Source of the DNA: a phage
Strand: one strand, 5' to 3'
Sequence record: PZ386972.1
Length of the DNA stretch: 64,000 nt
Part shown: positions 1 to 64,000 of the stretch, piece after piece
Layout of the letters: each line of letters starts with the position of its first letter
Position numbering within the stretch: position 1 is the stretch's first letter
The notes under the pieces: model-generated
What the model saw: only the letters and a program-made list of their open reading frames with translations
Database searches by the model: none
What the model was told of the DNA's origin: nothing
Translations under genes and position numbers: made by a program

Positions 1-115
1 TAATAGGGTATTTACTAGTCATTGTCTCTATGTGATAAGTGGTTTGCTTACTACAATAATCCCAAAGTTCATCATCGGGCTTGAAATAGGCTTTATTAGA
101 TATAACAACCTTCAT
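1..115 (-). CDS. hypothetical protein, N-terminal fragment running off the window edge
   Basis: Minus-strand ATG at 113-115 overlaps the TGA stop of the 112..609 ORF (ATGA overlap); reading frame stays open to position 1. Confidence 0.3.
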   Translation of the reverse strand, partial: MKVVISNKAYFKPDDELWDYCSKQTTYHIETMTSKYPI

Positions 116-609
116 AATTTTATTCTAAGTCTAGGAATTTCAGGCTCCTCTTGATGGACTTGATAAATAACAGGGCTATTATTTACCAGAATATAGCTTA
201 TATAAGCTGGAACATAGGATAATACAAACGGATATGGAACTTTAGCTACATAGCATTGGTATTTTCCGTTATAAATTCTAGCTGAATGCAAAACTTTAGA
301 GGTAACAACATCATAGAACGTAGTTTTCTTCCAATTAATAAGATTTCCATCAGAATCTATAAATTGGCTACGCTTTGACCCAACTAATTGGGACAACATT
401 GATATTCTACCTCTAATAGGATAGAGCTTGTATGGTAATTCTTTCCGTTTCTCAAATAGAATAAGCCTACGTTGAGAAAAAGTGCCAGGCAACTTCCTAT
501 TATCTAGCACATATTTATTATATCTTGTTGTAATTACGGAATAATCACCTTCTTGCTCAATTGATACAAACGCCCGTAAAGCATATACGGGCAATTTGAA
601 ATCAAGCAC
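112..609 (-). CDS. hypothetical protein (165 aa)
   Basis: ORF track; ends 8 nt into the DNA polymerase gene, same strand, operon-like packing. Confidence 0.5.
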   Translation of the reverse strand: MLDFKLPVYALRAFVSIEQEGDYSVITTRYNKYVLDNRKLPGTFSQRRLILFEKRKELPYKLYPIRGRISMLSQLVGSKRSQFIDSDGNLINWKKTTFYDVVTSKVLHSARIYNGKYQCYVAKVPYPFVLSYVPAYISYILVNNSPVIYQVHQEEPEIPRLRIKL

Positions 610-3169
610 CGAGAATCCTTCTCACGTTATCCAAATCTTTACATACAGCAATAAACTTATCATCCTTGTATTTGCTATGATCTGGATGCTCTTTATCCAT
701 TGCAGCTAGTTTCTTATACTCGAACTCTGCATCAAGTAATACACCCTTGACATAACGAGTATATTCATCATCATCAATACAAGCGATTGATGGGTGCTGT
801 TTCTTCATCTTACCACAAGAGTAGTCACGAGAACCTCCAGCTTCAGAATCAGAATCAATACCAATCGGACAACCAGGAATACTGATACCACGGTCTTTCT
901 GAATATTACGAATCAGGATTTCATTGTATTGGTCGATCAAGTCTTCACGAACAATAGCAACTACGGAGTCATGAACCAGCATAACAATCTTCATCTCTTG
1001 TTCTAGGCCAAGAGAAATGATCTCATTATCTGCATCTACAGCACCTAAAAGGAGACTATCAGAAGAAGCAGACTGAATGATTGCGTTAAATCCAGAACGA
1101 ATTTCTTCACCCTGAACGCCACGGTCTTCGGAGTGGATATTATGCAGACGACGTTTACGACCAAAGTGACTATAGATAAATCCATGATTCTTGATCTGGT
1201 CGTGACACTTATCAATCCAACGCTTAAGCTGTGGGAACTGACCGAAGTAAGTTTCAATATAGTCCTTCGCATCCGCAACAGTACACTCTACAAACGGTTC
1301 ACCTGTCTTAGCAGCCTGTTCCAGAAGAGCTTCGTTAACAGAATGAGCTACTTTAGCTGGGCCAGAACCATACAGAATACCGAAGGTGATTGCTTTAGCT
1401 GCTTGACGCAGAGCTGGGAACAGCTTTTTAACATCACGTGGTTCGCATTGGAGTTTAAATACCATGTGTGCGATGTTAGAGTGGAAGTCCGGGTATTTAT
1501 CAGGTTCATTTCTCATGTTGATAAATACCTGTTGCATATTTCTATCACCAGATAGAACAGCAGCATAATAAACTTCCGCAGTTGTTAAGTCCCACGCGAT
1601 TACACGATACCCCGGAAGGGCTACTACACAACCCTTGATAATAGATTCATCACGAGGTAACTGCTGCAGGTTCAGTTTACCAGAAGAACTCAGACGACCA
1701 GAAGTAGTCATGTGTTCGTGGAAACCAGTACGAATGCAACCATCAGCATCAATGCTCAGAAGAATCTTCTCAACGTAAGTAGAGATCAGCTTAGTCAGCT
1801 TACGAATCTCTAGTAGAGTCTTAGCAATTGGATGCTGCGTAGACAATTCGTTCAGAGCTTCTGCATCTGTAGAGTCTGCTCCAGTATCCGTCAATTTACC
1901 TGTTGGAGTTAAGCCAACATAGTCAAACAGAAGAACACGGAGTTGTTTAACAGAGTTTGGGTTAAACGCTTCATTCTGATCTTTCTCTAGCTGAACGACT
2001 TCTGGATAAGTATACAGCTTTTCACGGGCTTTATTCAGATTATGGGTTAACTGGTACTGAGCTTCTTTTAAACGATCAATAGAAATAGGTACACCACGAT
2101 CCTCAACACGCTGGAGAAATACACAACCAGGCATTAGGACATCATAATACAGGCTGCAAAGTTTTTCATTCTTCTCAATTTTTGGTAAGAAGAAGTTGTG
2201 CAAACGTATGGTAGCATCTGTATCTTTCGCAGCGTAAGGCCACATAATATCAAACGGAATTAAATCATAGGTGAAATCTTCTTTCTTGATTTTATGTGCT
2301 TTGCAGTAGTCCTCTTTGAACTTATCTAGTTCGAAGTCATAGTCACCCATATCGGTGTACTTCATCGCTAGAGATTTCAAGCCATGAGTACCACGACGTT
2401 CATCTAGAACATAGTGCTGCAACATGGTATCATGGAGCCTGCGTTCTTTATGCGCTTTATCAAAAGTAAGTCCCAGATGGTACTTATAAAAGTGCATATC
2501 AAACTTCAAGTTGTGAAAAACAATAGTGTGGTTTTCACTATCCAGAATTTTCTGGAGATAATATACTGCAACCTCTGTGAGACAATCAGAATCGATATAT
2601 ACACCCTGATATTCTTGGTGAGACATAGAAACACCAAGCAGATAACCATCTCGACAGTATAGTGCTGAGGTTTCGGAGTCGAATGCGACAGGTCCGATAA
2701 CCATATTATACACCATCTTGATATATTCTTCTGCCTCATCAGGGTCAGTAATAGGACGGTAATCACCAGCTTTTGCAATCTTCTCACGACCATTGATAAT
2801 ATCGTGGATATTCTCTACTGTTGCATCAAAAACTGGTTTCATTTCAGGTTTAAAGTGTAACTGGGCTGGGCTGATACTCGCAATCCAGTTAGCATATCCA
2901 TTATATTCTACACGTTTACCGGTATAATCACCAATACCTTTCTTACCTGCAAAGTACAGGAAAGGTTCGGCACCTACCAGTATAACAAAATCATAATCAT
3001 TCGGATCAAATGGGTTTTCTGGTGTTCCAATAGTAATGTGCTTTTTAAGCAAACGACCAGATAACTTCTCGTTACACATATGAAATACATCAACTTCCTC
3101 GCCGTATAGCTGGAAATGTTTATCGTAACGAGTGTTATTTAGAGCTTTATCAACTACTGCGATTTTCAA
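602..3169 (-). CDS. DNA polymerase, family A, with 3'-5' exonuclease domain
   Basis: 855-aa ORF; exo motif DSETSALY; Pol I motif B KAITFGILYGSG; motif C LVHDSVV; upstream minus-strand promoter at 3231-3259. Confidence 0.9.
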   Translation of the reverse strand: MKIAVVDKALNNTRYDKHFQLYGEEVDVFHMCNEKLSGRLLKKHITIGTPENPFDPNDYDFVILVGAEPFLYFAGKKGIGDYTGKRVEYNGYANWIASISPAQLHFKPEMKPVFDATVENIHDIINGREKIAKAGDYRPITDPDEAEEYIKMVYNMVIGPVAFDSETSALYCRDGYLLGVSMSHQEYQGVYIDSDCLTEVAVYYLQKILDSENHTIVFHNLKFDMHFYKYHLGLTFDKAHKERRLHDTMLQHYVLDERRGTHGLKSLAMKYTDMGDYDFELDKFKEDYCKAHKIKKEDFTYDLIPFDIMWPYAAKDTDATIRLHNFFLPKIEKNEKLCSLYYDVLMPGCVFLQRVEDRGVPISIDRLKEAQYQLTHNLNKAREKLYTYPEVVQLEKDQNEAFNPNSVKQLRVLLFDYVGLTPTGKLTDTGADSTDAEALNELSTQHPIAKTLLEIRKLTKLISTYVEKILLSIDADGCIRTGFHEHMTTSGRLSSSGKLNLQQLPRDESIIKGCVVALPGYRVIAWDLTTAEVYYAAVLSGDRNMQQVFINMRNEPDKYPDFHSNIAHMVFKLQCEPRDVKKLFPALRQAAKAITFGILYGSGPAKVAHSVNEALLEQAAKTGEPFVECTVADAKDYIETYFGQFPQLKRWIDKCHDQIKNHGFIYSHFGRKRRLHNIHSEDRGVQGEEIRSGFNAIIQSASSDSLLLGAVDADNEIISLGLEQEMKIVMLVHDSVVAIVREDLIDQYNEILIRNIQKDRGISIPGCPIGIDSDSEAGGSRDYSCGKMKKQHPSIACIDDDEYTRYVKGVLLDAEFEYKKLAAMDKEHPDHSKYKDDKFIAVCKDLDNVRRILGA

Positions 3170-3230
3170 ATTTAATCTCCTCTTGGTAAGTAAGTATAAC
3201 TTCAGTGTTTCTTCTCTAACTTACCAATAT

Positions 3231-3259
3231 ATTATATCAAAATATTGGGATAATAGCAA
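3231..3259 (-). promoter_or_regulatory. early promoter (-35 TTGCTA, 17-bp spacer, -10 TATAAT) reading into DNA polymerase
   Basis: Plus strand shows ATTATA at 3231-3236 and TAGCAA at 3254-3259, the reverse complement of the conserved plus-strand promoter. Confidence 0.6.
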
Positions 3260-3262
3260 ATA

Positions 3263-3592
3263 CTATTTATAGGTGTGAAGTAATTTACGCATTTCATTGC
3301 GCTGCTTTTCTAGTACCCGAAATTCTTCATCTATACGCAGAAAAGCATCTAGCGCTTTCATAGATTGCTCAGTATTTTCTACAACAGCCCAATCATATGT
3401 TAGGTATACCTCTTGACCTGTATCTTTTACTTTAAAGTAAATATAAGATGCAGGTAATTTAGGATCACCAAATAAATGGAAATTCTTTCGTTTATTAAGG
3501 GACTCCAGTGTTGTAAACCGCTCTAGTTTAACCTCTTTGTGTGTTATACTATCATACACTGGAACATCCGCATAAATATATACATATTCCAT
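3263..3592 (-). CDS. hypothetical protein (109 aa)
   Basis: ORF track; same-strand operon context between primase and polymerase. Confidence 0.5.
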   Translation of the reverse strand: MEYVYIYADVPVYDSITHKEVKLERFTTLESLNKRKNFHLFGDPKLPASYIYFKVKDTGQEVYLTYDWAVVENTEQSMKALDAFLRIDEEFRVLEKQRNEMRKLLHTYK

Positions 3593-3618
3593 AGTAGCTC
3601 CTCAGTTATTTAGGACTA

Positions 3619-4509
3619 TTATACCAAATCTTTAAGCGATTCAGCAACTAAAATTTCAATACGTTTTGCTAACATATCAATTTCTTCTTTACTTAAGTCA
3701 CCTGGGTCTTTACCTTCAGGCAGAAGAAAGTTAGCAACTACAGGTGTTAAACGCGTTTTTGTACGAATTAACTTAGCCAGTGCTTGTGCAGCTTTATTAC
3801 CAGAAGCATCATTATCTAGTAAGATAACAACAACTTTAACACCAGCAATAATATACGGACTGAACTTATCTGCAATGTTGTCTGAAGTAAACTGATGTGT
3901 ACCAAAGCAACAAGAAGCATAGTCTATACCATTATCCTCTAGATTCAGCATATCAAAGATACCTTCAACTAGAATAAGAACTGGAGTATTATATCGTACA
4001 GGAAAAATTGGCGGTGAAACTTGTTTTGGTTTTACTAGGTATTTAGGAGGGGCAGAACTGTTTATAGAACGACCCAAAAATAGGATATTGCGTCCAACAG
4101 CATCTGTGATTGGGAATACAATTCTGCCTTCCCAGTCTGCTTGGTGTTGGAAAGCAAAATATTTCTTCAAGGTCTTAGAACTTATACCTCGGAAATCACC
4201 TTCGAAAAGGTAAGCAGATTCAGGAATTGCAAGATTCGTAGATCCATTCCTAATCTCTGAAATCTTTTTACGTACCTGTGATAGTCTTGGGGACTGTCGG
4301 TACTGAGTCTCATTAAAATAATGGTAAATGCTCGGTATACCTTTACCGAAGCCACAACTCAAGCAGTGCATAATACCTGTTTCAGGATCAATACGCAAAC
4401 TTGGGTGTTTATCGTCATGATCTGGATTGAGACAACAGATGAGGATGTCCCCACCTGTGTCTTTATATTCAATGCCTTTCAGATCAAGTAGTTCTGTTAT
4501 TCTACTCAT
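3619..4509 (-). CDS. DNA primase (DnaG-like zinc finger plus TOPRIM)
   Basis: 296-aa ORF; zinc-binding CLNPDHDDKHPSLRID...CLSCGFGKG; TOPRIM-like LVEGIFDMLNL and VILLDNDASGNKAA; start overlaps helicase stop. Confidence 0.75.
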   Translation of the reverse strand: MSRITELLDLKGIEYKDTGGDILICCLNPDHDDKHPSLRIDPETGIMHCLSCGFGKGIPSIYHYFNETQYRQSPRLSQVRKKISEIRNGSTNLAIPESAYLFEGDFRGISSKTLKKYFAFQHQADWEGRIVFPITDAVGRNILFLGRSINSSAPPKYLVKPKQVSPPIFPVRYNTPVLILVEGIFDMLNLEDNGIDYASCCFGTHQFTSDNIADKFSPYIIAGVKVVVILLDNDASGNKAAQALAKLIRTKTRLTPVVANFLLPEGKDPGDLSKEEIDMLAKRIEILVAESLKDLV

Positions 4510-5978
4510 ATATCGCTGGCCTGTTCACCTGTTGAATTTTCAGCTTTGTCTTTCTTAGCACGTTTAGGTTGAGCCGGCTTATCCTTCTCAATAGGGATAA
4601 CGAACTCAGCTTCCATTTGAGATATATCTTCCATTGCTAGGTTGGTAGTGTTATCCATCCGCAGGGTTTCCCAGTTCATTTTAGGCATAAACTTCACGCT
4701 ATCAGAAGAACGAGTCTTAACGAAGTCAAACATAATAGCACCTTGACCATTATCAGCTTTTGCAGCATTAAGATTAGCAGCCATGTCTGCAGAATCAAGA
4801 ATCCCCTTTGACATACGTGTTCTACCATCTTGATCGATCTGGTAAGGAGCTACGCCAGCCACGTTATGTTTCTGGCAGATAGATTTGAAAGACGAGCTAA
4901 CAACCATCTGTTCTTTCCAGTCATACATATCAATGGTTTTAGAGTCTGGAAGTCGGGTTTGGTTAATATAGTCCAGTAAAGCTACTGTAACTTTATCTCC
5001 GTATCTAGCAACTAATTTATTTAATTCTACGTCAACTGTTGTAATGGACAGTTCAGGATCATAAACAATAATCATGGGAGTATGTAGTTCATATCCCTCT
5101 ATTAGCTTACTCTCCATATCGTAGAAATCACTCATCTTAGCCATTGTGTACTGTTTAACGAAGTTATCAAAAAGCTCTTCACCTCCATTAAACATTCTAG
5201 CTCTAGTTCTGGCCAATCTCAACAGAGCTGCACCTTCTAGAGTATTATTACGCATTGCTAGTGCTGATACACCAGCTAACATGGCTAGATTACGTCTAAA
5301 TACTTCATGTTCTTTCATCTCAATTGAGAAGTATGGAGCAATATCCCCATTCAAATATTGCTGAACCTGTATGTTTGAACAGATAATGGATTTACCAGTA
5401 CCACGCCAACCACCAAGCAGTAACGTTTCTGTGCGAGCTAAACCAATTTGAGCGTCGAACTCATTACAAATACCAAGAGCGATTAAGTTCAGTTTGGTAT
5501 CTTCTTCTCTCTGGAAAATACGCATGTTATCTGCGTTGAATACTTTTCCAGTATTCGTTACTTTCTCTTCTAATTTTAAGTGAAGGGAGGCAACTCGGTT
5601 GAGAATTTCTCCCTGATCCAGCATTGTTAAATCTTGAAGCACGTCTGTTTCTAGAAGCTTCAGGAATAAATCCTGTGTATATTCGGCCTCTAGGACTTCA
5701 AGTGCCTGTTCCATGCTCACTTCTGGAATTTGAGTGTTAGCTAAGACGACTAGAGCTTGAGAAAGGCGGGCGTTCCTATTAGCCTCAAGCATCAGTGCAT
5801 CAATGGACGGCATTGTGTTATATTTTTTATAATAATTCTGGACGGCTTGGTAAATTGAGGAGAAAGCGTCATTAAAATGATCTTTATGCAGTTTTGAGAA
5901 TGTTTCCAATGCTATTTGCTTCTGTTCAGAAGCTAGAAGCATCTTCAACACTACAGCTTGCACGTTAAACAAGGTCAT
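4506..5978 (-). CDS. DnaB-like replicative helicase
   Basis: ORF track 4506..6029; start moved to internal ATG at 5978 preceded by AAGGAGA RBS; Walker A-like GGWRGTGKS. Confidence 0.65.
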   Translation of the reverse strand: MTLFNVQAVVLKMLLASEQKQIALETFSKLHKDHFNDAFSSIYQAVQNYYKKYNTMPSIDALMLEANRNARLSQALVVLANTQIPEVSMEQALEVLEAEYTQDLFLKLLETDVLQDLTMLDQGEILNRVASLHLKLEEKVTNTGKVFNADNMRIFQREEDTKLNLIALGICNEFDAQIGLARTETLLLGGWRGTGKSIICSNIQVQQYLNGDIAPYFSIEMKEHEVFRRNLAMLAGVSALAMRNNTLEGAALLRLARTRARMFNGGEELFDNFVKQYTMAKMSDFYDMESKLIEGYELHTPMIIVYDPELSITTVDVELNKLVARYGDKVTVALLDYINQTRLPDSKTIDMYDWKEQMVVSSSFKSICQKHNVAGVAPYQIDQDGRTRMSKGILDSADMAANLNAAKADNGQGAIMFDFVKTRSSDSVKFMPKMNWETLRMDNTTNLAMEDISQMEAEFVIPIEKDKPAQPKRAKKDKAENSTGEQASDI

Positions 5979-6022
5979 TCTCCTTTGCACGCTTTCGTGC
6001 CTTCTAAATGCAAAAAGGGGAA

Positions 6023-6055
6023 GGAGCATAGCCCCCTCCCCTTAGGTTTAATTTA
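6023..6055 (-). terminator. rho-independent terminator (minus strand)
   Basis: GC-rich hairpin AGGGGAGGGGGCTATGCTCCTTCCCCT followed by a T-run when read on the minus strand. Confidence 0.5.
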
Positions 6056-6060
6056 CCAGA

Positions 6061-6828
6061 TTATTCAGCAGCCGCAGCTTTTGCATCCAGTTTAGCACGC
6101 TTAGCGGCACCATCATAGTCCTTAGCAACCAGACCACGACGAGACAGCATAGATTTAACACCGCGCTCAGATTTACCAGTTTTCTCAGCGATCTCAGCAA
6201 CAGTCATGTTAGCCAGATCCAGACCTTCTAACAGATCTTCACGAGTTTTAGCACTTGAGGTTTCCTGTACCGGCATAGCAGCGATACGACCTTCACGAAG
6301 CAGGCTCAGAGCTTTACCACGGATCTGCTTGATATTACGACCGAAGTGAGCAGCGATAGCTTCAATAGTAGCACCAGCAACAACCTGATTAACAAAATCA
6401 GTTTCTTCATCCGGAGTAAAGGAACGAACAGCAGCAGCTTTTTCAGTTGGTTTAACAGAAGCAGTCATTTCCAGACTCAGGATCTTACCCTGTACCTGTT
6501 TAGCACCGAACTGACCACCAGCTACAGCAGCAGCGATTTCAGCATAGGTATACTGACCAGCATGAGCGTTCAGGAAATCAACCAGTTCAGCTTCCTGCTC
6601 AGGAGTCCACGGGGATTTCTGTACTTCGTTAGCTTTCTGTACTTCAAAACCTTCTTTACGCAGTTTAGAGCCAACAGAGCGAGCAGTAACATCTTTGCCA
6701 GTTTCAGCAGCCAGTTCAGTAGCGATAGCAGCTACTTGTTCTTGAGAGATTACAGAAACACCCAGAGCAGTGGCTTTTGCTTTCAGAGACTCGGTTACAC
6801 CTTCTACGTTCCAGTTCAGTTTAGACAT
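6061..6828 (-). CDS. hypothetical Ala/Lys-rich protein with internal repeats (255 aa)
   Basis: ORF track; repeated GK(A/I)LSL segments; sits between ligase and helicase. Confidence 0.5.
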   Translation of the reverse strand: MSKLNWNVEGVTESLKAKATALGVSVISQEQVAAIATELAAETGKDVTARSVGSKLRKEGFEVQKANEVQKSPWTPEQEAELVDFLNAHAGQYTYAEIAAAVAGGQFGAKQVQGKILSLEMTASVKPTEKAAAVRSFTPDEETDFVNQVVAGATIEAIAAHFGRNIKQIRGKALSLLREGRIAAMPVQETSSAKTREDLLEGLDLANMTVAEIAEKTGKSERGVKSMLSRRGLVAKDYDGAAKRAKLDAKAAAAE

Positions 6829-7603
6829 TATTATTTTTCTCCAATAGTTCTTTAATCGACAGGATTTCTATCCCATTCGTTTCGGCTTTCTTATAAGATG
6901 AGGAAGAACGCTTCGATTCATCCTCACAGATTAGGTATTTGACGTCTTTGGTAACGGATTTCTTAACCGTATACCCTAGACTTTCTAAATAGTTTGTTGC
7001 ATCCGTTCGATTTGCAAAATCTTGCAAAGATCCGGTAATACATACCGCGATTCCATTTGGCTGGGCAACTAATTCATCTGTAATGATGACGTCAGCTTTA
7101 GTGCCCTTAATACCAGTTGAAAATTTCCACGGTAATTCGATAACATCCTTGCCTTGTGGGGAATTTAGCCAGGCTTTATAATTTTCTCCAGCCTTGCCGT
7201 CAGCCTTCACATCATGGAAGCTAGTGCAATTTTGGGATAATTTCTTTGCTGCAACCTCTCCAATTAGAGGGATTCCTAAAGAACCGAGAACTGAACCAAA
7301 GTCAATGTCTCCGCGAACTTTAGTATTTAATTCGCTAATTAACTTAGCGGCAACCTTGCTACCCACGGCTCTAACCAAATCTTCTTCGGTTAGGTAAAAT
7401 AGTTCTGAGATCTTCGTCAGCTCCAGCTTCTCAATAGTTTTTGGACCAAAGCCCTTTAACTTCATTTTTGTACAGAAGTTCTCAATTAACTTACTTGATT
7501 GCGCTGGACAGTTGGACTTATTCCGACAAAATAATTGTCCGTTGACAAGATCTAGCTTAGAACCACAAGAGGGACATTGTGTTGGAATTTCGATTTTCAT
7601 CAA
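6821..7603 (-). CDS. ligB: NAD-dependent DNA ligase, C-terminal subunit (Zn finger, HhH, BRCT)
   Basis: 260 aa; Cys4 zinc finger CPSCGSKLDLVNGQLFCRNKSNCPAQ; HhH GFGPKTIEKL; BRCT-like C-terminus; own promoter at 7631-7659. Confidence 0.8.
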   Translation of the reverse strand: MMKIEIPTQCPSCGSKLDLVNGQLFCRNKSNCPAQSSKLIENFCTKMKLKGFGPKTIEKLELTKISELFYLTEEDLVRAVGSKVAAKLISELNTKVRGDIDFGSVLGSLGIPLIGEVAAKKLSQNCTSFHDVKADGKAGENYKAWLNSPQGKDVIELPWKFSTGIKGTKADVIITDELVAQPNGIAVCITGSLQDFANRTDATNYLESLGYTVKKSVTKDVKYLICEDESKRSSSSYKKAETNGIEILSIKELLEKNNNV

Positions 7604-7630
7604 ATTTCTTCCTTATCAATTTATATAAAT

Positions 7631-7659
7631 ATTATAGCAAGTATTTAAGCATTTAGCAA
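7631..7659 (-). promoter_or_regulatory. early promoter inside the gap between the two ligase ORFs
   Basis: Plus strand ATTATA 7631-7636 and TAGCAA 7654-7659 (minus-strand TTGCTA, 17 bp, TATAAT). Confidence 0.6.
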
Positions 7660-7802
7660 CTACAATTTTAACTAACTTTGCTTACCCTCGCCATAACTTT
7701 CTATCCCTCAACTGAATGATAATAGTATATACCTAAGCGGCGAAAATGTCAATAACCACTTTATAATTCCGATATGGTAGATGGGTAGCAAAGGGTTATG
7801 TA

Positions 7803-8774
7803 TTAATCGTATACTCGTTCTACTATGCACGGGATTACACCACCAGCACGAATCACTCGAATCTGGCAACCGATCTCTAGATCGAGAGAGTTAATATAAT
7901 CAACGTTATTAAGAGTCGCTTTAACAATTGTAGCATCATCAATAATTACCGGTTCGAAATAACCAACTGGAGTTACTTTACCAGAAGCCCCTACCTGCCA
8001 TTCAACTTTAGTAAGAGTTGTAACCTCGCCTTCTTCATCCTCTTTAATAGCGAATGCTCCACGAGGGAATTTATTAGTCCAGCCTTCACGGAAGAATTTG
8101 TTGTTGTCATTAATACGAACAACTTTACCATCCGTCGGAATCCATTTAAAGAAGGAACGCACATTAACAACTGTTAAGAAGTTCTCATTCTCCAGCCAAA
8201 GCATATCTTTTAAATATGCTTCTGTAATACCTACAGATTCAGCAGAACACTGGATACCATATGCAACGAAGATTAAACCACCTTCTCCGATACGTTGTAC
8301 AAAATCATCACTATCTTTGAGGTTAATAGCACCAGAGGCAAAGTTACGTTTATTTTCTACTTCTTTTGTAATTAGAACTTCACCAGTGATTTGAGTAGGT
8401 ATTTTTTGGGAAATCTTTTTAGGGATATTCAGCAATCTTACGTTGCTTGTGACATCATTTCCCAGAATACCATTGCCACGAGTTAGTGCTTGAACAAATT
8501 CTCCATTAATATATAACAGAGAAATCGCACAACCATCTAACTTATCAGTTTCTACCTGACCTAATGGGTTGAATGGGGGTTTATCTCCACGATTATAATA
8601 AACTTTCTGTAAAGAATACATACGATATAGATGTGGAATATCACCCTTAGGTCCGATCTCTTCTTCTAACGGGAAGCGTTTTACCAGGCAATCATACTCC
8701 TCATCTGAGATTAAAGACATACCTTGATAATATGCTTCTTGGCAACGTTTAATAAAGTCTTTTACATTGGTCAT
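7803..8774 (-). CDS. ligA: NAD-dependent DNA ligase, N-terminal adenylation subunit
   Basis: 323 aa; adenylation KxDG motif (ETDKLDGCAI); OB-fold region; separated from the C-terminal ORF by 199 bp. Confidence 0.8.
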   Translation of the reverse strand: MTNVKDFIKRCQEAYYQGMSLISDEEYDCLVKRFPLEEEIGPKGDIPHLYRMYSLQKVYYNRGDKPPFNPLGQVETDKLDGCAISLLYINGEFVQALTRGNGILGNDVTSNVRLLNIPKKISQKIPTQITGEVLITKEVENKRNFASGAINLKDSDDFVQRIGEGGLIFVAYGIQCSAESVGITEAYLKDMLWLENENFLTVVNVRSFFKWIPTDGKVVRINDNNKFFREGWTNKFPRGAFAIKEDEEGEVTTLTKVEWQVGASGKVTPVGYFEPVIIDDATIVKATLNNVDYINSLDLEIGCQIRVIRAGGVIPCIVERVYD

Positions 8775-9047
8775 TTATTCTGCCTCATAGTATGTGGGTT
8801 GTCTAGTGGATCCGTGCCATGTATAATTTTTGCAAAGATGCAAATATGTAGTTTTTACTAGCCTATCTGACAACGGAGAGTATATTTCAGCTACTAATAC
8901 TTCTTTTTCGTAATGAAGTGAAATCAGCTTATACCCACTTCTAGTTTTAGTATACTTTTCTCCATTAATCTTCTCCTCCCACATAAGTATAAGAGGCTGT
9001 CCGATGTACGGGAAAGGTTTAAGTGTACTTATACTTATCTTTTTCAC
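8775..9047 (-). CDS. hypothetical protein (90 aa)
   Basis: ORF track; directly abuts ligA start. Confidence 0.45.
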   Translation of the reverse strand: MKKISISTLKPFPYIGQPLILMWEEKINGEKYTKTRSGYKLISLHYEKEVLVAEIYSPLSDRLVKTTYLHLCKNYTWHGSTRQPTYYEAE

Positions 9048-9077
9048 TTTGCAACCCTCTCATTAATTTATATAAAT

Positions 9078-9106
9078 ATTATATAACAAAACTGAGTTGA
9101 AAGCAA
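9078..9106 (-). promoter_or_regulatory. early promoter (minus strand)
   Basis: Plus strand ATTATA 9078-9083 and AAGCAA 9101-9106; 17-bp spacer. Confidence 0.55.
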
Positions 9107-9133
9107 GTACATTTATAAAGAAAAAGCCAAGAA

Positions 9134-9442
9134 CTAGGCATTCTTGGCTTTGAGTTCTTCAGCTCGTTTCTGTACTTCATGTAAAACCTCAGATTCGCTA
9201 AGAATCTGTGTAAACGCATAGAAAAGCTGTGATGTTGTTTCTAGGGTGTAAGGAAAAGAGAAGCCAGATTTCGTTGGAAACCATTCATCATTAATATCAA
9301 GAAGCCAGTAACGAATACCCATGTATAGATTCCCACGAAATTCAGATACTGTTAATCTTACTTGTTCCCCCTCCTTCTCCCAAAGTATGATGGACTGGTC
9401 ATCAACGTGTCCTTCATAGTTTTGATTTACCTGTTCGCTCAT
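9134..9442 (-). CDS. hypothetical protein (102 aa)
   Basis: ORF track. Confidence 0.5.
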   Translation of the reverse strand: MSEQVNQNYEGHVDDQSIILWEKEGEQVRLTVSEFRGNLYMGIRYWLLDINDEWFPTKSGFSFPYTLETTSQLFYAFTQILSESEVLHEVQKRAEELKAKNA

Positions 9443-9454
9443 TTACATATCCCA

Positions 9455-9482
9455 AATACACAAAAAGCCCCATATAGGGGCT
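9455..9482 (-). terminator. rho-independent terminator (minus strand)
   Basis: Hairpin GCCCCTATATGGGGC followed by TTTTTG on the minus strand. Confidence 0.5.
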
Positions 9483-9492
9483 AATTGGTTTC

Positions 9493-9789
9493 TTATCGGC
9501 CTACTGGAGAAGCACGATCTAACTCTGATTGGAGGCTAGTCACACGACGGACTTTCTCGACAGGAATAAAACGGAAGCTATCATTAGTACGAGAGAAGAC
9601 AAGGATTTCATCATCTTTCGCTTTACGAATACGTTCACGTTTAATACGCTCAGCCAGATATTTATCTTGGGCTGGATCAAATTCCATCGTACCCTGAAGG
9701 TACGTGGTTCCTTTCTGACGAAGTTTCTCGTAATGAAGATAAAACTCACCAAATTTTTCACATTGTGCGATAATTTCAGCTTTGGTCAT
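9493..9789 (-). CDS. hypothetical protein (98 aa)
   Basis: ORF track. Confidence 0.5.
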   Translation of the reverse strand: MTKAEIIAQCEKFGEFYLHYEKLRQKGTTYLQGTMEFDPAQDKYLAERIKRERIRKAKDDEILVFSRTNDSFRFIPVEKVRRVTSLQSELDRASPVGR

Positions 9790-9825
9790 AACTGTGTTCC
9801 TTTTGTTGGTGGATTTATCTAAAAA

Positions 9826-10236
9826 TTACTTAGTGATAGCTCGGATTGCTTCTGCCAGATGAGCAGCCGCTTTACCGGTCAGTTTGTCGATAATCGCATC
9901 ATCCAGAAAATCTGGTGCTAGGCCAGCATCAGAGAATGCTGAACGAAGATCGGCGTGAGCTTGGGCTTTGGAGGTACGAGAACCACCGGAAGCTTTTTCT
10001 CCAGTAGATGCGCTAGATTTAGAAGCAGAGCCAGCAGCTTTCTTGATATATACACCTGCTTTGGTCAGCTTCATACGAAAACCGTTCGGAGTTACACCAT
10101 TTTCCTGAGCAATTTCGCTAACAATTTCCATGCTAACACCCGGACGTTCATCCTCTGGGAATTGCTCCATACGAGCAATGTATTCGGAAGACATTTTTTC
10201 GAACAGTTCATCAGTCCACTGAGTTGGAGTAGTCAT
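9826..10236 (-). CDS. hypothetical protein (136 aa)
   Basis: ORF track. Confidence 0.5.
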   Translation of the reverse strand: MTTPTQWTDELFEKMSSEYIARMEQFPEDERPGVSMEIVSEIAQENGVTPNGFRMKLTKAGVYIKKAAGSASKSSASTGEKASGGSRTSKAQAHADLRSAFSDAGLAPDFLDDAIIDKLTGKAAAHLAEAIRAITK

Positions 10237-10293
10237 ATTTTATATTTCCTTAATTAAGAATTAAACAGAATAGTTCTTTCAAACTATGAGAAT

Positions 10294-10322
10294 ATTATAT
10301 CAAGAATTATAGGATTAAGCAA
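10294..10322 (-). promoter_or_regulatory. early promoter (minus strand)
   Basis: Plus strand ATTATA 10294-10299 and AAGCAA 10317-10322; 17-bp spacer. Confidence 0.55.
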
Positions 10323-10342
10323 CTGAAATTTTTCGGTAACTG

Positions 10343-10630
10343 CTACACATCTAGTTCAACGATCTCCCAATCATCCGCCAATGCTTCCTCTAAGGTTAGA
10401 GATGTGGTTTTCCATGTTGCGTCTTTTATATCGAACTTGGTATATCCATCTTCATTGGGCCACCAGGTAAACTCGACAATATCATTATTATCAACATCTA
10501 CTTTTATAATAGTAGAGTAACAGGTACGAACATCCCAGTTACCCCAGCTATCCCGTTGGAGATATTTTACATCTCCATCTTTAAGCAAATCTGTTAGCTT
10601 ACTCACGGCGTTTTCCTTTCTCTTTATCAA
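10343..10630 (-). CDS. hypothetical protein (95 aa)
   Basis: ORF track. Confidence 0.45.
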   Translation of the reverse strand: MIKRKENAVSKLTDLLKDGDVKYLQRDSWGNWDVRTCYSTIIKVDVDNNDIVEFTWWPNEDGYTKFDIKDATWKTTSLTLEEALADDWEIVELDV

Positions 10631-11303
10631 GTTTCAAGGCGGCCTTAACAGCTTCGTTAATCAACGTAATAATTTCTTCACGAGTCCACTTATATCCTAG
10701 AGATTTTACGTCTACCCCTAACTTTTCCAGATGTTTAACAGAAGCCAGCTCGTAATTCATATAATGAACGTTCTGTTGTTTGCCTTCTGATAGAAGCCAT
10801 ACACGGTAGCAACCAACAGGATTATCCATTGCTTTTTTGATTTCACCGATACACTGGTATCCAGGAACCCAAACAAGCTCACCAACTGCAAATTCTTCTG
10901 CTACAGCATCATCAGGAATAATCGGAGGATTCAATGGATCTACAATATCATTCAAACGAAGTAGAGCACCATAGCGTTCCAGAACAGATTTAACCATTGC
11001 TACAGAACGATAATTACGATCGGCAATCTCTTCAAAAGAATCACCAGATAAATACTGCTCAATAACGTTGGCTAACTCGATGCCTTCAATGAGTGTGCCA
11101 CGTTTCTTTTTCTTCATTTCGGCAACTTGAATCTGGCGGTCTTGCCATTCTTCAATCATCCTTTCCATAGTTGGATTGGATGATACGCCGAGCATTTCAC
11201 ATGCTGCTTTCTTAGTACCACCGTTCTCCAGATGCTCTATAACCTTTTTAAAGACTTCATCCGGGATTTCATGGATATGTTTCTTTCTGCGAGAACCAGC
11301 CAT
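10599..11303 (-). CDS. putative DNA-binding protein (N-terminal HTH-like segment)
   Basis: 234 aa; GGTKKAACEMLGVSSNPTMERMI resembles a helix-turn-helix. Confidence 0.45.
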   Translation of the reverse strand: MAGSRRKKHIHEIPDEVFKKVIEHLENGGTKKAACEMLGVSSNPTMERMIEEWQDRQIQVAEMKKKKRGTLIEGIELANVIEQYLSGDSFEEIADRNYRSVAMVKSVLERYGALLRLNDIVDPLNPPIIPDDAVAEEFAVGELVWVPGYQCIGEIKKAMDNPVGCYRVWLLSEGKQQNVHYMNYELASVKHLEKLGVDVKSLGYKWTREEIITLINEAVKAALKLDKEKGKRRE

Positions 11304-11334
11304 ATTTAAACTCCTCTCTCAAATTTATGAATCT

Positions 11335-11363
11335 ATTATACAGAAAAATTTTCCTGAAAGCAA
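11335..11363 (-). promoter_or_regulatory. early promoter (minus strand)
   Basis: Plus strand ATTATA 11335-11340 and AAGCAA 11358-11363. Confidence 0.55.
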
Positions 11364-11371
11364 ATAAATTT

Positions 11372-11614
11372 TTACGATTCCTTGAGCAAAGAAGCAAGTT
11401 CAGCATAGACTTTATCTAACTCAAAGCCGATGCGAAGAGATACGTTAGTTTTCCGTTGTTTAAGTAACCACTCGGATATGTTAGGGATGCCAGCTAATCT
11501 ATGTGGTACCACCCTACATAGCTTTTCCGAAGTGTCGTAAACAGGAACTTTACGTTCTTTTACTGGGAACTTCCTTGTTTCCCATTTTTTATTCTTCACT
11601 GTCATTTCTAGCAC
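11372..11614 (-). CDS. hypothetical protein (80 aa)
   Basis: ORF track. Confidence 0.4.
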   Translation of the reverse strand: MLEMTVKNKKWETRKFPVKERKVPVYDTSEKLCRVVPHRLAGIPNISEWLLKQRKTNVSLRIGFELDKVYAELASLLKES

Positions 11615-14456
11615 CTAGCTCTGCCATTGCTTCATCATGCATATGTTTCTCCTCATCAGTCATAAACTTATATGGAATTGGCATACACTCGATTTTACAA
11701 TAAGTTCTGTACCAGTCTACAATATTCTCCGTGTTCATATCCTTACCAATACCCATCATACCAAGATACATTCTTGCATATTTTGGGTTAGCACTCTGAC
11801 CTGTTTTAAGGAAGAAATCTTTCTTTTTACCTTTCAAAGCTTCTATGAATGGTTTGATAGTGACATTTGAACACTTCTTAATATCCTCCCAGAACATCTC
11901 GTGCATCTTATGAAAGAATGCAGCTCTATCATTCGGTTTATCTTTGATATATTGTTCAACATGCTCAACCGTTACATCTTTAATAGACTCAAGATGATAA
12001 TAGCGAACAAGAAGTAGTTTAGCTTCATACGCATCTGCATGGCGGGGGGCACAATAATCAGGAGTTGAGTACAAAATGGCTTTGATTCGCTCTTCTGTAT
12101 ACTCTTTACCTGCACCTTCGATAGTTCCCCAGCTTTCACTGAAAATATCAATAGTTGCACCCTGATCAAGCAAGTAATAACGTAAAGTACTAGTATAGTT
12201 CCTAGACTCCAGCTCCCTGCGACGTGCGTATAATTGCTGTGCTAACTCCAGCCAACCCTCATCAATGTTATATTGTTCAGAACCTGCGGAAAATCCACTC
12301 GTAGATTTATCAATAAAATAATAAATGTTCTGAGCGCCACGGTCGCGCCTGATTGCTTGAAAACGCATGTTTGGCGCTTGGTTACTAGTTCTAGTAATAA
12401 CGAATACGTTATCAAAATAGTTGAAGTCAACACCACTCGTTACGGATGGACTACATAATAAGCAATCAATTTGTTGGTCAATTAGCTCATTAGTTGTGTA
12501 ATCCAGAATACGTCGAATATCCACATCAGACGTAGAGTTTGAGTGGATTTCCTTAACTAACGCACCCGTATTACGACGCAATGCCATGCCCTTCTCATTC
12601 AGTTCATCCGGACCACAGTCAGATACTAGGATAGATTTCTCACCCATCTCTAGGGAAGTCTGAAGTGCAACCCAAATACTGGATTCATCAGGGAACTCAT
12701 AAGCATGAGCTTTTGACAGCATTTTACGATGATGATTATAAAATGCAACCGGTTTATCAAACTCAATCAAAGAACCATATGCTTCAATTGTTTCTGCACT
12801 AATATCCCCATCAGATAATATAATGATTTTTGCAGTTGCAAGAATATCCCGAAGAACCTGAATGCACTCGCGACGTTGTTTAACAACCGGGGCGAATAAT
12901 AGGTCATTCATTACTGCATCACATTCATCAATAAAGATTGCATCAATTTGACCAATAAAACTCTTGAACTTATGCAAAGAGTGAATAGTTGTGGACATAC
13001 GGTCAATAGCACCACGCTTAAAATTAAGCATATCTACAGACTTATCATATTGTCCTGCGCTAAATTTCTTAGCGTTTGAAGATACCAGCGCTCTAGTATT
13101 TGTAACTGCTAAGAAATTACCTTTAATAACTCCTGAATCTAACCAACGCACAACCGCCGTGGTTTTACCTGTACCTAGACTTGCTTTTACAAAAGTCATA
13201 TAACCTTCTGGCGGTACAGTATTTAATTTCAAAAAGTTATCAGTTTCTAGGGAATTAGTTTCTAGCTTTTTAAGTGGAATACCTTTTAAAACATCAGGTA
13301 TATCACGTTTAGAATTATTAACAAACGCTTTCAGAGCCTGTTTACGACCGTTATTAAAGTAATCTTGAATATTACGACTATTATCTTTAGTTGCAATATA
13401 TTCTGATAAGGCTGGACGGATTTCTTTTTCTAGCCATGCAAAATCAACACCATCCTCTAAAGCTCTGTGATAGAGTTTAGGTATGATACGTAGATACACT
13501 CCATCCTCAGCTTCTTCTAGTTCGCTGATAGTTTCCTCTACTTTATCAGAGGCAGCTTTTTTACCTTTAATTTGATCGAGTAAAGAGTAAAACTCCTCCT
13601 TAAACTCACCTCTAGTTGTTTCATAGTCAACCAGATTATTAGGTAAATTTACTTTAGAACCCTTAACAAATACCAGACGTGAAGCACCCTCCGCCTTAAA
13701 CGGATCTACTATACCATCAGTAAATAACGGATCTGCAAAATAATGGAGCTGTACGGAAGAGTAATAAGCTAAGTCGGCAATATCAAAGCCATACTTTTGT
13801 CTACTACTTTCGTTGATAGATGTAAATAAGAATTTGATTTGACCCTGAGTTACTTTAACATTAGATTCTAGTATTAGGTGCATTCGGATACCTGGTTTTA
13901 GCCCAGCCGAAGACGATGCATGAGCGATAAACCCTGCATCGAGAGGAAACATGTCCTCACTAATACTATTTAACATTCTAATAATATGTCGAGCCATGCC
14001 AACAAGATCAAACTTGTTACAACCACCTGTATCTACAATACCATCCACGTCCATTGCAATTATATGACTTGGATTAGATACATTAAAGTTGCCCTTCTTA
14101 CGCCGCACATTATTTTTAGGTGCAAGACATCGACCTCGTACCGCAACGATATGAGGATCAGACGTTAAACGTCTCATAAGAGGGAGCATTTCTACTAGGG
14201 TTTGAGGATCAACTTCATCAATTACATCAAACTTGAAGGGCATTGAAGCTGGTTTACCTTCAGAATGCTTTGAGGAAAATCTTTTAGCAAAAAGATAGTC
14301 TTCTGCTTTAACTTCTCGCCAAATGCCTGTGGCTAAATCGCGATGAAATCCTGCATGACCTTGTAGGATTGAGAACACAACAATACTCCTGTGTTGGAAA
14401 TGAAATAAGTTTTCTTTAGGACTATTCAGAAAGAATAGAACAACTGTTACTGTCAA
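11589..14456 (-). CDS. large helicase-like protein with Walker A/B motifs, possible origin-binding or replication helicase
   Basis: 955 aa; Walker A SLGTGKTT; Walker B IFIDECD; embedded in the replication gene block. Confidence 0.55.
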   Translation of the reverse strand: MTVTVVLFFLNSPKENLFHFQHRSIVVFSILQGHAGFHRDLATGIWREVKAEDYLFAKRFSSKHSEGKPASMPFKFDVIDEVDPQTLVEMLPLMRRLTSDPHIVAVRGRCLAPKNNVRRKKGNFNVSNPSHIIAMDVDGIVDTGGCNKFDLVGMARHIIRMLNSISEDMFPLDAGFIAHASSSAGLKPGIRMHLILESNVKVTQGQIKFLFTSINESSRQKYGFDIADLAYYSSVQLHYFADPLFTDGIVDPFKAEGASRLVFVKGSKVNLPNNLVDYETTRGEFKEEFYSLLDQIKGKKAASDKVEETISELEEAEDGVYLRIIPKLYHRALEDGVDFAWLEKEIRPALSEYIATKDNSRNIQDYFNNGRKQALKAFVNNSKRDIPDVLKGIPLKKLETNSLETDNFLKLNTVPPEGYMTFVKASLGTGKTTAVVRWLDSGVIKGNFLAVTNTRALVSSNAKKFSAGQYDKSVDMLNFKRGAIDRMSTTIHSLHKFKSFIGQIDAIFIDECDAVMNDLLFAPVVKQRRECIQVLRDILATAKIIILSDGDISAETIEAYGSLIEFDKPVAFYNHHRKMLSKAHAYEFPDESSIWVALQTSLEMGEKSILVSDCGPDELNEKGMALRRNTGALVKEIHSNSTSDVDIRRILDYTTNELIDQQIDCLLCSPSVTSGVDFNYFDNVFVITRTSNQAPNMRFQAIRRDRGAQNIYYFIDKSTSGFSAGSEQYNIDEGWLELAQQLYARRRELESRNYTSTLRYYLLDQGATIDIFSESWGTIEGAGKEYTEERIKAILYSTPDYCAPRHADAYEAKLLLVRYYHLESIKDVTVEHVEQYIKDKPNDRAAFFHKMHEMFWEDIKKCSNVTIKPFIEALKGKKKDFFLKTGQSANPKYARMYLGMMGIGKDMNTENIVDWYRTYCKIECMPIPYKFMTDEEKHMHDEAMAELGARNDSEE

Positions 14457-14877
14457 TTTCTCAACAAATTAATTGCAAATACTGAAGTGGGGTGGCAACT
14501 TCCACTTTCACGCTGCGCTGCTGCTTTGCTATATCGCACAAATCCTTGAGGATGGCCGCTAAGCCAGATTTGCTCACCTAATGCTTCATATACTAGCTCA
14601 TACTAGATGCAATATAACTTACAGAATCACGTCTCGGAGTTTTTCACTCCTCCCGTCTCACTTCACAACCACCTCTATCTAGGTTGCTTCGAGGCCTTAC
14701 CAGGGTTCCTACGGGACGCAGATCGCTAAGTATTCTATTAACTATTTGTTTAAAAACTAACACGTAACAGTTAAAACAACCCTTAATGTGGCAGCCTAAC
14801 TGTTCCGTATCGCGGATTGTAAACAAGAAAAATTAGCAAAATCAATTTTTACTAATGTCTCTCAATTCAATATAAAT

Positions 14878-14906
14878 ATTATACCAAGATTTTGGGCATC
14901 ATGCAA
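14878..14906 (-). promoter_or_regulatory. early promoter (minus strand), about 420 nt upstream of the 955-aa gene
   Basis: Plus strand ATTATA 14878-14883 and ATGCAA 14901-14906 (minus-strand TTGCAT, 17 bp, TATAAT). Confidence 0.5.
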
Positions 14907-14945
14907 GTAAAATTTTCCGGATGGTGCTATCATTGGTCTTAAGTA

Positions 14946-14975
14946 CGGATAAAACCGAGCCAAAATGACTCGGTA
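14946..14975 (-). terminator. rho-independent terminator (minus strand)
   Basis: Minus-strand hairpin CCGAGTCATTTTGGCTCGG followed by TTTTAT. Confidence 0.5.
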
Positions 14976-14997
14976 ATCAGAGTTCAGCTAATAAAAA

Positions 14998-15390
14998 TCA
15001 TTCATCATTTAATCCTGGAACATAGATCCCAACACGATTTAATTGTTCTTTAGCTTCTGCGAGAATATCTGGAGTGTACTCCCAAATATCGTCTTCCACC
15101 TGTAAAAGATGGGAAGAACAACCATCATGCGGCACACGACATATGGCCAAACCACGTGGATGGAACAAAGAGAAATTTAGGGCAACAATTAAACCCATAG
15201 CAGACAACTCATTCCAATCCAACTCCCATTCCCCCGCGTAGCCGGATAGGAAAACACCAACACAGGGATCATCTATTTGCTGCTCCGGAAAAGTGAAGGA
15301 GGCTTGTCTTACCCCCAACCAACGTTGTAGCAGCTTCTCCGCACGTTTCACCAAACTAGGATCAATCTGACGCCAATATACTTGTTCCAT
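14998..15390 (-). CDS. hypothetical protein, tandem paralog A (130 aa)
   Basis: Shares WxELxxMGLxxALNxxLFxP and C-terminal PGL motifs with the adjacent 15400..15828 ORF. Confidence 0.5.
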   Translation of the reverse strand: MEQVYWRQIDPSLVKRAEKLLQRWLGVRQASFTFPEQQIDDPCVGVFLSGYAGEWELDWNELSAMGLIVALNFSLFHPRGLAICRVPHDGCSSHLLQVEDDIWEYTPDILAEAKEQLNRVGIYVPGLNDE

Positions 15391-15399
15391 TCTGCCTCC

Positions 15400-15828
15400 T
15401 TAAGCAGTTAAACCTGGGATCATATACCCGAAACGTCGAAGTTTCTGAATCCCATCATTTACTTCTTCCGGTGAGTAAGACCAACCGTAACGTTCATTAA
15501 CCTGAAAACCAGGAGATTCACTAGTTTTATAGTTAACAACAAGGCGATGCTTAGCAGGCATAAACAGCTTATAGTTTAACGCAAAAACTAAGCCCATTTC
15601 ATCTAACTCTTTCCAGCCGACAATTTCTTCAAGACCCTCCTCTACCTGAACAATTAAACCAATACAGGGAGCCTCATCAATATCATCTTTAAAAGCAAAG
15701 GAGATTTCGTTATTCTCACACCATATTTTCAAAGAGTTAATAGCCTCATTATATAGGCTAGCTGGGAGAGTACGCCAAAAGTTAACCAAAATTGGGTTAG
15801 CTTCTTTAGAGAATACATTATTGAACAT
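15400..15828 (-). CDS. hypothetical protein, tandem paralog B (142 aa)
   Basis: Paralogous to 14998..15390. Confidence 0.5.
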   Translation of the reverse strand: MFNNVFSKEANPILVNFWRTLPASLYNEAINSLKIWCENNEISFAFKDDIDEAPCIGLIVQVEEGLEEIVGWKELDEMGLVFALNYKLFMPAKHRLVVNYKTSESPGFQVNERYGWSYSPEEVNDGIQKLRRFGYMIPGLTA

Positions 15829-15830
15829 AT

Positions 15831-16337
15831 TTACACCTTAAATTGCTGTAAGGATTTACACATTTCAAGATCCGGACTAAATTCTAGCATATAGCTAACA
15901 GCTTTTAAATCTTGAAGATTTATCCCAGTCCTACCGTTGACTATAACCGTTGGATACTGATACATCATAGCACCCGCATCATCAAGCACACACCAATGTT
16001 TGAGCTTATGCTTTTCAACGAAGCGAAGAACAGAATTACCCCTAGATAATCCACCTCCAGTAAAATCCGTTGTACCAAGAAAGCGATCGATAAGACCTAA
16101 TCCGGTCATAATCTGAACGTTCTCCATCTCATTTCTAACAGAGAACCAAGATGATACCCCAACAATCATTATTGGGGAAGGACGAATAAAGTCCTGAAAA
16201 GCCTTGAGAAGTGGTTTGAAAACCCAGTCACTTCCAAAGAAAATCTTTTCATCATCAGGTGCATGATGGTGGGAGATGCTCGAATTGAGCACCCCATCAA
16301 TATCTAGAAAAATAATTGGAGTATTACTTATTTCCAT
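15831..16337 (-). CDS. HAD-superfamily phosphatase-like protein
   Basis: 168 aa; HAD motif I IIFLDIDGVLNS; C-terminal DD motif. Confidence 0.5.
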   Translation of the reverse strand: MEISNTPIIFLDIDGVLNSSISHHHAPDDEKIFFGSDWVFKPLLKAFQDFIRPSPIMIVGVSSWFSVRNEMENVQIMTGLGLIDRFLGTTDFTGGGLSRGNSVLRFVEKHKLKHWCVLDDAGAMMYQYPTVIVNGRTGINLQDLKAVSYMLEFSPDLEMCKSLQQFKV

Positions 16338-16506
16338 TTTTGTTCCTTTCTAAGAACGTATCATACTCAACCGTATCAACATATATAACACCATAGTCAT
16401 CGGATTTATAGTCCATTTCCCACAGCTCACAGCGATAGCACCAACTACCATCAGCCCATACAAATATATCATCGGGATGTGTATAAACAGATTTAACTAT
16501 GGACAT
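16324..16506 (-). CDS. hypothetical small protein (60 aa)
   Basis: ORF track; overlapping-stop packing. Confidence 0.3.
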   Translation of the reverse strand: MSIVKSVYTHPDDIFVWADGSWCYRCELWEMDYKSDDYGVIYVDTVEYDTFLERNKNGNK

Positions 16507-16682
16507 ACCTGTTTCTCCTCATCTCCAGAGGAGAACCACATATTATCCGTAGTATAGATAATTTTATATGTGTATCCCAACCGTTTTCTTACACTAGGAA
16601 ACCTGTAGGCAAACCTATAACACCAAGTGCCAGACTCAGTTATAAAAATATCCCATTCATTATTTCTTGCTTCTCGACACAT
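16497..16682 (-). CDS. hypothetical small protein (61 aa)
   Basis: ORF track. Confidence 0.3.
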   Translation of the reverse strand: MCREARNNEWDIFITESGTWCYRFAYRFPSVRKRLGYTYKIIYTTDNMWFSSGDEEKQVCP

Positions 16683-17478
16683 AAGGTCTACCCTCTAAAT
16701 GAGCTTCTACACGAGCAATAAAATCAGGATCACTGAAAGCATCTACCGCACCCTTACTCCAATAAGGGATACTACGTTCTTCCAGCTGGTACATCTCACT
16801 ACGAGTCATACCCTGATAGCCTGGCTCCGCTGCTAGGGCACTATCATAGTAGTTAACTACCATAAATTTCGCAGCAGTCCTATTAAGAACAGGAAATAAT
16901 TCCCAGTAGAAGTTAATTACTTGGTTAGAGCAACCAACCACAACGATCATATCTTGGCTGGTAATACCATCAAAAACATTGTACATTTCTGCATATGCTG
17001 GAGCATGCTCTCCAAAGAAGATTACATTAGGTTTAACCCATTTATAATCATCTGGATCAATAGAAGTATATCCTACATCAATAACCAGTTTATTGCTACT
17101 ATTGTAGCTATCAGCTACAACAACCTCTTTTAAATATCCGTGAATGTGCAGAATGTCACTATGTGGAACGCCAGCACGCTCAATAAGGTCATCGACGTTG
17201 GTAGTCAAGTTTACTACTTGACCTGGATATTGTTTATACCATTCACCAATACGCAAATGCGCAAGATTGGGTTCAACAGTTTTTAGCTCTTCACGACGCT
17301 TGTTGTAAAACATATGGGTTTTATGATAAAAATTACCACGAAAGGCATGAATATTACATACTTCTTCTAGATCATAATCATCCCACAATGCTTTACCACT
17401 AGCAGTATCAGTACGAAAAGCTCGTACACCACTTTCAACACTCAAACCTGCACCGCTAATAATAATTAATCTACGCAT
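16660..17478 (-). CDS. Sir2 (sirtuin)-like NAD-binding protein
   Basis: 272 aa; N-terminal GAGLSVESGVRAFR matches the sirtuin Rossmann signature GAGxSxxSGIPxFR. Confidence 0.5.
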   Translation of the reverse strand: MRRLIIISGAGLSVESGVRAFRTDTASGKALWDDYDLEEVCNIHAFRGNFYHKTHMFYNKRREELKTVEPNLAHLRIGEWYKQYPGQVVNLTTNVDDLIERAGVPHSDILHIHGYLKEVVVADSYNSSNKLVIDVGYTSIDPDDYKWVKPNVIFFGEHAPAYAEMYNVFDGITSQDMIVVVGCSNQVINFYWELFPVLNRTAAKFMVVNYYDSALAAEPGYQGMTRSEMYQLEERSIPYWSKGAVDAFSDPDFIARVEAHLEGRPYVSRSKK

Positions 17479-17692
17479 TTTTCACCTGTTCTCTGAAGTT
17501 TTGCCCAATACTGTCTAATAGCTCAGCTAATTCTTTATTGCCTTTCTCCGTTAAGGTATTAGCAATAACTTCTAGCATAGTAGCGCAGGATTCAACACCG
17601 TCCTTATAGCCAGCTTCCCATTGCTGCATTAATGCGTTTTCCAAAGCAGCGTTTAAACCCTTATCTGGTAGCATCGGCTTCGAGAATGCCAT
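17471..17692 (-). CDS. hypothetical protein (73 aa)
   Basis: ORF track. Confidence 0.4.
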   Translation of the reverse strand: MAFSKPMLPDKGLNAALENALMQQWEAGYKDGVESCATMLEVIANTLTEKGNKELAELLDSIGQNFREQVKNA

Positions 17693-17879
17693 AAAGTTTC
17701 TCCTCTAGTTCCATAACACGATTTTCATAAGAGGCACGCAACTTTTCAATTGCCAGCGCACGCACTGTAACCTCATTAGAGTTAATAGCTAATTGGGCCA
17801 GATCTTCTGTTTCCATACGTCCGTTGTAAATTAAGCGATATTTAAGATGTTTTACATTCTTCATAGTTTCTCCTCTCAA
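17661..17879 (-). CDS. hypothetical protein (72 aa)
   Basis: ORF track; first gene after promoter 17892-17920. Confidence 0.4.
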   Translation of the reverse strand: MRGETMKNVKHLKYRLIYNGRMETEDLAQLAINSNEVTVRALAIEKLRASYENRVMELEEKLYGILEADATR

Positions 17880-17891
17880 ATTTATAAATCA

Positions 17892-17920
17892 ATTATACAT
17901 AAGTTTTAGCTCGAAAGCAA
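17892..17920 (-). promoter_or_regulatory. early promoter (minus strand)
   Basis: Plus strand ATTATA 17892-17897 and AAGCAA 17915-17920. Confidence 0.55.
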
Positions 17921-17962
17921 ATAAAATAAAAGCCAGGTCGACTAGCAACCCGGCTGATTAGC

Positions 17963-19837
17963 TTATTTAGCTCGAATATCCTGATGTTTCACCCTACCCA
18001 TAACTTCATGTTGTTTGCCGGGGTTAAATGGACGAGCACCCGGATTTCCAAGATACCCACAAACTCGACGAGTTACTTCAAGAGTTTCTGGGTCATGATT
18101 ACCACAGATAGGGCACTTAAATCCATCTTCGGATGCTATTGTTTCACCTAAGAATCCACATTTACCACAAGAATCTACTGGAGTATTAATACCGAAGTAA
18201 TGAACCTTACTAGCAGCATAATTAATAACCCATTCGAGTGCATCTGGGAATCGTTTCATATCCGGTAGTTCTACATAGGAAATACACCCACCAGAAGCAA
18301 TCGGAGTAAAGTTAGATTCATAATCAAATTTCACGTTAGGAGCAACTTTACGTTCTACATCAAGGTGATGCGAGTTAGTATAGTATCCTTTGGACAGAAT
18401 ATCTTCATGCTCCGGGAAATATTCACGATCTAGACGACAAAAACGGTCACATAGGGACTCTGATGGTGTAGCATACAGGCTATAACCTAACTTAGTTTCT
18501 TCCTTCTTCTGATCTACCCTATCCCGCATGTACTGCAGTACACGCTGAACAAACTTGATGCAGGTCTCGGACATTGTGTCTATATCTTTGCCAAACATGA
18601 ACTGTAGCATTTCATGGCAACCAATATACCCTAGAGATACAGAAGCACGGTTATAGAAATGATCGAATACGTATTCATCAGGCTCCAAGCGCAGTCCAAA
18701 GGCTCCTGACATATAGAGGATGGGTGCAGCTTTAGCTTGAATGTATTTTAAGCGATCAACTCTCCACTCCAATGCTTTTAACGCTGTATCCACACGTAGC
18801 TCAAGCAAATCAAAGAATAGGTCAATATTTCCTTCAGCTTCGATAGCAATTCTAGGCAAGTTTACAGAAACAACACCTAAGTTATTACGACCGGCAGTTT
18901 CACCATCTTCTGTAGCAGCTAGGAATGAACGGCAGCCCATAGAAACTTTGTAGTCTCCAGTAACTTCTACAACTTTGTCATAGCTGATATAATCTGGATA
19001 CATACGTTCAGCAGTACATTTCATAGCTAACTTCTTGATGTCATAATTAACATCTCCTGGTTTCATATTTACGCCATCACGAAGCACAAATACCAGTTTC
19101 GGGAAGATAGCTGTACGTTTATTGATACCTAAACCATCCATGCGTACTTTCAGTATTGCTTTCTGTACTAGACGTGCTTCCCAAGAAGTTCCTAGACCAA
19201 AACCAAAGGTAATAAATGGACTCTGACCATTAGAGTTGAACATCGTATTGATTTCATACTCTAGACCCTGACAAGCATCATAGACTTCTTTTTCAGTCAT
19301 CTCCGTAGCCATTACTGATGCTTTGGCTTCATCCTTAGTCCAACGTTTTGCAAAGGCATGATTTTTGTCATAGGATTTACGAACATAAGGAGCTAATACC
19401 TCATCTAATCGGTCTACAGAAGTACCACCATACTGATGGGAGCTAACCTGTGTGATAATCTGAGCTGTAATAGCCGCCGCAGTAGTAATAGAGTTTGGAG
19501 TACTAATTTCAGCATTACCAACCTTCATACCATTCTTCAACATATCTTCCAGAGCTACCAGACAACAATTAGTCATGCCTAATGCAGCATAATCAGCATC
19601 ATGGAAATGAATATCCCCAATCATATGAGCATTTCGAATCTGAATTGGCATTTCTTCTAGAATCAGATACTTACTCAATTCACCTGCAAGCATATCCCTC
19701 TGTGTAGGGAAACGTTCTGAGGGTTTATTGGCATTATTAAACAGCAGCTCTTCATCTGCTGACCCTTCGATAATCTCTTTGCAGTTTCTAATTAACGCCT
19801 GCATTTCTTTATACTTTAGTTCTTCATTGCGATTCAT
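17963..19837 (-). CDS. nrdD: anaerobic ribonucleoside-triphosphate reductase (class III, glycyl radical)
   Basis: 624 aa; C-terminal zinc ribbon CGKCGF...CPICG and glycyl-radical motif RRVCGYLG. Confidence 0.85.
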   Translation of the reverse strand: MNRNEELKYKEMQALIRNCKEIIEGSADEELLFNNANKPSERFPTQRDMLAGELSKYLILEEMPIQIRNAHMIGDIHFHDADYAALGMTNCCLVALEDMLKNGMKVGNAEISTPNSITTAAAITAQIITQVSSHQYGGTSVDRLDEVLAPYVRKSYDKNHAFAKRWTKDEAKASVMATEMTEKEVYDACQGLEYEINTMFNSNGQSPFITFGFGLGTSWEARLVQKAILKVRMDGLGINKRTAIFPKLVFVLRDGVNMKPGDVNYDIKKLAMKCTAERMYPDYISYDKVVEVTGDYKVSMGCRSFLAATEDGETAGRNNLGVVSVNLPRIAIEAEGNIDLFFDLLELRVDTALKALEWRVDRLKYIQAKAAPILYMSGAFGLRLEPDEYVFDHFYNRASVSLGYIGCHEMLQFMFGKDIDTMSETCIKFVQRVLQYMRDRVDQKKEETKLGYSLYATPSESLCDRFCRLDREYFPEHEDILSKGYYTNSHHLDVERKVAPNVKFDYESNFTPIASGGCISYVELPDMKRFPDALEWVINYAASKVHYFGINTPVDSCGKCGFLGETIASEDGFKCPICGNHDPETLEVTRRVCGYLGNPGARPFNPGKQHEVMGRVKHQDIRAK

Positions 19838-19866
19838 TATACTCTCCTTCTCTAACTAAGACTACT

Positions 19867-19895
19867 ATTATAACTCATTCGAGGGCGGATGTCAA
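19867..19895 (-). promoter_or_regulatory. consensus sigma70-type promoter for nrdD (TTGACA, 17 bp, TATAAT)
   Basis: Plus strand ATTATA 19867-19872 and TGTCAA 19890-19895. Confidence 0.6.
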
Positions 19896-19946
19896 CAATA
19901 TTTTACTATAAAGTTCTGTAACATGATCTGAGTCAAAAAATTTTAT

Positions 19947-19975
19947 TTGCCAATTTCTATTAAAAATTGTATAAT
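19947..19975 (+). promoter_or_regulatory. early promoter (TTGCCA, 17 bp, TATAAT) followed by palindromic CGTGCACG element
   Basis: -35 at 19947-19952, -10 at 19970-19975. Confidence 0.5.
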
Positions 19976-20087
19976 CACGCACTCGTGCACGCGATATAAA
20001 ATGATTATCTAGTATCACACATCTCACGTTAAAAGCAAGCAAATTTTTTATTTAAATGCAATATCATAGGCTTATTTAAAATTGTAG

Positions 20088-20116
20088 TTGCTTTTTACTG
20101 TATATATTGGTATAAT
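20088..20116 (+). promoter_or_regulatory. early promoter (TTGCTT, 17 bp, TATAAT)
   Basis: -35 at 20088-20093, -10 at 20111-20116. Confidence 0.55.
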
Positions 20117-20189
20117 ATATTTGTAAGTTGATAAACAAGATCTTTTTGTTGATCCTCTGTTAGCGAAGTACACTATAGGAGTGTTATTT

Positions 20190-20942
20190 ATGGGAAAAGC
20201 ACGTCAAAAAAGAGAGAACCGCAATGGTTCAAGAAAGCGTGGCAACAAATATGAGAATAACGTAATTCAGGCTGATTTTTCTAATGATTACGCTAACCCA
20301 GTTGCTAAATCCCTAGTAGGTAAAAACCGCGAGCAAAAATCATATATCAATATGATCAAGAACAACACAGTGACTGTGGGTATCGGTGAGCCAGGTACTG
20401 GTAAAACCTTTATTCCGTCCGTTCTTGCAGCTCAGGAACTCGTAGACATTCACTCAGATATTGAGCAAGTGATCCTCGTACGTCCTAATGAACCTCTAGG
20501 TAAGTCTCTTGGTATGCTTCCTGGTGATCTAGCAGAAAAGCTAGAGCCTTGGTTGGAGCCAATAGCTGATGGTATGAAATGGGCCATCGGCGAACATGCC
20601 TATAAGGGATATGTCGAACGTCAGAAAATTAAATTTTTGGCTATCGAACATGCTCGTGGCAGAACTTTCAACAACTCCTATGTAATTGTCGATGAAGCTC
20701 AGAATATTTCCGTTGAGGCAATGATTTGTCTCCTAACTCGTGTAGGACAAGACTGCCGTTTAATTATCTGCGGAGATATAGCTCAGAAAGACATTAAAGG
20801 TGACTCAGGTCTAGCACTCCTTATGGAAGTCTATGAGAAATACGAAAATGCCCCATTCTCAATGATCGAATTGATTGATAACGTTCGTTCTGTTGAGTCT
20901 AAAGCATTCTATGACATCTTTAAAGACATGGGGAAGGTGTAA
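20190..20942 (+). CDS. phoH: PhoH-like ATPase
   Basis: Walker A GEPGTGKTF; Walker B VIVDEAQN; start set to ATG 20190 with AGGAG RBS. Confidence 0.75.
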   Translation: MGKARQKRENRNGSRKRGNKYENNVIQADFSNDYANPVAKSLVGKNREQKSYINMIKNNTVTVGIGEPGTGKTFIPSVLAAQELVDIHSDIEQVILVRPNEPLGKSLGMLPGDLAEKLEPWLEPIADGMKWAIGEHAYKGYVERQKIKFLAIEHARGRTFNNSYVIVDEAQNISVEAMICLLTRVGQDCRLIICGDIAQKDIKGDSGLALLMEVYEKYENAPFSMIELIDNVRSVESKAFYDIFKDMGKV

Positions 20943-20943
20943 T

Positions 20944-21165
20944 ATGGGAAACGTCGTTCATCTGAGCCGTAAAACTAAAATACATCGTACTTCACTGAGT
21001 GCTGCTAATATGATTACACGTAAGGAAGGGGAAGAAAGTCCTAAGACAACCCTAGCGTGGAAAATTGTAACCTCAAATCCAAATAAACCATTCAATTATA
21101 ACGAGCTGAGCACCTCCATAGATATTCTATTAAAAGAAGTAGCTAGAGCTAAAGTAATTGAATAA
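20944..21165 (+). CDS. hypothetical protein (73 aa)
   Basis: ORF track 20875..21165, start moved to ATG 20944 immediately after the phoH stop. Confidence 0.4.
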   Translation: MGNVVHLSRKTKIHRTSLSAANMITRKEGEESPKTTLAWKIVTSNPNKPFNYNELSTSIDILLKEVARAKVIE

Positions 21166-21307
21166 GCTAAAAAGCTAGACTGGTAATATACAGGGCCTGG
21201 GTATGAAAATACTCGGGCCTTTTCTATCAGAAAATTTTATTTGCCTAATGACCGATAATAAAGTAGAATATTCCTTAAATCCTGATAACTATAAAAAGGA
21301 AAGCCAA

Positions 21308-23638
21308 ATGAGCCATCGCATTGAAAAAGTAATTAAACGTGACGGTACTGTAGAAGACTTTGCTCCTGAAAAACTCAATGGTTGGGCAGAGTATGGTTGC
21401 AAAACAGTTGATGTAAGTTGGTCCGCCATTACTATGGCTGCTCAAAAAACGCTACCTAAAGGGGTTGTAGATTCCGACACTCTGATGGACGCATTAATTA
21501 AAGCTGCTGAAAGTCTTATCAAAGATAACCCAGCATACGATGTGCCAGCAAAGGAATTACGTCTTGCGCAAATGCGTAAACGCCTTTATGACTCTTTCGA
21601 ACCGCCTTCTCTACGCTTCTTCCATGACCACATGGTTAGCGTAGGTGCATGGGAAGACATGAGTGCATGGATTACCGATGAGCAATTTGAAGCTCTGAAT
21701 CAGGTTATCGACCATGATCGTGACCGTCTTTTTACTAGTGGTGGGCTGAAGCAGTTCTTTGATAAGTATTCCCGTCGTAACATAGCCACTGGTGAAATTT
21801 ACGAAACTCCGCAGTTTGCCTACATGGGTATGGCAATGGCGATGCTATCTCAACCTAACTGGACAATTCTAGATGCAATCGACCTCTACAACGCAATGTC
21901 ACTCCACAAAATCAACGTTCCTACGCCGCCACTGGTTGGTCTGCGCTCTAGTGACCGTGGATTTGCTAGTTGCTGCCTCGTGGATTCCACTGACACGTTG
22001 GATTCAATCGACACCGCCGAGCACATCGTCTTCAAAATGGTCGCAGCCAGAGCGGGAATCGGGTATCATCTTGAAAGCCGATCAATTGCTGATCCGGTGC
22101 GAAATGGGGCATTCCCGCATTCCGGAAAACTGCCATATTATCGACACATTGACCGCTCAGTAAAGGCCAATACTCAGCAAACTCGTGGTGGTTCTGCTAC
22201 AGTATCTTATCCATACTTCGACCCTGAAATCATTCAATTGATGCAGGTTAAGCAACAACGTGCTACAGATGAGAATAAAATCGATAAGATGGATTATTCT
22301 CTGAGCTTTAACAACCTTTTGTTAAAACGTTATCTTAAAAACGAAGATATTACGCTAATGTCATACTTCTATGCTCCAGAAGTTCATGAAGCGTTTTATA
22401 GTGATGACGAGGCTAAATTTGAAGAAATCTACGTGGCAGCGGAGAAACGTGTGGCATCTCTTACAAAGATCGACCACGAAGGAAAAACAGTTCCTGCAGC
22501 TCCTAAAGTCTCTGCAAAAGAAATCCTAGATACTTGGCTACGTATCCGAATGGAAACAGGACGTATGTATGCTCACCACATTGGAGAATCTAATCGTCAC
22601 GGTAACTTCCTTGATCCGATCCGTATGACAAACCTTTGTGTTGAAATTACTCAGCCTACACGCCCGTTCCATCACATTACAGAGCTGTACAAGACAAAAG
22701 AGCAGCTTGATCAAATGAAGCCGGAGGATATTGGTGAAGTATCTCTGTGTAACTTAGGTGGTGTTGTACTTGGACGCATGGAATCTCTGGCTGAGTGGGA
22801 AAAAACTTGCTACATCCTTCTGAAATTTGTTGACACAATTATTGAAATTCAGGATTATCCGTTCCCAACTATGGAATATACGGCTAAGAAACGTCGTAAT
22901 GTTGGTATTGGCCTGATGAACGCAGCGGGTGCAATGGCAGCAGAAGGTCTGGCTTACGAAGGTATTGAAGCCCGTAACTGGATTCACCGTGAGGCTGAAA
23001 AACTGTCTTACTTCCTGCATAAAGCCTCTGTACGCCTGGCTAAAGAACAGGGTGCATGTGAGTGGTTTGATCGTACTAAACCATCTAAAGGAATTCTAGT
23101 AATCGACACGTATAAGAAAACTGTTGATGAACTGGTATCCGTAGGTCTAGAAATGGATTGGGAGTCTCTACGTGCAGATATTCTGAAATATGGTATGCGT
23201 AACTCTGTTCTGACTGCTCAGATGCCGGGAGAAAGTTCTTCTGTTCTGCTAGGAGTTACTAACTCTATTGAACCGCCTCGTAAGATTGTATCTATCAAGG
23301 GTAGTGCAGTGAATAAAGTAATTGCAATTGCTCCGGGTGCAACCGATTGGGAAACGTTAATGAGCTATAAACTGGCTTATGATGTAGATCGTATCGAGTG
23401 GATCAAATGGGTAGCAACTATGCAAAAATTCTTCAGTCAGTCTATCAGTACGAATATGTACTATGACTACACCAAGTTTGAGAATGAAATCATTCCTGGC
23501 CCAGTAGTAGTTCGTGATTTCATGACTGCTGTTAAGTATGGGTGGAAAACTTTCTACTATGCAAACTTCAATACCGCAAATGGTGGAGGTGCTGGAGAAG
23601 AAGCAGCCGGTTGTGCATCCGGTGGTTGTACTATTTAA
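21308..23638 (+). CDS. nrdA: ribonucleotide reductase class Ia large subunit
   Basis: ATP-cone start MSHRIEKVIKRDGTVEDF; active site NLCVEI; C-terminal Cys pair; start moved from 21203 to ATG 21308 with RBS. Confidence 0.85.
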   Translation: MSHRIEKVIKRDGTVEDFAPEKLNGWAEYGCKTVDVSWSAITMAAQKTLPKGVVDSDTLMDALIKAAESLIKDNPAYDVPAKELRLAQMRKRLYDSFEPPSLRFFHDHMVSVGAWEDMSAWITDEQFEALNQVIDHDRDRLFTSGGLKQFFDKYSRRNIATGEIYETPQFAYMGMAMAMLSQPNWTILDAIDLYNAMSLHKINVPTPPLVGLRSSDRGFASCCLVDSTDTLDSIDTAEHIVFKMVAARAGIGYHLESRSIADPVRNGAFPHSGKLPYYRHIDRSVKANTQQTRGGSATVSYPYFDPEIIQLMQVKQQRATDENKIDKMDYSLSFNNLLLKRYLKNEDITLMSYFYAPEVHEAFYSDDEAKFEEIYVAAEKRVASLTKIDHEGKTVPAAPKVSAKEILDTWLRIRMETGRMYAHHIGESNRHGNFLDPIRMTNLCVEITQPTRPFHHITELYKTKEQLDQMKPEDIGEVSLCNLGGVVLGRMESLAEWEKTCYILLKFVDTIIEIQDYPFPTMEYTAKKRRNVGIGLMNAAGAMAAEGLAYEGIEARNWIHREAEKLSYFLHKASVRLAKEQGACEWFDRTKPSKGILVIDTYKKTVDELVSVGLEMDWESLRADILKYGMRNSVLTAQMPGESSSVLLGVTNSIEPPRKIVSIKGSAVNKVIAIAPGATDWETLMSYKLAYDVDRIEWIKWVATMQKFFSQSISTNMYYDYTKFENEIIPGPVVVRDFMTAVKYGWKTFYYANFNTANGGGAGEEAAGCASGGCTI

Positions 23639-23647
23639 TAAAAACAA

Positions 23648-23670
23648 GGAGATCTTCGGGTCTCCTTTTT
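23648..23670 (+). terminator. rho-independent terminator after nrdA
   Basis: Hairpin GGAGATCTTCGGGTCTCC followed by TTTTT. Confidence 0.6.
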
Positions 23671-23684
23671 CTTTGAAATTTTAC

Positions 23685-23713
23685 TTGCTAATCGCTACCA
23701 GATTTGCTATAAT
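23685..23713 (+). promoter_or_regulatory. early promoter (TTGCTA, 17 bp, TATAAT)
   Basis: -35 at 23685-23690, -10 at 23708-23713. Confidence 0.55.
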
Positions 23714-23719
23714 ATTTAT

Positions 23720-24217
23720 ATGAAATTAACACAGAGTAGATTAAAAGAGCTAATCTCCTATGATCCTGAAACTGGTGAATTTACCTGGCTTCCAAGAAAA
23801 AATTTAGCAAAGCATTTATGGAACGCTAAAGCAGGAACCTACGATAAGCTAGGGTATCTTCGTATAAAAGTGGAAGGAGTTCAATACTTAGCTCATCGCC
23901 TAGCCTTCTTGTATATGACTGGAGAAATACCAGAAGGAAAAATTGACCATAAAGATACTAATCCGTCCAATTGTGCCTGGAATAATCTACGTGAAGCCAC
24001 GAGTTCCCAAAATTCTATGAACTCATGCGCAAGAGTGGATAACCAGCTTGGAATGAAAAATATTCGTGTAAAAGGCAATTCATTTCAGGTTAGGATAGGC
24101 AAAGACGGTAAATCTTATACAAAAACTTTAAAAACCATAGAAGAAGCTATAGAGTGGAGAGATACCAAACTACTAGAACTTCATGGGGACTTTGCAAACA
24201 ACGGAGAAGCTAAATGA
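23720..24217 (+). CDS. HNH homing-endonuclease-like protein
   Basis: 165 aa; HRLAFLYMTGE...IDHKDTNPSNCAWNNLREATSSQN matches the HNH signature; inserted between nrdA and nrdB. Confidence 0.7.
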   Translation: MKLTQSRLKELISYDPETGEFTWLPRKNLAKHLWNAKAGTYDKLGYLRIKVEGVQYLAHRLAFLYMTGEIPEGKIDHKDTNPSNCAWNNLREATSSQNSMNSCARVDNQLGMKNIRVKGNSFQVRIGKDGKSYTKTLKTIEEAIEWRDTKLLELHGDFANNGEAK

Positions 24218-25359
24218 CTACTTTACTTAACTTAGAATGGGATCATACTAACGCTGATCTTTTCCTCGGTGATTCTTTGGGTATCGCAGATTATGTGCGT
24301 GTGGCACATCCCGAACTGGAGCGATTAGCTCTGTTGCAGCGTTCCCAATTCTGGACTGAAACTGAAATTAGTCTTGAAGCTGATAAAAAGCAGTGGGGTA
24401 ATCTCCCGCGTGAAATTCAGGAAATTACACTCCTGAACTTAGCATGGCAAACTCAAACTGATTCCTTTATCAGTCGTGCCCCTGAAGCAGCTATTATGCC
24501 GCTTGTAAGTCGTCCAGAATTGGAAGGTATGCTCAAGCAGTGGAGCTACTTCGAAGATCTGCATAGCCGTGCATATAGTAATATTATTCGTAATGTGCTG
24601 ACTGATCCAGCAGAATTTATTGATTCTGTAACCAAAAACCAGGAAGCATTCGCACGCATCGCTGATTCTGTTGAACTATTCGATGAACTGTATCAGTTAG
24701 GTCAGTATTTCATCGCAGTACGCGATCATCGTGGTGACAATACATATCCAGAAACTGAGTTCCCTGAAGTTAAACGTGAAACTCAGGCTAAACTATTAGA
24801 CGCTTACTTTGCGATCTATGGTCTGGAAGCAATGCAGTTTTACGCATCCTTTGCATGTACCTTTGCATTAGCAGAGAACGATATTCTGCAAGGTATTGCT
24901 AAAAATCTGCAATTAATCGCTAAAGATGAAGCTCTGCACACTCAGATGTCCAAAGCAATCATCCAGATTATGTTCCAGCAGTTTGACAAAGATCTGGTGA
25001 ATGAAGCAGTGGCTAAAGCACCAGCACAGCTCCTGAAAACTCTGAAAACTGAAATTGAATGGGGTCATTTCATTTTCAAAGGTCGTAGTCTGATTGGCTT
25101 GAATGCAGAACTTCTAGAAGAATATCTGTACTTTGTGGGGCGTAATGCATTTATGCACATCGGTGTAGAATGGCCTAGTCATTTACCAGTAATCACCAAG
25201 AACCCCATTCCGTGGATCATGAACTGGCTGGATACCACTTCTTTACAGCCTGCTCCACAAGAAATCCAGATTGGTGCAGCATATCGTGTAGGTCAGGTAA
25301 CTGAGACCTCTACTGATACTCTGAAAGATCTGGGTAATGAATTTGGAGATTTCTTATGA
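24214..25359 (+). CDS. nrdB: ribonucleotide reductase class Ia small subunit
   Basis: 381 aa; ferritin-like fold with iron-ligand EALHT motif; overlaps upstream and downstream stops. Confidence 0.8.
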   Translation: MTTLLNLEWDHTNADLFLGDSLGIADYVRVAHPELERLALLQRSQFWTETEISLEADKKQWGNLPREIQEITLLNLAWQTQTDSFISRAPEAAIMPLVSRPELEGMLKQWSYFEDLHSRAYSNIIRNVLTDPAEFIDSVTKNQEAFARIADSVELFDELYQLGQYFIAVRDHRGDNTYPETEFPEVKRETQAKLLDAYFAIYGLEAMQFYASFACTFALAENDILQGIAKNLQLIAKDEALHTQMSKAIIQIMFQQFDKDLVNEAVAKAPAQLLKTLKTEIEWGHFIFKGRSLIGLNAELLEEYLYFVGRNAFMHIGVEWPSHLPVITKNPIPWIMNWLDTTSLQPAPQEIQIGAAYRVGQVTETSTDTLKDLGNEFGDFL

Positions 25360-25889
25360 TTACAGCAATGTATGCAGTTGGGCCGAATGGAGAGTTCGGC
25401 CTCCGCGGTAAACTTCCCTGGGGTTCCTTCAAAGAAGAACTAGATGCCTTCTATTCTCAACTGGACGTGTTGAATCCAGATAACATCATCATTGGTGCTG
25501 GTACTTATTTAGCTCTTCCATACGCCGTTAGGGAACGTATGATTGGAGCTTCTGATCTATTTATTCGTGCTGATCGTCCACTGCCAGACGATATTACGCA
25601 TGATATTTACACCCCAATTTCAAAGATTGGGGATACATTACCTACTTTTCTAAAAGATCAGCAAACAGTAGTTCTAGGTGGAGCTAATCTTCTTCTAGAA
25701 ATGTACCAACATGGGCATATAGAAAGTGCTTTTGTATCTACAATCTTTAGCGAACAGAAGCTAGAGGCAGATATACACCTAGATAGTATGATACTGGATT
25801 ATAACTATGAATCCACCCGATTAGTCTATGCAGTTGGCGCAAACAGTGATAACAGCCTGCGATTTGTACAGGAATTGGTTACTTATTAA
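25356..25889 (+). CDS. frd: dihydrofolate reductase
   Basis: 177 aa; N-terminal MITAMYAVGPNGEFGLRGKLPW matches the DHFR signature. Confidence 0.75.
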   Translation: MITAMYAVGPNGEFGLRGKLPWGSFKEELDAFYSQLDVLNPDNIIIGAGTYLALPYAVRERMIGASDLFIRADRPLPDDITHDIYTPISKIGDTLPTFLKDQQTVVLGGANLLLEMYQHGHIESAFVSTIFSEQKLEADIHLDSMILDYNYESTRLVYAVGANSDNSLRFVQELVTY

Positions 25890-26728
25890 TGCAACAATAT
25901 TTAAAAATTTTGACAGATGTAATTTTACTAGGTGAACCCCGTAATGACCGTACAGGAACAGGCACAGTTTCAATTTTTGATTCCTATGCTAAGTTCGACC
26001 TACGTGAAGGGTTCCCGGCTGTAACTACCAAACGCCTGGCCTGGAAATCAGTAGTAGGAGAACTTTTATGGTTCTTGTCTGGTTCCACAAATCTTCATGA
26101 TCTACGTGTATTCACATTCGGTCGTGACGAAGGACAGTGGACCATCTGGACTCCAAATTATGAAGACCAAGCCATAAGTATGGGGTATGATAAGGGTAAT
26201 CTAGGACCAGTATATGGTAAACAGTGGCGTAACTTTGGTGGGCGAGATCAGATTCTAGAACTTATTGAAGGACTCAAGAATAATCCTCATGGCCGCAGAC
26301 ATCTAGTTTCTGCATGGAACGTAGCTGAACTTGATAAAATGGCATTACCACCCTGTCACTACGGCTTCCAGTGCTATGTAAGTAACGAGGGATACCTAGA
26401 CCTTAAATGGACACAACGTTCTGTAGATTGTTTCCTCGGTTTACCTTTCAATATTGCTAGTTATGCTTTATTAACGCATATATTAGCAAAACTGACAGGG
26501 TTAAAACCTCGTTATCTTATCTTTAGTGGCGGTGATACTCATATCTATAATGACCACATGGAACAGGTAGAAGAACAGGTAAAACGTAAACCTCGTGCTT
26601 TACCTACTCTAGTAATGCCAGAGTTTGTAGATCTTTACGATTTATTAGAAAATAATACAGCAGCTTGGTCCTTCCAGCTTGAAGGATATGATCCGCATCC
26701 GGCTCTTAAAGCTAAAATGTCCTCTTAA
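25889..26728 (+). CDS. thyA: thymidylate synthase
   Basis: 279 aa; active-site LPPCHYGFQCYV. Confidence 0.85.
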   Translation: MQQYLKILTDVILLGEPRNDRTGTGTVSIFDSYAKFDLREGFPAVTTKRLAWKSVVGELLWFLSGSTNLHDLRVFTFGRDEGQWTIWTPNYEDQAISMGYDKGNLGPVYGKQWRNFGGRDQILELIEGLKNNPHGRRHLVSAWNVAELDKMALPPCHYGFQCYVSNEGYLDLKWTQRSVDCFLGLPFNIASYALLTHILAKLTGLKPRYLIFSGGDTHIYNDHMEQVEEQVKRKPRALPTLVMPEFVDLYDLLENNTAAWSFQLEGYDPHPALKAKMSS

Positions 26729-26733
26729 CTTAA

Positions 26734-26757
26734 ATAGCCCTTCGGGGCTATTATATT
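26734..26757 (+). terminator. rho-independent terminator after thyA
   Basis: Hairpin TAGCCCTTCGGGGCTA followed by a T-rich run. Confidence 0.55.
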
Positions 26758-26767
26758 TAAATTTCAT

Positions 26768-26796
26768 TTGCTTATTTAGTGAAATCTAAATATAAT
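26768..26796 (+). promoter_or_regulatory. early promoter
   Basis: TTGCTT 26768-26773, TATAAT 26791-26796, 17-bp spacer. Confidence 0.6.
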
Positions 26797-26821
26797 ATAT
26801 TTTATAAATTGGAGGTATACA

Positions 26822-27103
26822 ATGATTTCAGCCAAAGAAGCTCAAGAACTTGCAGGATTAACAGAAGTACCCGCATTTCTAAAGTTTATAGAAGAAAAGA
26901 TTGTAGAAGCTGCTAAGTCTGGAAATACAGAAGTAATTATTCGAGATAATCCTTACGCTAGGTGGCTATATAATCCTAGAGAAATGCCAGGAGCAGCTAA
27001 ATCGGTACTAAAAACCTTATCGGATAAGGGGTATCATCTCTCACAATACTACCGAGAAGCCGCCTTTGTAGACATGGGTCTTAAAATTAGTTGGGAGGTA
27101 TAA
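26822..27103 (+). CDS. hypothetical protein (93 aa)
   Basis: ORF track; GGAGG RBS. Confidence 0.5.
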   Translation: MISAKEAQELAGLTEVPAFLKFIEEKIVEAAKSGNTEVIIRDNPYARWLYNPREMPGAAKSVLKTLSDKGYHLSQYYREAAFVDMGLKISWEV

Positions 27104-27579
27104 TGTCGGTTTTCCACATTTATACAGATGGTGCTTGTAAGTCTAATCCAGGTCCAGGTGCTTGGGGTTTTATTGTCTATGATGATAACGACGATCGTTT
27201 AGGTTCTAAATCTGGATATAGTCCTAAAACTACAAATAATGAGATGGAACTCACGGCTATTGTAGAAGCTCTACGTTGGTCTGTTAAAAAAGATAATAGA
27301 CCAATTGCTATCTATACTGACTCTGCTTATTGCAAAAATGGCATGGAAAGTTGGATGTTTTCTTGGCAAAGGAAAGGCTGGAAGAAAGCAGATGGTGAAG
27401 TCCCTCTTAATCTAGAACTTTGGCAGGAAGCATTTAAATTAACACAGCAGTATATCAACTTTCACAATACTAATCCTACCTTTATTAAGGTTAAAGGACA
27501 TTCTGGTATTAGTGGTAATGAAGCTGTAGATGCATTGTGTAACACAGTTATTACTGAGGCTGAAATGGCCGAGATGTGA
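27103..27579 (+). CDS. rnh: ribonuclease H
   Basis: MSVFHIYTDGACKSNPGPGAWGF matches the RNase HI N-terminus; start set to ATG 27103 after GGGAGG. Confidence 0.75.
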   Translation: MSVFHIYTDGACKSNPGPGAWGFIVYDDNDDRLGSKSGYSPKTTNNEMELTAIVEALRWSVKKDNRPIAIYTDSAYCKNGMESWMFSWQRKGWKKADGEVPLNLELWQEAFKLTQQYINFHNTNPTFIKVKGHSGISGNEAVDALCNTVITEAEMAEM

Positions 27580-27599
27580 TAAATAAATTAAAAATTTTC

Positions 27600-27628
27600 T
27601 TGCTTAAAGCCACCTAATTTAGTATAAT
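27600..27628 (+). promoter_or_regulatory. early promoter
   Basis: TTGCTT 27600-27605, TATAAT 27623-27628. Confidence 0.6.
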
Positions 27629-27655
27629 ATTCGTATTGAAAGTGAGGAGGGCTTT

Positions 27656-27940
27656 ATGCGAATTTATAACTCAAATTCATTAGGATTTAAACCATTGAGA
27701 AAACGTGCACAATCACCTCGTCAAATAAGAAAGGCTAATATTGGTGAGCCAGAAACACGTCTTCCACCTCCTCCAGAACAACGTTTAGTTTATCTGGACG
27801 AAGAATTAGCTGAACGCGAAAGAAAAGCTCAAGAAGAGATTGAGCGTAAGAAAATGTGTACTGCCCCAGCCTACTCCAAAGGGGCTTATCAGTATATCTA
27901 TACAGCCGAAGAGGCCAAAGATGCGGGGCGTAAAAAATGA
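27656..27940 (+). CDS. hypothetical protein (94 aa)
   Basis: ORF track. Confidence 0.5.
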   Translation: MRIYNSNSLGFKPLRKRAQSPRQIRKANIGEPETRLPPPPEQRLVYLDEELAERERKAQEEIERKKMCTAPAYSKGAYQYIYTAEEAKDAGRKK

Positions 27941-28386
27941 AGATTACTGAATTTAAAGGTGCTTATAGTTTCTTATCTAACTTTTATTTATCACCAATTA
28001 CTTTCGAATATCTGAATGAAATATGGCATGCTGATACTGTAGAACATGCTTTTCAGGCTATGAAATCCGACCAAAAAGATGATGTAGCTCATGTACTACG
28101 CTCCCTAAATGCAGGAGTTGCTAAACGTAGAGGACGTAAATTAATTCTACGCTCTGACTGGGATAAGGTAAAAGATGATGTAATGTTAGAGCTTTTACGG
28201 TTAAAGTTTGCAATCCCTGATTTGAGAGACAAACTGTTAGCAACAGAAAATGCAACTTTGATTGAAGGAAATACCTGGGGGGATACATATTGGGGTGTTT
28301 GCCGAGGCATCGGGGATAATACTTTAGGAGTTCTTTTGATGCAGGTAAGGTCTGAAATTAAAAGAAGCTTACAGTTAATAAATTAA
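27937..28386 (+). CDS. NADAR (YbiA/DUF1768-like) domain protein
   Basis: 149 aa; YSFLSNFYLSPI...EHAFQAMK matches the NADAR signature. Confidence 0.6.
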   Translation: MKITEFKGAYSFLSNFYLSPITFEYLNEIWHADTVEHAFQAMKSDQKDDVAHVLRSLNAGVAKRRGRKLILRSDWDKVKDDVMLELLRLKFAIPDLRDKLLATENATLIEGNTWGDTYWGVCRGIGDNTLGVLLMQVRSEIKRSLQLIN

Positions 28387-28394
28387 AAATTCAT

Positions 28395-28423
28395 TTGCTA
28401 AACGCTTCAAATTCTCGTATAAT
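28395..28423 (+). promoter_or_regulatory. early promoter
   Basis: TTGCTA 28395-28400, TATAAT 28418-28423. Confidence 0.6.
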
Positions 28424-28461
28424 ATACTTCATAAATTGATAAACAAAAAGGAAAATAAATA

Positions 28462-28977
28462 ATGGCTAAGCAGAAAAACGCAAAAACTCAAGCAGCTCCG
28501 GCAGTTAAAACTTTCCCCCAGACTGAGGCTAACCGCAAAGCTCGTCTGGAACGCCACCTGCGTAAGCATCCTACCGATGCTCAGGCTGCGCAAGCACTGA
28601 ATAATCCGGCTCCGATTCGTCAAAAGCCGAAGGCTAAGAACGCTACTCGTTCTGTAGCCCGCCTTGTGACCTATGTACAGGGTTACGGTCACAAATCTGT
28701 TCCCGTAGCACTGAGTTTCAATGCTGGAGCAGAATTGTTCCCTCGTAATGGCATGGCCATGAAAGATTATGAGAAAGCAGTTAACCAGAAACGCAAACCA
28801 ACGGCAGATGTATTGCGTGATACTCGTGGACAGTTTGGTTCTGTTAAGCCAAATATCTTTGGCGTAGAGTATAGTAAAGATAATGTTCGTGCTCTGTGTT
28901 ACGGTGTAGGCATTAAGTTCACGGGTGATTCTGCTCGTAAATCTGCTAAACCAGCTCGTAAACGTAAAGAGAAGTAA
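28462..28977 (+). CDS. hypothetical basic (Lys/Arg-rich) protein (171 aa)
   Basis: ORF track; RBS. Confidence 0.5.
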   Translation: MAKQKNAKTQAAPAVKTFPQTEANRKARLERHLRKHPTDAQAAQALNNPAPIRQKPKAKNATRSVARLVTYVQGYGHKSVPVALSFNAGAELFPRNGMAMKDYEKAVNQKRKPTADVLRDTRGQFGSVKPNIFGVEYSKDNVRALCYGVGIKFTGDSARKSAKPARKRKEK

Positions 28978-29040
28978 TAGATAAATAGGGGCTTCTGCCC
29001 CTAGAATCTACTAATTCTCTAACTAATCAAGGATATTTTT

Positions 29041-29256
29041 ATGTTCTCTAAGAAACCACGTTCTGTTACTGAAATCGTTGCTTCCTTTACCACTATCACT
29101 GATGAGCTTCAAGCTCGTATTGAGGCTGATCAAAAAATTGCTGCGGATATTCAGAAACAGCAGGAAGAACTCGCTTTAAAGTTGGCTGAAACCAACAAGA
29201 GTGAAAAATCTGCCCAAACTATTATGGAAAATATCCTTAAACTGCTGGGCAAGTGA
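29041..29256 (+). CDS. hypothetical protein (71 aa)
   Basis: ORF track. Confidence 0.45.
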   Translation: MFSKKPRSVTEIVASFTTITDELQARIEADQKIAADIQKQQEELALKLAETNKSEKSAQTIMENILKLLGK

Positions 29257-29264
29257 TTTAAATC

Positions 29265-29288
29265 AGGGGGCGAAAGCCCCTCTTATTT
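29265..29288 (+). terminator. rho-independent terminator
   Basis: Hairpin GGGGGCGAAAGCCCC followed by TCTTATTT. Confidence 0.5.
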
Positions 29289-29297
29289 GGAGAAACT

Positions 29298-29534
29298 ATG
29301 CGTAATTTTGTAGCAAAGAATGATTTTAACCGTGCTAGCACCCATAAGTCAGCTAGGGATTATACACGACTTTCTAGTCATGAGGTAATGGATGCCTGTT
29401 ATGAAGAGCTGGAAGGTAGCTGGAATGAATGGCCCGACTTCTCTATGGAAGAGAACTGGGATGTCAGTGAGGATATGCTTCCTGGTTTTAAAGACCCCAA
29501 GAAGTGGGAGTCTATTAAAGAGACAGCTCTTTAA
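29298..29534 (+). CDS. hypothetical acidic protein (78 aa)
   Basis: ORF track. Confidence 0.45.
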   Translation: MRNFVAKNDFNRASTHKSARDYTRLSSHEVMDACYEELEGSWNEWPDFSMEENWDVSEDMLPGFKDPKKWESIKETAL

Positions 29535-29562
29535 TAGTTTTCTACACAATAAAGGATAGATT

Positions 29563-30264
29563 ATGAAAGTAAAACCATTTGGTATGCTAGATATTGAATC
29601 TCTAGGAACTCCAGGAGATTGTGGTACTACTCATATCGCAATGCCTTCTTTCGCTTTTGTGGCTATGCATGGGATTGATAAAGACCCTGACTTAGTATTT
29701 GTTACTTTGGATGTGCAGGATCAGCTTAATTCTGGTGCCAAAGTTACAGCATCTACTCTAGCATTCTGGATGGATCAAGCTAAAAATAGCCCCTCTGCTA
29801 TTCACATAATGGAAGCTATGAAGGAACGTAATCCAAAACTGATTGCCTTCCAAAATGGTAAACATCATTGCACTAATAAATTAGGCTCAAACTATGCTGC
29901 CTTCTCTATGGCGCAAAATATTATGGAGTTGGCTCTAGGCGAAAATGCTTTGTATTATGGCAATGGCCCAGAGTTTGATATGACTATCTACTCTGCAAAC
30001 ACGTTCCATGCTGGAACCAATGAAGAGGTAGTTCCGTGGAAATTCTGGAATTTAGGCAATGTTCGATCTCTTCGTAATCTCTGGATGCAAGCTGGTTATA
30101 GTTACAAAGATCTAGAGGCTGAAGGTATTAGCTGGGCAAAAGCTAAAATGGAAAAGATGGACACCATTCGTTATGGGATCTATCCGGTTAAGCACGACCC
30201 AGCATTCGATGCCCTAGTTGAGGGCTATTGTGTTGCAGCTATGATCGAAAAAATGAAAATTTGA
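29563..30264 (+). CDS. DEDDh-type 3'-5' exonuclease-like protein
   Basis: 233 aa; N-terminal LDIESLG (Exo I-like D-x-E) and C-terminal HDPAFDAL (H-x4-D). Confidence 0.4.
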   Translation: MKVKPFGMLDIESLGTPGDCGTTHIAMPSFAFVAMHGIDKDPDLVFVTLDVQDQLNSGAKVTASTLAFWMDQAKNSPSAIHIMEAMKERNPKLIAFQNGKHHCTNKLGSNYAAFSMAQNIMELALGENALYYGNGPEFDMTIYSANTFHAGTNEEVVPWKFWNLGNVRSLRNLWMQAGYSYKDLEAEGISWAKAKMEKMDTIRYGIYPVKHDPAFDALVEGYCVAAMIEKMKI

Positions 30265-30265
30265 T

Positions 30266-30294
30266 TTGCTTCCGGCTCCAAAATTCTGTATAAT
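30266..30294 (+). promoter_or_regulatory. early promoter
   Basis: TTGCTT 30266-30271, TATAAT 30289-30294. Confidence 0.6.
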
Positions 30295-30334
30295 ATATTC
30301 ATAAATTTGAGAAAACAATAAAAGGAAAACAAAT

Positions 30335-30517
30335 ATGCCAGTATCTAAAAATGTTCGTAAAAATGGTAAGAAAGCTACTCGTAATCTTGGTATCCGTCGT
30401 ATGGCTGAACGTCAATCAGGTATCCAGAAAATCTTTGATCTGCTAAATCGTGCTAATCCTAAAATTGATAACAGTAACGATACTGTTCTGCGCACTCTGC
30501 TGGCAATTGGTCTGTAA
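30335..30517 (+). CDS. hypothetical small basic protein (60 aa)
   Basis: ORF track. Confidence 0.45.
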   Translation: MPVSKNVRKNGKKATRNLGIRRMAERQSGIQKIFDLLNRANPKIDNSNDTVLRTLLAIGL

Positions 30518-30570
30518 TAGACCAAGTTTAAACAAATTCAAATCTCAAACTTCATATAAGGAAGCAAATA

Positions 30571-31209
30571 ATGACTACTCGTATTTCTAAAACTCGTGCT
30601 CTGGCAACCATCAAATCTCTGGAAGCTAAAATCCGTAAAGCTACTGAACAACAGCTCCTGATCGCTGTTGGTGAAGGTAAGGATAAAAATAAGGTTGTAG
30701 TTGGCGCTGCAATCGAAGTAGACGATCTATCTGCTCGTATTAAGGCAGATTTCCAATCTCTCCTAGATATGATGTCCCAGCGTGATCGTATAAAAGCTGC
30801 TCTGATTAAGAGCAATGCGGAAACAGTAGTTGAGATTGGTTCTCGTAAGATGACTGTTGCGGAAGCAATTGAAGCTAAGCGTTCTATGGAACTTAAAGCT
30901 CAACTGCTGGCTAACATGCGTAAACAGTTCCATGCCGCTACGGTTAAGTTTAATACGCAGAAAGCACAGTTTGATGCTAAATATGAGCGTCTGCAGGATA
31001 GCATGGCTACCCGCGATAAGAAAACTTCCGAAGATGAAGTTAAAATGCAGCTCAACCTGCTGGAACTCAAGAATACTCCATTCTTGATTGATCCGCTGGA
31101 ACTGGAAAAGCTGATTAAGCAGCATGACGAGGAATATCAGGACTTTGCAACAAATGTTGACTTTGTTCTGTCCGAGTCTAACGCCTCTACCTTCATTGAA
31201 GTAGAGTAA
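30571..31209 (+). CDS. hypothetical coiled-coil protein (212 aa)
   Basis: ORF track. Confidence 0.5.
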   Translation: MTTRISKTRALATIKSLEAKIRKATEQQLLIAVGEGKDKNKVVVGAAIEVDDLSARIKADFQSLLDMMSQRDRIKAALIKSNAETVVEIGSRKMTVAEAIEAKRSMELKAQLLANMRKQFHAATVKFNTQKAQFDAKYERLQDSMATRDKKTSEDEVKMQLNLLELKNTPFLIDPLELEKLIKQHDEEYQDFATNVDFVLSESNASTFIEVE

Positions 31210-31592
31210 TAATTTAAAAGCTAGTAAATCGGTAGACGAAAGCCCAAGCATCTTACCTCGCAGCAGCGGTTGAAATACGAGGTTAAATAAGACCGCTGAC
31301 CATACTATAAAGTATAATCTATTGGAGATTATGTTTATTACACCAGCCTTTTAAGCTGACACGTAAGAACAAAGCGTCGTTGATATTACCGACACAACTT
31401 CAAAGATCAACATTTAAGTATGAAAGCTGAAAAGTTTAAAGAACTCAAACTTCTAAACTTCTAAAGCTAAAAGATGCAAAGTATTCGTTGATGATTCAAA
31501 CCCTAGATCAAAGGTACATGGCTTATAAGATATGGCCTGTGGCGCCTCTAGGCTGTTTATCGGTTTACTAGTTTCACAATTTAAAAATGTAT

Positions 31593-31621
31593 TTGCTAAT
31601 TTACTAAGTTATTTGTATAAT
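31593..31621 (+). promoter_or_regulatory. early promoter
   Basis: TTGCTA 31593-31598, TATAAT 31616-31621. Confidence 0.6.
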
Positions 31622-31651
31622 ATATTTTTAAATTGATGAAACGAGGCTATT

Positions 31652-31969
31652 ATGACTTTTCATATTTTGATTGATGATGTGCGTAATCTTCACGGAATGG
31701 ACATTATCATTCGAACCCCAGAAGCCGCTGTAGAGTTTCTGAATAAAACTGATACCACAGGCCACTTCGTTTATATGGATAATGACTTGGCTGTAGATGG
31801 TATGGAAGGTTATCAAATTCTTCGTTTACTATTAGAATTTGGGCAGAGACCAAAGAAAGTGGTACTAGTAACCTCGAACCCAGTAGCTAAGCAAAATATG
31901 CGTAATGATTTGCTTGACTTAGGGTATAAAGAAAATCCCAATCGTGTTGAATATGATTGGCAGGAGTAA
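31652..31969 (+). CDS. hypothetical protein (105 aa)
   Basis: ORF track. Confidence 0.5.
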   Translation: MTFHILIDDVRNLHGMDIIIRTPEAAVEFLNKTDTTGHFVYMDNDLAVDGMEGYQILRLLLEFGQRPKKVVLVTSNPVAKQNMRNDLLDLGYKENPNRVEYDWQE

Positions 31970-32424
31970 AAAGAATGAAGGCAGCTTTGCTTTTAGTAGC
32001 TGCCCTTACCTTCAGCTTTAGTAGTCAGGCATCGCACGATGCAAAAGAAATAGATTGCATTGCTAAAAATATCTATTTCGAGAGTCGTGGTGAGGGCATA
32101 AAGGGAATGACGGCGATAGCACATGTTACTAAAAACCGTGTAAACTCCGGTAAATTCCCAGATTCCTACTGTAAAGTAGTATATCAGTCTAACCAGTTCT
32201 CTTGGGTATCTAAGAGACCAAAAGTTGATAAAACTGATGAGGCTTGGCAAACCGCTAAGAATTTAGCTAGAGTGATATACTACGTTGATTTACCACAAGA
32301 TCCTACACATGGAGCACTATACTTCCATAGTGGTAAAGATAAACCTTACTGGACAAAGAAGTTTAAGAAAACAACTAAGATTAAGGGACATACGTTTTAT
32401 AAACCTGTTGTCACTAAAACTTAA
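31957..32424 (+). CDS. secreted SleB-like cell wall hydrolase (Hydrolase_2 family)
   Basis: 155 aa; signal peptide MKAALLLVAALTFSFSSQA; NIYFESRGE...AHVTKNRV...QSNQFSW matches the SleB signature. Confidence 0.6.
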   Translation: MAGVKRMKAALLLVAALTFSFSSQASHDAKEIDCIAKNIYFESRGEGIKGMTAIAHVTKNRVNSGKFPDSYCKVVYQSNQFSWVSKRPKVDKTDEAWQTAKNLARVIYYVDLPQDPTHGALYFHSGKDKPYWTKKFKKTTKIKGHTFYKPVVTKT

Positions 32425-32433
32425 AAATTTACT

Positions 32434-32461
32434 TGCTTAAATACTTAAATTTCTGTATAAT
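32434..32461 (+). promoter_or_regulatory. early promoter
   Basis: TTGCTT 32434-32439, TATAAT 32456-32461. Confidence 0.55.
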
Positions 32462-32492
32462 ACTTTCATAAATTAATGAGAGGAAGCGAATT

Positions 32493-32663
32493 ATGAAATC
32501 AGTTGTAATTATTGGTGTTAACACTCGCGGTATTCGTACTACGAAAACTGTTAAAACTTCTAACGTTGCTGAAATCACTACGAACCCTAAAAAGTTTGAT
32601 TTCGCCAAAGTCTCAGCAGTTATGACAGAACAATCTTTTAACCAAGCATTGGGGATGAAATAA
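32493..32663 (+). CDS. hypothetical small protein (56 aa), below the ORF-track size cutoff
   Basis: ATG 10 nt after GAGAGGAAG RBS, directly downstream of promoter 32434-32461; stop overlaps next start. Confidence 0.35.
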   Translation: MKSVVIIGVNTRGIRTTKTVKTSNVAEITTNPKKFDFAKVSAVMTEQSFNQALGMK

Positions 32664-33097
32664 TGGGTACGAATATGCTTCGTGTGCTGCGAGAATTAAT
32701 TGAAAAAGCTCGCAAACACGGTGATACTGTGTCAGTCAAGCACCTTAGTACGATTTTAGGCGACTTACAACGAATTGATAAAGATTGCGTATCTAGACTA
32801 GAGTTTACTAACTGGGTTAAATCACAGTTCAAAGCAATTGAGAATACAATGACTTCTGCTGCAAAAGCAAATATCGAATATACTCCAGATGCTGAATATC
32901 TCGACTTGTTAGCAGGTCTAGAGCATGAATATGCTCTGGAGCAGTTAACTGAAGTTCAGATTCGTGAGTATTTTGCAGAACTGGTTAAATTAAACCCAGG
33001 TATTACCAAAGCTCTATTAATGAAAACTATTAAGGCAGAATTTCCTGGACGTTATGATGGTAAAACAACTGCTTTGATTGCTAGTGAATTTTTCTAA
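32663..33097 (+). CDS. hypothetical protein (144 aa)
   Basis: ORF track. Confidence 0.5.
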   Translation: MGTNMLRVLRELIEKARKHGDTVSVKHLSTILGDLQRIDKDCVSRLEFTNWVKSQFKAIENTMTSAAKANIEYTPDAEYLDLLAGLEHEYALEQLTEVQIREYFAELVKLNPGITKALLMKTIKAEFPGRYDGKTTALIASEFF

Positions 33098-33105
33098 AAA
33101 TTCAT

Positions 33106-33134
33106 TTGCTAAATACTTATAAATTCTGTATAAT
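33106..33134 (+). promoter_or_regulatory. early promoter driving an ~0.8 kb non-coding transcript
   Basis: TTGCTA 33106-33111, TATAAT 33129-33134. Confidence 0.6.
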
Positions 33135-33357
33135 ATATTCATAAATTAGGGAACAGCGAGCCGATTACGCTGAGTGCAGAATCCCAACCGGAGCGCATTG
33201 AATAGAGTCGGTGGGTTAGTTGTAAAACTAGTACACAGGGGGCGGCAATCCCGGTTAGTGGCTAGAACGTGTAAAATGAGGCGTCTGAAACCTCTCCCCT
33301 AAACTCTTCTCTGATTTATAAATAGTGGGGTGTGGAAATCACTTATGTAGTAACACT

Positions 33358-33429
33358 GCCGTCCTAGTATAATTGGTATTATCAAGCCGTAACTGGTGGA
33401 AGATGTAGGTTCGAATCCTACGGTCGGTA
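33358..33429 (+). ncRNA. tRNA-like element with canonical T-arm but no anticodon arm found by hand
   Basis: T-arm GTAGGTTCGAATCCTAC at 33405-33421; 5' segment GCCGTCC pairs to 3' GGTCGGT with one mismatch. Confidence 0.3.
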
Positions 33430-33931
33430 AGAACTGGATAACTGATGCTTTTAACGTAAAAGCTTCCTAGGTTAGTTGCGCACTGCCTAAACCACGCGGT
33501 AGTTGGTTCCAGACTAACCAACCAGTCTGCTGAATAGTTTTATTACGATTTAACTATGTCCAGGCTAAAGAAGAACTTTAGAAGGTATTCTAGGATAGTG
33601 AAGTTCTTTCTCCATATCGGAGTAGTTTTTCAAGCTATCCACAAAGTGGGAAATGCTGACATGAGAGATGTCACTAATGGTGCACAATAGCACAGGTAAT
33701 TCGCGATAACTCCTGTTGAGTAGCAGCAAAAGGTGGGAAGTCATGACCCCAAGCCTAACCGAGTCCTCAATATACCGCAGGACATAACCACTAAGTCACC
33801 CTGACTTAAACTGGAAAATAATAGACGTTACTGTATTTTGTCTTGAAATACTTAATGAGTGAGACTTATGACTCTCCCGGTATCGTCTGTATTTTTAAGA
33901 GTTTTTACGAGAGTTCTTAAAAATACTTAAA

Positions 33932-34006
33932 CGGGGTGTAGTCTAAGGGAGAGGCAGGAGTCTTCTAAATTCCTTTATGCAGGTTCGAATCCTGTCACCT
34001 CGGCCA
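33932..34006 (+). tRNA. tRNA-Arg (anticodon UCU)
   Basis: Acceptor CGGGGTG/CACCTCG; D-stem; anticodon loop CTTCTAA; T-arm GCAGGTTCGAATCCTGT; encoded CCA. Confidence 0.6.
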
Positions 34007-34040
34007 ATTTTATTAACTGTAACTAAAACAAAGGAAATAT

Positions 34041-34988
34041 ATGTTTAATACTAAAAATATGAAAGAACTGACTTCTGAGCAGAAAGTAATTCGTACTATT
34101 AAACGTTGGGGTATTGGTGCTGTAGTTGGTTTAGCAGGCTTGATTCTAGCCTTTAATTCATATACTATTGTTTCTGATGGTACGGTTAAAACTCAAACAT
34201 TCCTGGGTAAAGTAGATCCTAATCCAGTATTGCCGGGTTTCCATCTTGTAAACCCGTTTGCATCTTTCGATACTTTTAGTACAAAAGATATTGCTGTAAA
34301 ATTAGATAAACTTCAGGTTCCTAGTCAGGATAAGTTTAAATCCACTGTTGACCTGACTGTTATGTTGCAATTTGATGGTTCTAAGGCACCGATTAACCGT
34401 ATTAACGCAGGTACTCAGGATCAGGCACTAGACAAGTATGTAACTGAAAAATTACTGTCTACTATTCGTGAGTTTGGTAAGTCTGTACCTAAAGCACAAG
34501 ATTTGTTTGATGCTAAAATTCAGGCTCAATTGCAAACTGCAATTCAACAGGAAGTTGAAGAGTATGCGCGCCCATATGGTTACACAGTTAAGCAGGTATT
34601 CCTTCAGGATATTACCTTGCCGCCAGTAATCATGGAACAGGTACAGAATACCAAAGTTCGTGAAGAGCAAGTTAATGCTGCGAAAGCTGAACTTGCTCGC
34701 GTTGAACAGGAAGCACAGCAAAAAGTTAAACAAGCAGAAGCAGATCGTGAAGCTCGTAACAACCAAGCTATTGCTAATGAACGTGACGCAGATGCTAAAC
34801 TGTACGCAGCTAAGAAAGAAGCTGAAGCTAACGCCGCATTGCAACGTACCATTACTCCTGAAATGATTCGTTGGAAACAACTGGAAGTTGAAATGATCCG
34901 TGCTCAGAAGTATCAAGGTGGTGTACCTCAGACTGTGGTAGGTACTGGCTACGATGGTCAAATGATCATGGATATGCGTAATAAATAA
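34041..34988 (+). CDS. SPFH/band-7 (stomatin/prohibitin-like) membrane protein
   Basis: 315 aa; N-terminal TM helix; SPFH-like core (GFHLVNPF...); C-terminal Ala/Glu/Lys-rich coiled coil. Confidence 0.55.
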   Translation: MFNTKNMKELTSEQKVIRTIKRWGIGAVVGLAGLILAFNSYTIVSDGTVKTQTFLGKVDPNPVLPGFHLVNPFASFDTFSTKDIAVKLDKLQVPSQDKFKSTVDLTVMLQFDGSKAPINRINAGTQDQALDKYVTEKLLSTIREFGKSVPKAQDLFDAKIQAQLQTAIQQEVEEYARPYGYTVKQVFLQDITLPPVIMEQVQNTKVREEQVNAAKAELARVEQEAQQKVKQAEADREARNNQAIANERDADAKLYAAKKEAEANAALQRTITPEMIRWKQLEVEMIRAQKYQGGVPQTVVGTGYDGQMIMDMRNK

Positions 34989-35013
34989 TACCCGCATGTA
35001 ACATCTGAAGTAA

Positions 35014-35046
35014 GCCCTGCGTTTCCTGGAGAGCGCAGGGCTTTTC
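35014..35046 (+). terminator. rho-independent terminator
   Basis: Hairpin GCCCTGCGTTTCCTGGAGAGCGCAGGGC followed by TTTTCT. Confidence 0.6.
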
Positions 35047-35084
35047 TATATAATGTAATTATAAAACTAACTAGGAGATTAAAC

Positions 35085-35603
35085 ATGGGTGTTGATGAAT
35101 TAACACAGCATCTTCTATCTAGAGGATTTGATGCGGATAAATATCATTGCTGGTTAAGTCCGGAAGGATGGCTAACAGTCCCGTTGTATGATTTCTCTGG
35201 GATGTTGAGGGGCTATCAAACTTATAATCCTTCTGCTCCAAAAGGTCATGGTAAGTGTCCCTTTGAAGCTAAATATTTTACCTATTCTACTACCCAGTGT
35301 GTATGGGGATTAGAAACTCTCAATGGAGATGAAAAAGTAGTATTGATCGCTGAATCTGTATTTAAGGCAGTTGCGTTACATAATGCTGGTTATCCAGCCC
35401 TAGCAATGTTGGGTTCTTCTCCAGGAAAAGCGTTATTAAAGCAACTGAAATTATTACCTTTTAAATTGGTAGCTGTCGGGGATAACGATCCTGCGGGTGA
35501 AAAATTTGCTAGAAAATTAAACGGCTTTGTTTCTCCTGTAGATGTGGATGAGATGTCTACAGAAAACTTGAAAAATTTTCTTGCTATGAAGCTAAATTTC
35601 TAA
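35085..35603 (+). CDS. TOPRIM-like domain protein
   Basis: 172 aa; VVLIAESVFKAVAL...VAVGDNDPAGEKFA resembles a TOPRIM fold. Confidence 0.4.
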   Translation: MGVDELTQHLLSRGFDADKYHCWLSPEGWLTVPLYDFSGMLRGYQTYNPSAPKGHGKCPFEAKYFTYSTTQCVWGLETLNGDEKVVLIAESVFKAVALHNAGYPALAMLGSSPGKALLKQLKLLPFKLVAVGDNDPAGEKFARKLNGFVSPVDVDEMSTENLKNFLAMKLNF

Positions 35604-35609
35604 TATAAT
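35581..35609 (+). promoter_or_regulatory. early promoter embedded in the 3' end of the 35085..35603 CDS
   Basis: TTGCTA 35581-35586, TATAAT 35604-35609. Confidence 0.55.
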
Positions 35610-35624
35610 ATATCTTATAAATTC

Positions 35625-35713
35625 GGAAGAATAGCATAACGGTATTGCAGCAGATTGCTAATCTGTCGGTTTGAAATATAGCCTTGTGGGTTCGATTCCC
35701 ACTTCTTCCACCA
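35625..35713 (+). tRNA. tRNA-Ser (anticodon GCU), long variable arm
   Basis: Acceptor GGAAGAA/TTCTTCC; anticodon loop TTGCTAA; T-arm GTGGGTTCGATTCCCAC; CCA encoded; 89 nt. Confidence 0.6.
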
Positions 35714-35719
35714 AATTCT

Positions 35720-35797
35720 GGTTCTCAAGCTCATATGGTATGAGCACCCGGCTCATAACCGGAAGGTACGTAGGTTCGAATCCTCGGGGAGCCACCA
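35720..35797 (+). tRNA. tRNA with CAU anticodon (Met, fMet or Ile2)
   Basis: Acceptor GGTTCTC/GGGAGCC; D-arm GCTC/GAGC; anticodon loop CTCATAA; weak T-stem; CCA. Confidence 0.5.
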
Positions 35798-35816
35798 AAT
35801 TAAATAAGGACAACTA

Positions 35817-36005
35817 ATGGAATTATTCATAGTTTCTGTTAAATTTGCACAAGATAGAGAACGTTCGGATGAGTTTAAACAAGGGTACAGACTAGTAAAG
35901 GCTACATCTGAACTCCATGCTATGGACAAAGTAGTAGACTATATGTATAATGTAGAAGATGTTTACTACGTCAATGCTTTAGAAGCCTCAAAAGTAATTA
36001 ACTAG
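35817..36005 (+). CDS. hypothetical protein (62 aa)
   Basis: ORF track. Confidence 0.4.
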   Translation: MELFIVSVKFAQDRERSDEFKQGYRLVKATSELHAMDKVVDYMYNVEDVYYVNALEASKVIN

Positions 36006-36014
36006 GGAGACTAT

Positions 36015-36191
36015 ATGTCTAAGTTTCAAGAACTCAAGCAAGAGCTAGAAGAGTGTGCCTGCCCTGAGTGTAGGGGAATTGGTGAAAGTTCTGATGCAGA
36101 AGCAGGAGATACTTTTTGCAATATCTGGGTTTGCCCAAATTGCAGTGGTACAGGTATTAATCCTAACTGCGGTATTTCCCCTAGATATTGA
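36015..36191 (+). CDS. small Cys-rich zinc-ribbon-like protein (58 aa), below the ORF-track cutoff
   Basis: CPECRG...CNIWVCPNCSG Cys pairs; GGGAGA RBS. Confidence 0.35.
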   Translation: MSKFQELKQELEECACPECRGIGESSDAEAGDTFCNIWVCPNCSGTGINPNCGISPRY

Positions 36192-36302
36192 ACGAGGGTA
36201 ACACCTGTGAAACTAAAAGATTATTATATTGGTTGGTTTGTGGGACTAGTAGTAGGATTTTCACTAGGCTATAATATGTATCAACTAATAAACTGATTAC
36301 AT

Positions 36303-36379
36303 GGGGGTGTAATCGAATTGGCATAGGTACTGGACTTAAAATTCAGGTTTTGTGGGTTCGAATCCCACCACCCCTACCA
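36303..36379 (+). tRNA. tRNA, anticodon uncertain (hand fold gives UAA)
   Basis: Acceptor GGGGGTG/CACCCCT; T-arm GTGGGTTCGAATCCCAC; CCA; D-arm not resolved. Confidence 0.45.
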
Positions 36380-36554
36380 ACTTAAGGAAATAAGATGTAT
36401 AGACATCCACCTCCGCCAACACGTCGTTCTAGAGAAGTTATCCTCATGGAATTGACGAAAAACTTCAAGGCAACTCTTGAAGATAGAGATCTAGGCACGG
36501 ATGAAGACATTGATTTTATTTGTAGACTATTAAAGATGAAACTGGAGAAACAAC

Positions 36555-36761
36555 ATGGCTAATCCTGAAATTACCGCACAACGTTTCATGCTTAAAGGCA
36601 TGATTGCTGAGGCAGGTATGACCCAAGAGGTTGCAGACTTTCATAAGCAATTTCTTGATATTATAACTCTAGCTAAAGAGACAGGAGAAAGAGAACACGG
36701 AGCAGCAATTATGGCTATATCTCTTATTAGCCTAGACTTAGCTGAAGAATCTGGAGTTTAG
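36555..36761 (+). CDS. hypothetical protein (68 aa)
   Basis: ORF track. Confidence 0.4.
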   Translation: MANPEITAQRFMLKGMIAEAGMTQEVADFHKQFLDIITLAKETGEREHGAAIMAISLISLDLAEESGV

Positions 36762-36791
36762 CTCCTCCAAACAGAATTTTTAAAAATGTAC

Positions 36792-36821
36792 TTGCCTTTT
36801 GCTTTAAATTTCTGGTATAAT
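36792..36821 (+). promoter_or_regulatory. early promoter
   Basis: TTGCCT 36792-36797, TATAAT 36816-36821, 18-bp spacer. Confidence 0.55.
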
Positions 36822-36851
36822 AGTTATATAAATTGATGAAGGAGTTAACGA

Positions 36852-37127
36852 ATGCAAAATCGTGTTATAGCAACTGGTATTGAAAGTGCAATCTGTAAAT
36901 CCTGGGAAGGCTGGGAAGGTGAGATTGAATGGCTTTATTTCTACGATGTAGAACTTCTGCCGGAAGTTAAAGCTAAATGTGTTGAAGCTGGCATGGCTCC
37001 AGATGCAAAAGCTGATATTGATATTTCAATGTCTGAACTTAAAGGTCGTGTAATTACTGTTAGTGATGAGGGCGAAGAAGTTTTCGAACTTCCATTCTCC
37101 TTAACTGTCGCTCCTAAGTTCGACTAA
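36852..37127 (+). CDS. hypothetical protein (91 aa)
   Basis: ORF track; GGAG RBS. Confidence 0.45.
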   Translation: MQNRVIATGIESAICKSWEGWEGEIEWLYFYDVELLPEVKAKCVEAGMAPDAKADIDISMSELKGRVITVSDEGEEVFELPFSLTVAPKFD

Positions 37128-37132
37128 CTAAT

Positions 37133-37173
37133 ACAGCACTGAGCAAGTTCTTTAAAATTTGACTTGCTCAGTG
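37133..37173 (+). terminator. 12-bp-stem hairpin whose 3' arm overlaps the next promoter's -35
   Basis: GCACTGAGCAAG ... CTTGCTCAGTGC inverted repeat. Confidence 0.4.
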
Positions 37174-37192
37174 CCATAAAACTTGATATAAT
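37164..37192 (+). promoter_or_regulatory. early promoter
   Basis: TTGCTC 37164-37169, TATAAT 37187-37192. Confidence 0.5.
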
Positions 37193-37255
37193 AGTTATCT
37201 AATTTGGAAACATATCTAAAAGTGTTTAAACTAGTATTTGAATACTTTTAAATAT

Positions 37256-37343
37256 GGGCGTTTATTCCGTAGATGGTAGCGGAGGGGATTGTAAATCCCT
37301 GGTCATTGCGACTCGAGTGGTTCGACTCCATTAACGCCCACCA
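37256..37343 (+). tRNA. tRNA-Tyr (anticodon GUA), long variable arm
   Basis: Acceptor GGGCGTT/AACGCCC; anticodon stem GGGGA/TCCCT with loop TTGTAAA; variable stem-loop; CCA. Confidence 0.65.
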
Positions 37344-37361
37344 AATTTAAAGGTAAAATAT

Positions 37362-37844
37362 ATGTACACTGATAGAATTGTTCAAGAAGCTGCAAACAGA
37401 GGTCTTATTGATCTGGGATCACCAGTTGATATAACTAAAGAGCTAATAACAGAGAGCCTTACGTTTGGCACAGCTAACTTTGGCCGAGATAGTAACCGTC
37501 GGTATAGCTTGAAACTATCAGCATTATCTTTTATTAAGTACAATAAGAGTATTGGAGAAAAATCAAGTTGTGGTTTTATCTACGCGATAACTAATCCAGC
37601 TTGGACTGATTATGTAAAAATTGGCATGTCTTCTGACCCAAAAACAAGATTAGCCAATTACCAGACATATTCTCCACTACGTGACTATAAGTTAATACAT
37701 TGGTCATTTTGGTTTAATGCTAGAGAAGCAGAGAAAATGCTTCATAATAGCTTTCCAAAAAGAATTAATGAATGGGTAGTTTTGGACAGAAGTGTAGATG
37801 AAACACTTGCTGATTTTAATAAACTATCTAATAAACAATTTTAA
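37362..37844 (+). CDS. GIY-YIG-like (T5orf172-type) domain protein within the tRNA cluster
   Basis: 160 aa; GFIYAITNPAWTDYVKIGMSSDPKTRLANYQT resembles the GIY-YIG/T5orf172 core. Confidence 0.5.
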   Translation: MYTDRIVQEAANRGLIDLGSPVDITKELITESLTFGTANFGRDSNRRYSLKLSALSFIKYNKSIGEKSSCGFIYAITNPAWTDYVKIGMSSDPKTRLANYQTYSPLRDYKLIHWSFWFNAREAEKMLHNSFPKRINEWVVLDRSVDETLADFNKLSNKQF

Positions 37845-37845
37845 T

Positions 37846-37920
37846 GCACCTATCATCTATCGGTTAGGACATCAGGTTTTCAACCTGAGAAGCTTGGTTC
37901 GATTCCGTGTGGGTGTACCA
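37846..37920 (+). tRNA. tRNA-Glu (anticodon UUC)
   Basis: Acceptor GCACCTA/TGGGTGT; anticodon stem TCAGG/CCTGA with loop TTTTCAA; CCA. Confidence 0.55.
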
Positions 37921-37928
37921 AATTCTGC

Positions 37929-38005
37929 ATTCCTAGAGTGTTACTGGACAGCATGTCGGTCTCCAAAACCGTACGGTCTAGGTTCGAGTCCTAGTAGGTT
38001 TGCCA
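37929..38005 (+). tRNA. tRNA candidate, anticodon uncertain (possibly CCA/Trp)
   Basis: T-arm CTAGGTTCGAGTCCTAG and CCA end are clear; acceptor pairing needs two U-U mismatches. Confidence 0.35.
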
Positions 38006-38011
38006 AAATTT

Positions 38012-38086
38012 GCACCTTTAGCTGAGATGGATTAGCGCTTGCCTGAAGAGCTTGAGAGGTTCGTTCGATACGAACAGGGTGCACCA
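38012..38086 (+). tRNA. tRNA candidate, anticodon uncertain (possibly GAA/Phe)
   Basis: Acceptor GCACCTT/AGGGTGC; D-arm GCTG/TAGC; T-arm GTTCGTTCGATACGAAC; CCA; loop CTGAAGA with weak stem. Confidence 0.4.
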
Positions 38087-38088
38087 AA

Positions 38089-38376
38089 TTGAGGGAGCTG
38101 CTGATGCATCCTGAAAACTTCTTTATTTACTGCGCGGATAAGTTGCTGAAACGTAGAATTAACAAAGTCTATCATTATCGTGCTAGTCAACAGCCTTATG
38201 TATACGCTTTTGACGGTGATCACATCCCATTAGAACAACTATCTTGTGATTACATGATATTGAAGAACTTTGACGAGACAAAGATCTCAAGCGTTCATAA
38301 TCGACAGAATCCCTTAACGTGGAAATATAAGAAGAAAAAGAAAGGCATCAAATTCTTAAAAAATGTAGTTGCTTAG
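38089..38376 (+). CDS. hypothetical protein (95 aa)
   Basis: ORF track. Confidence 0.4.
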   Translation: MRELLMHPENFFIYCADKLLKRRINKVYHYRASQQPYVYAFDGDHIPLEQLSCDYMILKNFDETKISSVHNRQNPLTWKYKKKKKGIKFLKNVVA

Positions 38377-38397
38377 TTTCCAAAAGTTCTGTATAAT
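38369..38397 (+). promoter_or_regulatory. early promoter
   Basis: TTGCTT 38369-38374, TATAAT 38392-38397. Confidence 0.55.
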
Positions 38398-38425
38398 AAT
38401 TACATAAATTGAACTGGAGAAGCAA

Positions 38426-38713
38426 ATGAAACGATTAGTTAGATTTAAGTGTTGTGGTTCTGAACATATTTTCACACATCTTCGTGAATTTAAAATGTGT
38501 GATTGTGGTAAATCAGGCTATGACTCAGGAGATGGGTTCTACACCCGTACTCTAGGGAACTTCAATGATCTAGAATTTGAAGATCTCGAAAAACAAGAAA
38601 AAGAATTATGTATCTGTTATGAATGTGGTGATCAAGATTACTACTCTAAAACAGGTAAGAAAGTGTGTAGCAATTGTGGTTCCGATCATGTAGCTACACA
38701 TTATGAAAGATAA
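38426..38713 (+). CDS. Cys-rich zinc-finger-like protein (95 aa)
   Basis: Multiple CxxC pairs (CDCGKSG, CYECGD, CSNCGSDH). Confidence 0.45.
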   Translation: MKRLVRFKCCGSEHIFTHLREFKMCDCGKSGYDSGDGFYTRTLGNFNDLEFEDLEKQEKELCICYECGDQDYYSKTGKKVCSNCGSDHVATHYER

Positions 38714-38718
38714 TAAAC

Positions 38719-38794
38719 CGACCGTTGGCTGAATGGCTTAGGCGAAGGATTGCAAATCCTTTTTATGTGAGTTCAAATCTCATGCGGTCGTCCA
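38719..38794 (+). tRNA. tRNA-Cys (anticodon GCA)
   Basis: Acceptor CGACCGT/GCGGTCG; anticodon stem AAGGA/TCCTT with loop TTGCAAA; T-arm GTGAGTTCAAATCTCAT; CCA. Confidence 0.6.
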
Positions 38795-38796
38795 AT

Positions 38797-38936
38797 TTGC
38801 TGAAAGAATTGTTAAATCAATTCAGGCACGCGTAGGAACACTGTCTCCGTAATTGAAAGATGAGACACGGTTTGGAGAGGTATGCCGCTACACGCTACGG
38901 TGCTAACTCCGTCTAGGTGAAAATCCTAGTCAGCAA
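38797..38936 (+). ncRNA. structured RNA (~140 nt) with terminal pairing and T-arm-like hairpin, not a canonical tRNA
   Basis: 5' TTGCTGA pairs with 3' TCAGCAA; hairpins GTCTC...GAGAC and CTAGGTGAAAATCCTAG. Confidence 0.3.
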
Positions 38937-38946
38937 TATAAATTTA

Positions 38947-39029
38947 GGGTCGTTAGCCAAGCGGTTTGGCGGTGGACTGTTAATCCATGTCGAAAGACAA
39001 CGTAGGTTCGAATCCTACACGGCCCGCCA
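38947..39029 (+). tRNA. tRNA with GUU anticodon (Asn-like) and an atypical 13-nt variable stem-loop
   Basis: Acceptor GGGTCGT/ACGGCCC; anticodon stem GTGGA/TCCAT with loop CTGTTAA; variable GTCGAAAGACAAC; CCA. Confidence 0.45.
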
Positions 39030-39131
39030 AATTCTGTGTAGAGTTAAGTAAACCGGTAGCCAACCAGCTATCATTGCTGACATCGAATTCAGCCACAGAT
39101 ACCATTTTCATTAATAACTGAGGAAACAAGC

Positions 39132-39317
39132 ATGTCCAAGAATGTAATTGCACAGTTAGAAGTTCATCGTGATAACACAGCTAATAACATTAAGTGCCGA
39201 CAAAAAGATATTGAAGCTCAAAAGGCTGATCTTTTAATGAGTATTCGAGAGCTTAATGTACGAAAAGAGTTTCTTAAAGAACTTAATGCAGCTATTGAAA
39301 AACTCAAAGCTGAGTAA
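39132..39317 (+). CDS. hypothetical protein (61 aa)
   Basis: ORF track; AGGAAACAAGC RBS. Confidence 0.35.
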   Translation: MSKNVIAQLEVHRDNTANNIKCRQKDIEAQKADLLMSIRELNVRKEFLKELNAAIEKLKAE

Positions 39318-39326
39318 ATGAATTAT

Positions 39327-39403
39327 GCGACCGGGGCTGGCTTGGTAATGGTACTCCCCTGTCACGGGAGGGAATGTGGGTTCGAATCCCATCGGTCGCG
39401 CCA
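39327..39403 (+). tRNA. tRNA-Asp (anticodon GUC)
   Basis: Acceptor GCGACCG/CGGTCGC; anticodon stem CTCCC/GGGAG with loop CTGTCAC; CCA. Confidence 0.6.
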
Positions 39404-39420
39404 AATAAGGTAGGTTAGCT

Positions 39421-39579
39421 ATGGAACGTAGGGAGTTTACTCCGGAAGAGATAGAGCAGATAAAAGAATCTGCTATGAAAAATGCTAGAATATCTCTGTC
39501 ACTGGAAGGTATCATTATAAGTGATGTAAACTTTGAAAAAATCAAAGCCATAGCTGATGAACTGGAAAAAGTAATTTAA
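39421..39579 (+). CDS. hypothetical small protein (52 aa), below the ORF-track cutoff
   Basis: ATG after AAGGTAGG; fills the gap between two tRNAs. Confidence 0.3.
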   Translation: MERREFTPEEIEQIKESAMKNARISLSLEGIIISDVNFEKIKAIADELEKVI

Positions 39580-39580
39580 T

Positions 39581-39656
39581 ACATCCATAGCTCAATGGTT
39601 AGAGCTACCGCCTCTTAAGCGGAGGGTTCTAGGTTCAAGTCCTAGTGGGTGTACCA
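39581..39656 (+). tRNA. tRNA-Lys (anticodon CUU)
   Basis: Acceptor ACATCCA/TGGGTGT; D-arm GCTC/GAGC; anticodon loop CTCTTAA; T-arm CTAGGTTCAAGTCCTAG; CCA. Confidence 0.55.
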
Positions 39657-39682
39657 AACTAAACTAGCACGAGAAATATGCT

Positions 39683-40030
39683 ATGATTAATGCTAAAGAA
39701 GAGTTGTTACTTGCCCTAAAGAATACTAAGTCTGAAGTTAAGTGTATTAAGATAGAATTCGGTTATTATGGGAACAAAGAAGTTTGGATATTACCCGTAG
39801 GTTATACAGAAAAAGATATTGAAGATTTTCTAAATAATCTAGACTTCAAATATGATTCTGGTTTCGGTGGACAATTGCTTTACGGTAACGTATGGTTTAC
39901 TGATGGAACTTGGTTAGAGCGTGGTGAATATGATGGTTCTGAATGGTGGGAGTATAAGACTACACCAGCAATCCCAGAAGAATGCCGAACAATTAATGGT
40001 GAAGTAGATCGTACTTTACTATTAAATTAA
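39683..40030 (+). CDS. hypothetical protein (115 aa)
   Basis: ORF track. Confidence 0.45.
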   Translation: MINAKEELLLALKNTKSEVKCIKIEFGYYGNKEVWILPVGYTEKDIEDFLNNLDFKYDSGFGGQLLYGNVWFTDGTWLERGEYDGSEWWEYKTTPAIPEECRTINGEVDRTLLLN

Positions 40031-40038
40031 CAAAATTT

Positions 40039-40277
40039 CAGTGCAGAACACGGAGCTAGCAATTCGGAAGTGCTGACTCATGATAGGCTGCCTATGTACT
40101 TGCGAAGCGGTCGTGTCCAAGACTCGGACTCTTGCACTGAAAACAATCAAACATTCTAGCGTGGTTGATGGGGAAACCAGCTTGGCTAGGGCAGAAGCTC
40201 GTTCGATTCGAGTGAAAGAATGGTTCTCGTAAGTCCGCACAAGTGATAACAGGTTCGAGTCCTGTCTAGAATGACAC
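40039..40277 (+). ncRNA. composite structured RNA region with closing stems and two T-arm-like hairpins, unresolved
   Basis: CAGTGCAG (40039-46) pairs CTGCACTG (40132-39); ATTCTAG (40153-59) pairs CTAGAAT (40267-73); T-arm-like hairpins at 40197-40213 and 40250-40266. Confidence 0.3.
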
Positions 40278-40422
40278 TATAAAGTTTACTTATTATGTAG
40301 GTTCCGATAGATCGGCGGGTCTATTCTGGCATTTAAGAGAGGTCTCGCAAACTTCTTTGTCAGCCGTGGGGTTGATAGCCTCCAGGTGGCCTACACAATA
40401 AGTAAATTTATTAAAAATTCAT

Positions 40423-40451
40423 TTGCTATTCTGCTTAATTATCTGTATAAT
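40423..40451 (+). promoter_or_regulatory. early promoter
   Basis: TTGCTA 40423-40428, TATAAT 40446-40451. Confidence 0.6.
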
Positions 40452-40481
40452 ATATTTTATAAAGTGAGTTAACAAAATTAA

Positions 40482-40557
40482 CAGTGCGTAGCGCAGTTGG
40501 TAGCGTGGGAGCCTTGGATGCTTCGGGTCGCAGGTTCGAGTCCTGCCGCACTGACCA
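40482..40557 (+). tRNA. tRNA-Pro (anticodon UGG)
   Basis: Acceptor CAGTGCG/CGCACTG; anticodon stem GGAGC/GCTTC with loop CTTGGAT; T-arm GCAGGTTCGAGTCCTGC; CCA. Confidence 0.65.
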
Positions 40558-40563
40558 AACAAT

Positions 40564-40641
40564 TGCGGGTTAGATCTCTGGTAGAGATCGCTAGTCTCAT
40601 AAGCTAGAAAGAGGTAGGTTCGATTCCTGCACCCGCTTCCA
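40564..40641 (+). tRNA. tRNA with CAU anticodon and a 1:72 mismatch (initiator- or Ile2-like)
   Basis: D-arm GATC/GATC; anticodon stem CTAGT/GCTAG with loop CTCATAA; T-arm with TTCGATT loop; CCA. Confidence 0.55.
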
Positions 40642-40661
40642 TTTTAATAGAGGATTTCGAA

Positions 40662-40829
40662 ATGAAAGTATTTCGATTAGTAGTAAGTGACAAACGTTTA
40701 GGTAAGAATACCTCAAAATCCTTACTTGCTCATTATGGAAAAGATGAGAAAGAAGTAATGGCGGAGTTTGGGATTAATCACCCTTACTTGAAAGTTCACT
40801 CTATTAAAGAAGTATATAATGGTTACTAA
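40662..40829 (+). CDS. hypothetical small protein (55 aa), below the ORF-track cutoff
   Basis: ATG after GAGGA; between two tRNAs. Confidence 0.3.
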   Translation: MKVFRLVVSDKRLGKNTSKSLLAHYGKDEKEVMAEFGINHPYLKVHSIKEVYNGY

Positions 40830-40830
40830 T

Positions 40831-40909
40831 AGATCGCTAGCTCAATAGGTTTAGTAGCATCCGACTTTTAATCGGAAGGTTCTGGGTTCGAGTCCCAGGC
40901 GATCTACCA
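40831..40909 (+). tRNA. tRNA-Lys (anticodon UUU)
   Basis: Acceptor AGATCGC/GCGATCT; anticodon stem TCCGA/TCGGA with loop CTTTTAA; T-arm CTGGGTTCGAGTCCCAG; CCA. Confidence 0.55.
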
Positions 40910-40927
40910 ATTTCAAGAAAAACGCAG

Positions 40928-40956
40928 TTGCTTGATGCTTAATTTCTTGTTATAAT
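40928..40956 (+). promoter_or_regulatory. early promoter followed by a 9-bp-stem leader hairpin
   Basis: TTGCTT 40928-40933, TATAAT 40951-40956; hairpin TGATGAGGA-TTT-TCCTCATCA at 40969-40989. Confidence 0.55.
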
Positions 40957-41194
40957 ATTTATATAAATTGATGAGGATTTCTCCTCATCATAGTTCACTA
41001 AGGTATTAGCTCGACCTAGGACTGGCTGCCAAAAAGCACGATCCCTACGATTCGGGAGAAGTTCTAGATTAGTCCACTAGATTCAGCGGCAACTGAATAG
41101 TGTATCGGGTTTGCGAGATGACGCGGTTCCTTCCGCTCGAAGCGAAGGTGCTGTAGTTACGCCGAGCTAATAGCCTTAGTAAACTAAAGAATTT

Positions 41195-41273
41195 GGGGAA
41201 TGGGTCTGCATGGAGTGGACACCTCGCTTGCACCGAGGACATCAGAACGGTTCGATTCCGTTATTCTCCACCA
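41195..41273 (+). tRNA. tRNA-Ala (anticodon UGC)
   Basis: Acceptor GGGGAAT/ATTCTCC; anticodon stem CCTCG/CGAGG with loop CTTGCAC; T-arm AACGGTTCGATTCCGTT; CCA. Confidence 0.6.
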
Positions 41274-41278
41274 AATAC

Positions 41279-41355
41279 GCGTGATTGATGGAATTGGCAT
41301 ACATACCGTCCTTAGAAGTCGGGTTTTGAGGGTTCGAATCCCTTGTCACGCACCA
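41279..41355 (+). tRNA. tRNA, anticodon uncertain (hand fold gives UAG)
   Basis: Acceptor GCGTGAT/GTCACGC; D-arm ATG/CAT; T-arm GAGGGTTCGAATCCCTT; CCA; anticodon stem has a U-U mismatch. Confidence 0.4.
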
Positions 41356-41440
41356 AATTTGATGGTCAGAGTAAATTAAACCTACTATCTCGGTTGAGCT
41401 GTTTTAATGGGTTCGAATCCCAGCGAGGCGTAACTGCCTG
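41356..41440 (+). ncRNA. orphan T-arm-like hairpin plus adjacent hairpin; possible tRNA remnant or small RNA
   Basis: TGGGTTCGAATCCCA at 41408-41422 and AGGCGTAACTGCCT at 41427-41440; no acceptor partner found. Confidence 0.25.
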
Positions 41441-41467
41441 GCGTGATAGAGGCATCATCTTATTATT

Positions 41468-41558
41468 GGAAGAGCAAATCGAATTGGCGACGAAAACCGC
41501 TTGGAAAGTGGCTGACTGGTAAAACGGCTTGAGAGTTCAAATCTCTCCTCTTCCGCCA
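41468..41558 (+). tRNA. tRNA-Ser (anticodon GGA), long variable arm
   Basis: Acceptor GGAAGAG/CTCTTCC; anticodon loop TTGGAAA; T-arm GAGAGTTCAAATCTCTC; CCA; 91 nt. Confidence 0.55.
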
Positions 41559-41570
41559 AACAATTTATAT

Positions 41571-41665
41571 GGTAGGTCAATCCAATGGCTGGCGCTGGAC
41601 TCCGACTTGAAATCGGTTGATCGTAGTGATACGGTGTAAGGGTTCGATCCCCTTACCTACCTCCA
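41571..41665 (+). tRNA. tRNA-Ser (anticodon UGA), long variable arm
   Basis: Acceptor GGTAGGT/ACCTACC; anticodon loop CTTGAAA; variable stem CGTA/TACG; T-arm AAGGGTTCGATCCCCTT; CCA; 95 nt. Confidence 0.55.
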
Positions 41666-41670
41666 AGTCT

Positions 41671-41802
41671 TGAAGTATGCCGGAATCGGTAGACGGGGCT
41701 GCCTAAAAGGTTTATAGGGAACATCCACTCCCTACAACATACCTCATAAAGCGGCTGAGATAAATGGTCTATCTCGTGAAGGTTCAAGTCCTTCTGCTTC
41801 TT
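41671..41802 (+). ncRNA. structured region with terminal T-arm (GAAGGTTCAAGTCCTTC) and internal hairpins, unresolved
   Basis: Hairpins TAGGGA...TCCCTA (41714-41734) and GAGATA...TATCTC (41757-41775); T-arm 41778-41794; no CCA. Confidence 0.25.
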
Positions 41803-42031
41803 GATACATCTATGGCTCAAAGTGTAACGGTGCTATTTGATGCTCTTAGTAAGACTTTCCCGACATGCGTTCGGGAGTAAGCTGCTAAGGCTAGAATAGA
41901 AGAGTTTCTGAGAGCCGCCACAATTGAAAATTCGTACTCGTCTTGAGCTGCGTGCAATAGGAGATAACTTGATTAGTATTCTAGAACATGCTAATTGAGG
42001 ATGGTTTCGCTAACCCTGCGAGTTTTCAATT

Positions 42032-42108
42032 GTGGCTATATCATAATTGGTTAATGATCCTGATTGTGAATCAGGCCTATGTGGATTCGAATTCCACTAG
42101 CCACCCCA
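42032..42108 (+). tRNA. tRNA-His (anticodon GUG)
   Basis: Acceptor GTGGCTA/TAGCCAC; D-arm TCAT/ATGA; anticodon stem CCTGA/TCAGG with loop TTGTGAA; T-arm GTGGATTCGAATTCCAC; CCA. Confidence 0.65.
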
Positions 42109-42133
42109 AATTAACTTAAATAGGAAATAAAAT

Positions 42134-42331
42134 ATGGCTGATTTCTGCAAACAATGCTCCATTGATATGTGGGGCAGAGATACTGGTGATCTTTCTGGTT
42201 TGATTACAGAAGCTGAGGTCAAAGAAGGTTATGGTGCAGTTGTGATTTGCGAAGGATGCGGAGTTATTCGAGTAGATCATGAAGGCAAACGTTTAGAAGA
42301 ACAGGAAAACTTAGGAGAAACAAATGAGTAA
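42134..42331 (+). CDS. hypothetical Cys-containing protein (65 aa)
   Basis: ORF track; RBS. Confidence 0.4.
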   Translation: MADFCKQCSIDMWGRDTGDLSGLITEAEVKEGYGAVVICEGCGVIRVDHEGKRLEEQENLGETNE

Positions 42332-42560
42332 TGCTTTAATTAGTGAAATTATGTTAACACGTCTTGCAGAACTGCAAACTCTTCGAGATGAATCTCAGAA
42401 TAACTTAGCCTACCATAAACAGATGGTAGATACTCTTACTACTCGTATTGATACTTACGAGCGTGATATTGCAGCATTACAAGCTCTTTTCTCTGTATCA
42501 GCACCAGATACGTTAGAACAGCCTGCTGTATCTCAGCCAGTAGAAACAGCATCTAGCTAA
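42324..42560 (+). CDS. hypothetical protein (78 aa)
   Basis: ORF track; overlapping start and stop. Confidence 0.4.
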   Translation: MSNALISEIMLTRLAELQTLRDESQNNLAYHKQMVDTLTTRIDTYERDIAALQALFSVSAPDTLEQPAVSQPVETASS

Positions 42561-42569
42561 TAGCATTCT

Positions 42570-42645
42570 TGGGATGTAGATCAATTGGCAGATCGTCGGC
42601 CTCTGACTCCGAAGGTTCCACGTTCGATCCGTGGCATCCCAGCCA
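42570..42645 (+). tRNA. tRNA-Gln (anticodon CUG)
   Basis: U1-A72 acceptor TGGGATG/CATCCCA; D-arm GATC/GATC; anticodon loop CTCTGAC; T-arm CCACGTTCGATCCGTGG; CCA. Confidence 0.6.
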
Positions 42646-42651
42646 AACAAT

Positions 42652-42727
42652 TGGAGAGTAGTGTAACGGTTAGCACAACGGCCTTTGACTCCGTTAATGG
42701 TAGGTTCGATTCCTCCTTCTCCAGCCA
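42652..42727 (+). tRNA. tRNA-Gln (anticodon UUG)
   Basis: U1-A72 acceptor TGGAGAG/TTCTCCA; D-arm GTGT/GCAC; anticodon loop CTTTGAC; CCA. Confidence 0.6.
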
Positions 42728-42735
42728 AGTAATAA

Positions 42736-42811
42736 GCGGTTAAGCACACGGGTTGTGTCGCAGGCCTTCCAAGCCTCGCTGAGTAGGGTTCGATTCCCTC
42801 TAGCCGCTCCA
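42736..42811 (+). tRNA. tRNA-Gly (anticodon UCC)
   Basis: Acceptor GCGGTTA/TAGCCGC; anticodon stem AGGC/GCCT with loop CTTCCAA; T-loop TTCGATT; CCA. Confidence 0.55.
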
Positions 42812-42827
42812 ACTTTAAGGAAACATT

Positions 42828-43079
42828 ATGCACGTTTTTGAGTTTCGTAATAAAAGTACCGATAAACGAGTTATTGTTATTGGAGAAACATACCGAGCAT
42901 ACGAACAAACTGACGGCTCTGTTATCCTAAACGATGAGAAAGGAGGTTTTAGCTTTTATCCAGAAGAACCTTATGAAGAGTTTCGAAAACAATTTAACCT
43001 AGACTGGAGAAAGCATTTAAACACTGTTGCTTCATCTGTAGTATTGCCAACTACCAGTACTGTACTCTCTAATGGCTGA
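42828..43079 (+). CDS. hypothetical protein (83 aa)
   Basis: ORF track; AAGGAAACA RBS. Confidence 0.4.
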   Translation: MHVFEFRNKSTDKRVIVIGETYRAYEQTDGSVILNDEKGGFSFYPEEPYEEFRKQFNLDWRKHLNTVASSVVLPTTSTVLSNG

Positions 43080-43236
43080 TAACCTAAAAGTCAAGATCGA
43101 TAAACAAAAGAAACGTGTAGAAGTAGAGATTGGTGAAGAACGTGTAGCCTTCACCTTTGAATTTCTACAACAAATGGCAATGGCGGTTATGACTGATAAG
43201 TCTCCTGTTATTGAAAAAGAAATCCCGTTGAAATAA
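43072..43236 (+). CDS. hypothetical small protein (54 aa), below the ORF-track cutoff
   Basis: ATG overlapping the upstream stop region. Confidence 0.3.
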   Translation: MADNLKVKIDKQKKRVEVEIGEERVAFTFEFLQQMAMAVMTDKSPVIEKEIPLK

Positions 43237-43244
43237 CGGGTTCT

Positions 43245-43331
43245 GCTGGGTTGGCAGAATGGTTGAATGCACCTGATTTGTAATCAGGAGGAGTAATCCC
43301 GTTGCAGGTTCGAATCCTGTGCCCAGCACCA
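43245..43331 (+). tRNA. tRNA with UGU anticodon (Thr-like) and an atypical 15-nt variable region
   Basis: Acceptor GCTGGGT/GCCCAGC; anticodon stem CCTGA/TCAGG with loop TTTGTAA; T-arm GCAGGTTCGAATCCTGT; CCA. Confidence 0.5.
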
Positions 43332-43345
43332 ACTTAAGGACTATT

Positions 43346-43513
43346 ATGTTTAAATTATTAGTAGTTATCTGGTATAGTCAATCAAATAGAGCGAATACCT
43401 CCCACGTTATAGACTTTAATACTAAAAATGAAGCTGAAAAAGCATATTCTAATTTAATAGAACGTAATAAAGAATCTCGTAGTATAGTTTATGAAGTGAC
43501 TAAACTTTATTAA
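43346..43513 (+). CDS. hypothetical protein (55 aa)
   Basis: ORF track 43319..43513, start moved to ATG 43346 after AAGGA so it no longer overlaps the tRNA. Confidence 0.35.
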   Translation: MFKLLVVIWYSQSNRANTSHVIDFNTKNEAEKAYSNLIERNKESRSIVYEVTKLY

Positions 43514-43521
43514 AAATTCAT

Positions 43522-43550
43522 TTGCTTTCTCTCTTATTTATTGTTATAAT
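43522..43550 (+). promoter_or_regulatory. early promoter
   Basis: TTGCTT 43522-43527, TATAAT 43545-43550. Confidence 0.6.
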
Positions 43551-43580
43551 ATTTATATAAATTAATGAGAGGGAAGCCAA

Positions 43581-43874
43581 ATGAAACGTTATCTTTCTGT
43601 TGTGTTCCAAACTGGTGGTCAACGCTATACCTATGAATTTCCTGGCTCTTGGAAGATCAAAGAGGGTGATCAAGTAGTAGTGTTAACACCGCGTGAGGGT
43701 TTCAAGGTAGTAACGGTTAAGCAAGTATTTCCAAAAGAGCATGAACCAGCTAAAGGCATTCGCTATAAGATGATTCATGGTGTAGTTCGTCAAGTACCAC
43801 GAGCGGAAGTCGAAATCAAAGTAGATAAAGATGGTAGACTTAAATATACCTCTTGCTTAGATGAGCTGCTATAA
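43581..43874 (+). CDS. hypothetical protein (97 aa)
   Basis: ORF track; GAGGGAAG RBS. Confidence 0.45.
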   Translation: MKRYLSVVFQTGGQRYTYEFPGSWKIKEGDQVVVLTPREGFKVVTVKQVFPKEHEPAKGIRYKMIHGVVRQVPRAEVEIKVDKDGRLKYTSCLDELL

Positions 43875-44080
43875 TGAGGATTACTTTCACAGAAAAGATC
43901 ATGAGTAATGGTGTTATGATCATTACTGCATGGGATGGCAATCAGTGGTGTAGTGTTTCAGGTATTAAGCCTGAAGAACAAACACTAGAAAATATCTCAA
44001 AGATTAAGCGAAGAATGGCAGAACGTGCACGACTTCCAGGTGCACCTAGAAATGGCAAACGTTCTGCTGCAAAATGTTAA
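43874..44080 (+). CDS. hypothetical protein (68 aa)
   Basis: ORF track. Confidence 0.45.
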   Translation: MRITFTEKIMSNGVMIITAWDGNQWCSVSGIKPEEQTLENISKIKRRMAERARLPGAPRNGKRSAAKC

Positions 44081-44081
44081 T

Positions 44082-44158
44082 GCTTCGGTAGCTTAGCGAT
44101 CTAAAGCACTCGGCTGATAACCGAGAGATCGGGGGTTTAAATCCCTCCCGGAGTACCA
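44082..44158 (+). tRNA. tRNA-Ile (anticodon GAU)
   Basis: Acceptor GCTTCGG/CCGGAGT; D-arm GCTT/AAGC; anticodon stem CTCGG/CCGAG with loop CTGATAA; T-loop TTTAAAT; CCA. Confidence 0.6.
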
Positions 44159-44244
44159 AATTTAGGAATTAAGACTATGCGTCCAGGAAAGTTTAAAAAA
44201 GCTAATTGGTCTAAAGAGTATAAAGAATACTTACTTAGTCTAGT

Positions 44245-44320
44245 AAAACATAACAGTTAGTTGGCAGAGTGGTTATGCACCTCCTTCATACGGAGCGACT
44301 ACAGTGGTTCAAATCCACTA
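44245..44320 (+). tRNA. tRNA with CAU anticodon (third CAU tRNA in the cluster)
   Basis: Acceptor AGTTAGT/ACTAACT; anticodon loop TTCATAC; T-arm AGTGGTTCAAATCCACT; CCA. Confidence 0.55.
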
Positions 44321-44367
44321 CTAACTACCATTAAAAGAGCTAGAGATAGCTAAATTTAGGAGCAGCT

Positions 44368-44562
44368 ATGTTAACAATTAAAATAATGTCAGCCAAGAAT
44401 GGTGAACATATCCATACAGGCAAAAGTGTGAGCTTTAATCCTAGAAATAAAAGATTGGCTATAGTTGGAGTAGACCAAGCCATCTTTTTAAAAGAAGATG
44501 AAGTAGCATATGTCATGAACCAAACTGGTAAGACAGTTTCCGTATACTATGGAAAAGTATAA
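44368..44562 (+). CDS. hypothetical protein (64 aa)
   Basis: ORF track; GGAG RBS. Confidence 0.4.
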   Translation: MLTIKIMSAKNGEHIHTGKSVSFNPRNKRLAIVGVDQAIFLKEDEVAYVMNQTGKTVSVYYGKV

Positions 44563-44604
44563 AGAATAAATAGCTGAGCCAAATTCTAACATCTGGGAGA
44601 TCTA

Positions 44605-44973
44605 ATGAAAGCATATCAAAATCTTAAATCTGGCGTAATTAACCTTGTTCATGAAAATCAGATTATTCAGCTATACTCCGACAACGGTGAACTTAAACAG
44701 AAAGTTCTAGTTGAAGATCTAGAAGGTATCACACCACAATTCGATCCCGAAGCCTTCCGTGAAGTCAAAGTGGAAGTCGCCCCTCAAATCGAAGGTGGTC
44801 AGCACCTAAATGTCAATGTGTTAAGCCGTGATCAGCTTTTGGATGCGCAGAAACATCCTGAAAAATATCCTCAGTTGACCATCCGTGTCTCTGGCTACGC
44901 TGTTCGATTTAACGCACTGACTCGTGAACAACAGAACGACGTTATTAGTCGTACATTTACTCAGGCGATGTAA
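44605..44973 (+). CDS. grcA: GrcA/YfiD-like autonomous glycyl radical cofactor
   Basis: 122 aa; [11 protein letters not shown]...[21 protein letters not shown]...[11 protein letters not shown] closely matches the GrcA family and its RVSGY glycyl-radical motif. Confidence 0.75.
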
Positions 44974-45054
44974 TGGGGTTTGGGTACGATTTCTCCGAAC
45001 TACGTGAGGTAGTCGAGCAAACTCCATTTATCTCCCAAGTTTTAGGAGAAATGT

Positions 45055-45369
45055 GTGGATCGAGCATTAAGACGCCATCACCGGCAACGTGTGAAGAACA
45101 ACCGCAGGAAGTATTGGACAGTCTTCCCACATGAAGAAAGCCCTAAGCGGTTAGGTATTATCACTACTACTCCTTGCATCTGTTCTTGTTGGATGTGTGG
45201 GAACCCTCGCAAATACTATAAGAATAGTAAAGCAGGCATGAAAATTTCGGAGATTAGAAAAATGGAAGCAATGATTATGGGCATCTCAAATGATGAATTT
45301 GATGGCTTTGTAGGATTCGGAGAAGGAATCAGCTCAAGCTGTTTCGAAGATGAACGCCCCGATCTGTGA
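45055..45369 (+). CDS. hypothetical Arg-rich protein (104 aa, GTG start)
   Basis: ORF track; an alternative 52-aa ORF at 44973..45131 in another frame is equally plausible. Confidence 0.3.
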   Translation: MDRALRRHHRQRVKNNRRKYWTVFPHEESPKRLGIITTTPCICSCWMCGNPRKYYKNSKAGMKISEIRKMEAMIMGISNDEFDGFVGFGEGISSSCFEDERPDL

Positions 45370-45380
45370 TTAATAACAAA

Positions 45381-45414
45381 CCCCAGCTATTGAATAAGTA
45401 GTCTGGGGTTTTTC
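45381..45414 (+). terminator. rho-independent terminator
   Basis: Stem CCCCAG/CTGGGG followed by TTTTTCT. Confidence 0.55.
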
Positions 45415-45490
45415 TGTATATAGGTAAATAATTTATGTATAACAAAATTCATCCACATTAGGTTAATTTAAAAGACTTAATGGAGGTAAT

Positions 45491-45838
45491 ATGAGCCGTA
45501 CTTATCGTAAACAATCTGGTGATCAGTGGTGGAAGTCTAAAGAACAATTCTCTCAAGAATATTCTTTCTTCAAAGAAAATGGCTACTGGATTCGTGTTAT
45601 TTATGCTAAATCCTGGGATGATATAAGACAGGAAATGAAGGAAGCAACCATTCGTAATGAGAAAAAGGATGGTTATAACTGGAATTCTATTAGTAAGAAT
45701 GTTAAGTGGCATTCTAATAAAATGGTTCGTCAAGGGAATCGTCAAGAACTCCACCGCGTGATGAAAGATCCAGAAAATTACGACTATAATCGCGATCATG
45801 ACATGCGTAAGCGTGGATTATGGTGGTGCTATGACTAA
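45491..45838 (+). CDS. hypothetical Trp-rich protein (115 aa)
   Basis: ORF track; GGAGG RBS; preferred over the antisense ORF 45458..45799. Confidence 0.45.
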   Translation: MSRTYRKQSGDQWWKSKEQFSQEYSFFKENGYWIRVIYAKSWDDIRQEMKEATIRNEKKDGYNWNSISKNVKWHSNKMVRQGNRQELHRVMKDPENYDYNRDHDMRKRGLWWCYD

Positions 45839-45855
45839 ATTCTGAAATAATTCAT

Positions 45856-45884
45856 TTGCTAAACCTCTCTTTTCTTGATATAAT
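45856..45884 (+). promoter_or_regulatory. early promoter
   Basis: TTGCTA 45856-45861, TATAAT 45879-45884. Confidence 0.6.
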
Positions 45885-45914
45885 ATATTTATAAATTGAT
45901 GAGAGAGGTTTGAA

Positions 45915-46196
45915 ATGAAAAATCGCCTAGACTGTGCTGTTCATGTTCTTGAACATGATGTTGTGGGAACCTGTATGTCTTACCATGAAGCAGGTCGTTT
46001 AATTAAAGAACGTGTGGCAGATGTGTGCGGGTTGAAGATTACTGCTGAGGAAGCTGATGATCTCTTAGGTCAAGCACTGGAGAAAACCGAAATGTTCCTC
46101 TGCGATTCTTGTTCTTGGTGGTGTGAAGCTCACGAACGTTCTTTCAACGATTATGATGTATGTCGTGATTGTAGCGGGGAGGATGAAGATGAATAA
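45915..46196 (+). CDS. hypothetical Cys-rich protein (93 aa)
   Basis: ORF track; CDSCSWWC...CRDCSG. Confidence 0.45.
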   Translation: MKNRLDCAVHVLEHDVVGTCMSYHEAGRLIKERVADVCGLKITAEEADDLLGQALEKTEMFLCDSCSWWCEAHERSFNDYDVCRDCSGEDEDE

Positions 46197-46488
46197 GTTT
46201 ATTATTGCACTGATGATCTCCGCAGTTAGTTTCGGTTCTCTGGCATCTACCAAAGTTTCTATGAAAAATGGTAATGTTAAAGTCCAACAGAACGGCATTA
46301 TTACTGAATATGGTAAAGTTCGTGATGTTAAGGAACGTAATGGTAAAGTAGAAATATATACTAATAAAAACTTCTCTACTCCAGCCGTTACTATTAGCAA
46401 ACGCGGTGAAATAACCACTCAACGTACTAATAGCTCTAGTTCTTTTACTTGTCGTTATGATTGCGACTTTGAAGGTGAAGATGAATAA
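46189..46488 (+). CDS. hypothetical exported protein with signal peptide (99 aa)
   Basis: ORF track 46123..46488, start moved to ATG 46189 after GGGGAGG; N-terminus MNKFIIALMISAVSFGSLAS. Confidence 0.4.
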   Translation: MNKFIIALMISAVSFGSLASTKVSMKNGNVKVQQNGIITEYGKVRDVKERNGKVEIYTNKNFSTPAVTISKRGEITTQRTNSSSSFTCRYDCDFEGEDE

Positions 46489-46900
46489 TTTAGACCCTAG
46501 AATTAAATTTGCAATTACAGAAATCCAAGATCAAATTGATGAGGACTTCACTGTTTGGTCAAGGTCTGGTAATGGAGAATATTGCCAGCTTTATAGCATG
46601 AAAATGGGTATCTCAATTGAGCTTAATATCAACTCTGAAGGTAGAGTAGAAGCCCAACCCATGTTCAGTGTTCCAGGCTTCTCTGGATTTGTTTCAGGTA
46701 TAAAATTGTGTCTACCAAATAACCATCTTCATCGAGTTATTTGTCAGCTAGAGACTATCAAGCATTTCTTGCCAGAAGATAACATTAATGACTACTACCA
46801 CGAAGTTATAGCAGCTCATATGATGAAAGAATGTAAACGTCGGAGAGAAGAACGTGAAAAGGCTAAACATCAACAGCACGGTGCAGATTCCAGCAACTAA
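46481..46900 (+). CDS. hypothetical protein (139 aa)
   Basis: ORF track 46457..46900, start moved to ATG 46481. Confidence 0.4.
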   Translation: MNNLDPRIKFAITEIQDQIDEDFTVWSRSGNGEYCQLYSMKMGISIELNINSEGRVEAQPMFSVPGFSGFVSGIKLCLPNNHLHRVICQLETIKHFLPEDNINDYYHEVIAAHMMKECKRRREEREKAKHQQHGADSSN

Positions 46901-47150
46901 GGATATTTTAACATTCCTACGTAGTGAGAATACCCAGTTTTGGCATGACTATATTCAGGAAAATAAAAATAATCCAGATATAGTTGCTTTTGCCAAGAAA
47001 CGTATTGGGGAGTATAAAGATCCAGAGATTAAAGATGGGATGATTACTATGCAGTTATGGATAGCTATGAAAACCTTTGGACCCACTATGAGTCTAGGAT
47101 TTACTCCACTGTTTACTGATATTCTAATTAATGAAAAGGATCTGAAATGA
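46854..47150 (+). CDS. hypothetical protein (98 aa, non-ATG start)
   Basis: ORF track only; overlaps the upstream gene end. Confidence 0.3.
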   Translation: MKRLNINSTVQIPATKDILTFLRSENTQFWHDYIQENKNNPDIVAFAKKRIGEYKDPEIKDGMITMQLWIAMKTFGPTMSLGFTPLFTDILINEKDLK

Positions 47151-47431
47151 TTATCTCTCCCTTTGCTCTTTGGTTCGTCATCGGGTCTGTGGTTGCTATT
47201 TACAGCTTGATTGATGATCTATATATTTCTAAGAATAAAGATGTAATATTATACGTTATACATAAAACCCGACCATTAGACCTACCACCTCTTGATGATA
47301 AAACATTACTCAGGTGTGCTAGATCTATGATATTTATTATGGATATTCTTTTAGGGCCAGCATCTGTACTTTTCTTTTATAGAAAAACTCGTAATATGAA
47401 AAAGTTTAAAGCTGAAATGCGGAATATTTAA
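47147..47431 (+). CDS. hypothetical membrane protein (94 aa)
   Basis: ORF track; hydrophobic N-terminus. Confidence 0.4.
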   Translation: MIISPFALWFVIGSVVAIYSLIDDLYISKNKDVILYVIHKTRPLDLPPLDDKTLLRCARSMIFIMDILLGPASVLFFYRKTRNMKKFKAEMRNI

Positions 47432-47541
47432 AGAACTCGCGTAGGACCGAGTTGCGTCACCTGCAACTGTTACGGATAAGGGAGTCGTGCCCCTTAGTGC
47501 GGTAAGTGGTGAGGTGGCTGCTAGCCATAACTGGAGATGAT

Positions 47542-47886
47542 ATGACTATATTACTAATTCTTGTTACAACTTGGTTTTTAATTGGTGCTGGATATGCGAT
47601 AGCTATTATTAGACATTTGGACGAATATTCTGCTGAATGGTTTGTTAAGTATCTACGTATTGATGATCAGGAACATGAATTTAAGGATGAAAAGCAGAAA
47701 AAGGCAGTAGAGAAAATGACAGGCAAAGAATGTTTATTCTACATGCGTATTGTAGGATTCTTTGGGTTATTAATTGCTGGCCCAATTGGTTCTACTATTG
47801 CTCCGTACAAAGAAACAGTTGCTGACATCAAATTATGGAGAAATGCAGGGGTACTACGCAAAGCTAGAGAAACTAATATCACATAA
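47542..47886 (+). CDS. hypothetical membrane protein (114 aa)
   Basis: ORF track 47506..47886, start moved to ATG 47542 after GGAG; two hydrophobic segments. Confidence 0.4.
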   Translation: MTILLILVTTWFLIGAGYAIAIIRHLDEYSAEWFVKYLRIDDQEHEFKDEKQKKAVEKMTGKECLFYMRIVGFFGLLIAGPIGSTIAPYKETVADIKLWRNAGVLRKARETNIT

Positions 47887-47980
47887 GATTGACACTAAGT
47901 CAACTTACTAGCAAAAGCAAATAATGACAAAGCCCAGCCTGCACTTTTGCGACTGGGCTATTTTTGTAATAAAATTTTAG

Positions 47981-48009
47981 TTGCATAGATGCCCGAACTT
48001 TTGTATAAT
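47981..48009 (+). promoter_or_regulatory. early promoter
   Basis: TTGCAT 47981-47986, TATAAT 48004-48009. Confidence 0.55.
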
Positions 48010-48040
48010 ATATTCATAGATTGAGGCAAGAGGATTAAAT

Positions 48041-48739
48041 ATGAGGATTATTTCTAAATTCGCAGATGTATATGATTTGCAGAACAGTTTGTTTGATCCC
48101 GATCGTGTTTGGGAGCGTAAAACTGAAGAGTTACTGGTTAAAGTAACTGATGATGCAGAAAAGAACATCGTGCATAGTCGCCAGGTATTTCGTGAAGATT
48201 CACTATCTTTCCGTGGAGACTTCGAATACTTTGTAAATCCATTGTTCGTTGCAGGTGAAGTTTACTGGTTACACGAGCTGTACTGCTGGCATCCAGAGTT
48301 TAGCTTCAAAACGTTCGACCTCGACACTATGTTCGATAAAATGGAAGAGATGGGATTGCATGCTCGCTCTTACTTAATGGATAAGAGTCGTGGAGATGTT
48401 CGTGAAACAATGCGTGATTTGCTCGTTGAAGCAAAACCTAAAGCAGAACGTATCTTGTCCGAACTGCGTGTACCGATTGCATATGTGAAAGGTATCAAGA
48501 AGAACGATAACGATGATGTTCGTAACTTCGTGATTCAGACTAACATTCGTTTCCATCAGTCAGGTATTCCGTGGCAGGAAATTGAAAGTAACTTATACCG
48601 TTTACACCAAGTTCTCGAACAGTATATCTTCGGTGTACTAGGAACTGGTGAGCCTGATATGATTAAAGTATCAGATAAAGATAGGTTAGCAGCGCATGGA
48701 TTTGATACAAAAACTTCTTTCAGGAATATGGCATGGTAA
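48041..48739 (+). CDS. hypothetical protein (232 aa)
   Basis: ORF track; AGGATTAAAT RBS. Confidence 0.5.
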   Translation: MRIISKFADVYDLQNSLFDPDRVWERKTEELLVKVTDDAEKNIVHSRQVFREDSLSFRGDFEYFVNPLFVAGEVYWLHELYCWHPEFSFKTFDLDTMFDKMEEMGLHARSYLMDKSRGDVRETMRDLLVEAKPKAERILSELRVPIAYVKGIKKNDNDDVRNFVIQTNIRFHQSGIPWQEIESNLYRLHQVLEQYIFGVLGTGEPDMIKVSDKDRLAAHGFDTKTSFRNMAW

Positions 48740-49145
48740 GTGGTATATCCTGGGAGCAGGTCTAGCGATAGGCATCGGATTCGGTGCTTATCACTTAGTA
48801 GATAAAGTGGAGACTTTAGCGGGAGATCTTGCAGTAGCTACTAAAAAGATCTCTTCTCTAGAGACTTCCCTTAATAAGGTGAAAGCTGAAAGCGAACTTC
48901 GTGAGACTAGAATGAATCAGTATTTCACGATGAATAATATTTCTCAAGCAGATCTAGACAAAAAGATTAAGCAGCTAGATAAAGCTCTTAGTCGTCAAGA
49001 TGTTATCGCTGCAAAACCTGGATTGGTAACATTAATTGCTAAAAAGCAGAATAAAGAGTTCGAGGAAAGATTAGCGTGTTTAACTGGAAACTTGGAGTAC
49101 TGCTCGCAGCCACAATCACAATCACAGGCTGTGCAGAAGAAATAA
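48696..49145 (+). CDS. i-spanin-like protein (N-terminal TM anchor plus coiled coil)
   Basis: 149 aa; TM WYILGAGLAIGIGFGAYHL; coiled-coil body; C-terminal Cys residues. Confidence 0.4.
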   Translation: MDLIQKLLSGIWHGKWYILGAGLAIGIGFGAYHLVDKVETLAGDLAVATKKISSLETSLNKVKAESELRETRMNQYFTMNNISQADLDKKIKQLDKALSRQDVIAAKPGLVTLIAKKQNKEFEERLACLTGNLEYCSQPQSQSQAVQKK

Positions 49146-49429
49146 AACCAGAGCCATCTCATGAGTTAAAGCAAGCTCATGTAGATTGGCCTAAAGGACT
49201 TCAACCTTGTAGCTTTGACTTTAAATTTGAAAAGAAATTAGCTACAAATGGGGAAGATGGCGTAGTAGTTGTTATACCATACAAAGATTGGAATGCAAAA
49301 GCAAAATGTGAGGAAGCAGTTTACTCTTACATTTCACGACTGACTGGTATGGTCTGCTTTTATCGTCAAGATTTACAAGAAAAACGTTGCTTAGTTTACT
49401 ATCCACCAATTAACAATAGGAAAGATTAA
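49076..49429 (+). CDS. o-spanin-like outer-membrane lipoprotein, start overlapping the i-spanin-like gene
   Basis: GTG start after GAGGA; lipoprotein signal with lipobox ITGC (MFNWKLGVLLAATITITGC). Confidence 0.45.
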   Translation: MFNWKLGVLLAATITITGCAEEIKPEPSHELKQAHVDWPKGLQPCSFDFKFEKKLATNGEDGVVVVIPYKDWNAKAKCEEAVYSYISRLTGMVCFYRQDLQEKRCLVYYPPINNRKD

Positions 49430-50181
49430 TGTCAGTATTAGTCGGTTTACATGGTGAAGCTGGTTCGGGAAAAGATACCGTTGCAAAATTAATTATCGAT
49501 TGGTGTAATGACACGTATCCAACGTGTTTATCTCGTCGTTATAGTTTTGCTAAGCCCGTTTATGAACTTGCATCCGTAATCCTCGGTGTAACTCCAGAGT
49601 TTCTAGGAGAGCGCAGGGGGAAAGAGATTGACCAATGGTTTACGGTCACACAATCTCAGTTGGAACGAGCCAGGGATGTGTGGTTTAAGTACGGTATCGA
49701 TAAGTTTGAAGACTTCTCGTACGTTTGGCCTATTTTTGAGGAAAAATATCTTAATCCTCAACAACTTATCTCAGAGAATAAAGAAGACGGACTTTATAGT
49801 TTATTTATTTCTCCGAGAAAAATGTTACAGCTCGTAGGGACAGAGCTAGGAAGGCAGCTGGTGCATGAACGCATTTGGCTCATAATTCTGGAGCAATCCA
49901 TCGCTAAAGACGACCCAGACGTCGCCGTAATAACAGATGTTAGATTCCCCAATGAAGGAGAGCTACTCAGAGAAACAAACCATTTAGATATGGATTCTTT
50001 GATAGTAAATGTAGTACCCGCTGAGCAGAAGTTTACTATTAAATCAGATCATCCATCTGAAAGTGGTATTCCTGCAAAATATATTACCCACGAATTAGTT
50101 AATAAATTCGATGGTATCAATAACCTTAAACTAGAAGTTTATAACTTCTGTGACTTAGAGCTAGAACCACTAGTTGAATAA
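49429..50181 (+). CDS. deoxynucleoside monophosphate kinase-like protein
   Basis: 250 aa; N-terminal P-loop LHGEAGSGKDT as in phage dNMP kinases. Confidence 0.55.
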   Translation: MSVLVGLHGEAGSGKDTVAKLIIDWCNDTYPTCLSRRYSFAKPVYELASVILGVTPEFLGERRGKEIDQWFTVTQSQLERARDVWFKYGIDKFEDFSYVWPIFEEKYLNPQQLISENKEDGLYSLFISPRKMLQLVGTELGRQLVHERIWLIILEQSIAKDDPDVAVITDVRFPNEGELLRETNHLDMDSLIVNVVPAEQKFTIKSDHPSESGIPAKYITHELVNKFDGINNLKLEVYNFCDLELEPLVE

Positions 50182-50193
50182 TCAAGGATCGCT

Positions 50194-50793
50194 ATGACTA
50201 ATAAAAAAGAAGAAAAGACTAACCTGTTTCACTCCATTCGCCAATCTAATGAGTATACCTTTTTCTTTGATGAAGAATTAGGCCCGCCGGATGAATACCG
50301 TGATTTATCAATGGTACTTATGCAGGCAAATGAGGACGACGAAATTAATCTGATGATTAATGGCCCGGGTGGTTATGTTGATACTGCTGCACAGTTATCT
50401 AACTTAATTGCTAATTGCCGTGGAACAGTTATAGGACATCTGGTTGGTCCTAGTGCTTCTGCTTACTGCACAATTTTCCTATCCTGTCATGGATGGGTGG
50501 TACATCCACATGCTACGCTAATGGGACACACGTTCTCTGGCGGATTCTGTGAGAAAGGTCAAGAAATCAAGAAAGCCTATGAATCTTACAACAAGTTCGT
50601 AGAAGATATGATGCTAGATGTCTACTATCCGTTCTTCTCAATAGATGAAATCGACGAGATGGTAAAAGACAACAAAAATATCTATCTAGATAGCAAGGAA
50701 ATCCATAAGCGTATTGAAATCTTGGCAAAATATCGATCTGAGCAATATAATAAAGCCCATTTACCTAAATCCGAGAAGCACAACGAAGAGTAA
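50194..50793 (+). CDS. ClpP-like (S14-fold) protease family protein
   Basis: 199 aa; INLMINGPGGYV resembles the ClpP YINSPGG motif; downstream Ser and His in register. Confidence 0.45.
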   Translation: MTNKKEEKTNLFHSIRQSNEYTFFFDEELGPPDEYRDLSMVLMQANEDDEINLMINGPGGYVDTAAQLSNLIANCRGTVIGHLVGPSASAYCTIFLSCHGWVVHPHATLMGHTFSGGFCEKGQEIKKAYESYNKFVEDMMLDVYYPFFSIDEIDEMVKDNKNIYLDSKEIHKRIEILAKYRSEQYNKAHLPKSEKHNEE

Positions 50794-50803
50794 GTAATTT
50801 TAA

Positions 50804-50833
50804 GCCAGGGTTTAACGACCCTGGCTTTTCTTT
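50804..50833 (+). terminator. rho-independent terminator
   Basis: Hairpin GCCAGGGTTTAACGACCCTGGC followed by a T-run. Confidence 0.6.
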
Positions 50834-50896
50834 TATCTAAAATTCTTCTTGACAACGACAAAATTTTATGCTCCAGAAGTGATCTTTAAAAACACA

Positions 50897-50925
50897 TTGT
50901 AATTTTCCTCCAAAATTAGTATAAT
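50897..50925 (+). promoter_or_regulatory. promoter (TTGTAA, 17 bp, TATAAT) for the holin-endolysin operon
   Basis: -35 at 50897-50902, -10 at 50920-50925; an additional TTGACA at 50849-50854. Confidence 0.5.
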
Positions 50926-50949
50926 GGTAATGGTTAGAGGAGGTTACAA

Positions 50950-51606
50950 TTGGAAAAGTTCTTACAATTATTAACAGTACTGCTCCAAGAAGCGAAAGAT
51001 CCAGCATCGCTTCTTAAACGTCTGCTAACTATCTTAGTTGCTGTCATTATTTTCTTATTTGTTAGTAATACTAGCGAGGTGATGTCATTCTTAAAGACTT
51101 TCTCCACGTCTGCGGTTCTACAGGATGTTCAAACTCAAAGGATAGATAACTTTCCCAATGTAGCTAGAGAAAAGAGCATGGTACTCTTTTCTCAAACGGG
51201 TGCGGATGCTGTTTTTGTCGTCAAGTATAAACCCGATGCCATTAATGATTATTCTAACATTATTGCATGGGAAAGCAATGCGCAATTAGATAGGGCTGAC
51301 TTGGCCGATAAAGCGGTAAATAAAACGTCTGAGCTATATAGACGTCACTTGGAAGGCTTTAACTACGCATCGGATTTAAGTGTAAAAGTAAATAAATACA
51401 TGGGGTTAAATATACCTGCGTTTAAGAACGTTACTTTTAATTACATATACACTTGTCCGTATTTCAATCTAAACAATATCTATGCTGGATATATTGGTAT
51501 TGCTTGGAAAGATAATCCTGTAGATGCGGCCGATTCTGAGAAATTTAACGAGTATTTAACAAAGCTCTGTTCTCCACAACAGAGATCTTTAGGTAGATCA
51601 ATATGA
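50950..51606 (+). CDS. holin-like membrane protein
   Basis: 218 aa; strong TM segment LLTILVAVIIFLFV; immediately upstream of and overlapping the endolysin. Confidence 0.5.
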   Translation: MEKFLQLLTVLLQEAKDPASLLKRLLTILVAVIIFLFVSNTSEVMSFLKTFSTSAVLQDVQTQRIDNFPNVAREKSMVLFSQTGADAVFVVKYKPDAINDYSNIIAWESNAQLDRADLADKAVNKTSELYRRHLEGFNYASDLSVKVNKYMGLNIPAFKNVTFNYIYTCPYFNLNNIYAGYIGIAWKDNPVDAADSEKFNEYLTKLCSPQQRSLGRSI

Positions 51607-52016
51607 GTTTTAAATTTGGTAAAAATAGCGAAAAACAATTAGCTACCGTTAAGCCAGAGCTACAAAAAGTAGCTCGTAGAGCTTTAGAATTATCTCCATA
51701 TGATTTCACGATCGTACAGGGTATTCGTACAGTAGCACAAAGTGCCCAGAATATTGCTAATGGTACTTCATTTTTAAAAGATCCTAGTAAAAGCAAGCAT
51801 ATTACTGGGGATGCCCTTGATTTTGCTCCATACATTAATGGCAAAATTGATTGGAATGATTTAGAAGCATTTTGGGCAGTTAAAAAGGCTTTTGAACAAG
51901 CTGGTAAAGAACTGGGCATTAAACTTCGTTTTGGTGCTGATTGGAATGCTTCGGGAGATTATCACGACGAAATAAAACGTGGTACCTATGATGGTGGTCA
52001 TGTCGAACTAGTTTAA
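51603..52016 (+). CDS. endolysin, L-alanyl-D-glutamate peptidase (peptidase M15-like)
   Basis: 137 aa; HITGDALDFAP...DWNASGDYHDE...GGHVELV zinc-peptidase motifs. Confidence 0.8.
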   Translation: MSFKFGKNSEKQLATVKPELQKVARRALELSPYDFTIVQGIRTVAQSAQNIANGTSFLKDPSKSKHITGDALDFAPYINGKIDWNDLEAFWAVKKAFEQAGKELGIKLRFGADWNASGDYHDEIKRGTYDGGHVELV

Positions 52017-52026
52017 TTAATAACTG

Positions 52027-52050
52027 AGGCGGGGATATTCCCGCCTTTTT
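52027..52050 (+). terminator. rho-independent terminator after the endolysin
   Basis: Hairpin AGGCGGGGATATTCCCGCCT followed by TTTTT. Confidence 0.65.
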
Positions 52051-52093
52051 AGGCAAAGGGGGCTTTAATAATTTTTGAAGATAGGAGAAAGCC

Positions 52094-52510
52094 ATGTTTG
52101 CAGAACTATTCACTATGATGCTGCTAGGTATCTGGAAAATAAGTCTAGTAGTATTCGTTTTAATGATAGTCTTTACTATCATTGCATTAACTACCCGAAA
52201 TAGCTTATTAATAAAGGTTATTCACGGACTAGAGTATATAATTATGGGTTCATTCGGCGTTTGTAAATGCAATTGCCATAGAGATACGAAATATTGTTGG
52301 TTATGGATGGAACTAGAGAATCCTATATCCATAGCTTTGGCTGTTTCATTCGGTATGATTCTTATGGCCCTTACTCTAGCATTAATACCTTTGATGTTAG
52401 CTGGGGGAGTTACAGCGTATTTCACCCTTTTCTCCCCGATACTTATGTACTCAATTTACCCAATAACTATGTATCTAGTTAGGAAAAAATTTATACATAC
52501 AGTAGATTAA
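52094..52510 (+). CDS. hypothetical multi-pass membrane protein (138 aa)
   Basis: ORF track; several hydrophobic segments. Confidence 0.4.
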   Translation: MFAELFTMMLLGIWKISLVVFVLMIVFTIIALTTRNSLLIKVIHGLEYIIMGSFGVCKCNCHRDTKYCWLWMELENPISIALAVSFGMILMALTLALIPLMLAGGVTAYFTLFSPILMYSIYPITMYLVRKKFIHTVD

Positions 52511-52523
52511 GATAAAAAAGTAG

Positions 52524-52552
52524 TTGACTTTTAGCCCTAGTTATTATATAAT
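52524..52552 (+). promoter_or_regulatory. promoter (TTGACT, 17 bp, TATAAT)
   Basis: -35 at 52524-52529, -10 at 52547-52552. Confidence 0.55.
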
Positions 52553-52585
52553 ATATACATAAATTAGTTAAGAGAGGTATATATT

Positions 52586-53017
52586 ATGTCTGATCGTTTC
52601 TATACTCAAATGGCGGAACATTTTCGTATACCACATTACGAGCTAAACATTGCACTCCGTGATCATGACTCTCCTGAGTACAAAAAGCTCGAAAAGAAAG
52701 CGGAAAAATCTATTGATACAAAGGTAGGTGCATCTATGTCTAAGGGCAAAAAGTTAACTCGTCTTGATCTTAATAAAATTTTAACTGAACTTTTGGGTAC
52801 TGATATTGAAGGTGCTAAATTACCGCTTCTTGTATTAGAGACTATGATTAAAAAGGTCAAAAATAAAGAATATAAGAAGGTAGAAGTGCCAGAAGGCAGA
52901 TTAAAGGCTCCTTATCAGGAAGCATTAACCGAGTGTTTGGGTGTAAATCTTGATCTGAGCACCGCAACCGTAAAAACTATGAAAAACTTCTTAGAGGCCA
53001 TTAATAACTATGAGTAA
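52586..53017 (+). CDS. hypothetical protein (143 aa)
   Basis: ORF track; GAGAGG RBS. Confidence 0.45.
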   Translation: MSDRFYTQMAEHFRIPHYELNIALRDHDSPEYKKLEKKAEKSIDTKVGASMSKGKKLTRLDLNKILTELLGTDIEGAKLPLLVLETMIKKVKNKEYKKVEVPEGRLKAPYQEALTECLGVNLDLSTATVKTMKNFLEAINNYE

Positions 53018-53300
53018 ACTAGTATATCTATTGAAAGGTTCCACTTGCAATCCTTGCAAAATGTTTGAGCCAGTATTTGATAAAGTAGTCAATGACTATA
53101 ATTTGGAAATCCATAAAGAGACTGATAACACAGAATTAATGCAGAAATTTGGTGTGCGCCAAGTTCCTGTAGTAGTTCTGGCGGATCGCTTACCTAATGG
53201 TCGAGTAGAAGCTAATCATATTCTGATTGGACGTCAGCTTCGTAAAGAAACTATGCACGAAGCTATTAAAAATTTCCTGGATGATAATCCAGAGGACTAA
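53010..53300 (+). CDS. thioredoxin/glutaredoxin-like protein
   Basis: 96 aa; CxxC active-site-like STCNPCKMF; cis-Pro-like VRQVPVVV. Confidence 0.5.
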   Translation: MSKLVYLLKGSTCNPCKMFEPVFDKVVNDYNLEIHKETDNTELMQKFGVRQVPVVVLADRLPNGRVEANHILIGRQLRKETMHEAIKNFLDDNPED

Positions 53301-53308
53301 TAAACAAA

Positions 53309-53337
53309 GCCTGATCTTAGCGGATCAGGCTTTTATT
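53309..53337 (+). terminator. rho-independent terminator
   Basis: Hairpin GCCTGATCTTAGCGGATCAGGC followed by TTTTATTTT. Confidence 0.65.
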
Positions 53338-53341
53338 TTAC

Positions 53342-53370
53342 TTGCTTTTTGCTAAAAATTTTGGTATAAT
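53342..53370 (+). promoter_or_regulatory. early promoter
   Basis: TTGCTT 53342-53347, TATAAT 53365-53370. Confidence 0.6.
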
Positions 53371-53397
53371 ATTTATATAAATTGACCGGAGGATTAA

Positions 53398-53643
53398 ATG
53401 TTAGCGGAACAGGCAAAACGTTTAGCCAGAATAAATAGAGCTGCACTTCTTAAAAGCAGAAAGAAACAATATAAGTATGTTAAAAAGAGAATAGTTTCTT
53501 CTGTGGGGATTGGAGGTTCTTTTGTACAGTTTAATCGTGATGAAATTAGTTATGAAGCTATAAAAGCCCTCTATAAAGAGGGTTATACCCTCCAACTATC
53601 TAATGATTATGGTACAACTATTTTAACTGTTATTTGGGAATAA
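53398..53643 (+). CDS. hypothetical protein (81 aa)
   Basis: ORF track; GGAGG RBS. Confidence 0.4.
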   Translation: MLAEQAKRLARINRAALLKSRKKQYKYVKKRIVSSVGIGGSFVQFNRDEISYEAIKALYKEGYTLQLSNDYGTTILTVIWE

Positions 53644-54509
53644 TTATGAAAAAAGAATTTAATGTACATAAAACTCTAGTAGTGCCGGATGATGCCAACT
53701 TGTTTTTCGTTGGTGATATTCATGGATGCAACGATTTGCTAGAAGATGCGTTGAAATTAGCTGGGTATAATAGCAAAAAAGATTGCGTAGTATGTGTTGG
53801 TGATTTAATTGACCGAGGCACGCAAAACCTACAAGTTTTAGCCAAATTCCTGTATAATCCACGCTTTATCAGTGTCCGTGGTAATCATGACCAATTTATG
53901 ATTGTGGGAGATTGGGCTAATTGGATGTATAATGGCGGTATGTGGGCCATGAATGAACTAGATGCAGACACCATTAAAAATATTGCCGAAGATATGGCTG
54001 AAAAAATGCCAGTATTCCTAACTGTTAGACATCGTGGTAAGAAGTTTGGTGTTGTTCATGGTGGTGTACCTTTTACATACAAAGAATGTGGTAATGAAGT
54101 AGAAACCCCAGTATGGGATAATCTTATTGCACAAGTAGAAGCAACTAAGGAAGACCCACATGACCATCCGGGATACCATGTTGAACCATATTTATGGGAT
54201 CGAGATGTAATCCAAGAAATAGGCTTCTACTTGTCCAAAAATGGTGAGGAACACCCATATTTCCAGCGTTATGCAGGATTTAAAGAAAAATACATGGTAG
54301 AAGTGCCAGAAGTTAAAGGGGTAGATTTCGTATTTCACGGGCATACTGGGGTCCCTTACCCGCTTCTTTATAAAAACCGTGTTTATCTTGATACTGGCGG
54401 TGTTTTCAACGGGCAGTTGACGGTTGCGCAGGTTAATGATGAAACGGGCAAAATCACCACATTTACTACACTCCGGGAAGATAGCTGTGGTGTACAGAGG
54501 ATTCTTTAA
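53634..54509 (+). CDS. Ser/Thr protein phosphatase (PPP-family metallophosphatase)
   Basis: 291 aa; GDIHG...GDLIDRG...RGNHD signature. Confidence 0.7.
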   Translation: MGIIMKKEFNVHKTLVVPDDANLFFVGDIHGCNDLLEDALKLAGYNSKKDCVVCVGDLIDRGTQNLQVLAKFLYNPRFISVRGNHDQFMIVGDWANWMYNGGMWAMNELDADTIKNIAEDMAEKMPVFLTVRHRGKKFGVVHGGVPFTYKECGNEVETPVWDNLIAQVEATKEDPHDHPGYHVEPYLWDRDVIQEIGFYLSKNGEEHPYFQRYAGFKEKYMVEVPEVKGVDFVFHGHTGVPYPLLYKNRVYLDTGGVFNGQLTVAQVNDETGKITTFTTLREDSCGVQRIL

Positions 54510-54808
54510 TGAATGATAGAATGAAAGAAGTACGAGAAGAATTACGAGCAATGCGTATTGATGCCCTTCGTTGGAGGGCATTAGTTAATGCTTTCGTCAA
54601 AGGAGATACTGGGGTAATATATTCTGGGATAGCAGTCAATTTTTGTTTTAATTCTCCTACTGAAATAGAGGTAGAAACAAGGCTTACTACCTATCTTAAT
54701 GAGGTAGACCTTAAGGAAGGAGAGACTTCCGAGGAGTTTAAAACCAAAGTGTTAACCTCTTGGGTTGATAGTTTAATACAGAATAAGGAAAAGAGTAATG
54801 AAAGTTAA
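54509..54808 (+). CDS. hypothetical protein (99 aa)
   Basis: ORF track. Confidence 0.4.
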   Translation: MNDRMKEVREELRAMRIDALRWRALVNAFVKGDTGVIYSGIAVNFCFNSPTEIEVETRLTTYLNEVDLKEGETSEEFKTKVLTSWVDSLIQNKEKSNES

Positions 54809-55388
54809 ATTCTGGTCAGACTTGCACCTAGACCACCCTGGAGCGTTACGTTTCCGTCCGTGGTTTAAGAACATGAAGGAGCACGATGAGTATATTCTAG
54901 ACACTTTGTCCAAGCATATTGGTAAACGAACAAAACTTATTTTGCTAGGGGATATTGCAGTAGGTCGTGAAGGTCTGGCCAAATTAAAGTCGGTTATCCA
55001 CAATGTTCCTAACCAACTTATAATGGGCAACCACGATGCGGAACGTCAAGGACTGAGTATTAGGGACTTAGCAGAAGTTTATGACGATATTCAGGCTCTA
55101 GGTAAACAGACTGGAGGCGGCAAAAAGTTTTGGCTATCTCACTGCCCTTTGCACCATAATGAACTTCGTGGCAAACTAAATATTCACGGACACGTACATA
55201 CTACTTCTCTACGTGATCCACGTTATATCAATGTCTCATTTGAAATGAGTAAAACTCCAATTCCACTAGAAGATATTGTGTCTGGTAAGTTTACTAGTTA
55301 TGATAGAGTAGTTAATTGTACTACCGGCGAGGTATTACAAATAGGGGAAGACGTAGCTGCTGTATTGCGTGGTGATATAAATGTCTGA
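54798..55388 (+). CDS. calcineurin-like metallophosphoesterase
   Basis: 196 aa; SDLHLDHP, LLGDIAVGREG, MGNHD, GHVH motifs. Confidence 0.6.
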   Translation: MKVKFWSDLHLDHPGALRFRPWFKNMKEHDEYILDTLSKHIGKRTKLILLGDIAVGREGLAKLKSVIHNVPNQLIMGNHDAERQGLSIRDLAEVYDDIQALGKQTGGGKKFWLSHCPLHHNELRGKLNIHGHVHTTSLRDPRYINVSFEMSKTPIPLEDIVSGKFTSYDRVVNCTTGEVLQIGEDVAAVLRGDINV

Positions 55389-55496
55389 GTATATAGCTGA
55401 GGCTATTATTAAACGAATTATACAAGCGGTAGCAATACTTATAATCATTTGTATTGCTATTGGCACAGGATTAGGCATTTTAATTAAAAGTTTTAT

Positions 55497-55525
55497 TTGC
55501 TAAAATGCTTAAGTTTCTGTATAAT
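55497..55525 (+). promoter_or_regulatory. early promoter overlapping the end of a 39-aa hydrophobic mini-ORF (55384..55503)
   Basis: TTGCTA 55497-55502, TATAAT 55520-55525. Confidence 0.55.
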
Positions 55526-55555
55526 TACTTTATAAATTGATGAGAAGGAATCAAA

Positions 55556-55984
55556 ATGAACAAAGTTGATAAAGCTCTAGTTTTCGCAGCAGCAGATAAG
55601 TTTGAACAAGTTAAGGCAACTTTCCGAACCTTGTTCCAGTCTTACGTTCAGGATAAGTCTAACCCTATCTCTGAACGTTTGATGGTCTGGGAATGTTACG
55701 CAACTGATGCCCTATTAATGGCAGATTACAGAGGTGAGGCAGACGAAGAGATCGAAGAACTCTTTGCTGAAGAAGCACCACGTTACCAGGCAGTTTATTT
55801 CCAGGATCTAGCTGAACGCATCATTCCTGATGATCTTTGGGACAAATACTATGGCAATCCTGAAGATGATGGAATGACACCAGAAGCGTGTATTGAGCTG
55901 ATCTGCAAAGATCATCCTGAAATCGCAGAAAAATTTGAGCAAGTATTGGCTTCTGAGTTTTCAGGTTTCGTTAACGATTGGTAA
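55556..55984 (+). CDS. hypothetical acidic protein (142 aa)
   Basis: ORF track; GAAGGAA RBS. Confidence 0.45.
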   Translation: MNKVDKALVFAAADKFEQVKATFRTLFQSYVQDKSNPISERLMVWECYATDALLMADYRGEADEEIEELFAEEAPRYQAVYFQDLAERIIPDDLWDKYYGNPEDDGMTPEACIELICKDHPEIAEKFEQVLASEFSGFVNDW

Positions 55985-56001
55985 GTAATTAAAAAATTCA
56001 G

Positions 56002-56030
56002 TTGCTTTAAGCCTTAAAATTCTGTATAAT
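56002..56030 (+). promoter_or_regulatory. early promoter
   Basis: TTGCTT 56002-56007, TATAAT 56025-56030. Confidence 0.6.
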
Positions 56031-56062
56031 AAGTTCATAAATTAATGAGAGAGGAAATTCTA

Positions 56063-56314
56063 ATGGAAAACATGACTAAAAATGAAATGGCTAACGTTCT
56101 GGCAATTCTCCTCGACATGCAGGGTTTTGAGGGCCAGCTCATGAAGATGTCTATTCCGGCAATGAAAAAGATGTATGATTCCCTGAATAAGAATGCTATG
56201 GCGTTCAACCTCGCAAAACAGGAAGCACGTTTTGCGAAAGAACATCAGGCGACTGCCGAACGCCGTGCAGCATCTTTTGAGCGTGAAGTTAAGCAACTGA
56301 AAGGTAAGAAATAA
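56063..56314 (+). CDS. hypothetical protein (83 aa)
   Basis: ORF track 56045..56314, start moved to ATG 56063. Confidence 0.4.
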   Translation: MENMTKNEMANVLAILLDMQGFEGQLMKMSIPAMKKMYDSLNKNAMAFNLAKQEARFAKEHQATAERRAASFEREVKQLKGKK

Positions 56315-56478
56315 TGGAAAGAGTATCAATTTCAATACTGTCATTCCTTATAGGAGTACTAATATATAATATGGTTGCTCTTAACATACACTTAACTGAA
56401 GTAGACAAGTCTCTTCATGAGCTAAATGTAGAGATTTGCAAAGTAACTCCAAATAACGAAAAATGTAAGGGTATTTAA
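56314..56478 (+). CDS. hypothetical small membrane protein (54 aa), below the ORF-track cutoff
   Basis: Overlapping start and stop with neighbours; hydrophobic N-terminus. Confidence 0.3.
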   Translation: MERVSISILSFLIGVLIYNMVALNIHLTEVDKSLHELNVEICKVTPNNEKCKGI

Positions 56479-56759
56479 TGTTAATTGAAATTCTTATTGG
56501 ACTGCTAGTGCTTATGACACTAGCAGCGATTGGTGGAATTATTGGTATTGTAAGCATACGAAAAAATATGGAAGGTATGCTCATTACTAACAGCGGATTG
56601 CACCACCGTTTACTAGAGCAAGAACAAGATATTGAACTGGCCCAAAGACGCTCAGATATTCTTAAAGAAAAGTTAAATAATATTGAAGTAATAGTTGGAA
56701 ATAATAAATTACCTGCTAAAGTAATGCGTGCGCAGATAATTACGGAGATTAAAAAATGA
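56478..56759 (+). CDS. hypothetical membrane protein (93 aa)
   Basis: ORF track; N-terminal TM. Confidence 0.4.
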   Translation: MLIEILIGLLVLMTLAAIGGIIGIVSIRKNMEGMLITNSGLHHRLLEQEQDIELAQRRSDILKEKLNNIEVIVGNNKLPAKVMRAQIITEIKK

Positions 56760-57001
56760 TGATGTTTATTCTCGCATTTTATTTAGTTGTGGTTGGTGTA
56801 CTAGTTACTAAATACCACACATGGACACCAAAGAATGTAGCTAAGGTAGCTTTATTTGTTATTCCAGTACCTTTTATTATCTTCTCTATGTTACTGGTAA
56901 TGCTAATTGGTAAAGTAACAAAAACCGATGTTAAACGTATTGCTGATGAATTGCAACAGTCTTGTGATATGGTAGAGGATATTATTAAAGATGAAGCTTA
57001 A
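56756..57001 (+). CDS. hypothetical membrane protein (81 aa)
   Basis: ORF track; two hydrophobic segments. Confidence 0.4.
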   Translation: MMMFILAFYLVVVGVLVTKYHTWTPKNVAKVALFVIPVPFIIFSMLLVMLIGKVTKTDVKRIADELQQSCDMVEDIIKDEA

Positions 57002-57317
57002 TTTTAATGAATTAAATACCTTACATGAGATATTACAGTTTGTGAATAATAATATTAGTATTCCGGATGATACAGTAGAAGTTCTCAAGATAATTGAGAA
57101 AAAAGTAGGAATTGAGATTGAGGACTCCTGGAAGCCACTTTCTGTATTAACACCTCTTAATATGAAAGTGATAGTTAAAAATATTGATACTGGTGAAGAA
57201 TGTGAAATGATTCGTAAAGAACTAGCTGATAGCTATTCACCAAAGTCTGTAGTAATGTACCATGATGATACCGCTAAGATTCTACAGACAGCTAATTACG
57301 TATGGCGTCTCCCATGA
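56991..57317 (+). CDS. hypothetical protein (108 aa)
   Basis: ORF track. Confidence 0.4.
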   Translation: MKLNFNELNTLHEILQFVNNNISIPDDTVEVLKIIEKKVGIEIEDSWKPLSVLTPLNMKVIVKNIDTGEECEMIRKELADSYSPKSVVMYHDDTAKILQTANYVWRLP

Positions 57318-57416
57318 TTGATTTAGTACCAATTACTGCGGGGCTAATAGCACTATTAGTGCTCGCAGTTTTTATTATTGTGGAGCAGGCCAAAGTAATA
57401 AGGAGACTTAAAAACA

Positions 57417-57617
57417 ATGATTGATTTTTATAACCCTAACATTCCCACAGCAGCAACAGAGTATTGTGTATTGCTCCCTTTTGCCGCTCTGTTAGCAGCA
57501 CTCTTTAATATAGTTTTTAAAACAATAGGTCTAGATGTTCCTCCATATTATATTTCTGACCTCATTCCTTATATGTATGAGATGCTTCCAGTAGCGTTTA
57601 ATGGAGTTCGTAAATGA
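57417..57617 (+). CDS. hypothetical protein (66 aa)
   Basis: ORF track. Confidence 0.35.
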   Translation: MIDFYNPNIPTAATEYCVLLPFAALLAALFNIVFKTIGLDVPPYYISDLIPYMYEMLPVAFNGVRK

Positions 57618-58075
57618 CAGCACTACAACAACTACAGAATTACTGGTTTGATAATCAATTTAACGATCTCTTTATCCAGTTATTTGTCGAAACGAACGGA
57701 CGCTTCAACTACCGATTCTTTAATAAGTTTCACGAAACAAAATTCTCTCATACAGAAATTAATGCAGCGATCCAAGACCTAACGGGTTCTAAAGTAATTC
57801 AGTATCGTGAAGTAGACTTCACACCAGATTGTTTTGGGTTTGAATTGTTTAAGAAAGCGTATAAATTTGGTAAGTTTGAGGATGCTCGTCAATGGGTTCA
57901 CGATTTCTGGTACAACACTGATATTGTTCCTAGTCGTGTACTGATTCTTAACTGGATTGCTAAACAACATCCACCTAAAATGCAGTCATCCTTCTTACCA
58001 ACTGACACAGGAAACCTCTACCATGACAGAAAAGAAAAATCCATTGCTGGAGCAGATGAAGGAATGGGAGAGTAA
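57614..58075 (+). CDS. hypothetical protein (153 aa)
   Basis: ORF track. Confidence 0.45.
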   Translation: MTALQQLQNYWFDNQFNDLFIQLFVETNGRFNYRFFNKFHETKFSHTEINAAIQDLTGSKVIQYREVDFTPDCFGFELFKKAYKFGKFEDARQWVHDFWYNTDIVPSRVLILNWIAKQHPPKMQSSFLPTDTGNLYHDRKEKSIAGADEGMGE

Positions 58076-58394
58076 TATTGAATCTGGTCTAGTAGACGGA
58101 GAAGATATTGTTAACTCTATGCTAGAAATAACAATAGATAATGTTAACCCTATCTTGGCCAGTGAAACCTCAGATCTTATAGGACTTTCTAGTACTTTCG
58201 ATTCTTTAGCTAAATTAGCTTTAGATAATGAAGAGATAACCAAAGAAGATCTCGCCTCAGCTATGAATATGGCTATTAACGCTTACATTGGCAAACGTAC
58301 CGATGAACTTGACAAACAAATCAAAAAGCGTGATACAACGTTAAATCTTATGGAAACGGCCACTATTTTAAGAAGTGGTAAACAACTTCATTAA
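58023..58394 (+). CDS. hypothetical protein (123 aa)
   Basis: ORF track 57957..58394, start moved to internal ATG 58023. Confidence 0.4.
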   Translation: MTEKKNPLLEQMKEWESNIESGLVDGEDIVNSMLEITIDNVNPILASETSDLIGLSSTFDSLAKLALDNEEITKEDLASAMNMAINAYIGKRTDELDKQIKKRDTTLNLMETATILRSGKQLH

Positions 58395-58401
58395 TTTTAG
58401 A

Positions 58402-58430
58402 GGCCAGGACTTAATTGTTCTGGCCTTTTG
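58402..58430 (+). terminator. rho-independent terminator
   Basis: Stem GGCCAG/CTGGCC followed by TTTTG. Confidence 0.55.
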
Positions 58431-58448
58431 TGTTTCAAGGAACTTCAA

Positions 58449-58652
58449 ATGCAAGTATATGTCCTTACTAGAGATATAAATGAGTATAATCAGGATGGTG
58501 AGTATTTTGTAAAAGTATTCGCTGAAAAGCCAAGTAAACAACAATTATTAGATGCTGGAGTACCAGAAGACCAGGCTAAGTGTATACTACAAGATAAAGA
58601 GTTTACTGGTGATGCTTACGAATGTTTCTACCTTAGCTGTGAGAATATCTAA
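58449..58652 (+). CDS. hypothetical protein (67 aa)
   Basis: ORF track 58428..58652, start moved to ATG 58449 after AAGGA. Confidence 0.4.
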   Translation: MQVYVLTRDINEYNQDGEYFVKVFAEKPSKQQLLDAGVPEDQAKCILQDKEFTGDAYECFYLSCENI

Positions 58653-58653
58653 T

Positions 58654-59094
58654 ATGAGAGAAAAAGTAAATGAATTACTAATCAAGGAAGCTAACAACTT
58701 TCCAATAAATAGATTCATCAAATCGGATGGATCTATTAATAGAACTAAGATTAAGCAGCTACATCCCGACTTTCAACAAGAAGCACTAAACCTTATATTT
58801 ATCAAGAAAGCTGTTGCAGCTCATGGAGCTTTCTTTGGGTATGAGCGTGTAAATTACAAAACAATGCAACAGCAAGTAGAAATCTATTGTCCAGATCATG
58901 AAGGATATTACTGGCAAACTGCTAGATCTCATTTAGAAGGGCACGGTTGTCGACTGTGTGCACACAAGGTTGTGCAGCGTGTCACGGATTATGGAACTTA
59001 TACCGTACCAGCATGTTATCATAAATTTGTAATTGACGATAATCACATAGTTTGGTATAATAAGTTTTCAAAGTTAAGAATGGAGATAAAATAA
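58654..59094 (+). CDS. hypothetical Cys/His-containing protein (146 aa)
   Basis: ORF track 58552..59094, start moved to ATG 58654; CPDHEGYYW...GHGCRLCAH. Confidence 0.4.
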   Translation: MREKVNELLIKEANNFPINRFIKSDGSINRTKIKQLHPDFQQEALNLIFIKKAVAAHGAFFGYERVNYKTMQQQVEIYCPDHEGYYWQTARSHLEGHGCRLCAHKVVQRVTDYGTYTVPACYHKFVIDDNHIVWYNKFSKLRMEIK

Positions 59095-59279
59095 TGGAAA
59101 CTCTTTTTATTTTAATGCTAGTAGGTTCCTTGCTAGTTATACTAGCACTTCTATTTATTTGCAGTCTTCTTAATAAAGAGAACCTAGAGTTAAAGTGTGA
59201 GAACCAAATCCTTAATCGTGAACTTGAACAATATAACCTAGCAGCCCATAAACTGTTAGACAAACTGGAGAATAAATAA
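59094..59279 (+). CDS. hypothetical small membrane protein (61 aa)
   Basis: ORF track; N-terminal TM. Confidence 0.4.
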   Translation: METLFILMLVGSLLVILALLFICSLLNKENLELKCENQILNRELEQYNLAAHKLLDKLENK

Positions 59280-59884
59280 TGACTTTTAATGCACAACAAT
59301 CTATTCAAGTAGTACCGGATCATGAATTGAATACGTGGGATTATAGCTTTAAAGATTTAACTGCTACTGTACAATTCAAATCTATGAAGCTAACATTTGC
59401 ACACGCTGACATTAGCGCCTGTAAAGATCTTGAAAGTAAGCTCGAAGATGCTCGTAAGATTTTTGGTACGGCTCGCATCCCCGCTGATAACCTGATTAAT
59501 GCACTGATCGATGCAGGGTACAAACTCGTGAAGACCGAGGTGAACCGCCCTAGTACTCCAGTGACTATTAGAGATCCGTGGCAATCAGGGTCAATCGCAC
59601 TGTTAAATAAATCATCGGATTTGCACAATATTCCATGCGGTGGTACGCTGTCATCTAACCAATCCTATCGAGTTGGGGAAGATTATGGCCCTTCTGTACA
59701 GTTGAAACATACTCAAGAAGCTTTTGAATCTGATATGCGAAGCGTAGCACCTGCGGATGCTGGAGTTTCTAGGAGTTCTGTTTGTACTATTCATTTTAAT
59801 AATCCTGGTAAACATGGAAGTTTAGAGGATGCTATTATGGAGGCGTTGGGAGCTGCTATTAACGAGAGTAAAAAAGATCAATAA
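59279..59884 (+). CDS. hypothetical protein (201 aa)
   Basis: ORF track. Confidence 0.45.
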   Translation: MTFNAQQSIQVVPDHELNTWDYSFKDLTATVQFKSMKLTFAHADISACKDLESKLEDARKIFGTARIPADNLINALIDAGYKLVKTEVNRPSTPVTIRDPWQSGSIALLNKSSDLHNIPCGGTLSSNQSYRVGEDYGPSVQLKHTQEAFESDMRSVAPADAGVSRSSVCTIHFNNPGKHGSLEDAIMEALGAAINESKKDQ

Positions 59885-59903
59885 AGATCGTTAACTAATT
59901 TAT

Positions 59904-59929
59904 AGGTCTACGCCTCTCCAGACCTTTTA
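59904..59929 (+). terminator. rho-independent terminator
   Basis: Stem GGTCT/AGACC followed by TTTTATT. Confidence 0.5.
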
Positions 59930-59956
59930 TTAGGGGAGGCACATTAGGAGAATAAT

Positions 59957-60340
59957 ATGTTACATTACACAATCGCATTAAATCGTCAAATAACTAGTCA
60001 AACTCGTGTTATCATTCGTGAGCTGGATGCAAATAGAGTCCATCCAGAAGAGGAGGGAATAATCATAGAAGTATCTTTAGTTACTAATGGAGTGGATGAA
60101 GTAATCTATGAATCTCAAGCCTTAGCTGTACATCAGGTTGAAGATGCAAAAAAGATCCTAGAGATTTTGGTAGAAGAAATCATAAAGCTCAAACCTAATC
60201 GTAAGATCTTCAAAGAGTCTTTTATTAATGAACTGCGTTATATCCAGAATACTGCTGATTACTTAAGTTTTGAGTTCTTTACTGCTCACTACAATTCACT
60301 AGAAGATTTCTATCCGGCAGACAAAGTTCAGGAGGCTTAA
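59957..60340 (+). CDS. hypothetical protein (127 aa)
   Basis: ORF track; GGGGAGG RBS. Confidence 0.45.
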   Translation: MLHYTIALNRQITSQTRVIIRELDANRVHPEEEGIIIEVSLVTNGVDEVIYESQALAVHQVEDAKKILEILVEEIIKLKPNRKIFKESFINELRYIQNTADYLSFEFFTAHYNSLEDFYPADKVQEA

Positions 60341-60341
60341 T

Positions 60342-61073
60342 ATGAGTATTAGTGAGAATTTAAAGACTATTATTAAGCTGGCTAAGAATGCAGACGGCAA
60401 ATGTGTTTCTGAACTAACTCCTGATGAAGCTCATGCAGTAGCATTCTGTTCTGAGTTTCATCCCGCAGCTTATACAGAAGCTGGAATTGTTAAATATAAT
60501 AAAGAAGAAAAATTCGTAACTCTATCTCCTTCTTATATTGCAATGAGAAAGATCATCAATTCTGTTGGTGATAAGATTGTAGGGTTCAAGGCAGATTCAT
60601 ATCATGTCTTTGCAGATCAGGAACTTCCAGTATTTAAAGAAGGAAATGTTAGAGTTGCACTAGAATTATATCCCGAGGAAAAGTTCATTCCACCTAAACG
60701 TTGTGAATATGATCATCTTCCTAGACTCCAAAGAAAAGATACTGGATTCCCTTATACAAAAGATGAAGTGTTGCTAGGGATTGCTTCTACGATTGCGCAG
60801 GTTCATCTATGTCTCGAAAAGAACCTAGAGATGCCATTAATCTTACAGTCTGCACATAAAGCAATGTTAAATGACTGGGATCAATTCTTTAAGATTATAG
60901 GAGCTGTCGGATTAGCACGTTTACTTCCTGCATTTGAGAACTCTGAAGTATTTGGCGAAGGTTCTTTCGGAACTGTAGATTATGATGCGCTAAAATCCCC
61001 ACACTCCTATCTTGCAACTTTTCTCTTCATGGTCTCGAAGGGTATCGTTCTCAAATACAAGCGGAAGGAATAA
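60342..61073 (+). CDS. hypothetical protein (243 aa)
   Basis: ORF track; last plus-strand gene before the repeat region. Confidence 0.5.
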   Translation: MSISENLKTIIKLAKNADGKCVSELTPDEAHAVAFCSEFHPAAYTEAGIVKYNKEEKFVTLSPSYIAMRKIINSVGDKIVGFKADSYHVFADQELPVFKEGNVRVALELYPEEKFIPPKRCEYDHLPRLQRKDTGFPYTKDEVLLGIASTIAQVHLCLEKNLEMPLILQSAHKAMLNDWDQFFKIIGAVGLARLLPAFENSEVFGEGSFGTVDYDALKSPHSYLATFLFMVSKGIVLKYKRKE

Positions 61074-61090
61074 ACGTTAACAAAATCTTC

Positions 61091-61120
61091 TTGACAACTC
61101 ATTAAGGTACATGTTATAAT
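61091..61120 (+). promoter_or_regulatory. consensus sigma70-type promoter (TTGACA, 18 bp, TATAAT) pointing into the repeat region
   Basis: -35 at 61091-61096, -10 at 61115-61120; no plus-strand ORF downstream. Confidence 0.5.
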
Positions 61121-61156
61121 AATCTCATAGATTAAAAACAACTTCTGTTTTTAGCT

Positions 61157-61438
61157 CTAGGCAACAAGATTATTGCTATCCCAACTCGAAGAGTACACCA
61201 GAGCCCCTGGCGCTAGGATGTATTCTGCAGCAGTTTTCACGGGATTAGCATACAGATCTTGAACGCCTAGAGCAGCAGACTTACGAGATTGGGGGATCTT
61301 ATATTTAAAATAAAAGTAAAACTTTTGACCACATAATTTACATTCAAGATGATACACCTGTTGCCGCTCATCTGCTAGGATGGCACAACACTTTCCTAGA
61401 AACTCCAGAGTTCTCACGAAATAATCACGAGATACCAC
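61157..61438 (-). CDS. hypothetical protein (93 aa)
   Basis: ORF track only; no promoter or RBS support found. Confidence 0.3.
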   Translation of the reverse strand: MVSRDYFVRTLEFLGKCCAILADERQQVYHLECKLCGQKFYFYFKYKIPQSRKSAALGVQDLYANPVKTAAEYILAPGALVYSSSWDSNNLVA

Positions 61439-61446
61439 TCTTTCTA

Positions 61447-61518
61447 GGGCGGTTCTCCTAAGTTTCTAGGAACATATACTAGGCGGTTTAATACAGGGCG
61501 GTTATTGGGAGGGCGGTT
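61447..61518. repeat. four direct copies of GGGCGGTT
   Basis: Copies at 61447, 61482 (GGCGGTT), 61496 and 61511. Confidence 0.7.
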
Positions 61519-61636
61519 ATTTCTAGGAGACATTTTTTGAAAACACATTTCCAGAAATTACTGTCGGATTTGCACATTGTGTTTCTAGAAATTTATGGTC
61601 GGATTTGCACAATCGCCTAAGTTTTTAGGAACATAT
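61456..61636. repeat. 22-bp direct repeat CCTAAGTTT(C/T)TAGGAACATATA, two copies
   Basis: Copies at 61456-61477 and 61615-61636, one mismatch. Confidence 0.7.
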
Positions 61637-62161
61637 AATCTCTTGAAAATGGCAGCATTATTTCGGGCCGAAGGCCCATGATTGCCTGAGTTTTTAGAGC
61701 CACAAGAATTTTCACTTGTCAAGCTATTTTGCCCCATTTTGCTAATAAAATTTTACTTTATCTGCACTTATCTCAAATTAACCCAAATCTTCTCAACTCT
61801 TCTCCAAAATCCCCGCAAATCAGGTGCTCCGCACCAAACATGCGCCCCTCCCGCAGTTCCCCCAAATTTCTCTCGCTCTCTCAACTTCTCCCCAAACTCA
61901 CACAATCACACACCCTCTAATCGAAGTCACAAAAATCTTGTCGGATTCGCACATCTTAATCCTAGAAAAACCATGTCGGATTTGCACATACCCCACAGGA
62001 TTCGAACGCAGTTCGTGATTGCTGGAGTTTTTAGGAAAATTCATTGTCGGATTTGCACACTATAAAAATTTTTCGGGTCGGATTTGCACACTACCAAAAA
62101 TTGTCGGATTTGCACATACACGCCCCCGCGTAATCCATGGGGGCAAATGTCGGTTTTGCAC
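61563..62161. repeat. eight direct copies of the 15-mer TGTCGGATTTGCACA, irregularly spaced
   Basis: Copies at 61563, 61597, 61939, 61974, 62044, 62075, 62101 and 62147; variants GGTCGG, GATTCG, GGTTTTG. Confidence 0.8.
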
Positions 62162-62167
62162 AAAAGC

Positions 62168-62185
62168 GCAGGGCAATTGCCCTGC
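62168..62185. repeat. perfect 18-bp palindrome GCAGGGCAATTGCCCTGC
   Basis: Self-complementary sequence read directly. Confidence 0.8.
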
Positions 62186-62191
62186 CCACCT

Positions 62192-62345
62192 GAATGCAAA
62201 TAAAAATGAGAATCGTTTGCATTTAAAAAGTGAAATGAGAATGATAATGATTCGCATTTAGAAAGTGAAATGATTCTCATTTAGAAAGTGGAATGATTCT
62301 CATTTAGATAGTGAAATACAAATGATAATGATTCGCATTTAAGAA
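62192..62345. repeat. array of AATGAGAAT / ATTCTCATT and AATGATAATGATT (Fur-box-like) palindromic repeats
   Basis: AATGATAATGATTCGCATTT twice (62242, 62320); GAAATGATTCTCATTTAGA twice; inverted partner AATGAGAATCG at 62205. Confidence 0.7.
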
Positions 62346-62372
62346 CGGAAGTGAGAAACACTATTATTTAAG

Positions 62373-62381
62373 TTATCCACA
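62373..62381. promoter_or_regulatory. perfect DnaA box TTATCCACA
   Basis: Exact 9-mer match. Confidence 0.6.
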
Positions 62382-62445
62382 GACTTATTAACAGCACGAT
62401 TTGACTTGACAGAATCCTAGCCATTTTGAGGCGTTATTAACAGAC

Positions 62446-62454
62446 TTATCCACA
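62446..62454. promoter_or_regulatory. perfect DnaA box TTATCCACA (second copy, 73 bp from the first)
   Basis: Exact 9-mer match within repeated CAGACTTAT context. Confidence 0.6.
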
Positions 62455-62462
62455 GCTTATCC

Positions 62463-62482
62463 TACTGTATAAATATACAGTA
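62463..62482. promoter_or_regulatory. LexA (SOS) box-like palindrome TACTGTATAAATATACAGTA
   Basis: Matches CTGT-N8-ACAG with AT-rich core. Confidence 0.55.
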
Positions 62483-62847
62483 TTCCTACGCAGTGAATAA
62501 TTCTAATATAGCGTTAAAACGTCCTAGATCGCATTCTAACGCGTTTAATTTTGGTGGGGATACTAAAACAAGGGCAAAATTGGAGGAGGCTTGAAAATTA
62601 GTTAGCTCGCTAACGATCACACAAGGCGACACGTAACATCCTAATCATTAGCAGGCTAACCATCGCGGGCGCGGTCAAATAAGAATGATTCTCATTTGAG
62701 AATTGGGGCACTTCCTGATAGTTGCGCCCCGTGATTATTACAGTAGTGGGCAACCGTTACGCTTTGCCCATTCCCGCCACTCATCTTGATGTCTAGACTT
62801 GCGACGGCGTACTAAAAACCGTTTATACCAGTGATTAAACCATCGTT

Positions 62848-63081
62848 TCATAAATCCTCCTCCGGTAGTCGATGCGTGATTTTTTCCTCCTCCCCATAGG
62901 AATCCGCCAAATGCTGATAATAACCCTCGTGATCATAAATCACTTTATCATACTCGCCACGCTCGACCGCTTGCCGATTCTCTGGCGTATCGGGCACGTA
63001 AAAAACGTCTACCATCGTAGTAGTTTTGGTCACAATAATTTTATTGCTCATAGTAACTCCTAGTAAATATATTTTTGCCAA
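62848..63081 (-). CDS. hypothetical protein (77 aa)
   Basis: ORF track; GGAGG RBS on the minus strand upstream of ATG. Confidence 0.4.
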   Translation of the reverse strand: MAKIYLLGVTMSNKIIVTKTTTMVDVFYVPDTPENRQAVERGEYDKVIYDHEGYYQHLADSYGEEEKITHRLPEEDL

Positions 63082-63151
63082 TAGTGGCGAACGTTATCGC
63101 CACCAGCGGAATCATTAGCTGCCTCAACATTACCAACGAAAATATATAATT

Positions 63152-63511
63152 TCATTGCGCCACCTTTCGAAACGCTGTTTCAATACTATCAGCCGTGGAT
63201 TGAATATACGCGCCTTTCATTATCAGGCGCTCGGTGCATACCTTGCGGAAAATATTAATAAAATCCTCTTCATTTTCTGCAATCAATGCTTCCCCCATGA
63301 CCTGAATATCACAAGATGCAAAGGTCAAAAATTGAAATGCTAGTTCACGGGCAACGACCGCATTGATTTTATAATGCGCCTTGCCCTCATAAATATTAAT
63401 AACGCCCTTGTAAGCTGGGGAAAGCTGATTTAAGTAATTTGCTAGTAATGCCGGACGGCAATTAGCAACAAAGCGATTGCCTTCATAAATTATCATTTGC
63501 ATAGCTCCCAA
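63152..63511 (-). CDS. hypothetical protein (119 aa)
   Basis: ORF track; GGAGCTATGCAA start context. Confidence 0.45.
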   Translation of the reverse strand: MGAMQMIIYEGNRFVANCRPALLANYLNQLSPAYKGVINIYEGKAHYKINAVVARELAFQFLTFASCDIQVMGEALIAENEEDFINIFRKVCTERLIMKGAYIQSTADSIETAFRKVAQ

Positions 63512-63738
63512 ATAGTTCCGCCGATGATCATTAGCTGACTAATAATTATCAGAATAAAACCAATTGAAGGCAGGACGCCCCAATATTGGAACGCCCTTTT
63601 AATTTGTTGAATCATTTGTTAGCCTCCCAATCAGATAGCCAGATAAAAGCATAAAAATCCCCAATGAAAGGGGATCATTTTTAAATAAGGTGGCGGTAAA
63701 ACCGCCAACCATTGCAAGGATAATAATAATAACGCTTT

Positions 63739-63951
63739 TCATAGTACCCCACGAAAGGCCGCGTAAAAGGTGGCAAAGTGTTTAACCGTTTCAGCGATAA
63801 CGTTGCCGCGCTTATCAAATTTCTTTTCTGTAACACGGAAGGCGTTTTTATTCCGCGCTACATATTCGATTTTACAATCAGGACGCTCAAACGTGTTTAC
63901 ATCCACCAGCTTAAAGCCTTTCGAACGTGCAAGGGAAACGTTGCGAATCAT
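63739..63951 (-). CDS. hypothetical protein (70 aa)
   Basis: ORF track; AGGAGAATAAAAAATG start context. Confidence 0.4.
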   Translation of the reverse strand: MIRNVSLARSKGFKLVDVNTFERPDCKIEYVARNKNAFRVTEKKFDKRGNVIAETVKHFATFYAAFRGVL

Positions 63952-64000
63952 TTTTTATTCTCCTTTACTAGTCATGCAGCCCAGCAGATAAGAAAATGCA

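What the first reader, a model, noticed from the sequence alone, without database searches (positions are those of the whole stretch)
61091..61438. Consensus promoter firing antisense to the only ORF at the cluster boundary
TTGACA-18-TATAAT (61091-61120) is the best sigma70 match in the window, yet no plus-strand ORF follows. Transcription would run antisense across the minus-strand ORF 61157..61438 and into the repeat region. It may make a non-coding RNA, or transcription through the repeats may itself be functional.
Basis: seen in the sequence. Interest (0 to 1): 0.45.

Follow-up and report, generated by a model that had tools for sequence, protein, structure and literature searches.

The report
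Orphan promoter drives conserved phage RNA
A near-perfect bacterial promoter that sits between the early genes and the terminal repeat of this T5-like phage is conserved across the phage family and most likely makes a highly folded non-coding RNA that no annotation, RNA database or paper I could search describes; the gene it seemed to oppose is not real.

Summary
The window is a T5-like phage (Tequintavirus), reverse-complemented relative to the standard T5 map. The promoter TTGACA-18-TATAAT with a TGn extended -10 (61091-61120, +) is real. It lies in unique DNA, 18 bp after the stop of the last early gene and about 570 bp before the inner edge of the left terminal repeat (61696|61697). About 45 related loci in three genera (Tequintavirus, Sugarlandvirus, Myunavirus) carry the same promoter at the same place. 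The hexamers and TG are kept while spacers and upstream genes are replaced.

The transcribed DNA always encodes the same shape: a 5' hairpin, a 77-150 nt rod-like hairpin and a G-run. The rod sequence falls into at least nine unalignable types. Rod folding z-scores are -3.4 to -7.7. Within-type single substitutions in stems gave 11 G.U and 0 A.C on the promoter strand, which points to selection on that transcript.

In BF23-type phages a strong intrinsic terminator follows the rod, giving an RNA of about 165 nt. In this window that hairpin is weak, so read-through toward the repeats is plausible.

The 93-aa minus-strand ORF is not conserved and has no family match. No Rfam family matches, and the T5 reference annotates other promoters but not this one. 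Function is unknown. No transcript data were examined.

The parts
61074..61090 (+). A-rich stretch upstream of the -35 (cgttaacaaaatcttc), possibly UP-element-like
   Evidence: Similar A-rich context in most relatives. Inference only.
61091..61120 (+). Sigma70 promoter: -35 TTGACA (61091-96), 18-nt spacer, TG (61112-13), -10 TATAAT (61115-20)
   Evidence: 12/12 match with TG. Two such sites in the window against 0.10 expected. Present in all 40 T5-like loci first examined, 242-276 nt upstream of the invariant core, with 20 sequence variants in which the hexamers and TG are kept and the spacers are unrelated. Also present in Sugarlandvirus and Myunavirus.
61127..61127 (+). Predicted transcription start (A, 7 nt after the -10)
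   Evidence: Inferred from promoter geometry. A covariance model built from other phage types matches exactly 61127-61298. That agreement is partly by construction, because the seed sequences started at the predicted start.
61133..61153 (+). 5' hairpin (AAAAACA-ACUUC-UGUUUUU)
   Evidence: Predicted. Compensatory changes between types at three pairs (AU to CG, CG to UA, AU to UA). An equivalent hairpin is present in T5, Spivey and My1.
61154..61273 (+). 120-nt rod-like hairpin closed by GCUCUAGGC/GCCUAGAGC
   Evidence: MFE -52.4 kcal/mol, z = -7.15. At least nine unalignable sequence types in relatives all fold as a rod.
61286..61299 (+). G-run element (AGAU-UGGGGG-AUCU). It is the weak counterpart of the intrinsic terminator seen in BF23-type phages
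   Evidence: A G-run (GGGGG, or GGGG in two loci, Elw and K32PH164C1) is present in every type, including Sugarlandvirus and My1. Strong terminator in the BF23/L015 type, but only -4 kcal/mol here.
61296..61342 (+). AT-rich segment (about 83% A+T by my count from the sequence read), found in two sequence versions among relatives
   Evidence: Alignments.
61343..61412 (.). 70-nt core that is almost invariant in Tequintavirus; contains hairpin UGUUGCC...GGCACAACA (61359-61390)
   Evidence: 90% identity or more in all Tequintavirus loci, while the flanks are replaced. Absent from Sugarlandvirus and My1. Hairpin dG about -11 to -13 kcal/mol, followed by CUUUCUUCU in some types. The pattern of changes is not that of a coding sequence (my reading of the alignment).
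61157..61438 (-). 93-aa mechanical ORF, judged spurious
   Evidence: Only 24 of 302 tblastn-positive phage records cover 80% or more of it. The rest match only the part that overlies the conserved nucleotide core. No Pfam hit above cut-off and no PHROG. It shrinks to 50, 36 or 30 aa, or is absent, in other types. Most records do not annotate it.
61447..61519 (+). Four GGGCGGTT / GGCGGTT repeats
   Evidence: Read directly from the sequence. Conserved in Sugarlandvirus and My1.
61559..61618 (+). Two copies of TGTCGGATTTGCACA (T5 'direct repeat D') on the unique side of the repeat boundary
61696..61697 (.). Inner boundary of the left terminal repeat (unique DNA ...CCTGAGTTTTTA | GAGCCACA... repeat)
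   Evidence: The T5, SPC35, BF23 and Elw annotations all place the repeat end at this same sequence. The chee24 record places it at a different sequence, further into the repeat.
61700..61950 (+). C-rich, G-poor tract (GC skew -0.63). For an untranslated + strand transcript it resembles a Rho-loading site
   Evidence: Composition profile. Similar tracts are seen in Spivey and My1. The Rho interpretation is inference.

Best explanation
This is an independent, non-coding transcription unit. It is conserved at the junction between the early genes and the left terminal repeat in T5-like phages (Demerecviridae).

Host sigma70 RNA polymerase should start at about 61127 from an extended -10 consensus promoter. 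That promoter needs no phage factor. Because it lies just beyond the first-step-transfer DNA, it becomes available only when second-step DNA transfer begins.

The RNA folds into a 5' hairpin and a 120-nt rod, followed by a G-run. In some relatives the RNA ends there at an intrinsic terminator, giving about 165 nt. In this phage that terminator is degenerate. Part of the transcription therefore probably continues through the invariant 70-nt core and the GGGCGGTT and TGTCGGATTTGCACA repeats. It would probably stop at the C-rich tract just inside the repeat.

I take the functional product to be the folded RNA itself, acting through its shape: a stable, abundant double-stranded rod that binds a protein or is cut by RNase III. 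I do not think it acts through base-pairing or through a peptide.

Shown: the promoter, its conservation, the conserved fold, the strand bias of substitutions and the absence of a conserved ORF. Inferred: that the RNA is made, where it ends, and what it does.
For: Promoter. It is a 12/12 match with TG and is rare by chance. The same promoter sits at the same distance from the core in 40 of 40 loci. The hexamers and TG are kept across 20 variants and unrelated spacers, and at least three to five unrelated upstream genes precede it.

Independent unit. In T5 and Spivey a terminator hairpin for the early operon lies just upstream of the promoter.

Depth of conservation. The same layout is found in Sugarlandvirus and in My1, which belongs to a different subfamily.

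Fold. The whole transcript has z = -4.9. The rods of nine types have z = -3.4 to -7.7. The promoter-strand RNA is more stable than its complement in 31 of 31 unique sequences and in 8 of 9 isolated rods.

Substitutions. Within types, 11 single changes in stems give G.U on the + strand and none gives A.C. The mirror analysis on the other strand gives 10 A.C and 1 G.U. The 5' hairpin shows compensatory changes.

Bounded unit. BF23/L015-type phages have promoter, rod and a 14-bp terminator with a U-tract and no ORF.

Not coding. No ORF is conserved on either strand.

Single copy. A covariance model built from other types hits the window only at 61127-61298 on the + strand.
Against: No transcript data were examined, so the start, the end, the abundance and the timing are all predicted.

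The rod is an imperfect palindrome, so the complementary strand also folds well (z = -2.0 to -6.5). A DNA-level role is therefore not excluded.

The 11:0 wobble bias polarises each change by assuming the Watson-Crick state is ancestral. A strand-asymmetric mutation bias at a heavily transcribed site could inflate it.

Formal covariation across types could not be computed, because the rods cannot be aligned.

The unit stays next to the repeat boundary and its repeats across subfamilies. That fits a role in cis at least as well as a diffusible RNA.

This window's version lacks a clear 3' end.
Confidence: 0.65

Rival explanations
1. The act of transcription, or an RNA-DNA hybrid, works in cis on the neighbouring DNA, and the RNA is not a diffusible product. 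One version: the promoter marks or opens the site where the terminal repeat is cut or duplicated during packaging, as phage T7 needs transcription near its right end. Another version: the RNA primes replication through an R-loop, as in T4 oriF/oriG or ColE1 RNA II (promoter, structured RNA, G-run, AT-rich unwinding segment, then repeats and DnaA boxes).
For: The unit stays next to the repeat boundary, the GGGCGGTT repeats and the TGTCGGATTTGCACA repeats in three genera and two subfamilies. It points toward the boundary, which is 570 nt away. A G-run is followed by a 47-nt segment that is 83% A+T. Paired DnaA boxes lie at 62373-62454 (Davison, bioRxiv 10.1101/866236). T5 encodes D10, a relative of T4 UvsW, and UvsW unwinds origin R-loops in T4 (PMC5180179). 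This window has no efficient terminator before the repeats.
Against: BF23-type phages and My1 have strong terminators before the boundary, so transcription into the repeat is not universal. Davison states that T5 replication origins were mapped near the centre of the genome. Beyond the G-run, the RNA made across the downstream tract would be C-rich, which disfavours R-loops. The DnaA boxes are more than 1 kb away. The T7 and ColE1 parallels come from my own knowledge and were not tested here.
Confidence: 0.2
2. The promoter supplies convergent, antisense transcription. It would either help shut off the rightward pre-early operon of the terminal repeat once second-step DNA arrives, or shield the 3' ends of the early genes from read-through out of that operon.
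For: The orientation is opposite to the pre-early genes at 62848-64000. The promoter enters the cell only with second-step DNA. This window has no good terminator.
Against: The pre-early genes start more than 1.7 kb downstream, beyond a Rho-loading-like C-rich tract and many hairpins. The terminators in BF23-type phages and My1 stop the RNA long before that. This model does not explain why the rod fold is conserved. As I recall the T5 genetics literature, pre-early shut-off depends on protein A1; I did not check this here.
Confidence: 0.07
3. The long palindrome works as DNA, for example as a cruciform or a protein-binding site at the genome end, and the promoter is incidental to it.
For: Both strands fold significantly. 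The neighbourhood is full of repeats that look like protein-binding sites.
Against: The promoter hexamers are selectively conserved at a fixed distance. Stem substitutions are 11:0 in favour of pairs that hold only in the + strand. The + strand is more stable in 31 of 31 sequences. The terminator in BF23-type phages makes sense only for an RNA.
Confidence: 0.05
4. The minus-strand ORF 61157..61438 is a real small gene, and the promoter makes an antisense regulator of it.
For: The ORF is 93 aa with a CC...CxxC motif and a weak sub-threshold Zn-ribbon hit (E = 0.075). One close relative annotates a shorter version.
Against: The ORF is absent or truncated in most types. Only 24 of 302 records cover it. 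There is no family match. Its conserved N-terminal part coincides with a nucleotide-invariant block, and the few changes in that block are not biased toward synonymous sites (my reading of the alignment).
Confidence: 0.03

Closest known systems
Strong sigma70 promoters of phage T5 (PN25, PH207, PD/E20, PJ5 and others; Gentz and Bujard 1985, cited from memory and through PMC7472727)
   Same: Recognised by host sigma70 polymerase, with near-consensus hexamers in an AT-rich context.
   Different: This one has no gene downstream. It is not among the promoters annotated in the T5 reference AY587007, which does annotate T5P1-T5P5 nearby. Its discriminator (AATCTCA) lacks the ATATT motif that Klimuk et al. 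report for T5 early promoters.
T5 'Repeat Region 3' / injection stop signal (Wang 2005; Davison, bioRxiv 10.1101/866236)
   Same: Immediately adjacent. The transcript runs into its direct repeats D and toward its DnaA boxes.
   Different: Repeat Region 3 is defined as T5 9194-10409. The promoter (T5 10771-10799, complement) and the rod lie 200-390 bp beyond it. That paper does not mention a promoter, a transcript or a terminator.
Stand-alone phage non-coding RNAs with their own promoter and terminator (lambda OOP, P22 sar, P4 CI RNA, phi29 pRNA; from my own knowledge)
   Same: A short untranslated unit made by host polymerase and strongly structured. phi29 pRNA is likewise encoded next to a genome end.
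   Different: There is no sequence or Rfam similarity. No antisense target was found in the window. The rod sequence is hypervariable, unlike seed-based regulators.
RNase III-type long hairpins of phage early transcripts (T7 R sites; from my own knowledge)
   Same: Imperfect hairpin of about 45-55 bp with small internal loops, in an early transcript, with the shape conserved rather than the sequence.
   Different: It has its own promoter, is not placed between genes, and cleavage has not been tested.
Transcription-dependent origins and packaging sites (T4 oriF/oriG, ColE1 RNA II, T7 phiOR/pac; from my own knowledge)
   Same: A promoter followed by structured RNA, a G-run and an AT-rich segment, close to a genome end and to repeat arrays.
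   Different: There is no evidence for a hybrid, a primer or an effect on packaging. The terminators in some relatives argue against transcription reaching the boundary.

Membership tests
Sigma70 promoter, extended -10 class | -35 close to TTGACA, -10 close to TATAAT, spacer 16-18 nt, TG one base upstream of the -10 | tested here: met
   12/12 match, 18-nt spacer, TG present.
Sigma70 promoter, extended -10 class | The promoter elements are conserved more than their surroundings | tested here: met
   20 variants in 40 loci keep TTGACA/TTGCAT/TTGACG and TGTTATAAT/TGTTATCAT, while the spacers are unrelated. Also seen in two further genera.
Sigma70 promoter, extended -10 class | A transcript starts there in vivo or in vitro | not testable with these tools
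Terminator-bounded small RNA gene | Promoter and intrinsic terminator on the same strand with no ORF between them | tested here: inconclusive
   Met in BF23/L015-type phages (14-bp stem plus U-tract) and, further downstream, in My1. Not met in this window, where the best hairpin is -4 kcal/mol.
Any described RNA family (Rfam 15, including 6S RNA, Y-like RNAs and known phage RNAs) | A match reaching the family's gathering score | tested here: not met
   No hit in the unit at E up to 10. All hits elsewhere in the region are far below gathering score.
6S-type RNA polymerase mimic | Rod of about 180 nt with a large central open bubble | tested here: not met
   The predicted rods have only small internal loops and no central bubble.
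Protein-coding gene (minus ORF 61157..61438) | Reading frame conserved in relatives; family membership | tested here: not met
R-loop / RNA-primed origin (T4 oriF/oriG, ColE1) | Promoter followed by an AT-rich unwinding element | tested here: met
   Promoter at 61091-61120; a segment that is 83% A+T at 61296-61342, right after a G-run.
R-loop / RNA-primed origin (T4 oriF/oriG, ColE1) | Persistent RNA-DNA hybrid and DNA synthesis starting there | not testable with these tools
   Needs replication mapping.
T5 injection stop signal / Repeat Region 3 | Lies within T5 9194-10409 and consists of the named repeats and palindromes | tested here: not met
   The promoter and rod map to T5 (AY587007) about 10600-10800, outside the defined region.

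The most novel reading that the evidence does not exclude
The promoter, rod and G-run unit is a cis-acting part of the machinery that works at the terminal-repeat boundary of T5-like phages. Transcription or its RNA would be needed to cut or duplicate the 10-kb repeat during packaging, to start replication there, or to reset the injection-stop region after second-step transfer. That would give a handle on how T5 genome ends and two-step injection work.
Probability: 0.2. Interest if true: 0.8.

Novelty: new member of a known kind. Interest (0 to 1): 0.55.

Why it matters
T5 has been a model phage for 70 years. Its promoters are laboratory tools, and the region next to this unit (the injection stop signal and the edge of the terminal repeat) is still unexplained.

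A promoter-driven structured RNA kept at that exact junction across two subfamilies is a concrete, easily mutated element. It could bear on two-step DNA injection, on how the terminal repeat is formed, or on early host takeover. It is missing from current annotations, including the T5 reference, which lists other promoters.

It also corrects an annotation problem: some genome records call a spurious ORF here.

Tried and rejected
- Rfam scans at permissive thresholds on the window and on four relatives: nothing relevant.
- tRNA/tmRNA search: none.
- DNA similarity to plasmids and to all complete E. coli genomes: none, so the unit is neither host-derived nor plasmid-like.
- Search for an antisense target of the transcript elsewhere in the window: only copies of the local CTAG-containing repeat motif.
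- Pfam and PHROG on the 93-aa ORF: nothing above threshold.
- Small + strand ORFs: a 31-39 aa frame exists in some types, but it is missing in this window and in T5, and it carries stops and frameshifts in others. Rejected.
- A minus-strand promoter inside the invariant core: I looked by eye and found no convincing match.
- Structure-aware alignment (mafft-qinsi) was not installed, and my first dinucleotide-shuffle script timed out. MAFFT cannot align the rods across types, so RNAalifold covariation is informative only for the 5' hairpin.
- A covariance model built from one group of types finds this window and the SPC35-like type (loci L010, L035 and L042). It does not find the T5, Sugarlandvirus or My1 versions.
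- The Vibrio phage pVp-1 record does not start at its terminal repeat, so I did not analyse it.
- Literature searches, including searches for the promoter sequence itself, found no description of this promoter or RNA. Davison 2015, Wang 2005, Heusterspreute 1987 and Gentz and Bujard 1985 are not in the library, so an older description cannot be excluded.

Full report
**Context.** The window matches T5-like phages at 93-95% identity over the region (Salmonella phages PK7, NBSal003 and L6jm). It has no plasmid or E. coli chromosome match. Compared with annotated relatives, the window is the reverse complement of the standard T5 map.
- The + strand genes ending at 61073 are the last early genes.
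- The repeat-rich DNA that follows is the inner end of the left terminal repeat, with the 'injection stop signal'.
- Four independent annotations (T5, SPC35, BF23, Elw) put the repeat boundary at the same sequence...CCTGAGTTTTTA|GAGCCACA..., which is window 61696|61697. A fifth record, chee24, places its boundary at a different sequence, further into the repeat.
- The finding therefore lies in unique DNA between the last early gene and the repeat. It points at the repeat.

**The observation.** TTGACA, an 18-nt spacer and TATAAT are at 61091-61120 on the + strand, with TG at 61112-61113. An exact consensus with a 16-18 nt spacer occurs twice in the window against 0.10 expected. The other copy, 19895..19867 on the minus strand, has a 17-nt spacer and drives a 624-aa gene with a good ribosome-binding site. 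So 'best in the window' is a tie. What is unusual here is the lack of any gene. The 93-aa minus ORF exists.

**Promoter conservation.** I collected the homologous interval from GenBank phages, IMG/VR and metagenomes, giving 40 loci and 31 unique sequences.
- Every one has TTGACA, TTGCAT or TTGACG, a 17-18 nt spacer, and TGTTATAAT or TGTTATCAT.
- The promoter lies 242-276 nt upstream of an invariant motif.
- There are 20 promoter variants. The hexamers and the TG are kept, the spacers are unrelated, and the gene upstream belongs to several unrelated families.
- T5 itself has TTGACA-17-TATCAT with TG at AY587007 10799-10771 on the complement strand. That record annotates putative promoters T5P1-T5P5 nearby, but nothing at this position.

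The same arrangement appears in more distant relatives:
- Klebsiella Sugarlandvirus phages have it, preceded in Spivey by a clear terminator for the early operon.
- Pectobacterium phage My1, from a different subfamily, has TTGACA-17-TAAAAT with TG.

**The transcribed region.** The predicted RNA from this window (61127-61425) folds with z = -4.9. The architecture is the same everywhere:
- a small 5' hairpin;
- one long rod-like hairpin (120 nt here, 61154-61273; 77-150 nt in others);
- a G-run (five Gs in nearly all types, four in two loci);
- an AT-rich stretch.

The rod sequence falls into at least nine types that cannot be aligned with one another. Each folds as a rod, with z between -3.4 and -7.7.

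**Which strand is under selection.**
- The promoter-strand RNA is more stable than its complement in all 31 unique sequences and in 8 of 9 isolated rods.
- Among closely related variants, single substitutions in stems produce G.U on the promoter strand 11 times and A.C never. Analysed on the other strand, the same changes read as 10 A.C and 1 G.U.
- The 5' hairpin shows compensatory double changes.

This indicates selection on the + strand transcript. Two caveats apply. Each change was polarised by assuming the Watson-Crick state is ancestral. A transcription-linked mutation bias could contribute.

**Where the RNA ends.**
- In BF23-type phages a 14-bp hairpin with a U-tract directly follows the rod (dG about -17 kcal/mol). 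That gives a promoter-to-terminator unit of about 165 nt with no ORF.
- The SPC35-like type (locus L010), locus L019 and T5 have intermediate hairpins at the same place.
- This window has only AGAU-UGGGGG-AUCU, at about -4 kcal/mol.
- The next candidates are the hairpin inside the invariant core (61359-61390) and a 250-nt C-rich, G-poor tract that begins at the repeat boundary (GC skew -0.63). For an untranslated RNA that tract looks like a Rho-loading site.
- In My1 a strong terminator lies about 410-440 nt downstream of the predicted start, before the boundary.

So read-through into the repeats is plausible for this phage, but it is not a conserved property.

**The ORF.** By tblastn, only 24 of 302 positive phage records cover 80% or more of the 93-aa product. 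The rest match only the residues that overlie the conserved nucleotide core. There is no Pfam or PHROG family. In other rod types the frame shrinks to 50, 36 or 30 aa, or is absent. No alternative ORF is shared by all types. The few changes in the invariant core are not biased toward synonymous sites (my reading of the alignment). The ORF is a by-product of the sequence.

**Comparison with what is known.** Rfam has no matching family and there is no tRNA. Davison's analysis of the injection-stop region defines Repeat Region 3 as T5 9194-10409 and never mentions a promoter, transcript or terminator. The present unit lies just beyond that region. Papers on T5 and BF23 transcription and annotation do not describe it, and the promoter sequences occur in no held paper. 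Several older key papers are not in the library, so prior description cannot be fully excluded.

**Interpretation.** The best-supported reading is a conserved, promoter-driven, structured non-coding RNA, with the ORF spurious. How it acts is open.
- The shape is conserved while the sequence turns over, and there is a stabilising 5' hairpin. This suggests an abundant RNA that works through its double-stranded rod, by protein binding or RNase III processing.
- The unit is strictly linked to the repeat boundary and to the GGGCGGTT and TGTCGGATTTGCACA repeats across subfamilies. This keeps a cis role at the genome end, in packaging or replication, as a serious rival.
- An antisense role against the pre-early genes is less likely, given the distance and the terminators in relatives.

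Noticed in passing
window 61457-61469, 61616-61628, 61685-61697 (+); related or inverted copies at 61392-61408, 62022-62038 and 59760-59774: The motif CCT(A/G)(A/G)GTTT(C/T)TAG occurs three times in 240 bp, and its third copy ends exactly at the terminal-repeat boundary (61696|61697). Inverted copies straddle the boundary, and one lies inside an early gene. It is a candidate recognition site for whatever forms the genome end.
   Followed up: partly
window 61700-61950: A C-rich, G-poor tract (GC skew about -0.63) starts right at the repeat boundary. Similar tracts are seen at the same place in Klebsiella phage Spivey and Pectobacterium phage My1.
   Followed up: partly
window 61343-61412: This 70-nt block is 90% or more identical in all Tequintavirus loci examined, while the DNA on both sides is swapped between types. 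It is absent from Sugarlandvirus and My1. It could be an RNA hairpin or terminator, or a protein-binding site.
   Followed up: partly
window 61447-61519; L040 2846-2883; L045 about 13010-13040 (-): GGGCGGTT repeats (four copies here) are conserved on the unique side of the repeat boundary across two subfamilies of Demerecviridae, which suggests a conserved DNA-binding protein.
   Followed up: no
window 62240-62333 and 62684-62696: Five of the window's seven matches to AATGATAATNATT, which I recall as the core of the E. coli Fur box, cluster in the 'direct repeat C' part of the injection-stop region (1.3 expected in the whole window). This is notable because, as I recall, T5-like phages use iron-regulated receptors such as FhuA.
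   Followed up: partly
window 19895..19867 (-): The second perfect TTGACA-17-TATAAT promoter in the window. It is followed by a Shine-Dalgarno sequence and a 624-aa ORF (17963..19837), which I take by eye, untested, to be an anaerobic ribonucleotide reductase. This is an ordinary promoter-gene pair.
   Followed up: yes
window 60342..61073 (+) and equivalents in relatives: The last early gene before the promoter belongs to at least three unrelated families in different T5-like phages (here PHROG 8993, function unknown). Its type mostly travels together with the rod type, as if gene plus RNA were exchanged as one block.
   Followed up: partly
window 62373-62393 and 62434-62454: There are two pairs of DnaA-box-like 9-mers spaced 3 bp apart (TTATCCACA / TTATTAACA), as Davison describes for all T5-like phages.
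   Followed up: no

What the first reader, a model, noticed from the sequence alone, without database searches (positions are those of the whole stretch)
61440..62165. Dense non-coding repeat region: 8 copies of TGTCGGATTTGCACA plus GGGCGGTT and 22-bp repeats
The stretch is about 0.9 kb with no credible ORF and three independent repeat families, bounded by a consensus promoter on the left and a perfect 18-bp palindrome on the right. The 15-mer ends in TTTGCACA, a degenerate DnaA-box-like core. The architecture resembles the repeat-rich injection-stop region at the inner boundary of the terminal repeat in T5-like phages; that is an inference from position and content.
Basis: partly seen in the sequence, partly recalled or inferred. 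Interest (0 to 1): 0.6.

Follow-up and report, generated by a model that had tools for sequence, protein, structure and literature searches.

The report
Phage T5 terminal-repeat boundary repeats
This is the already-described "direct repeat D" array of T5-like phages, a non-coding set of protein-binding repeats across the inner end of the long terminal repeat. What it does is still unproven, and it is probably not a DnaA-box cluster.

Summary
Eight same-strand copies of TGTCGGATTTGCACA (4 exact, 4 with one mismatch) lie at 61562-62162. With them are GGGCGGTT repeats, a 25-nt pair, an AGTTTYTAGR family, and a perfect 18-bp palindrome at 62168-62185.

The window is a T5-like phage read in reverse. 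The region is homologous to T5 9650-10330, where GenBank AY587007 already annotates these as "direct repeat D" copies 1-8, palindrome J and the major 7.9% nick. RefSeq T5 labels most of it "injection stop signal".

What I add:
- A 13-nt core, GTCGGATTTGCAC, is conserved in sequence, strand and layout across four Demerecviridae lineages (T5-like, Klebsiella, Pectobacterium, Vibrio phages), while spacers and neighbouring genes diverge.
- The mature terminal-repeat end (window 61696|61697) always falls between an inner cluster of about 6 copies and an outer cluster of 2-6 copies, inside a near-invariant block.
- The DnaA-box resemblance fails. The base at box position 9 differs by lineage, the non-box half is equally conserved, and genuine TTATCCACA boxes sit unchanged nearby.

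Best guess (about 0.4): binding sites for a phage-encoded protein that marks where the genome end is cut or packaged. The main rival (about 0.3) is a role in restarting two-step DNA injection.

The parts
61447..61518 (+). GGGCGGTT family (AACCGCCC on the T5 top strand): 61447-61454, 61482-61488 (7/8 match), 61496-61503, 61511-61518. It lies on the unique-sequence side, 180-250 nt beyond the terminal-repeat end.
   Evidence: The pair with 15-nt spacing is conserved in nearly all T5-like loci, in Klebsiella phages and in My1. A single ACCGCC(C) copy also sits 35-45 nt inside the LEFT genome end of T5, My1 and Thalassa.
61454..61478 (+). 25-nt repeat, copy 1 (TCTCCTAAGTTTCTAGGAACATATA); contains an AGTTTCTAGG core.
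   Evidence: (family D9).
61562..61576 (+). DR-D copy, equivalent to T5 DR-D8 (exact); outer cluster, outside the terminal repeat.
61597..61611 (+). DR-D copy, equivalent to T5 DR-D7 (GGTCGG..., 1 mismatch); outer cluster.
61613..61637 (+). 25-nt repeat, copy 2 (AGTTTTTAGG core).
61640..61740 (.). The most conserved block of the region. It contains the invariant hairpin GGGCCGAAGGCCC (61665-61677), an AGTTTTTAGA motif (61689-61698) and the inferred terminal-repeat / mature right genome end at 61696|61697 (GAGTTTTTA|GAGCCACAAG).
   Evidence: Pairwise column identity is 0.93 overall and 1.0 for 61660-61679. This is the only part that BLAST still detects in Klebsiella Sugarlandvirus phages. The annotated ends of T5 and phiR2-01 map to exactly this position. 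My1's end aligns to the same motif, IME260's lies within 20 nt, and three further genomes start 243 nt before DR-D6.
61700..61935 (-). Strand-asymmetric tract inside the repeat end. It is C-rich and G-poor on the window + strand, so G-runs (TTTTGGGG, TTGGG) lie on the T5 top strand and run 5'->3' toward the genome end. It includes the equivalents of T5 DR-A2 and DR-A3 (61772-61810).
   Evidence: GC skew about -0.63 over 61700-61950; mapping. The same G-run richness is seen in IME260, My1 and Thalassa.
61939..61953 (+). DR-D copy, equivalent to T5 DR-D6 (TTC variant); first copy of the inner cluster, inside the terminal repeat.
61974..61988 (+). DR-D copy, equivalent to T5 DR-D5, displaced by 10 nt relative to T5 (spacing 35 instead of 25).
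62016..62038 (+). 19-nt family copy (TGATTGCTGGAGTTTTTAGGAAA) with an AGTTTTTAGG core.
   Evidence: (family D8, inverted pair I6).
62045..62059 (+). DR-D copy, equivalent to T5 DR-D4.
62076..62090 (+). DR-D copy, equivalent to T5 DR-D3.
62102..62116 (+). DR-D copy, equivalent to T5 DR-D2.
62148..62162 (+). DR-D copy, equivalent to T5 DR-D1. In this phage it is the variant GGTTTTGCACA, the only copy that happens to meet the DnaA-box consensus.
62166..62185 (-). Nick motif GCGCAGGG (equivalent to the T5 major 7.9% single-strand interruption) overlapping the 18-bp palindrome (T5 palindrome J). On the - strand it reads as a terminator-like hairpin followed by GCTTTTGTGC.

Best explanation
Identity (near certain): this is the 'direct repeat D' (DR-D) array of phage T5's Repeat Region 3, together with its companion repeats, in a T5-like genome read in reverse. 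It is untranslated DNA lying across the inner end of the roughly 10-kb terminal repeat. Mechanism (leading hypothesis, inferred): the 13-nt core GTCGGATTTGCAC is a binding site for a sequence-specific protein, most likely phage-encoded. Copies are arranged head-to-tail in two clusters on either side of a near-invariant block, and the mature right genome end is formed inside that block. Protein bound to both clusters would assemble a larger complex that marks the site in replicated concatemers where the terminal repeat ends. That complex would then direct cutting, packaging initiation or repeat duplication there, in the way repeated terminase-binding sites flank the cut in P1 pac or lambda cos. 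The copy of the array at the left repeat/unique junction is also the first DNA to follow the injection pause, so a second use in restarting DNA entry is not excluded.
For: Identity: about 90% nucleotide identity to T5 9099-10899, with every DR-D, palindrome J and the nick motif transferring one-to-one. Binding-site character: DR-D core columns have 0.93 identity against 0.69-0.82 for adjacent spacers. All core positions carry about 1.8-2 bits in 75 sites from 9 phages. Orientation is strictly single-strand in all 45 loci examined. Paired copies occur only on T5-sized contigs among 2.9 million viral contigs. The non-coding DNA is 80-95% identical in phages whose adjacent gene is only 27-50% identical at protein level. 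The architecture is conserved across lineages after spacers have diverged: Klebsiella Shiner and IME260, Pectobacterium My1, Vibrio Thalassa. The repeat end is bracketed in every lineage. T5 and phiR2-01 ends map to window 61696|61697, between DR-D7 and DR-D6. IME260 has 6 copies inside and 6 outside. My1 has 6 inside and 3-4 outside, and its end aligns to the T5 cut motif GGGGGCAAAA..TTGACAAnTGAAAA-N12-14-|(T)AAAAAC. Thalassa has 2 outside and at least 6 inside. A phage-specific ligand is suggested by the concerted lineage-specific change of the base after the core: A in T5-like and Klebsiella phages, T in My1, C in Thalassa.
Against: No experiment links DR-D to packaging, and how T5 generates its termini is itself unknown. 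The distance from the cut to the nearest DR-D copy varies widely (10-350 nt), which is odd for sites that would position a nuclease. The left genome end has no DR-D copies. Some annotated repeat ends may have been set by homology to T5 rather than measured, and others disagree: chee24 maps to 61903, Kenya-K37/K38 to about 61725, K36 to 61071, and Seafire to the nick site. The array also starts only about 50 nt beyond the estimated injection stop point, which equally suits an injection role.
Confidence: 0.4

Rival explanations
1. Injection restart or stop element. The DR-D array is part of the cis-acting signal for T5 two-step DNA transfer. After about 8% of the genome has entered, the next DNA to emerge is DR-D1 to DR-D6. 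The pre-early DNA-binding protein A2 (with A1) would bind successive same-orientation sites and ratchet or release the DNA so that second-step transfer proceeds. Alternatively, a host or virion protein bound here helps cause the pause.
For: RefSeq T5 includes DR-D1 to DR-D6 in its 'injection stop signal' feature. DR-D1 begins about 50 nt beyond the estimated shear point and 4 nt from the 7.9% nick and palindrome J. A2 is an essential DNA-binding dimer with no known target. A2 is conserved wherever DR-D is found: 66% identity in Klebsiella phages and about 41% in Vibrio phages. Two-step transfer and DR-D are both family-wide peculiarities.
Against: This model gives no reason for the repeat end to fall between the two clusters in every lineage. 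[quoted passage not shown] There are no binding data.
Confidence: 0.3
2. Operator or insulator array. DR-D copies are operators for a phage regulator controlling transcription across the boundary between the pre-early (repeat) and early (unique) regions. Examples would be blocking read-through past the palindrome J terminator, or controlling the consensus promoter at 61091 that points into the region.
For: The array lies between convergent transcription units. It is flanked by a terminator-like hairpin (62168-62185, - strand) and a 12/12 sigma-70 promoter with no downstream ORF.
Against: No promoter overlaps any DR-D copy. Eight to twelve unidirectional sites spread over 600-700 nt of DNA without promoters is unlike known operators. 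The model does not explain the bracketing of the repeat end.
Confidence: 0.08
3. Iteron-type replication origin. DR-D copies are iterons for a phage initiator, working with the adjacent DnaA boxes (62373, 62446) and A+T-rich repeats.
For: Same-orientation 13-15-nt repeats with irregular spacing lie next to consensus DnaA boxes and A+T-rich repeats, which superficially resembles plasmid and P1-type origins.
Against: According to Davison's preprint, electron-microscopy mapping places T5 origins near the middle of the genome, and the replication genes lie in the second-step DNA. No initiator gene is adjacent. The DnaA boxes are 200-300 nt away, beyond another repeat family.
Confidence: 0.07
4. 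DnaA-box cluster. The TTTGCACA end of each 15-mer binds host DnaA, extending Davison's model in which membrane-bound DnaA arrests the entering DNA.
For: ATTTGCACA matches TTWTNCACA at 8 of 9 positions, and one copy (62154, TTTTGCACA) matches fully. True DnaA boxes are nearby.
Against: Seven of eight copies fail the consensus. The GTCGG half outside the 9-mer is just as invariant. The common T-to-C variant hits box position 4 (16 of 75 sites). Box position 9 is T in My1 and C in Thalassa in essentially all copies, while genuine TTATCCACA boxes in the same regions stay consensus.
Confidence: 0.05
5. Protein-coding. Some database records annotate hypothetical proteins across this DNA.
For: chee24 P24_0014 (177 aa) and Seafire gp018 are annotated over the array.
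Against: The ORF is not preserved in this window at 92% nucleotide identity. Indels of 1, 2 and 10 nt occur between close relatives. Conservation peaks on the 13-mers rather than showing codon periodicity.
Confidence: 0.01

Closest known systems
Phage T5 'direct repeat D' copies 1-9 / Repeat Region 3 / annotated injection stop signal (GenBank AY587007 and NC_005859; Davison 2020 preprint, 10.1101/866236)
   Same: Homologous DNA. It has the same 15-mer (TGTGCAAATCCGACA on the T5 top strand) and the same order: palindrome J with the nick, then DR-D1 to D6, DR-A2 and A3, the repeat end, then DR-D7 and D8.
   Different: This phage lacks T5's DR-D9, and DR-D5 is shifted by 10 nt. Palindrome J is a perfect 18-mer here, against 17 nt in T5. 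DR-D1 carries an A-to-T change.
P1 pac site and lambda cosB/cosQ: repeated terminase-binding elements flanking a cut site (recalled from established literature, not tested here)
   Same: Short repeated elements lie on both sides of the point where the mature DNA end is made. The central cut region is conserved, and the numbers of elements on the two sides are unequal.
   Different: No terminase binding has been shown. The spacing from cut to repeats is variable and longer (10-350 nt). T5-type genomes have exact long direct terminal repeats rather than cohesive ends or headful ends.
T7 SRL/SRR short-repeat arrays adjoining its 160-bp terminal repetition (recalled from Dunn and Studier 1983; not tested here)
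   Same: Arrays of short direct repeats lie next to the boundary of a direct terminal repeat in a virulent coliphage, and their function is also unclear.
   Different: T7's repeats are about 7 bp and lie outside the repeat at both ends. Here the unit is 13-15 bp and brackets only the inner (right) repeat boundary.
Iteron replication origins (P1 oriR, pSC101, F) and DnaA-box clusters (oriC, datA)
   Same: Unidirectional short repeats lie near consensus DnaA boxes and A+T-rich DNA.
   Different: There is no adjacent initiator gene. The motif departs from the DnaA consensus and diverges from it further in other lineages. T5 origins are reported elsewhere in the genome.

Membership tests
T5 DR-D array / Repeat Region 3 | Sequence homology to T5 9650-10410 | tested here: met
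   About 90% identity, collinear alignment.
T5 DR-D array / Repeat Region 3 | 15-mer TGTGCAAATCCGACA in multiple same-strand copies | tested here: met
   8 copies with at most 1 mismatch, all on one strand.
T5 DR-D array / Repeat Region 3 | Position next to palindrome J and the 7.9% nick motif, and across the inner end of the terminal repeat | tested here: met
   Palindrome and GCGCAGGG at 62166-62185; repeat end transferred from T5 and phiR2-01 to 61696|61697. The repeat itself cannot be seen twice within a 64-kb window.
T5 injection stop signal (functional) | Cis-acting arrest of DNA transfer at about 8% of the genome | not testable with these tools
   Requires infection experiments. The literature has not assigned the function to DR-D.
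DnaA-box cluster | Match to TT(A/T)TNCACA | tested here: not met
   Only 1 of 8 copies matches (62154); the rest have A at box position 1, and one of them (61939, ATTCGCACA) also has C at position 4.
DnaA-box cluster | Conservation confined to the 9-mer, and box-defining bases kept across lineages | tested here: not met
   GTCGG outside the 9-mer is equally conserved. Box position 9 becomes T in My1 and C in Thalassa, while true boxes persist.
DnaA-box cluster | DnaA binding | not testable with these tools
   Needs EMSA, footprinting or ChIP.
pac/cos-type terminase recognition region | Coincides with the site where a mature genome end is generated | tested here: met
   Annotated or deposited ends of T5, phiR2-01, My1 and three IMG/VR genomes map to the same motif; IME260 and K37/K38 map within 20-30 nt; Thalassa's end lies inside its array. 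Some of these ends may have been set by homology.
pac/cos-type terminase recognition region | Repeated elements flanking the cut | tested here: met
   Counts outside + inside the repeat: 2+6 (window), 3+6 (T5), 6+6 (IME260), 3-4+6 (My1), 2+>=6 (Thalassa).
pac/cos-type terminase recognition region | Bound by the terminase small subunit and required for packaging | not testable with these tools
   No data exist. T5 packaging recognition is undefined in the literature searched.
Iteron-type origin | Adjacent initiator gene, and origin activity at the site | tested here: not met
   Flanking ORFs have no Pfam match. Davison's preprint cites origin mapping near the genome centre. Activity itself was not testable.
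Known RNA families / tRNA | Covariance-model or ARAGORN match | tested here: not met
   No Rfam hit better than E = 0.58, and no tRNA.

The most novel reading that the evidence does not exclude
The DR-D clusters, the invariant cut-site block with its hairpin, the G-run tract and the ACCGCCC elements together form the terminus-generating (pac-like) module of all Demerecviridae. ACCGCCC elements also occur 35-45 nt inside the left genome end in three subfamilies. The complete two-cluster array exists only once in virion DNA, at the left repeat/unique junction. A protein complex assembled on it could therefore also set the famous 8% injection pause, linking two unexplained T5 traits (exact 10-kb repeats and two-step DNA entry) to one nucleoprotein complex.
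Probability: 0.25. Interest if true: 0.65.

Novelty: already known. Interest (0 to 1): 0.3.

Why it matters
As a discovery it is not new. These repeats have been annotated in T5 since 2005 and discussed in T5 reviews. It matters only because the element sits at the centre of a question open for more than 50 years: why T5 DNA entry stops at 8% and how it restarts. It also bears on the unknown way in which T5-type phages make exact 10-kb terminal repeats. The comparison made here gives concrete, cheap experiments: a 13-nt core fixed across subfamilies, always bracketing the repeat end, and not a DnaA box. It also warns annotators of two things. ORFs called across this DNA are spurious, and PhageTerm can mistake the 7.9% nick for a genome end.

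Tried and rejected
- Rfam (E-value mode) and ARAGORN over 60900-62900 found nothing credible.
- Coding potential was rejected: ORFs are not preserved between close relatives.
- A direct comparison of T5's left and right repeat boundaries found only one shared 8-mer (TAACCGCC, E about 3), which is not significant on its own. It became interesting only after My1 and Thalassa showed the same element at their left ends.
- A link between DR-D and the T5 nicking system was rejected. The other GCGCAGGG sites in the window (35033, 49611) have no DR-D-like neighbour; the best core match has 5-6 mismatches, which is background level.
- A structured RNA downstream of the 61091 promoter has only weak support: a closing stem with 3 covarying pairs and an unfavourable covariation term.
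- Pfam on T5 A2 and on the adjacent 243-aa protein gave no family.
- There is no second copy of the repeat segment inside the window, so the duplication cannot be verified internally.
- Davison's 2015 review (PMC4743489) and the supplements of the 2020 preprint are not held in the library.
A fold for A2 would not decide between the hypotheses.

Full report

Yes. Reading 60800-64000 and running the repeat finder show a 15-mer, TGTCGGATTTGCACA. It is exact at 61562, 61974, 62045 and 62102. It has one mismatch at 61597, 61939, 62076 and 62148. All copies are on the + strand.

Allowing up to three mismatches there are 12 hits in the 64-kb window against 1.59 expected, and none of 100 shuffles reach 12.

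GGGCGGTT occurs at 61447, 61496 and 61511, with GGCGGTT at 61482. It occurs nowhere else on that strand in the window.

These share a core, AGTTTYTAGR. That core has 8 hits in the window against 1.26 expected, and five of them lie within 61395-62035.

The perfect 18-bp palindrome GCAGGGCAATTGCCCTGC is at 62168-62185. On the minus strand it scores as a terminator-like hairpin followed by GCTTTTGTGC.

The "consensus promoter" is a 12/12 TTGACA-18-TATAAT with an upstream TG at 61091-61120. That is about 320 nt outside the stated coordinates.

No ORF is credible. The + strand ORFs are 63-127 aa. The 177-aa ORF that one relative annotates over this DNA is interrupted here, and close relatives differ by 1-, 2- and 10-nt indels while keeping the 15-mers.

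**2. What genome, and what part of it?**

A megablast of 61000-63000 hits 457 phage records, all T5-like, at 90-94% identity for the best matches. The matches lie at about 9-11 kb of records that annotate a "left terminal repeat" there. The window is the reverse complement of the standard T5 map.

GenBank AY587007 (T5) annotates the following in the homologous stretch:
- palindrome J at 9650-9666;
- "major single-stranded nick 1, 7.9%" at 9661-9668;
- direct repeat D copies 1-6 at 9672-9895;
- direct repeat A copies 2 and 3 at 10026-10064;
- the end of the left terminal repeat at 10139;
- direct repeat D copies 7-9 at 10225-10409.

A three-way alignment with coordinate transfer maps these one-to-one onto the window:

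| T5 feature | Window coordinates |
|---|---|
| Palindrome J | 62168-62185 |
| Nick motif | 62166-62173 |
| DR-D1 to DR-D6 | 62148, 62102, 62076/7, 62045, 61974 (shifted 10 nt), 61939 |
| DR-A2/A3 | 61772-61810 |
| Repeat end | 61696\|61697 |
| DR-D7, DR-D8 | 61597/8, 61562 |

T5's DR-D9 has no counterpart here.

RefSeq NC_005859 labels 9140-10149 as "injection stop signal (iss)". [quoted passage not shown] The feature is therefore already described.

**3. What the literature says it does**

Nothing specific. Davison estimates the first-step-transfer shear point at about 9618 (window about 62217). He regards the inverted repeat with paired DnaA boxes (9332-9462, window 62350-62480) and the adjacent DRE repeats as the likely stop signal. 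[quoted passage not shown] A 2023 paper says its exact position is undetermined in most phages. How T5 forms its termini is described as poorly understood.

However, these particular repeats lie distal to the mapped stop, and their function is open.

**4. New comparative evidence**

(a) Constraint.
- In an eight-phage alignment, DR-D core columns have pairwise identity 0.93, against 0.69-0.82 for neighbouring spacers.
- The block 61640-61740 scores 0.93, and 1.0 over 61660-61679.
- About 450 records keep the whole region at 78% identity or better. The adjacent gene (window 60342-61073) falls to 27-50% amino-acid identity among the same phages.

(b) Motif.
- From 75 sites in nine phages the core is GTCGGATT(T/C)GCAC, followed by A.
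- Information is uniformly high across the core, including GTCGG, which lies outside the DnaA-like 9-mer.
- There are no copies on the opposite strand.
- In 45 fetched loci, every copy within a locus lies on one strand.
- Two exact cores within 8-38 nt occur only on T5-sized contigs (95-122 kb) in IMG/VR.

(c) Depth of conservation.
- Klebsiella phages (Sugarlandvirus) share by BLAST only window 61690-61765. Yet they carry 11-12 copies of the same motif on both sides of that block, plus GGGCGGTT, the AATGATAAT-type repeats and paired TTATCAACA boxes.
- Pectobacterium phage My1 (Mccorquodalevirinae) has the same order of elements, with the motif mostly AGTGCAAATCCGAC.
- Vibrio phage Thalassa (Ermolyevavirinae; A2 protein only about 41% identical) has eight or nine copies of GTCGGATTTGCACCT.
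- The fixed core is therefore 13 nt. The next base changes in concert within each lineage: A, T or C.

(d) The repeat end is always bracketed.

| Phage | Where the repeat end falls |
|---|---|
| T5, Yersinia phiR2-01 | Identical aligned position, GAGTTTTTA\|GA(T/G)CCACA, window 61696\|61697 |
| Three more genomes | Start exactly 243 nt before DR-D6, i.e. the same point |
| My1 | Aligns to the same motif, GGGGGCAAAA..TTGACAAnTGAAAA-N12-14-\|(T)AAAAAC |
| IME260 | 20 nt away |
| Kenya-K37/K38 | About 29 nt away |
| Thalassa | 10 nt after one copy, with two copies outside and at least six inside |

There are outliers. chee24 maps to 61903 and K36 to 61071. Seafire's PhageTerm call lands exactly on the nick (AAAAG|CGCAGGGC, window 62167), which is probably a nick artefact. 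Some of the concordant ends may have been set by homology rather than measured.

(e) Between the repeat end and the inner cluster, the DNA is strongly strand-asymmetric. GC skew is -0.63 over 61700-61950. That means G-runs on the T5 top strand, running toward the genome end. The same is true in IME260, My1 and Thalassa.

(f) The GGGCGGTT family (AACCGCCC on the T5 top strand) lies 160-250 nt beyond the repeat end in T5-like phages and My1, and about 500 nt beyond it in the Klebsiella phage IME260. A single ACCGCC(C), embedded in AGTCTnnTnACCGCC, also lies 27-44 nt inside the LEFT genome end of T5, My1 and Thalassa. In My1's 14-kb locus the 7-mer occurs only at those three places. Thalassa lacks the cluster at the right boundary.

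**5. Mechanism**

The DnaA reading fails on four counts:
- Seven of eight copies miss TTWTNCACA.
- The non-box half of the motif is equally conserved.
- The common T-to-C variant hits box position 4.
- Box position 9 is replaced in My1 and Thalassa, while genuine TTATCCACA boxes in the same regions stay consensus.

The concerted lineage-specific change suggests a ligand that co-evolves with the phage.

Two functions fit. The repeat end falls between an inner and an outer cluster in every lineage, inside a near-invariant block. I therefore favour a role in marking the repeat end for cutting, packaging initiation or repeat duplication on concatemers. This is analogous to the repeated elements that flank the cut in P1 pac or lambda cos, and reminiscent of T7's SRL/SRR arrays (comparisons from memory, not tested). 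I put this at about 0.4.

The main rival, at about 0.3, is that A2 or A1-A2 binds the array to restart DNA entry. A2 is the essential pre-early DNA-binding dimer and has no known target. DR-D1 starts about 50 nt past the estimated stop.

The two roles could coexist, because the complete two-cluster array exists only once in virion DNA, at the left repeat/unique junction. Operator (0.08), iteron-origin (0.07), DnaA (0.05) and coding (0.01) readings are weaker, for the reasons given under the rival explanations. All functional steps are inferred; none is shown.

**6. Verdict**

The DnaA hint is not supported. The feature is already known, being annotated in T5. Interest is low to moderate. The finding itself is a rediscovery. 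The family-wide 13-nt core, the bracketing of the repeat end and the shared ACCGCCC element are testable leads on how T5-type phages make their ends and pause injection.

Noticed in passing
window 62198-62349 and 62684-62706: The 23-bp repeats just right of the finding (T5 DRC/DRE) look like Fur boxes. The best match to GATAATGATAATCATTATC in the whole window is at 62237-62255 (15/19), and two of the four 14/19 hits are also here. The 7-1-7 core matches 12/14 at 62242 and 62323, and 13/14 in chee24 and Kenya phages. The repeats are conserved in Klebsiella phages and My1. The T5 iss preprint does not mention Fur or iron, and no held paper links Fur to this region. The unit AATGAGAATCATTCTCATT is itself a 9-1-9 palindrome that differs from the Fur consensus at two symmetric positions.
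   Followed up: partly
T5 L003 1-50; My1 L048 1-50; Thalassa L045 16603-16550 (minus strand): The left genome ends of three subfamilies share AGTCTnnTnACCGCC(C) at 27-44 nt from the end. In My1 and Thalassa it sits within a hairpin, AATGAGAAyAAGTCTCATT. ACCGCCC is the reverse complement of the GGGCGGT repeats found beyond the right repeat end.
   Followed up: partly
window 61700-61935: G-run-rich strand (TTTTGGGG, TTGGG, GGGGG) running 5'->3' toward the mature right genome end, which is a telomere-like polarity. GC skew is -0.63. The feature is conserved in Klebsiella, Pectobacterium and Vibrio relatives.
   Followed up: partly
window 61091-61425: A perfect sigma-70 promoter (61091-61120) of the T5 early-promoter style points toward the repeat, but has no RBS or ORF after it. 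It is followed by a hypervariable segment of about 130 nt (61130-61300, identity 0.47) closed by a conserved inverted repeat, CTCTAGG...CCTAGAG. After that comes a conserved block at 61340-61425 (identity 0.80). This may be a non-coding transcript reading into the repeat junction. RNA-structure support is weak.
   Followed up: partly
Salmonella phage Seafire MK050846, L008 1400 (window 62167): The 'terminal repeat predicted with PhageTerm' ends exactly at the T5-type nick motif (AAAAG|CGCAGGGC), not at the T5 repeat end. Natural nicks can evidently masquerade as genome termini in read-start analyses. Annotated repeat ends in close relatives scatter over 61071-62167.
   Followed up: yes
window 35033 and 49611: Two more GCGCAGGG motifs lie on the + strand, each preceded by GTTTCYWGGAGA. 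The one at 49611 is close to where T5's 18.5% major nick should map, and it is preceded by an AGTTTCTAGG motif of the same family as those in the finding region.
   Followed up: partly
window 59613-59627 and 60905-60919; also T5 L033 6198: Additional same-strand DR-D-like copies lie inside coding sequence on the unique side: CATCGGATTTGCACA at 59613 and TGTCGGATTAGCACG at 60905. Several relatives, including T5, have an exact core copy about 1.8 kb beyond DR-D8.
   Followed up: no
window 20069-56051 (+ strand) and 7602-14917 (- strand): A large family (more than 20 copies) of 50-65-nt repeats of the form AAAAATTcATTTGCT...TGTATAATA...ATAAATTGATGAG. This is the T5 early promoter plus leader consensus, and it switches strand at about 15-20 kb.
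   Followed up: no
window 60342-61073: The gene next to the repeat region (243 aa, no Pfam match) is only 27-50% identical among phages whose adjacent non-coding DNA is 80-95% identical. This is an unusually sharp contrast in constraint.
   Followed up: partly
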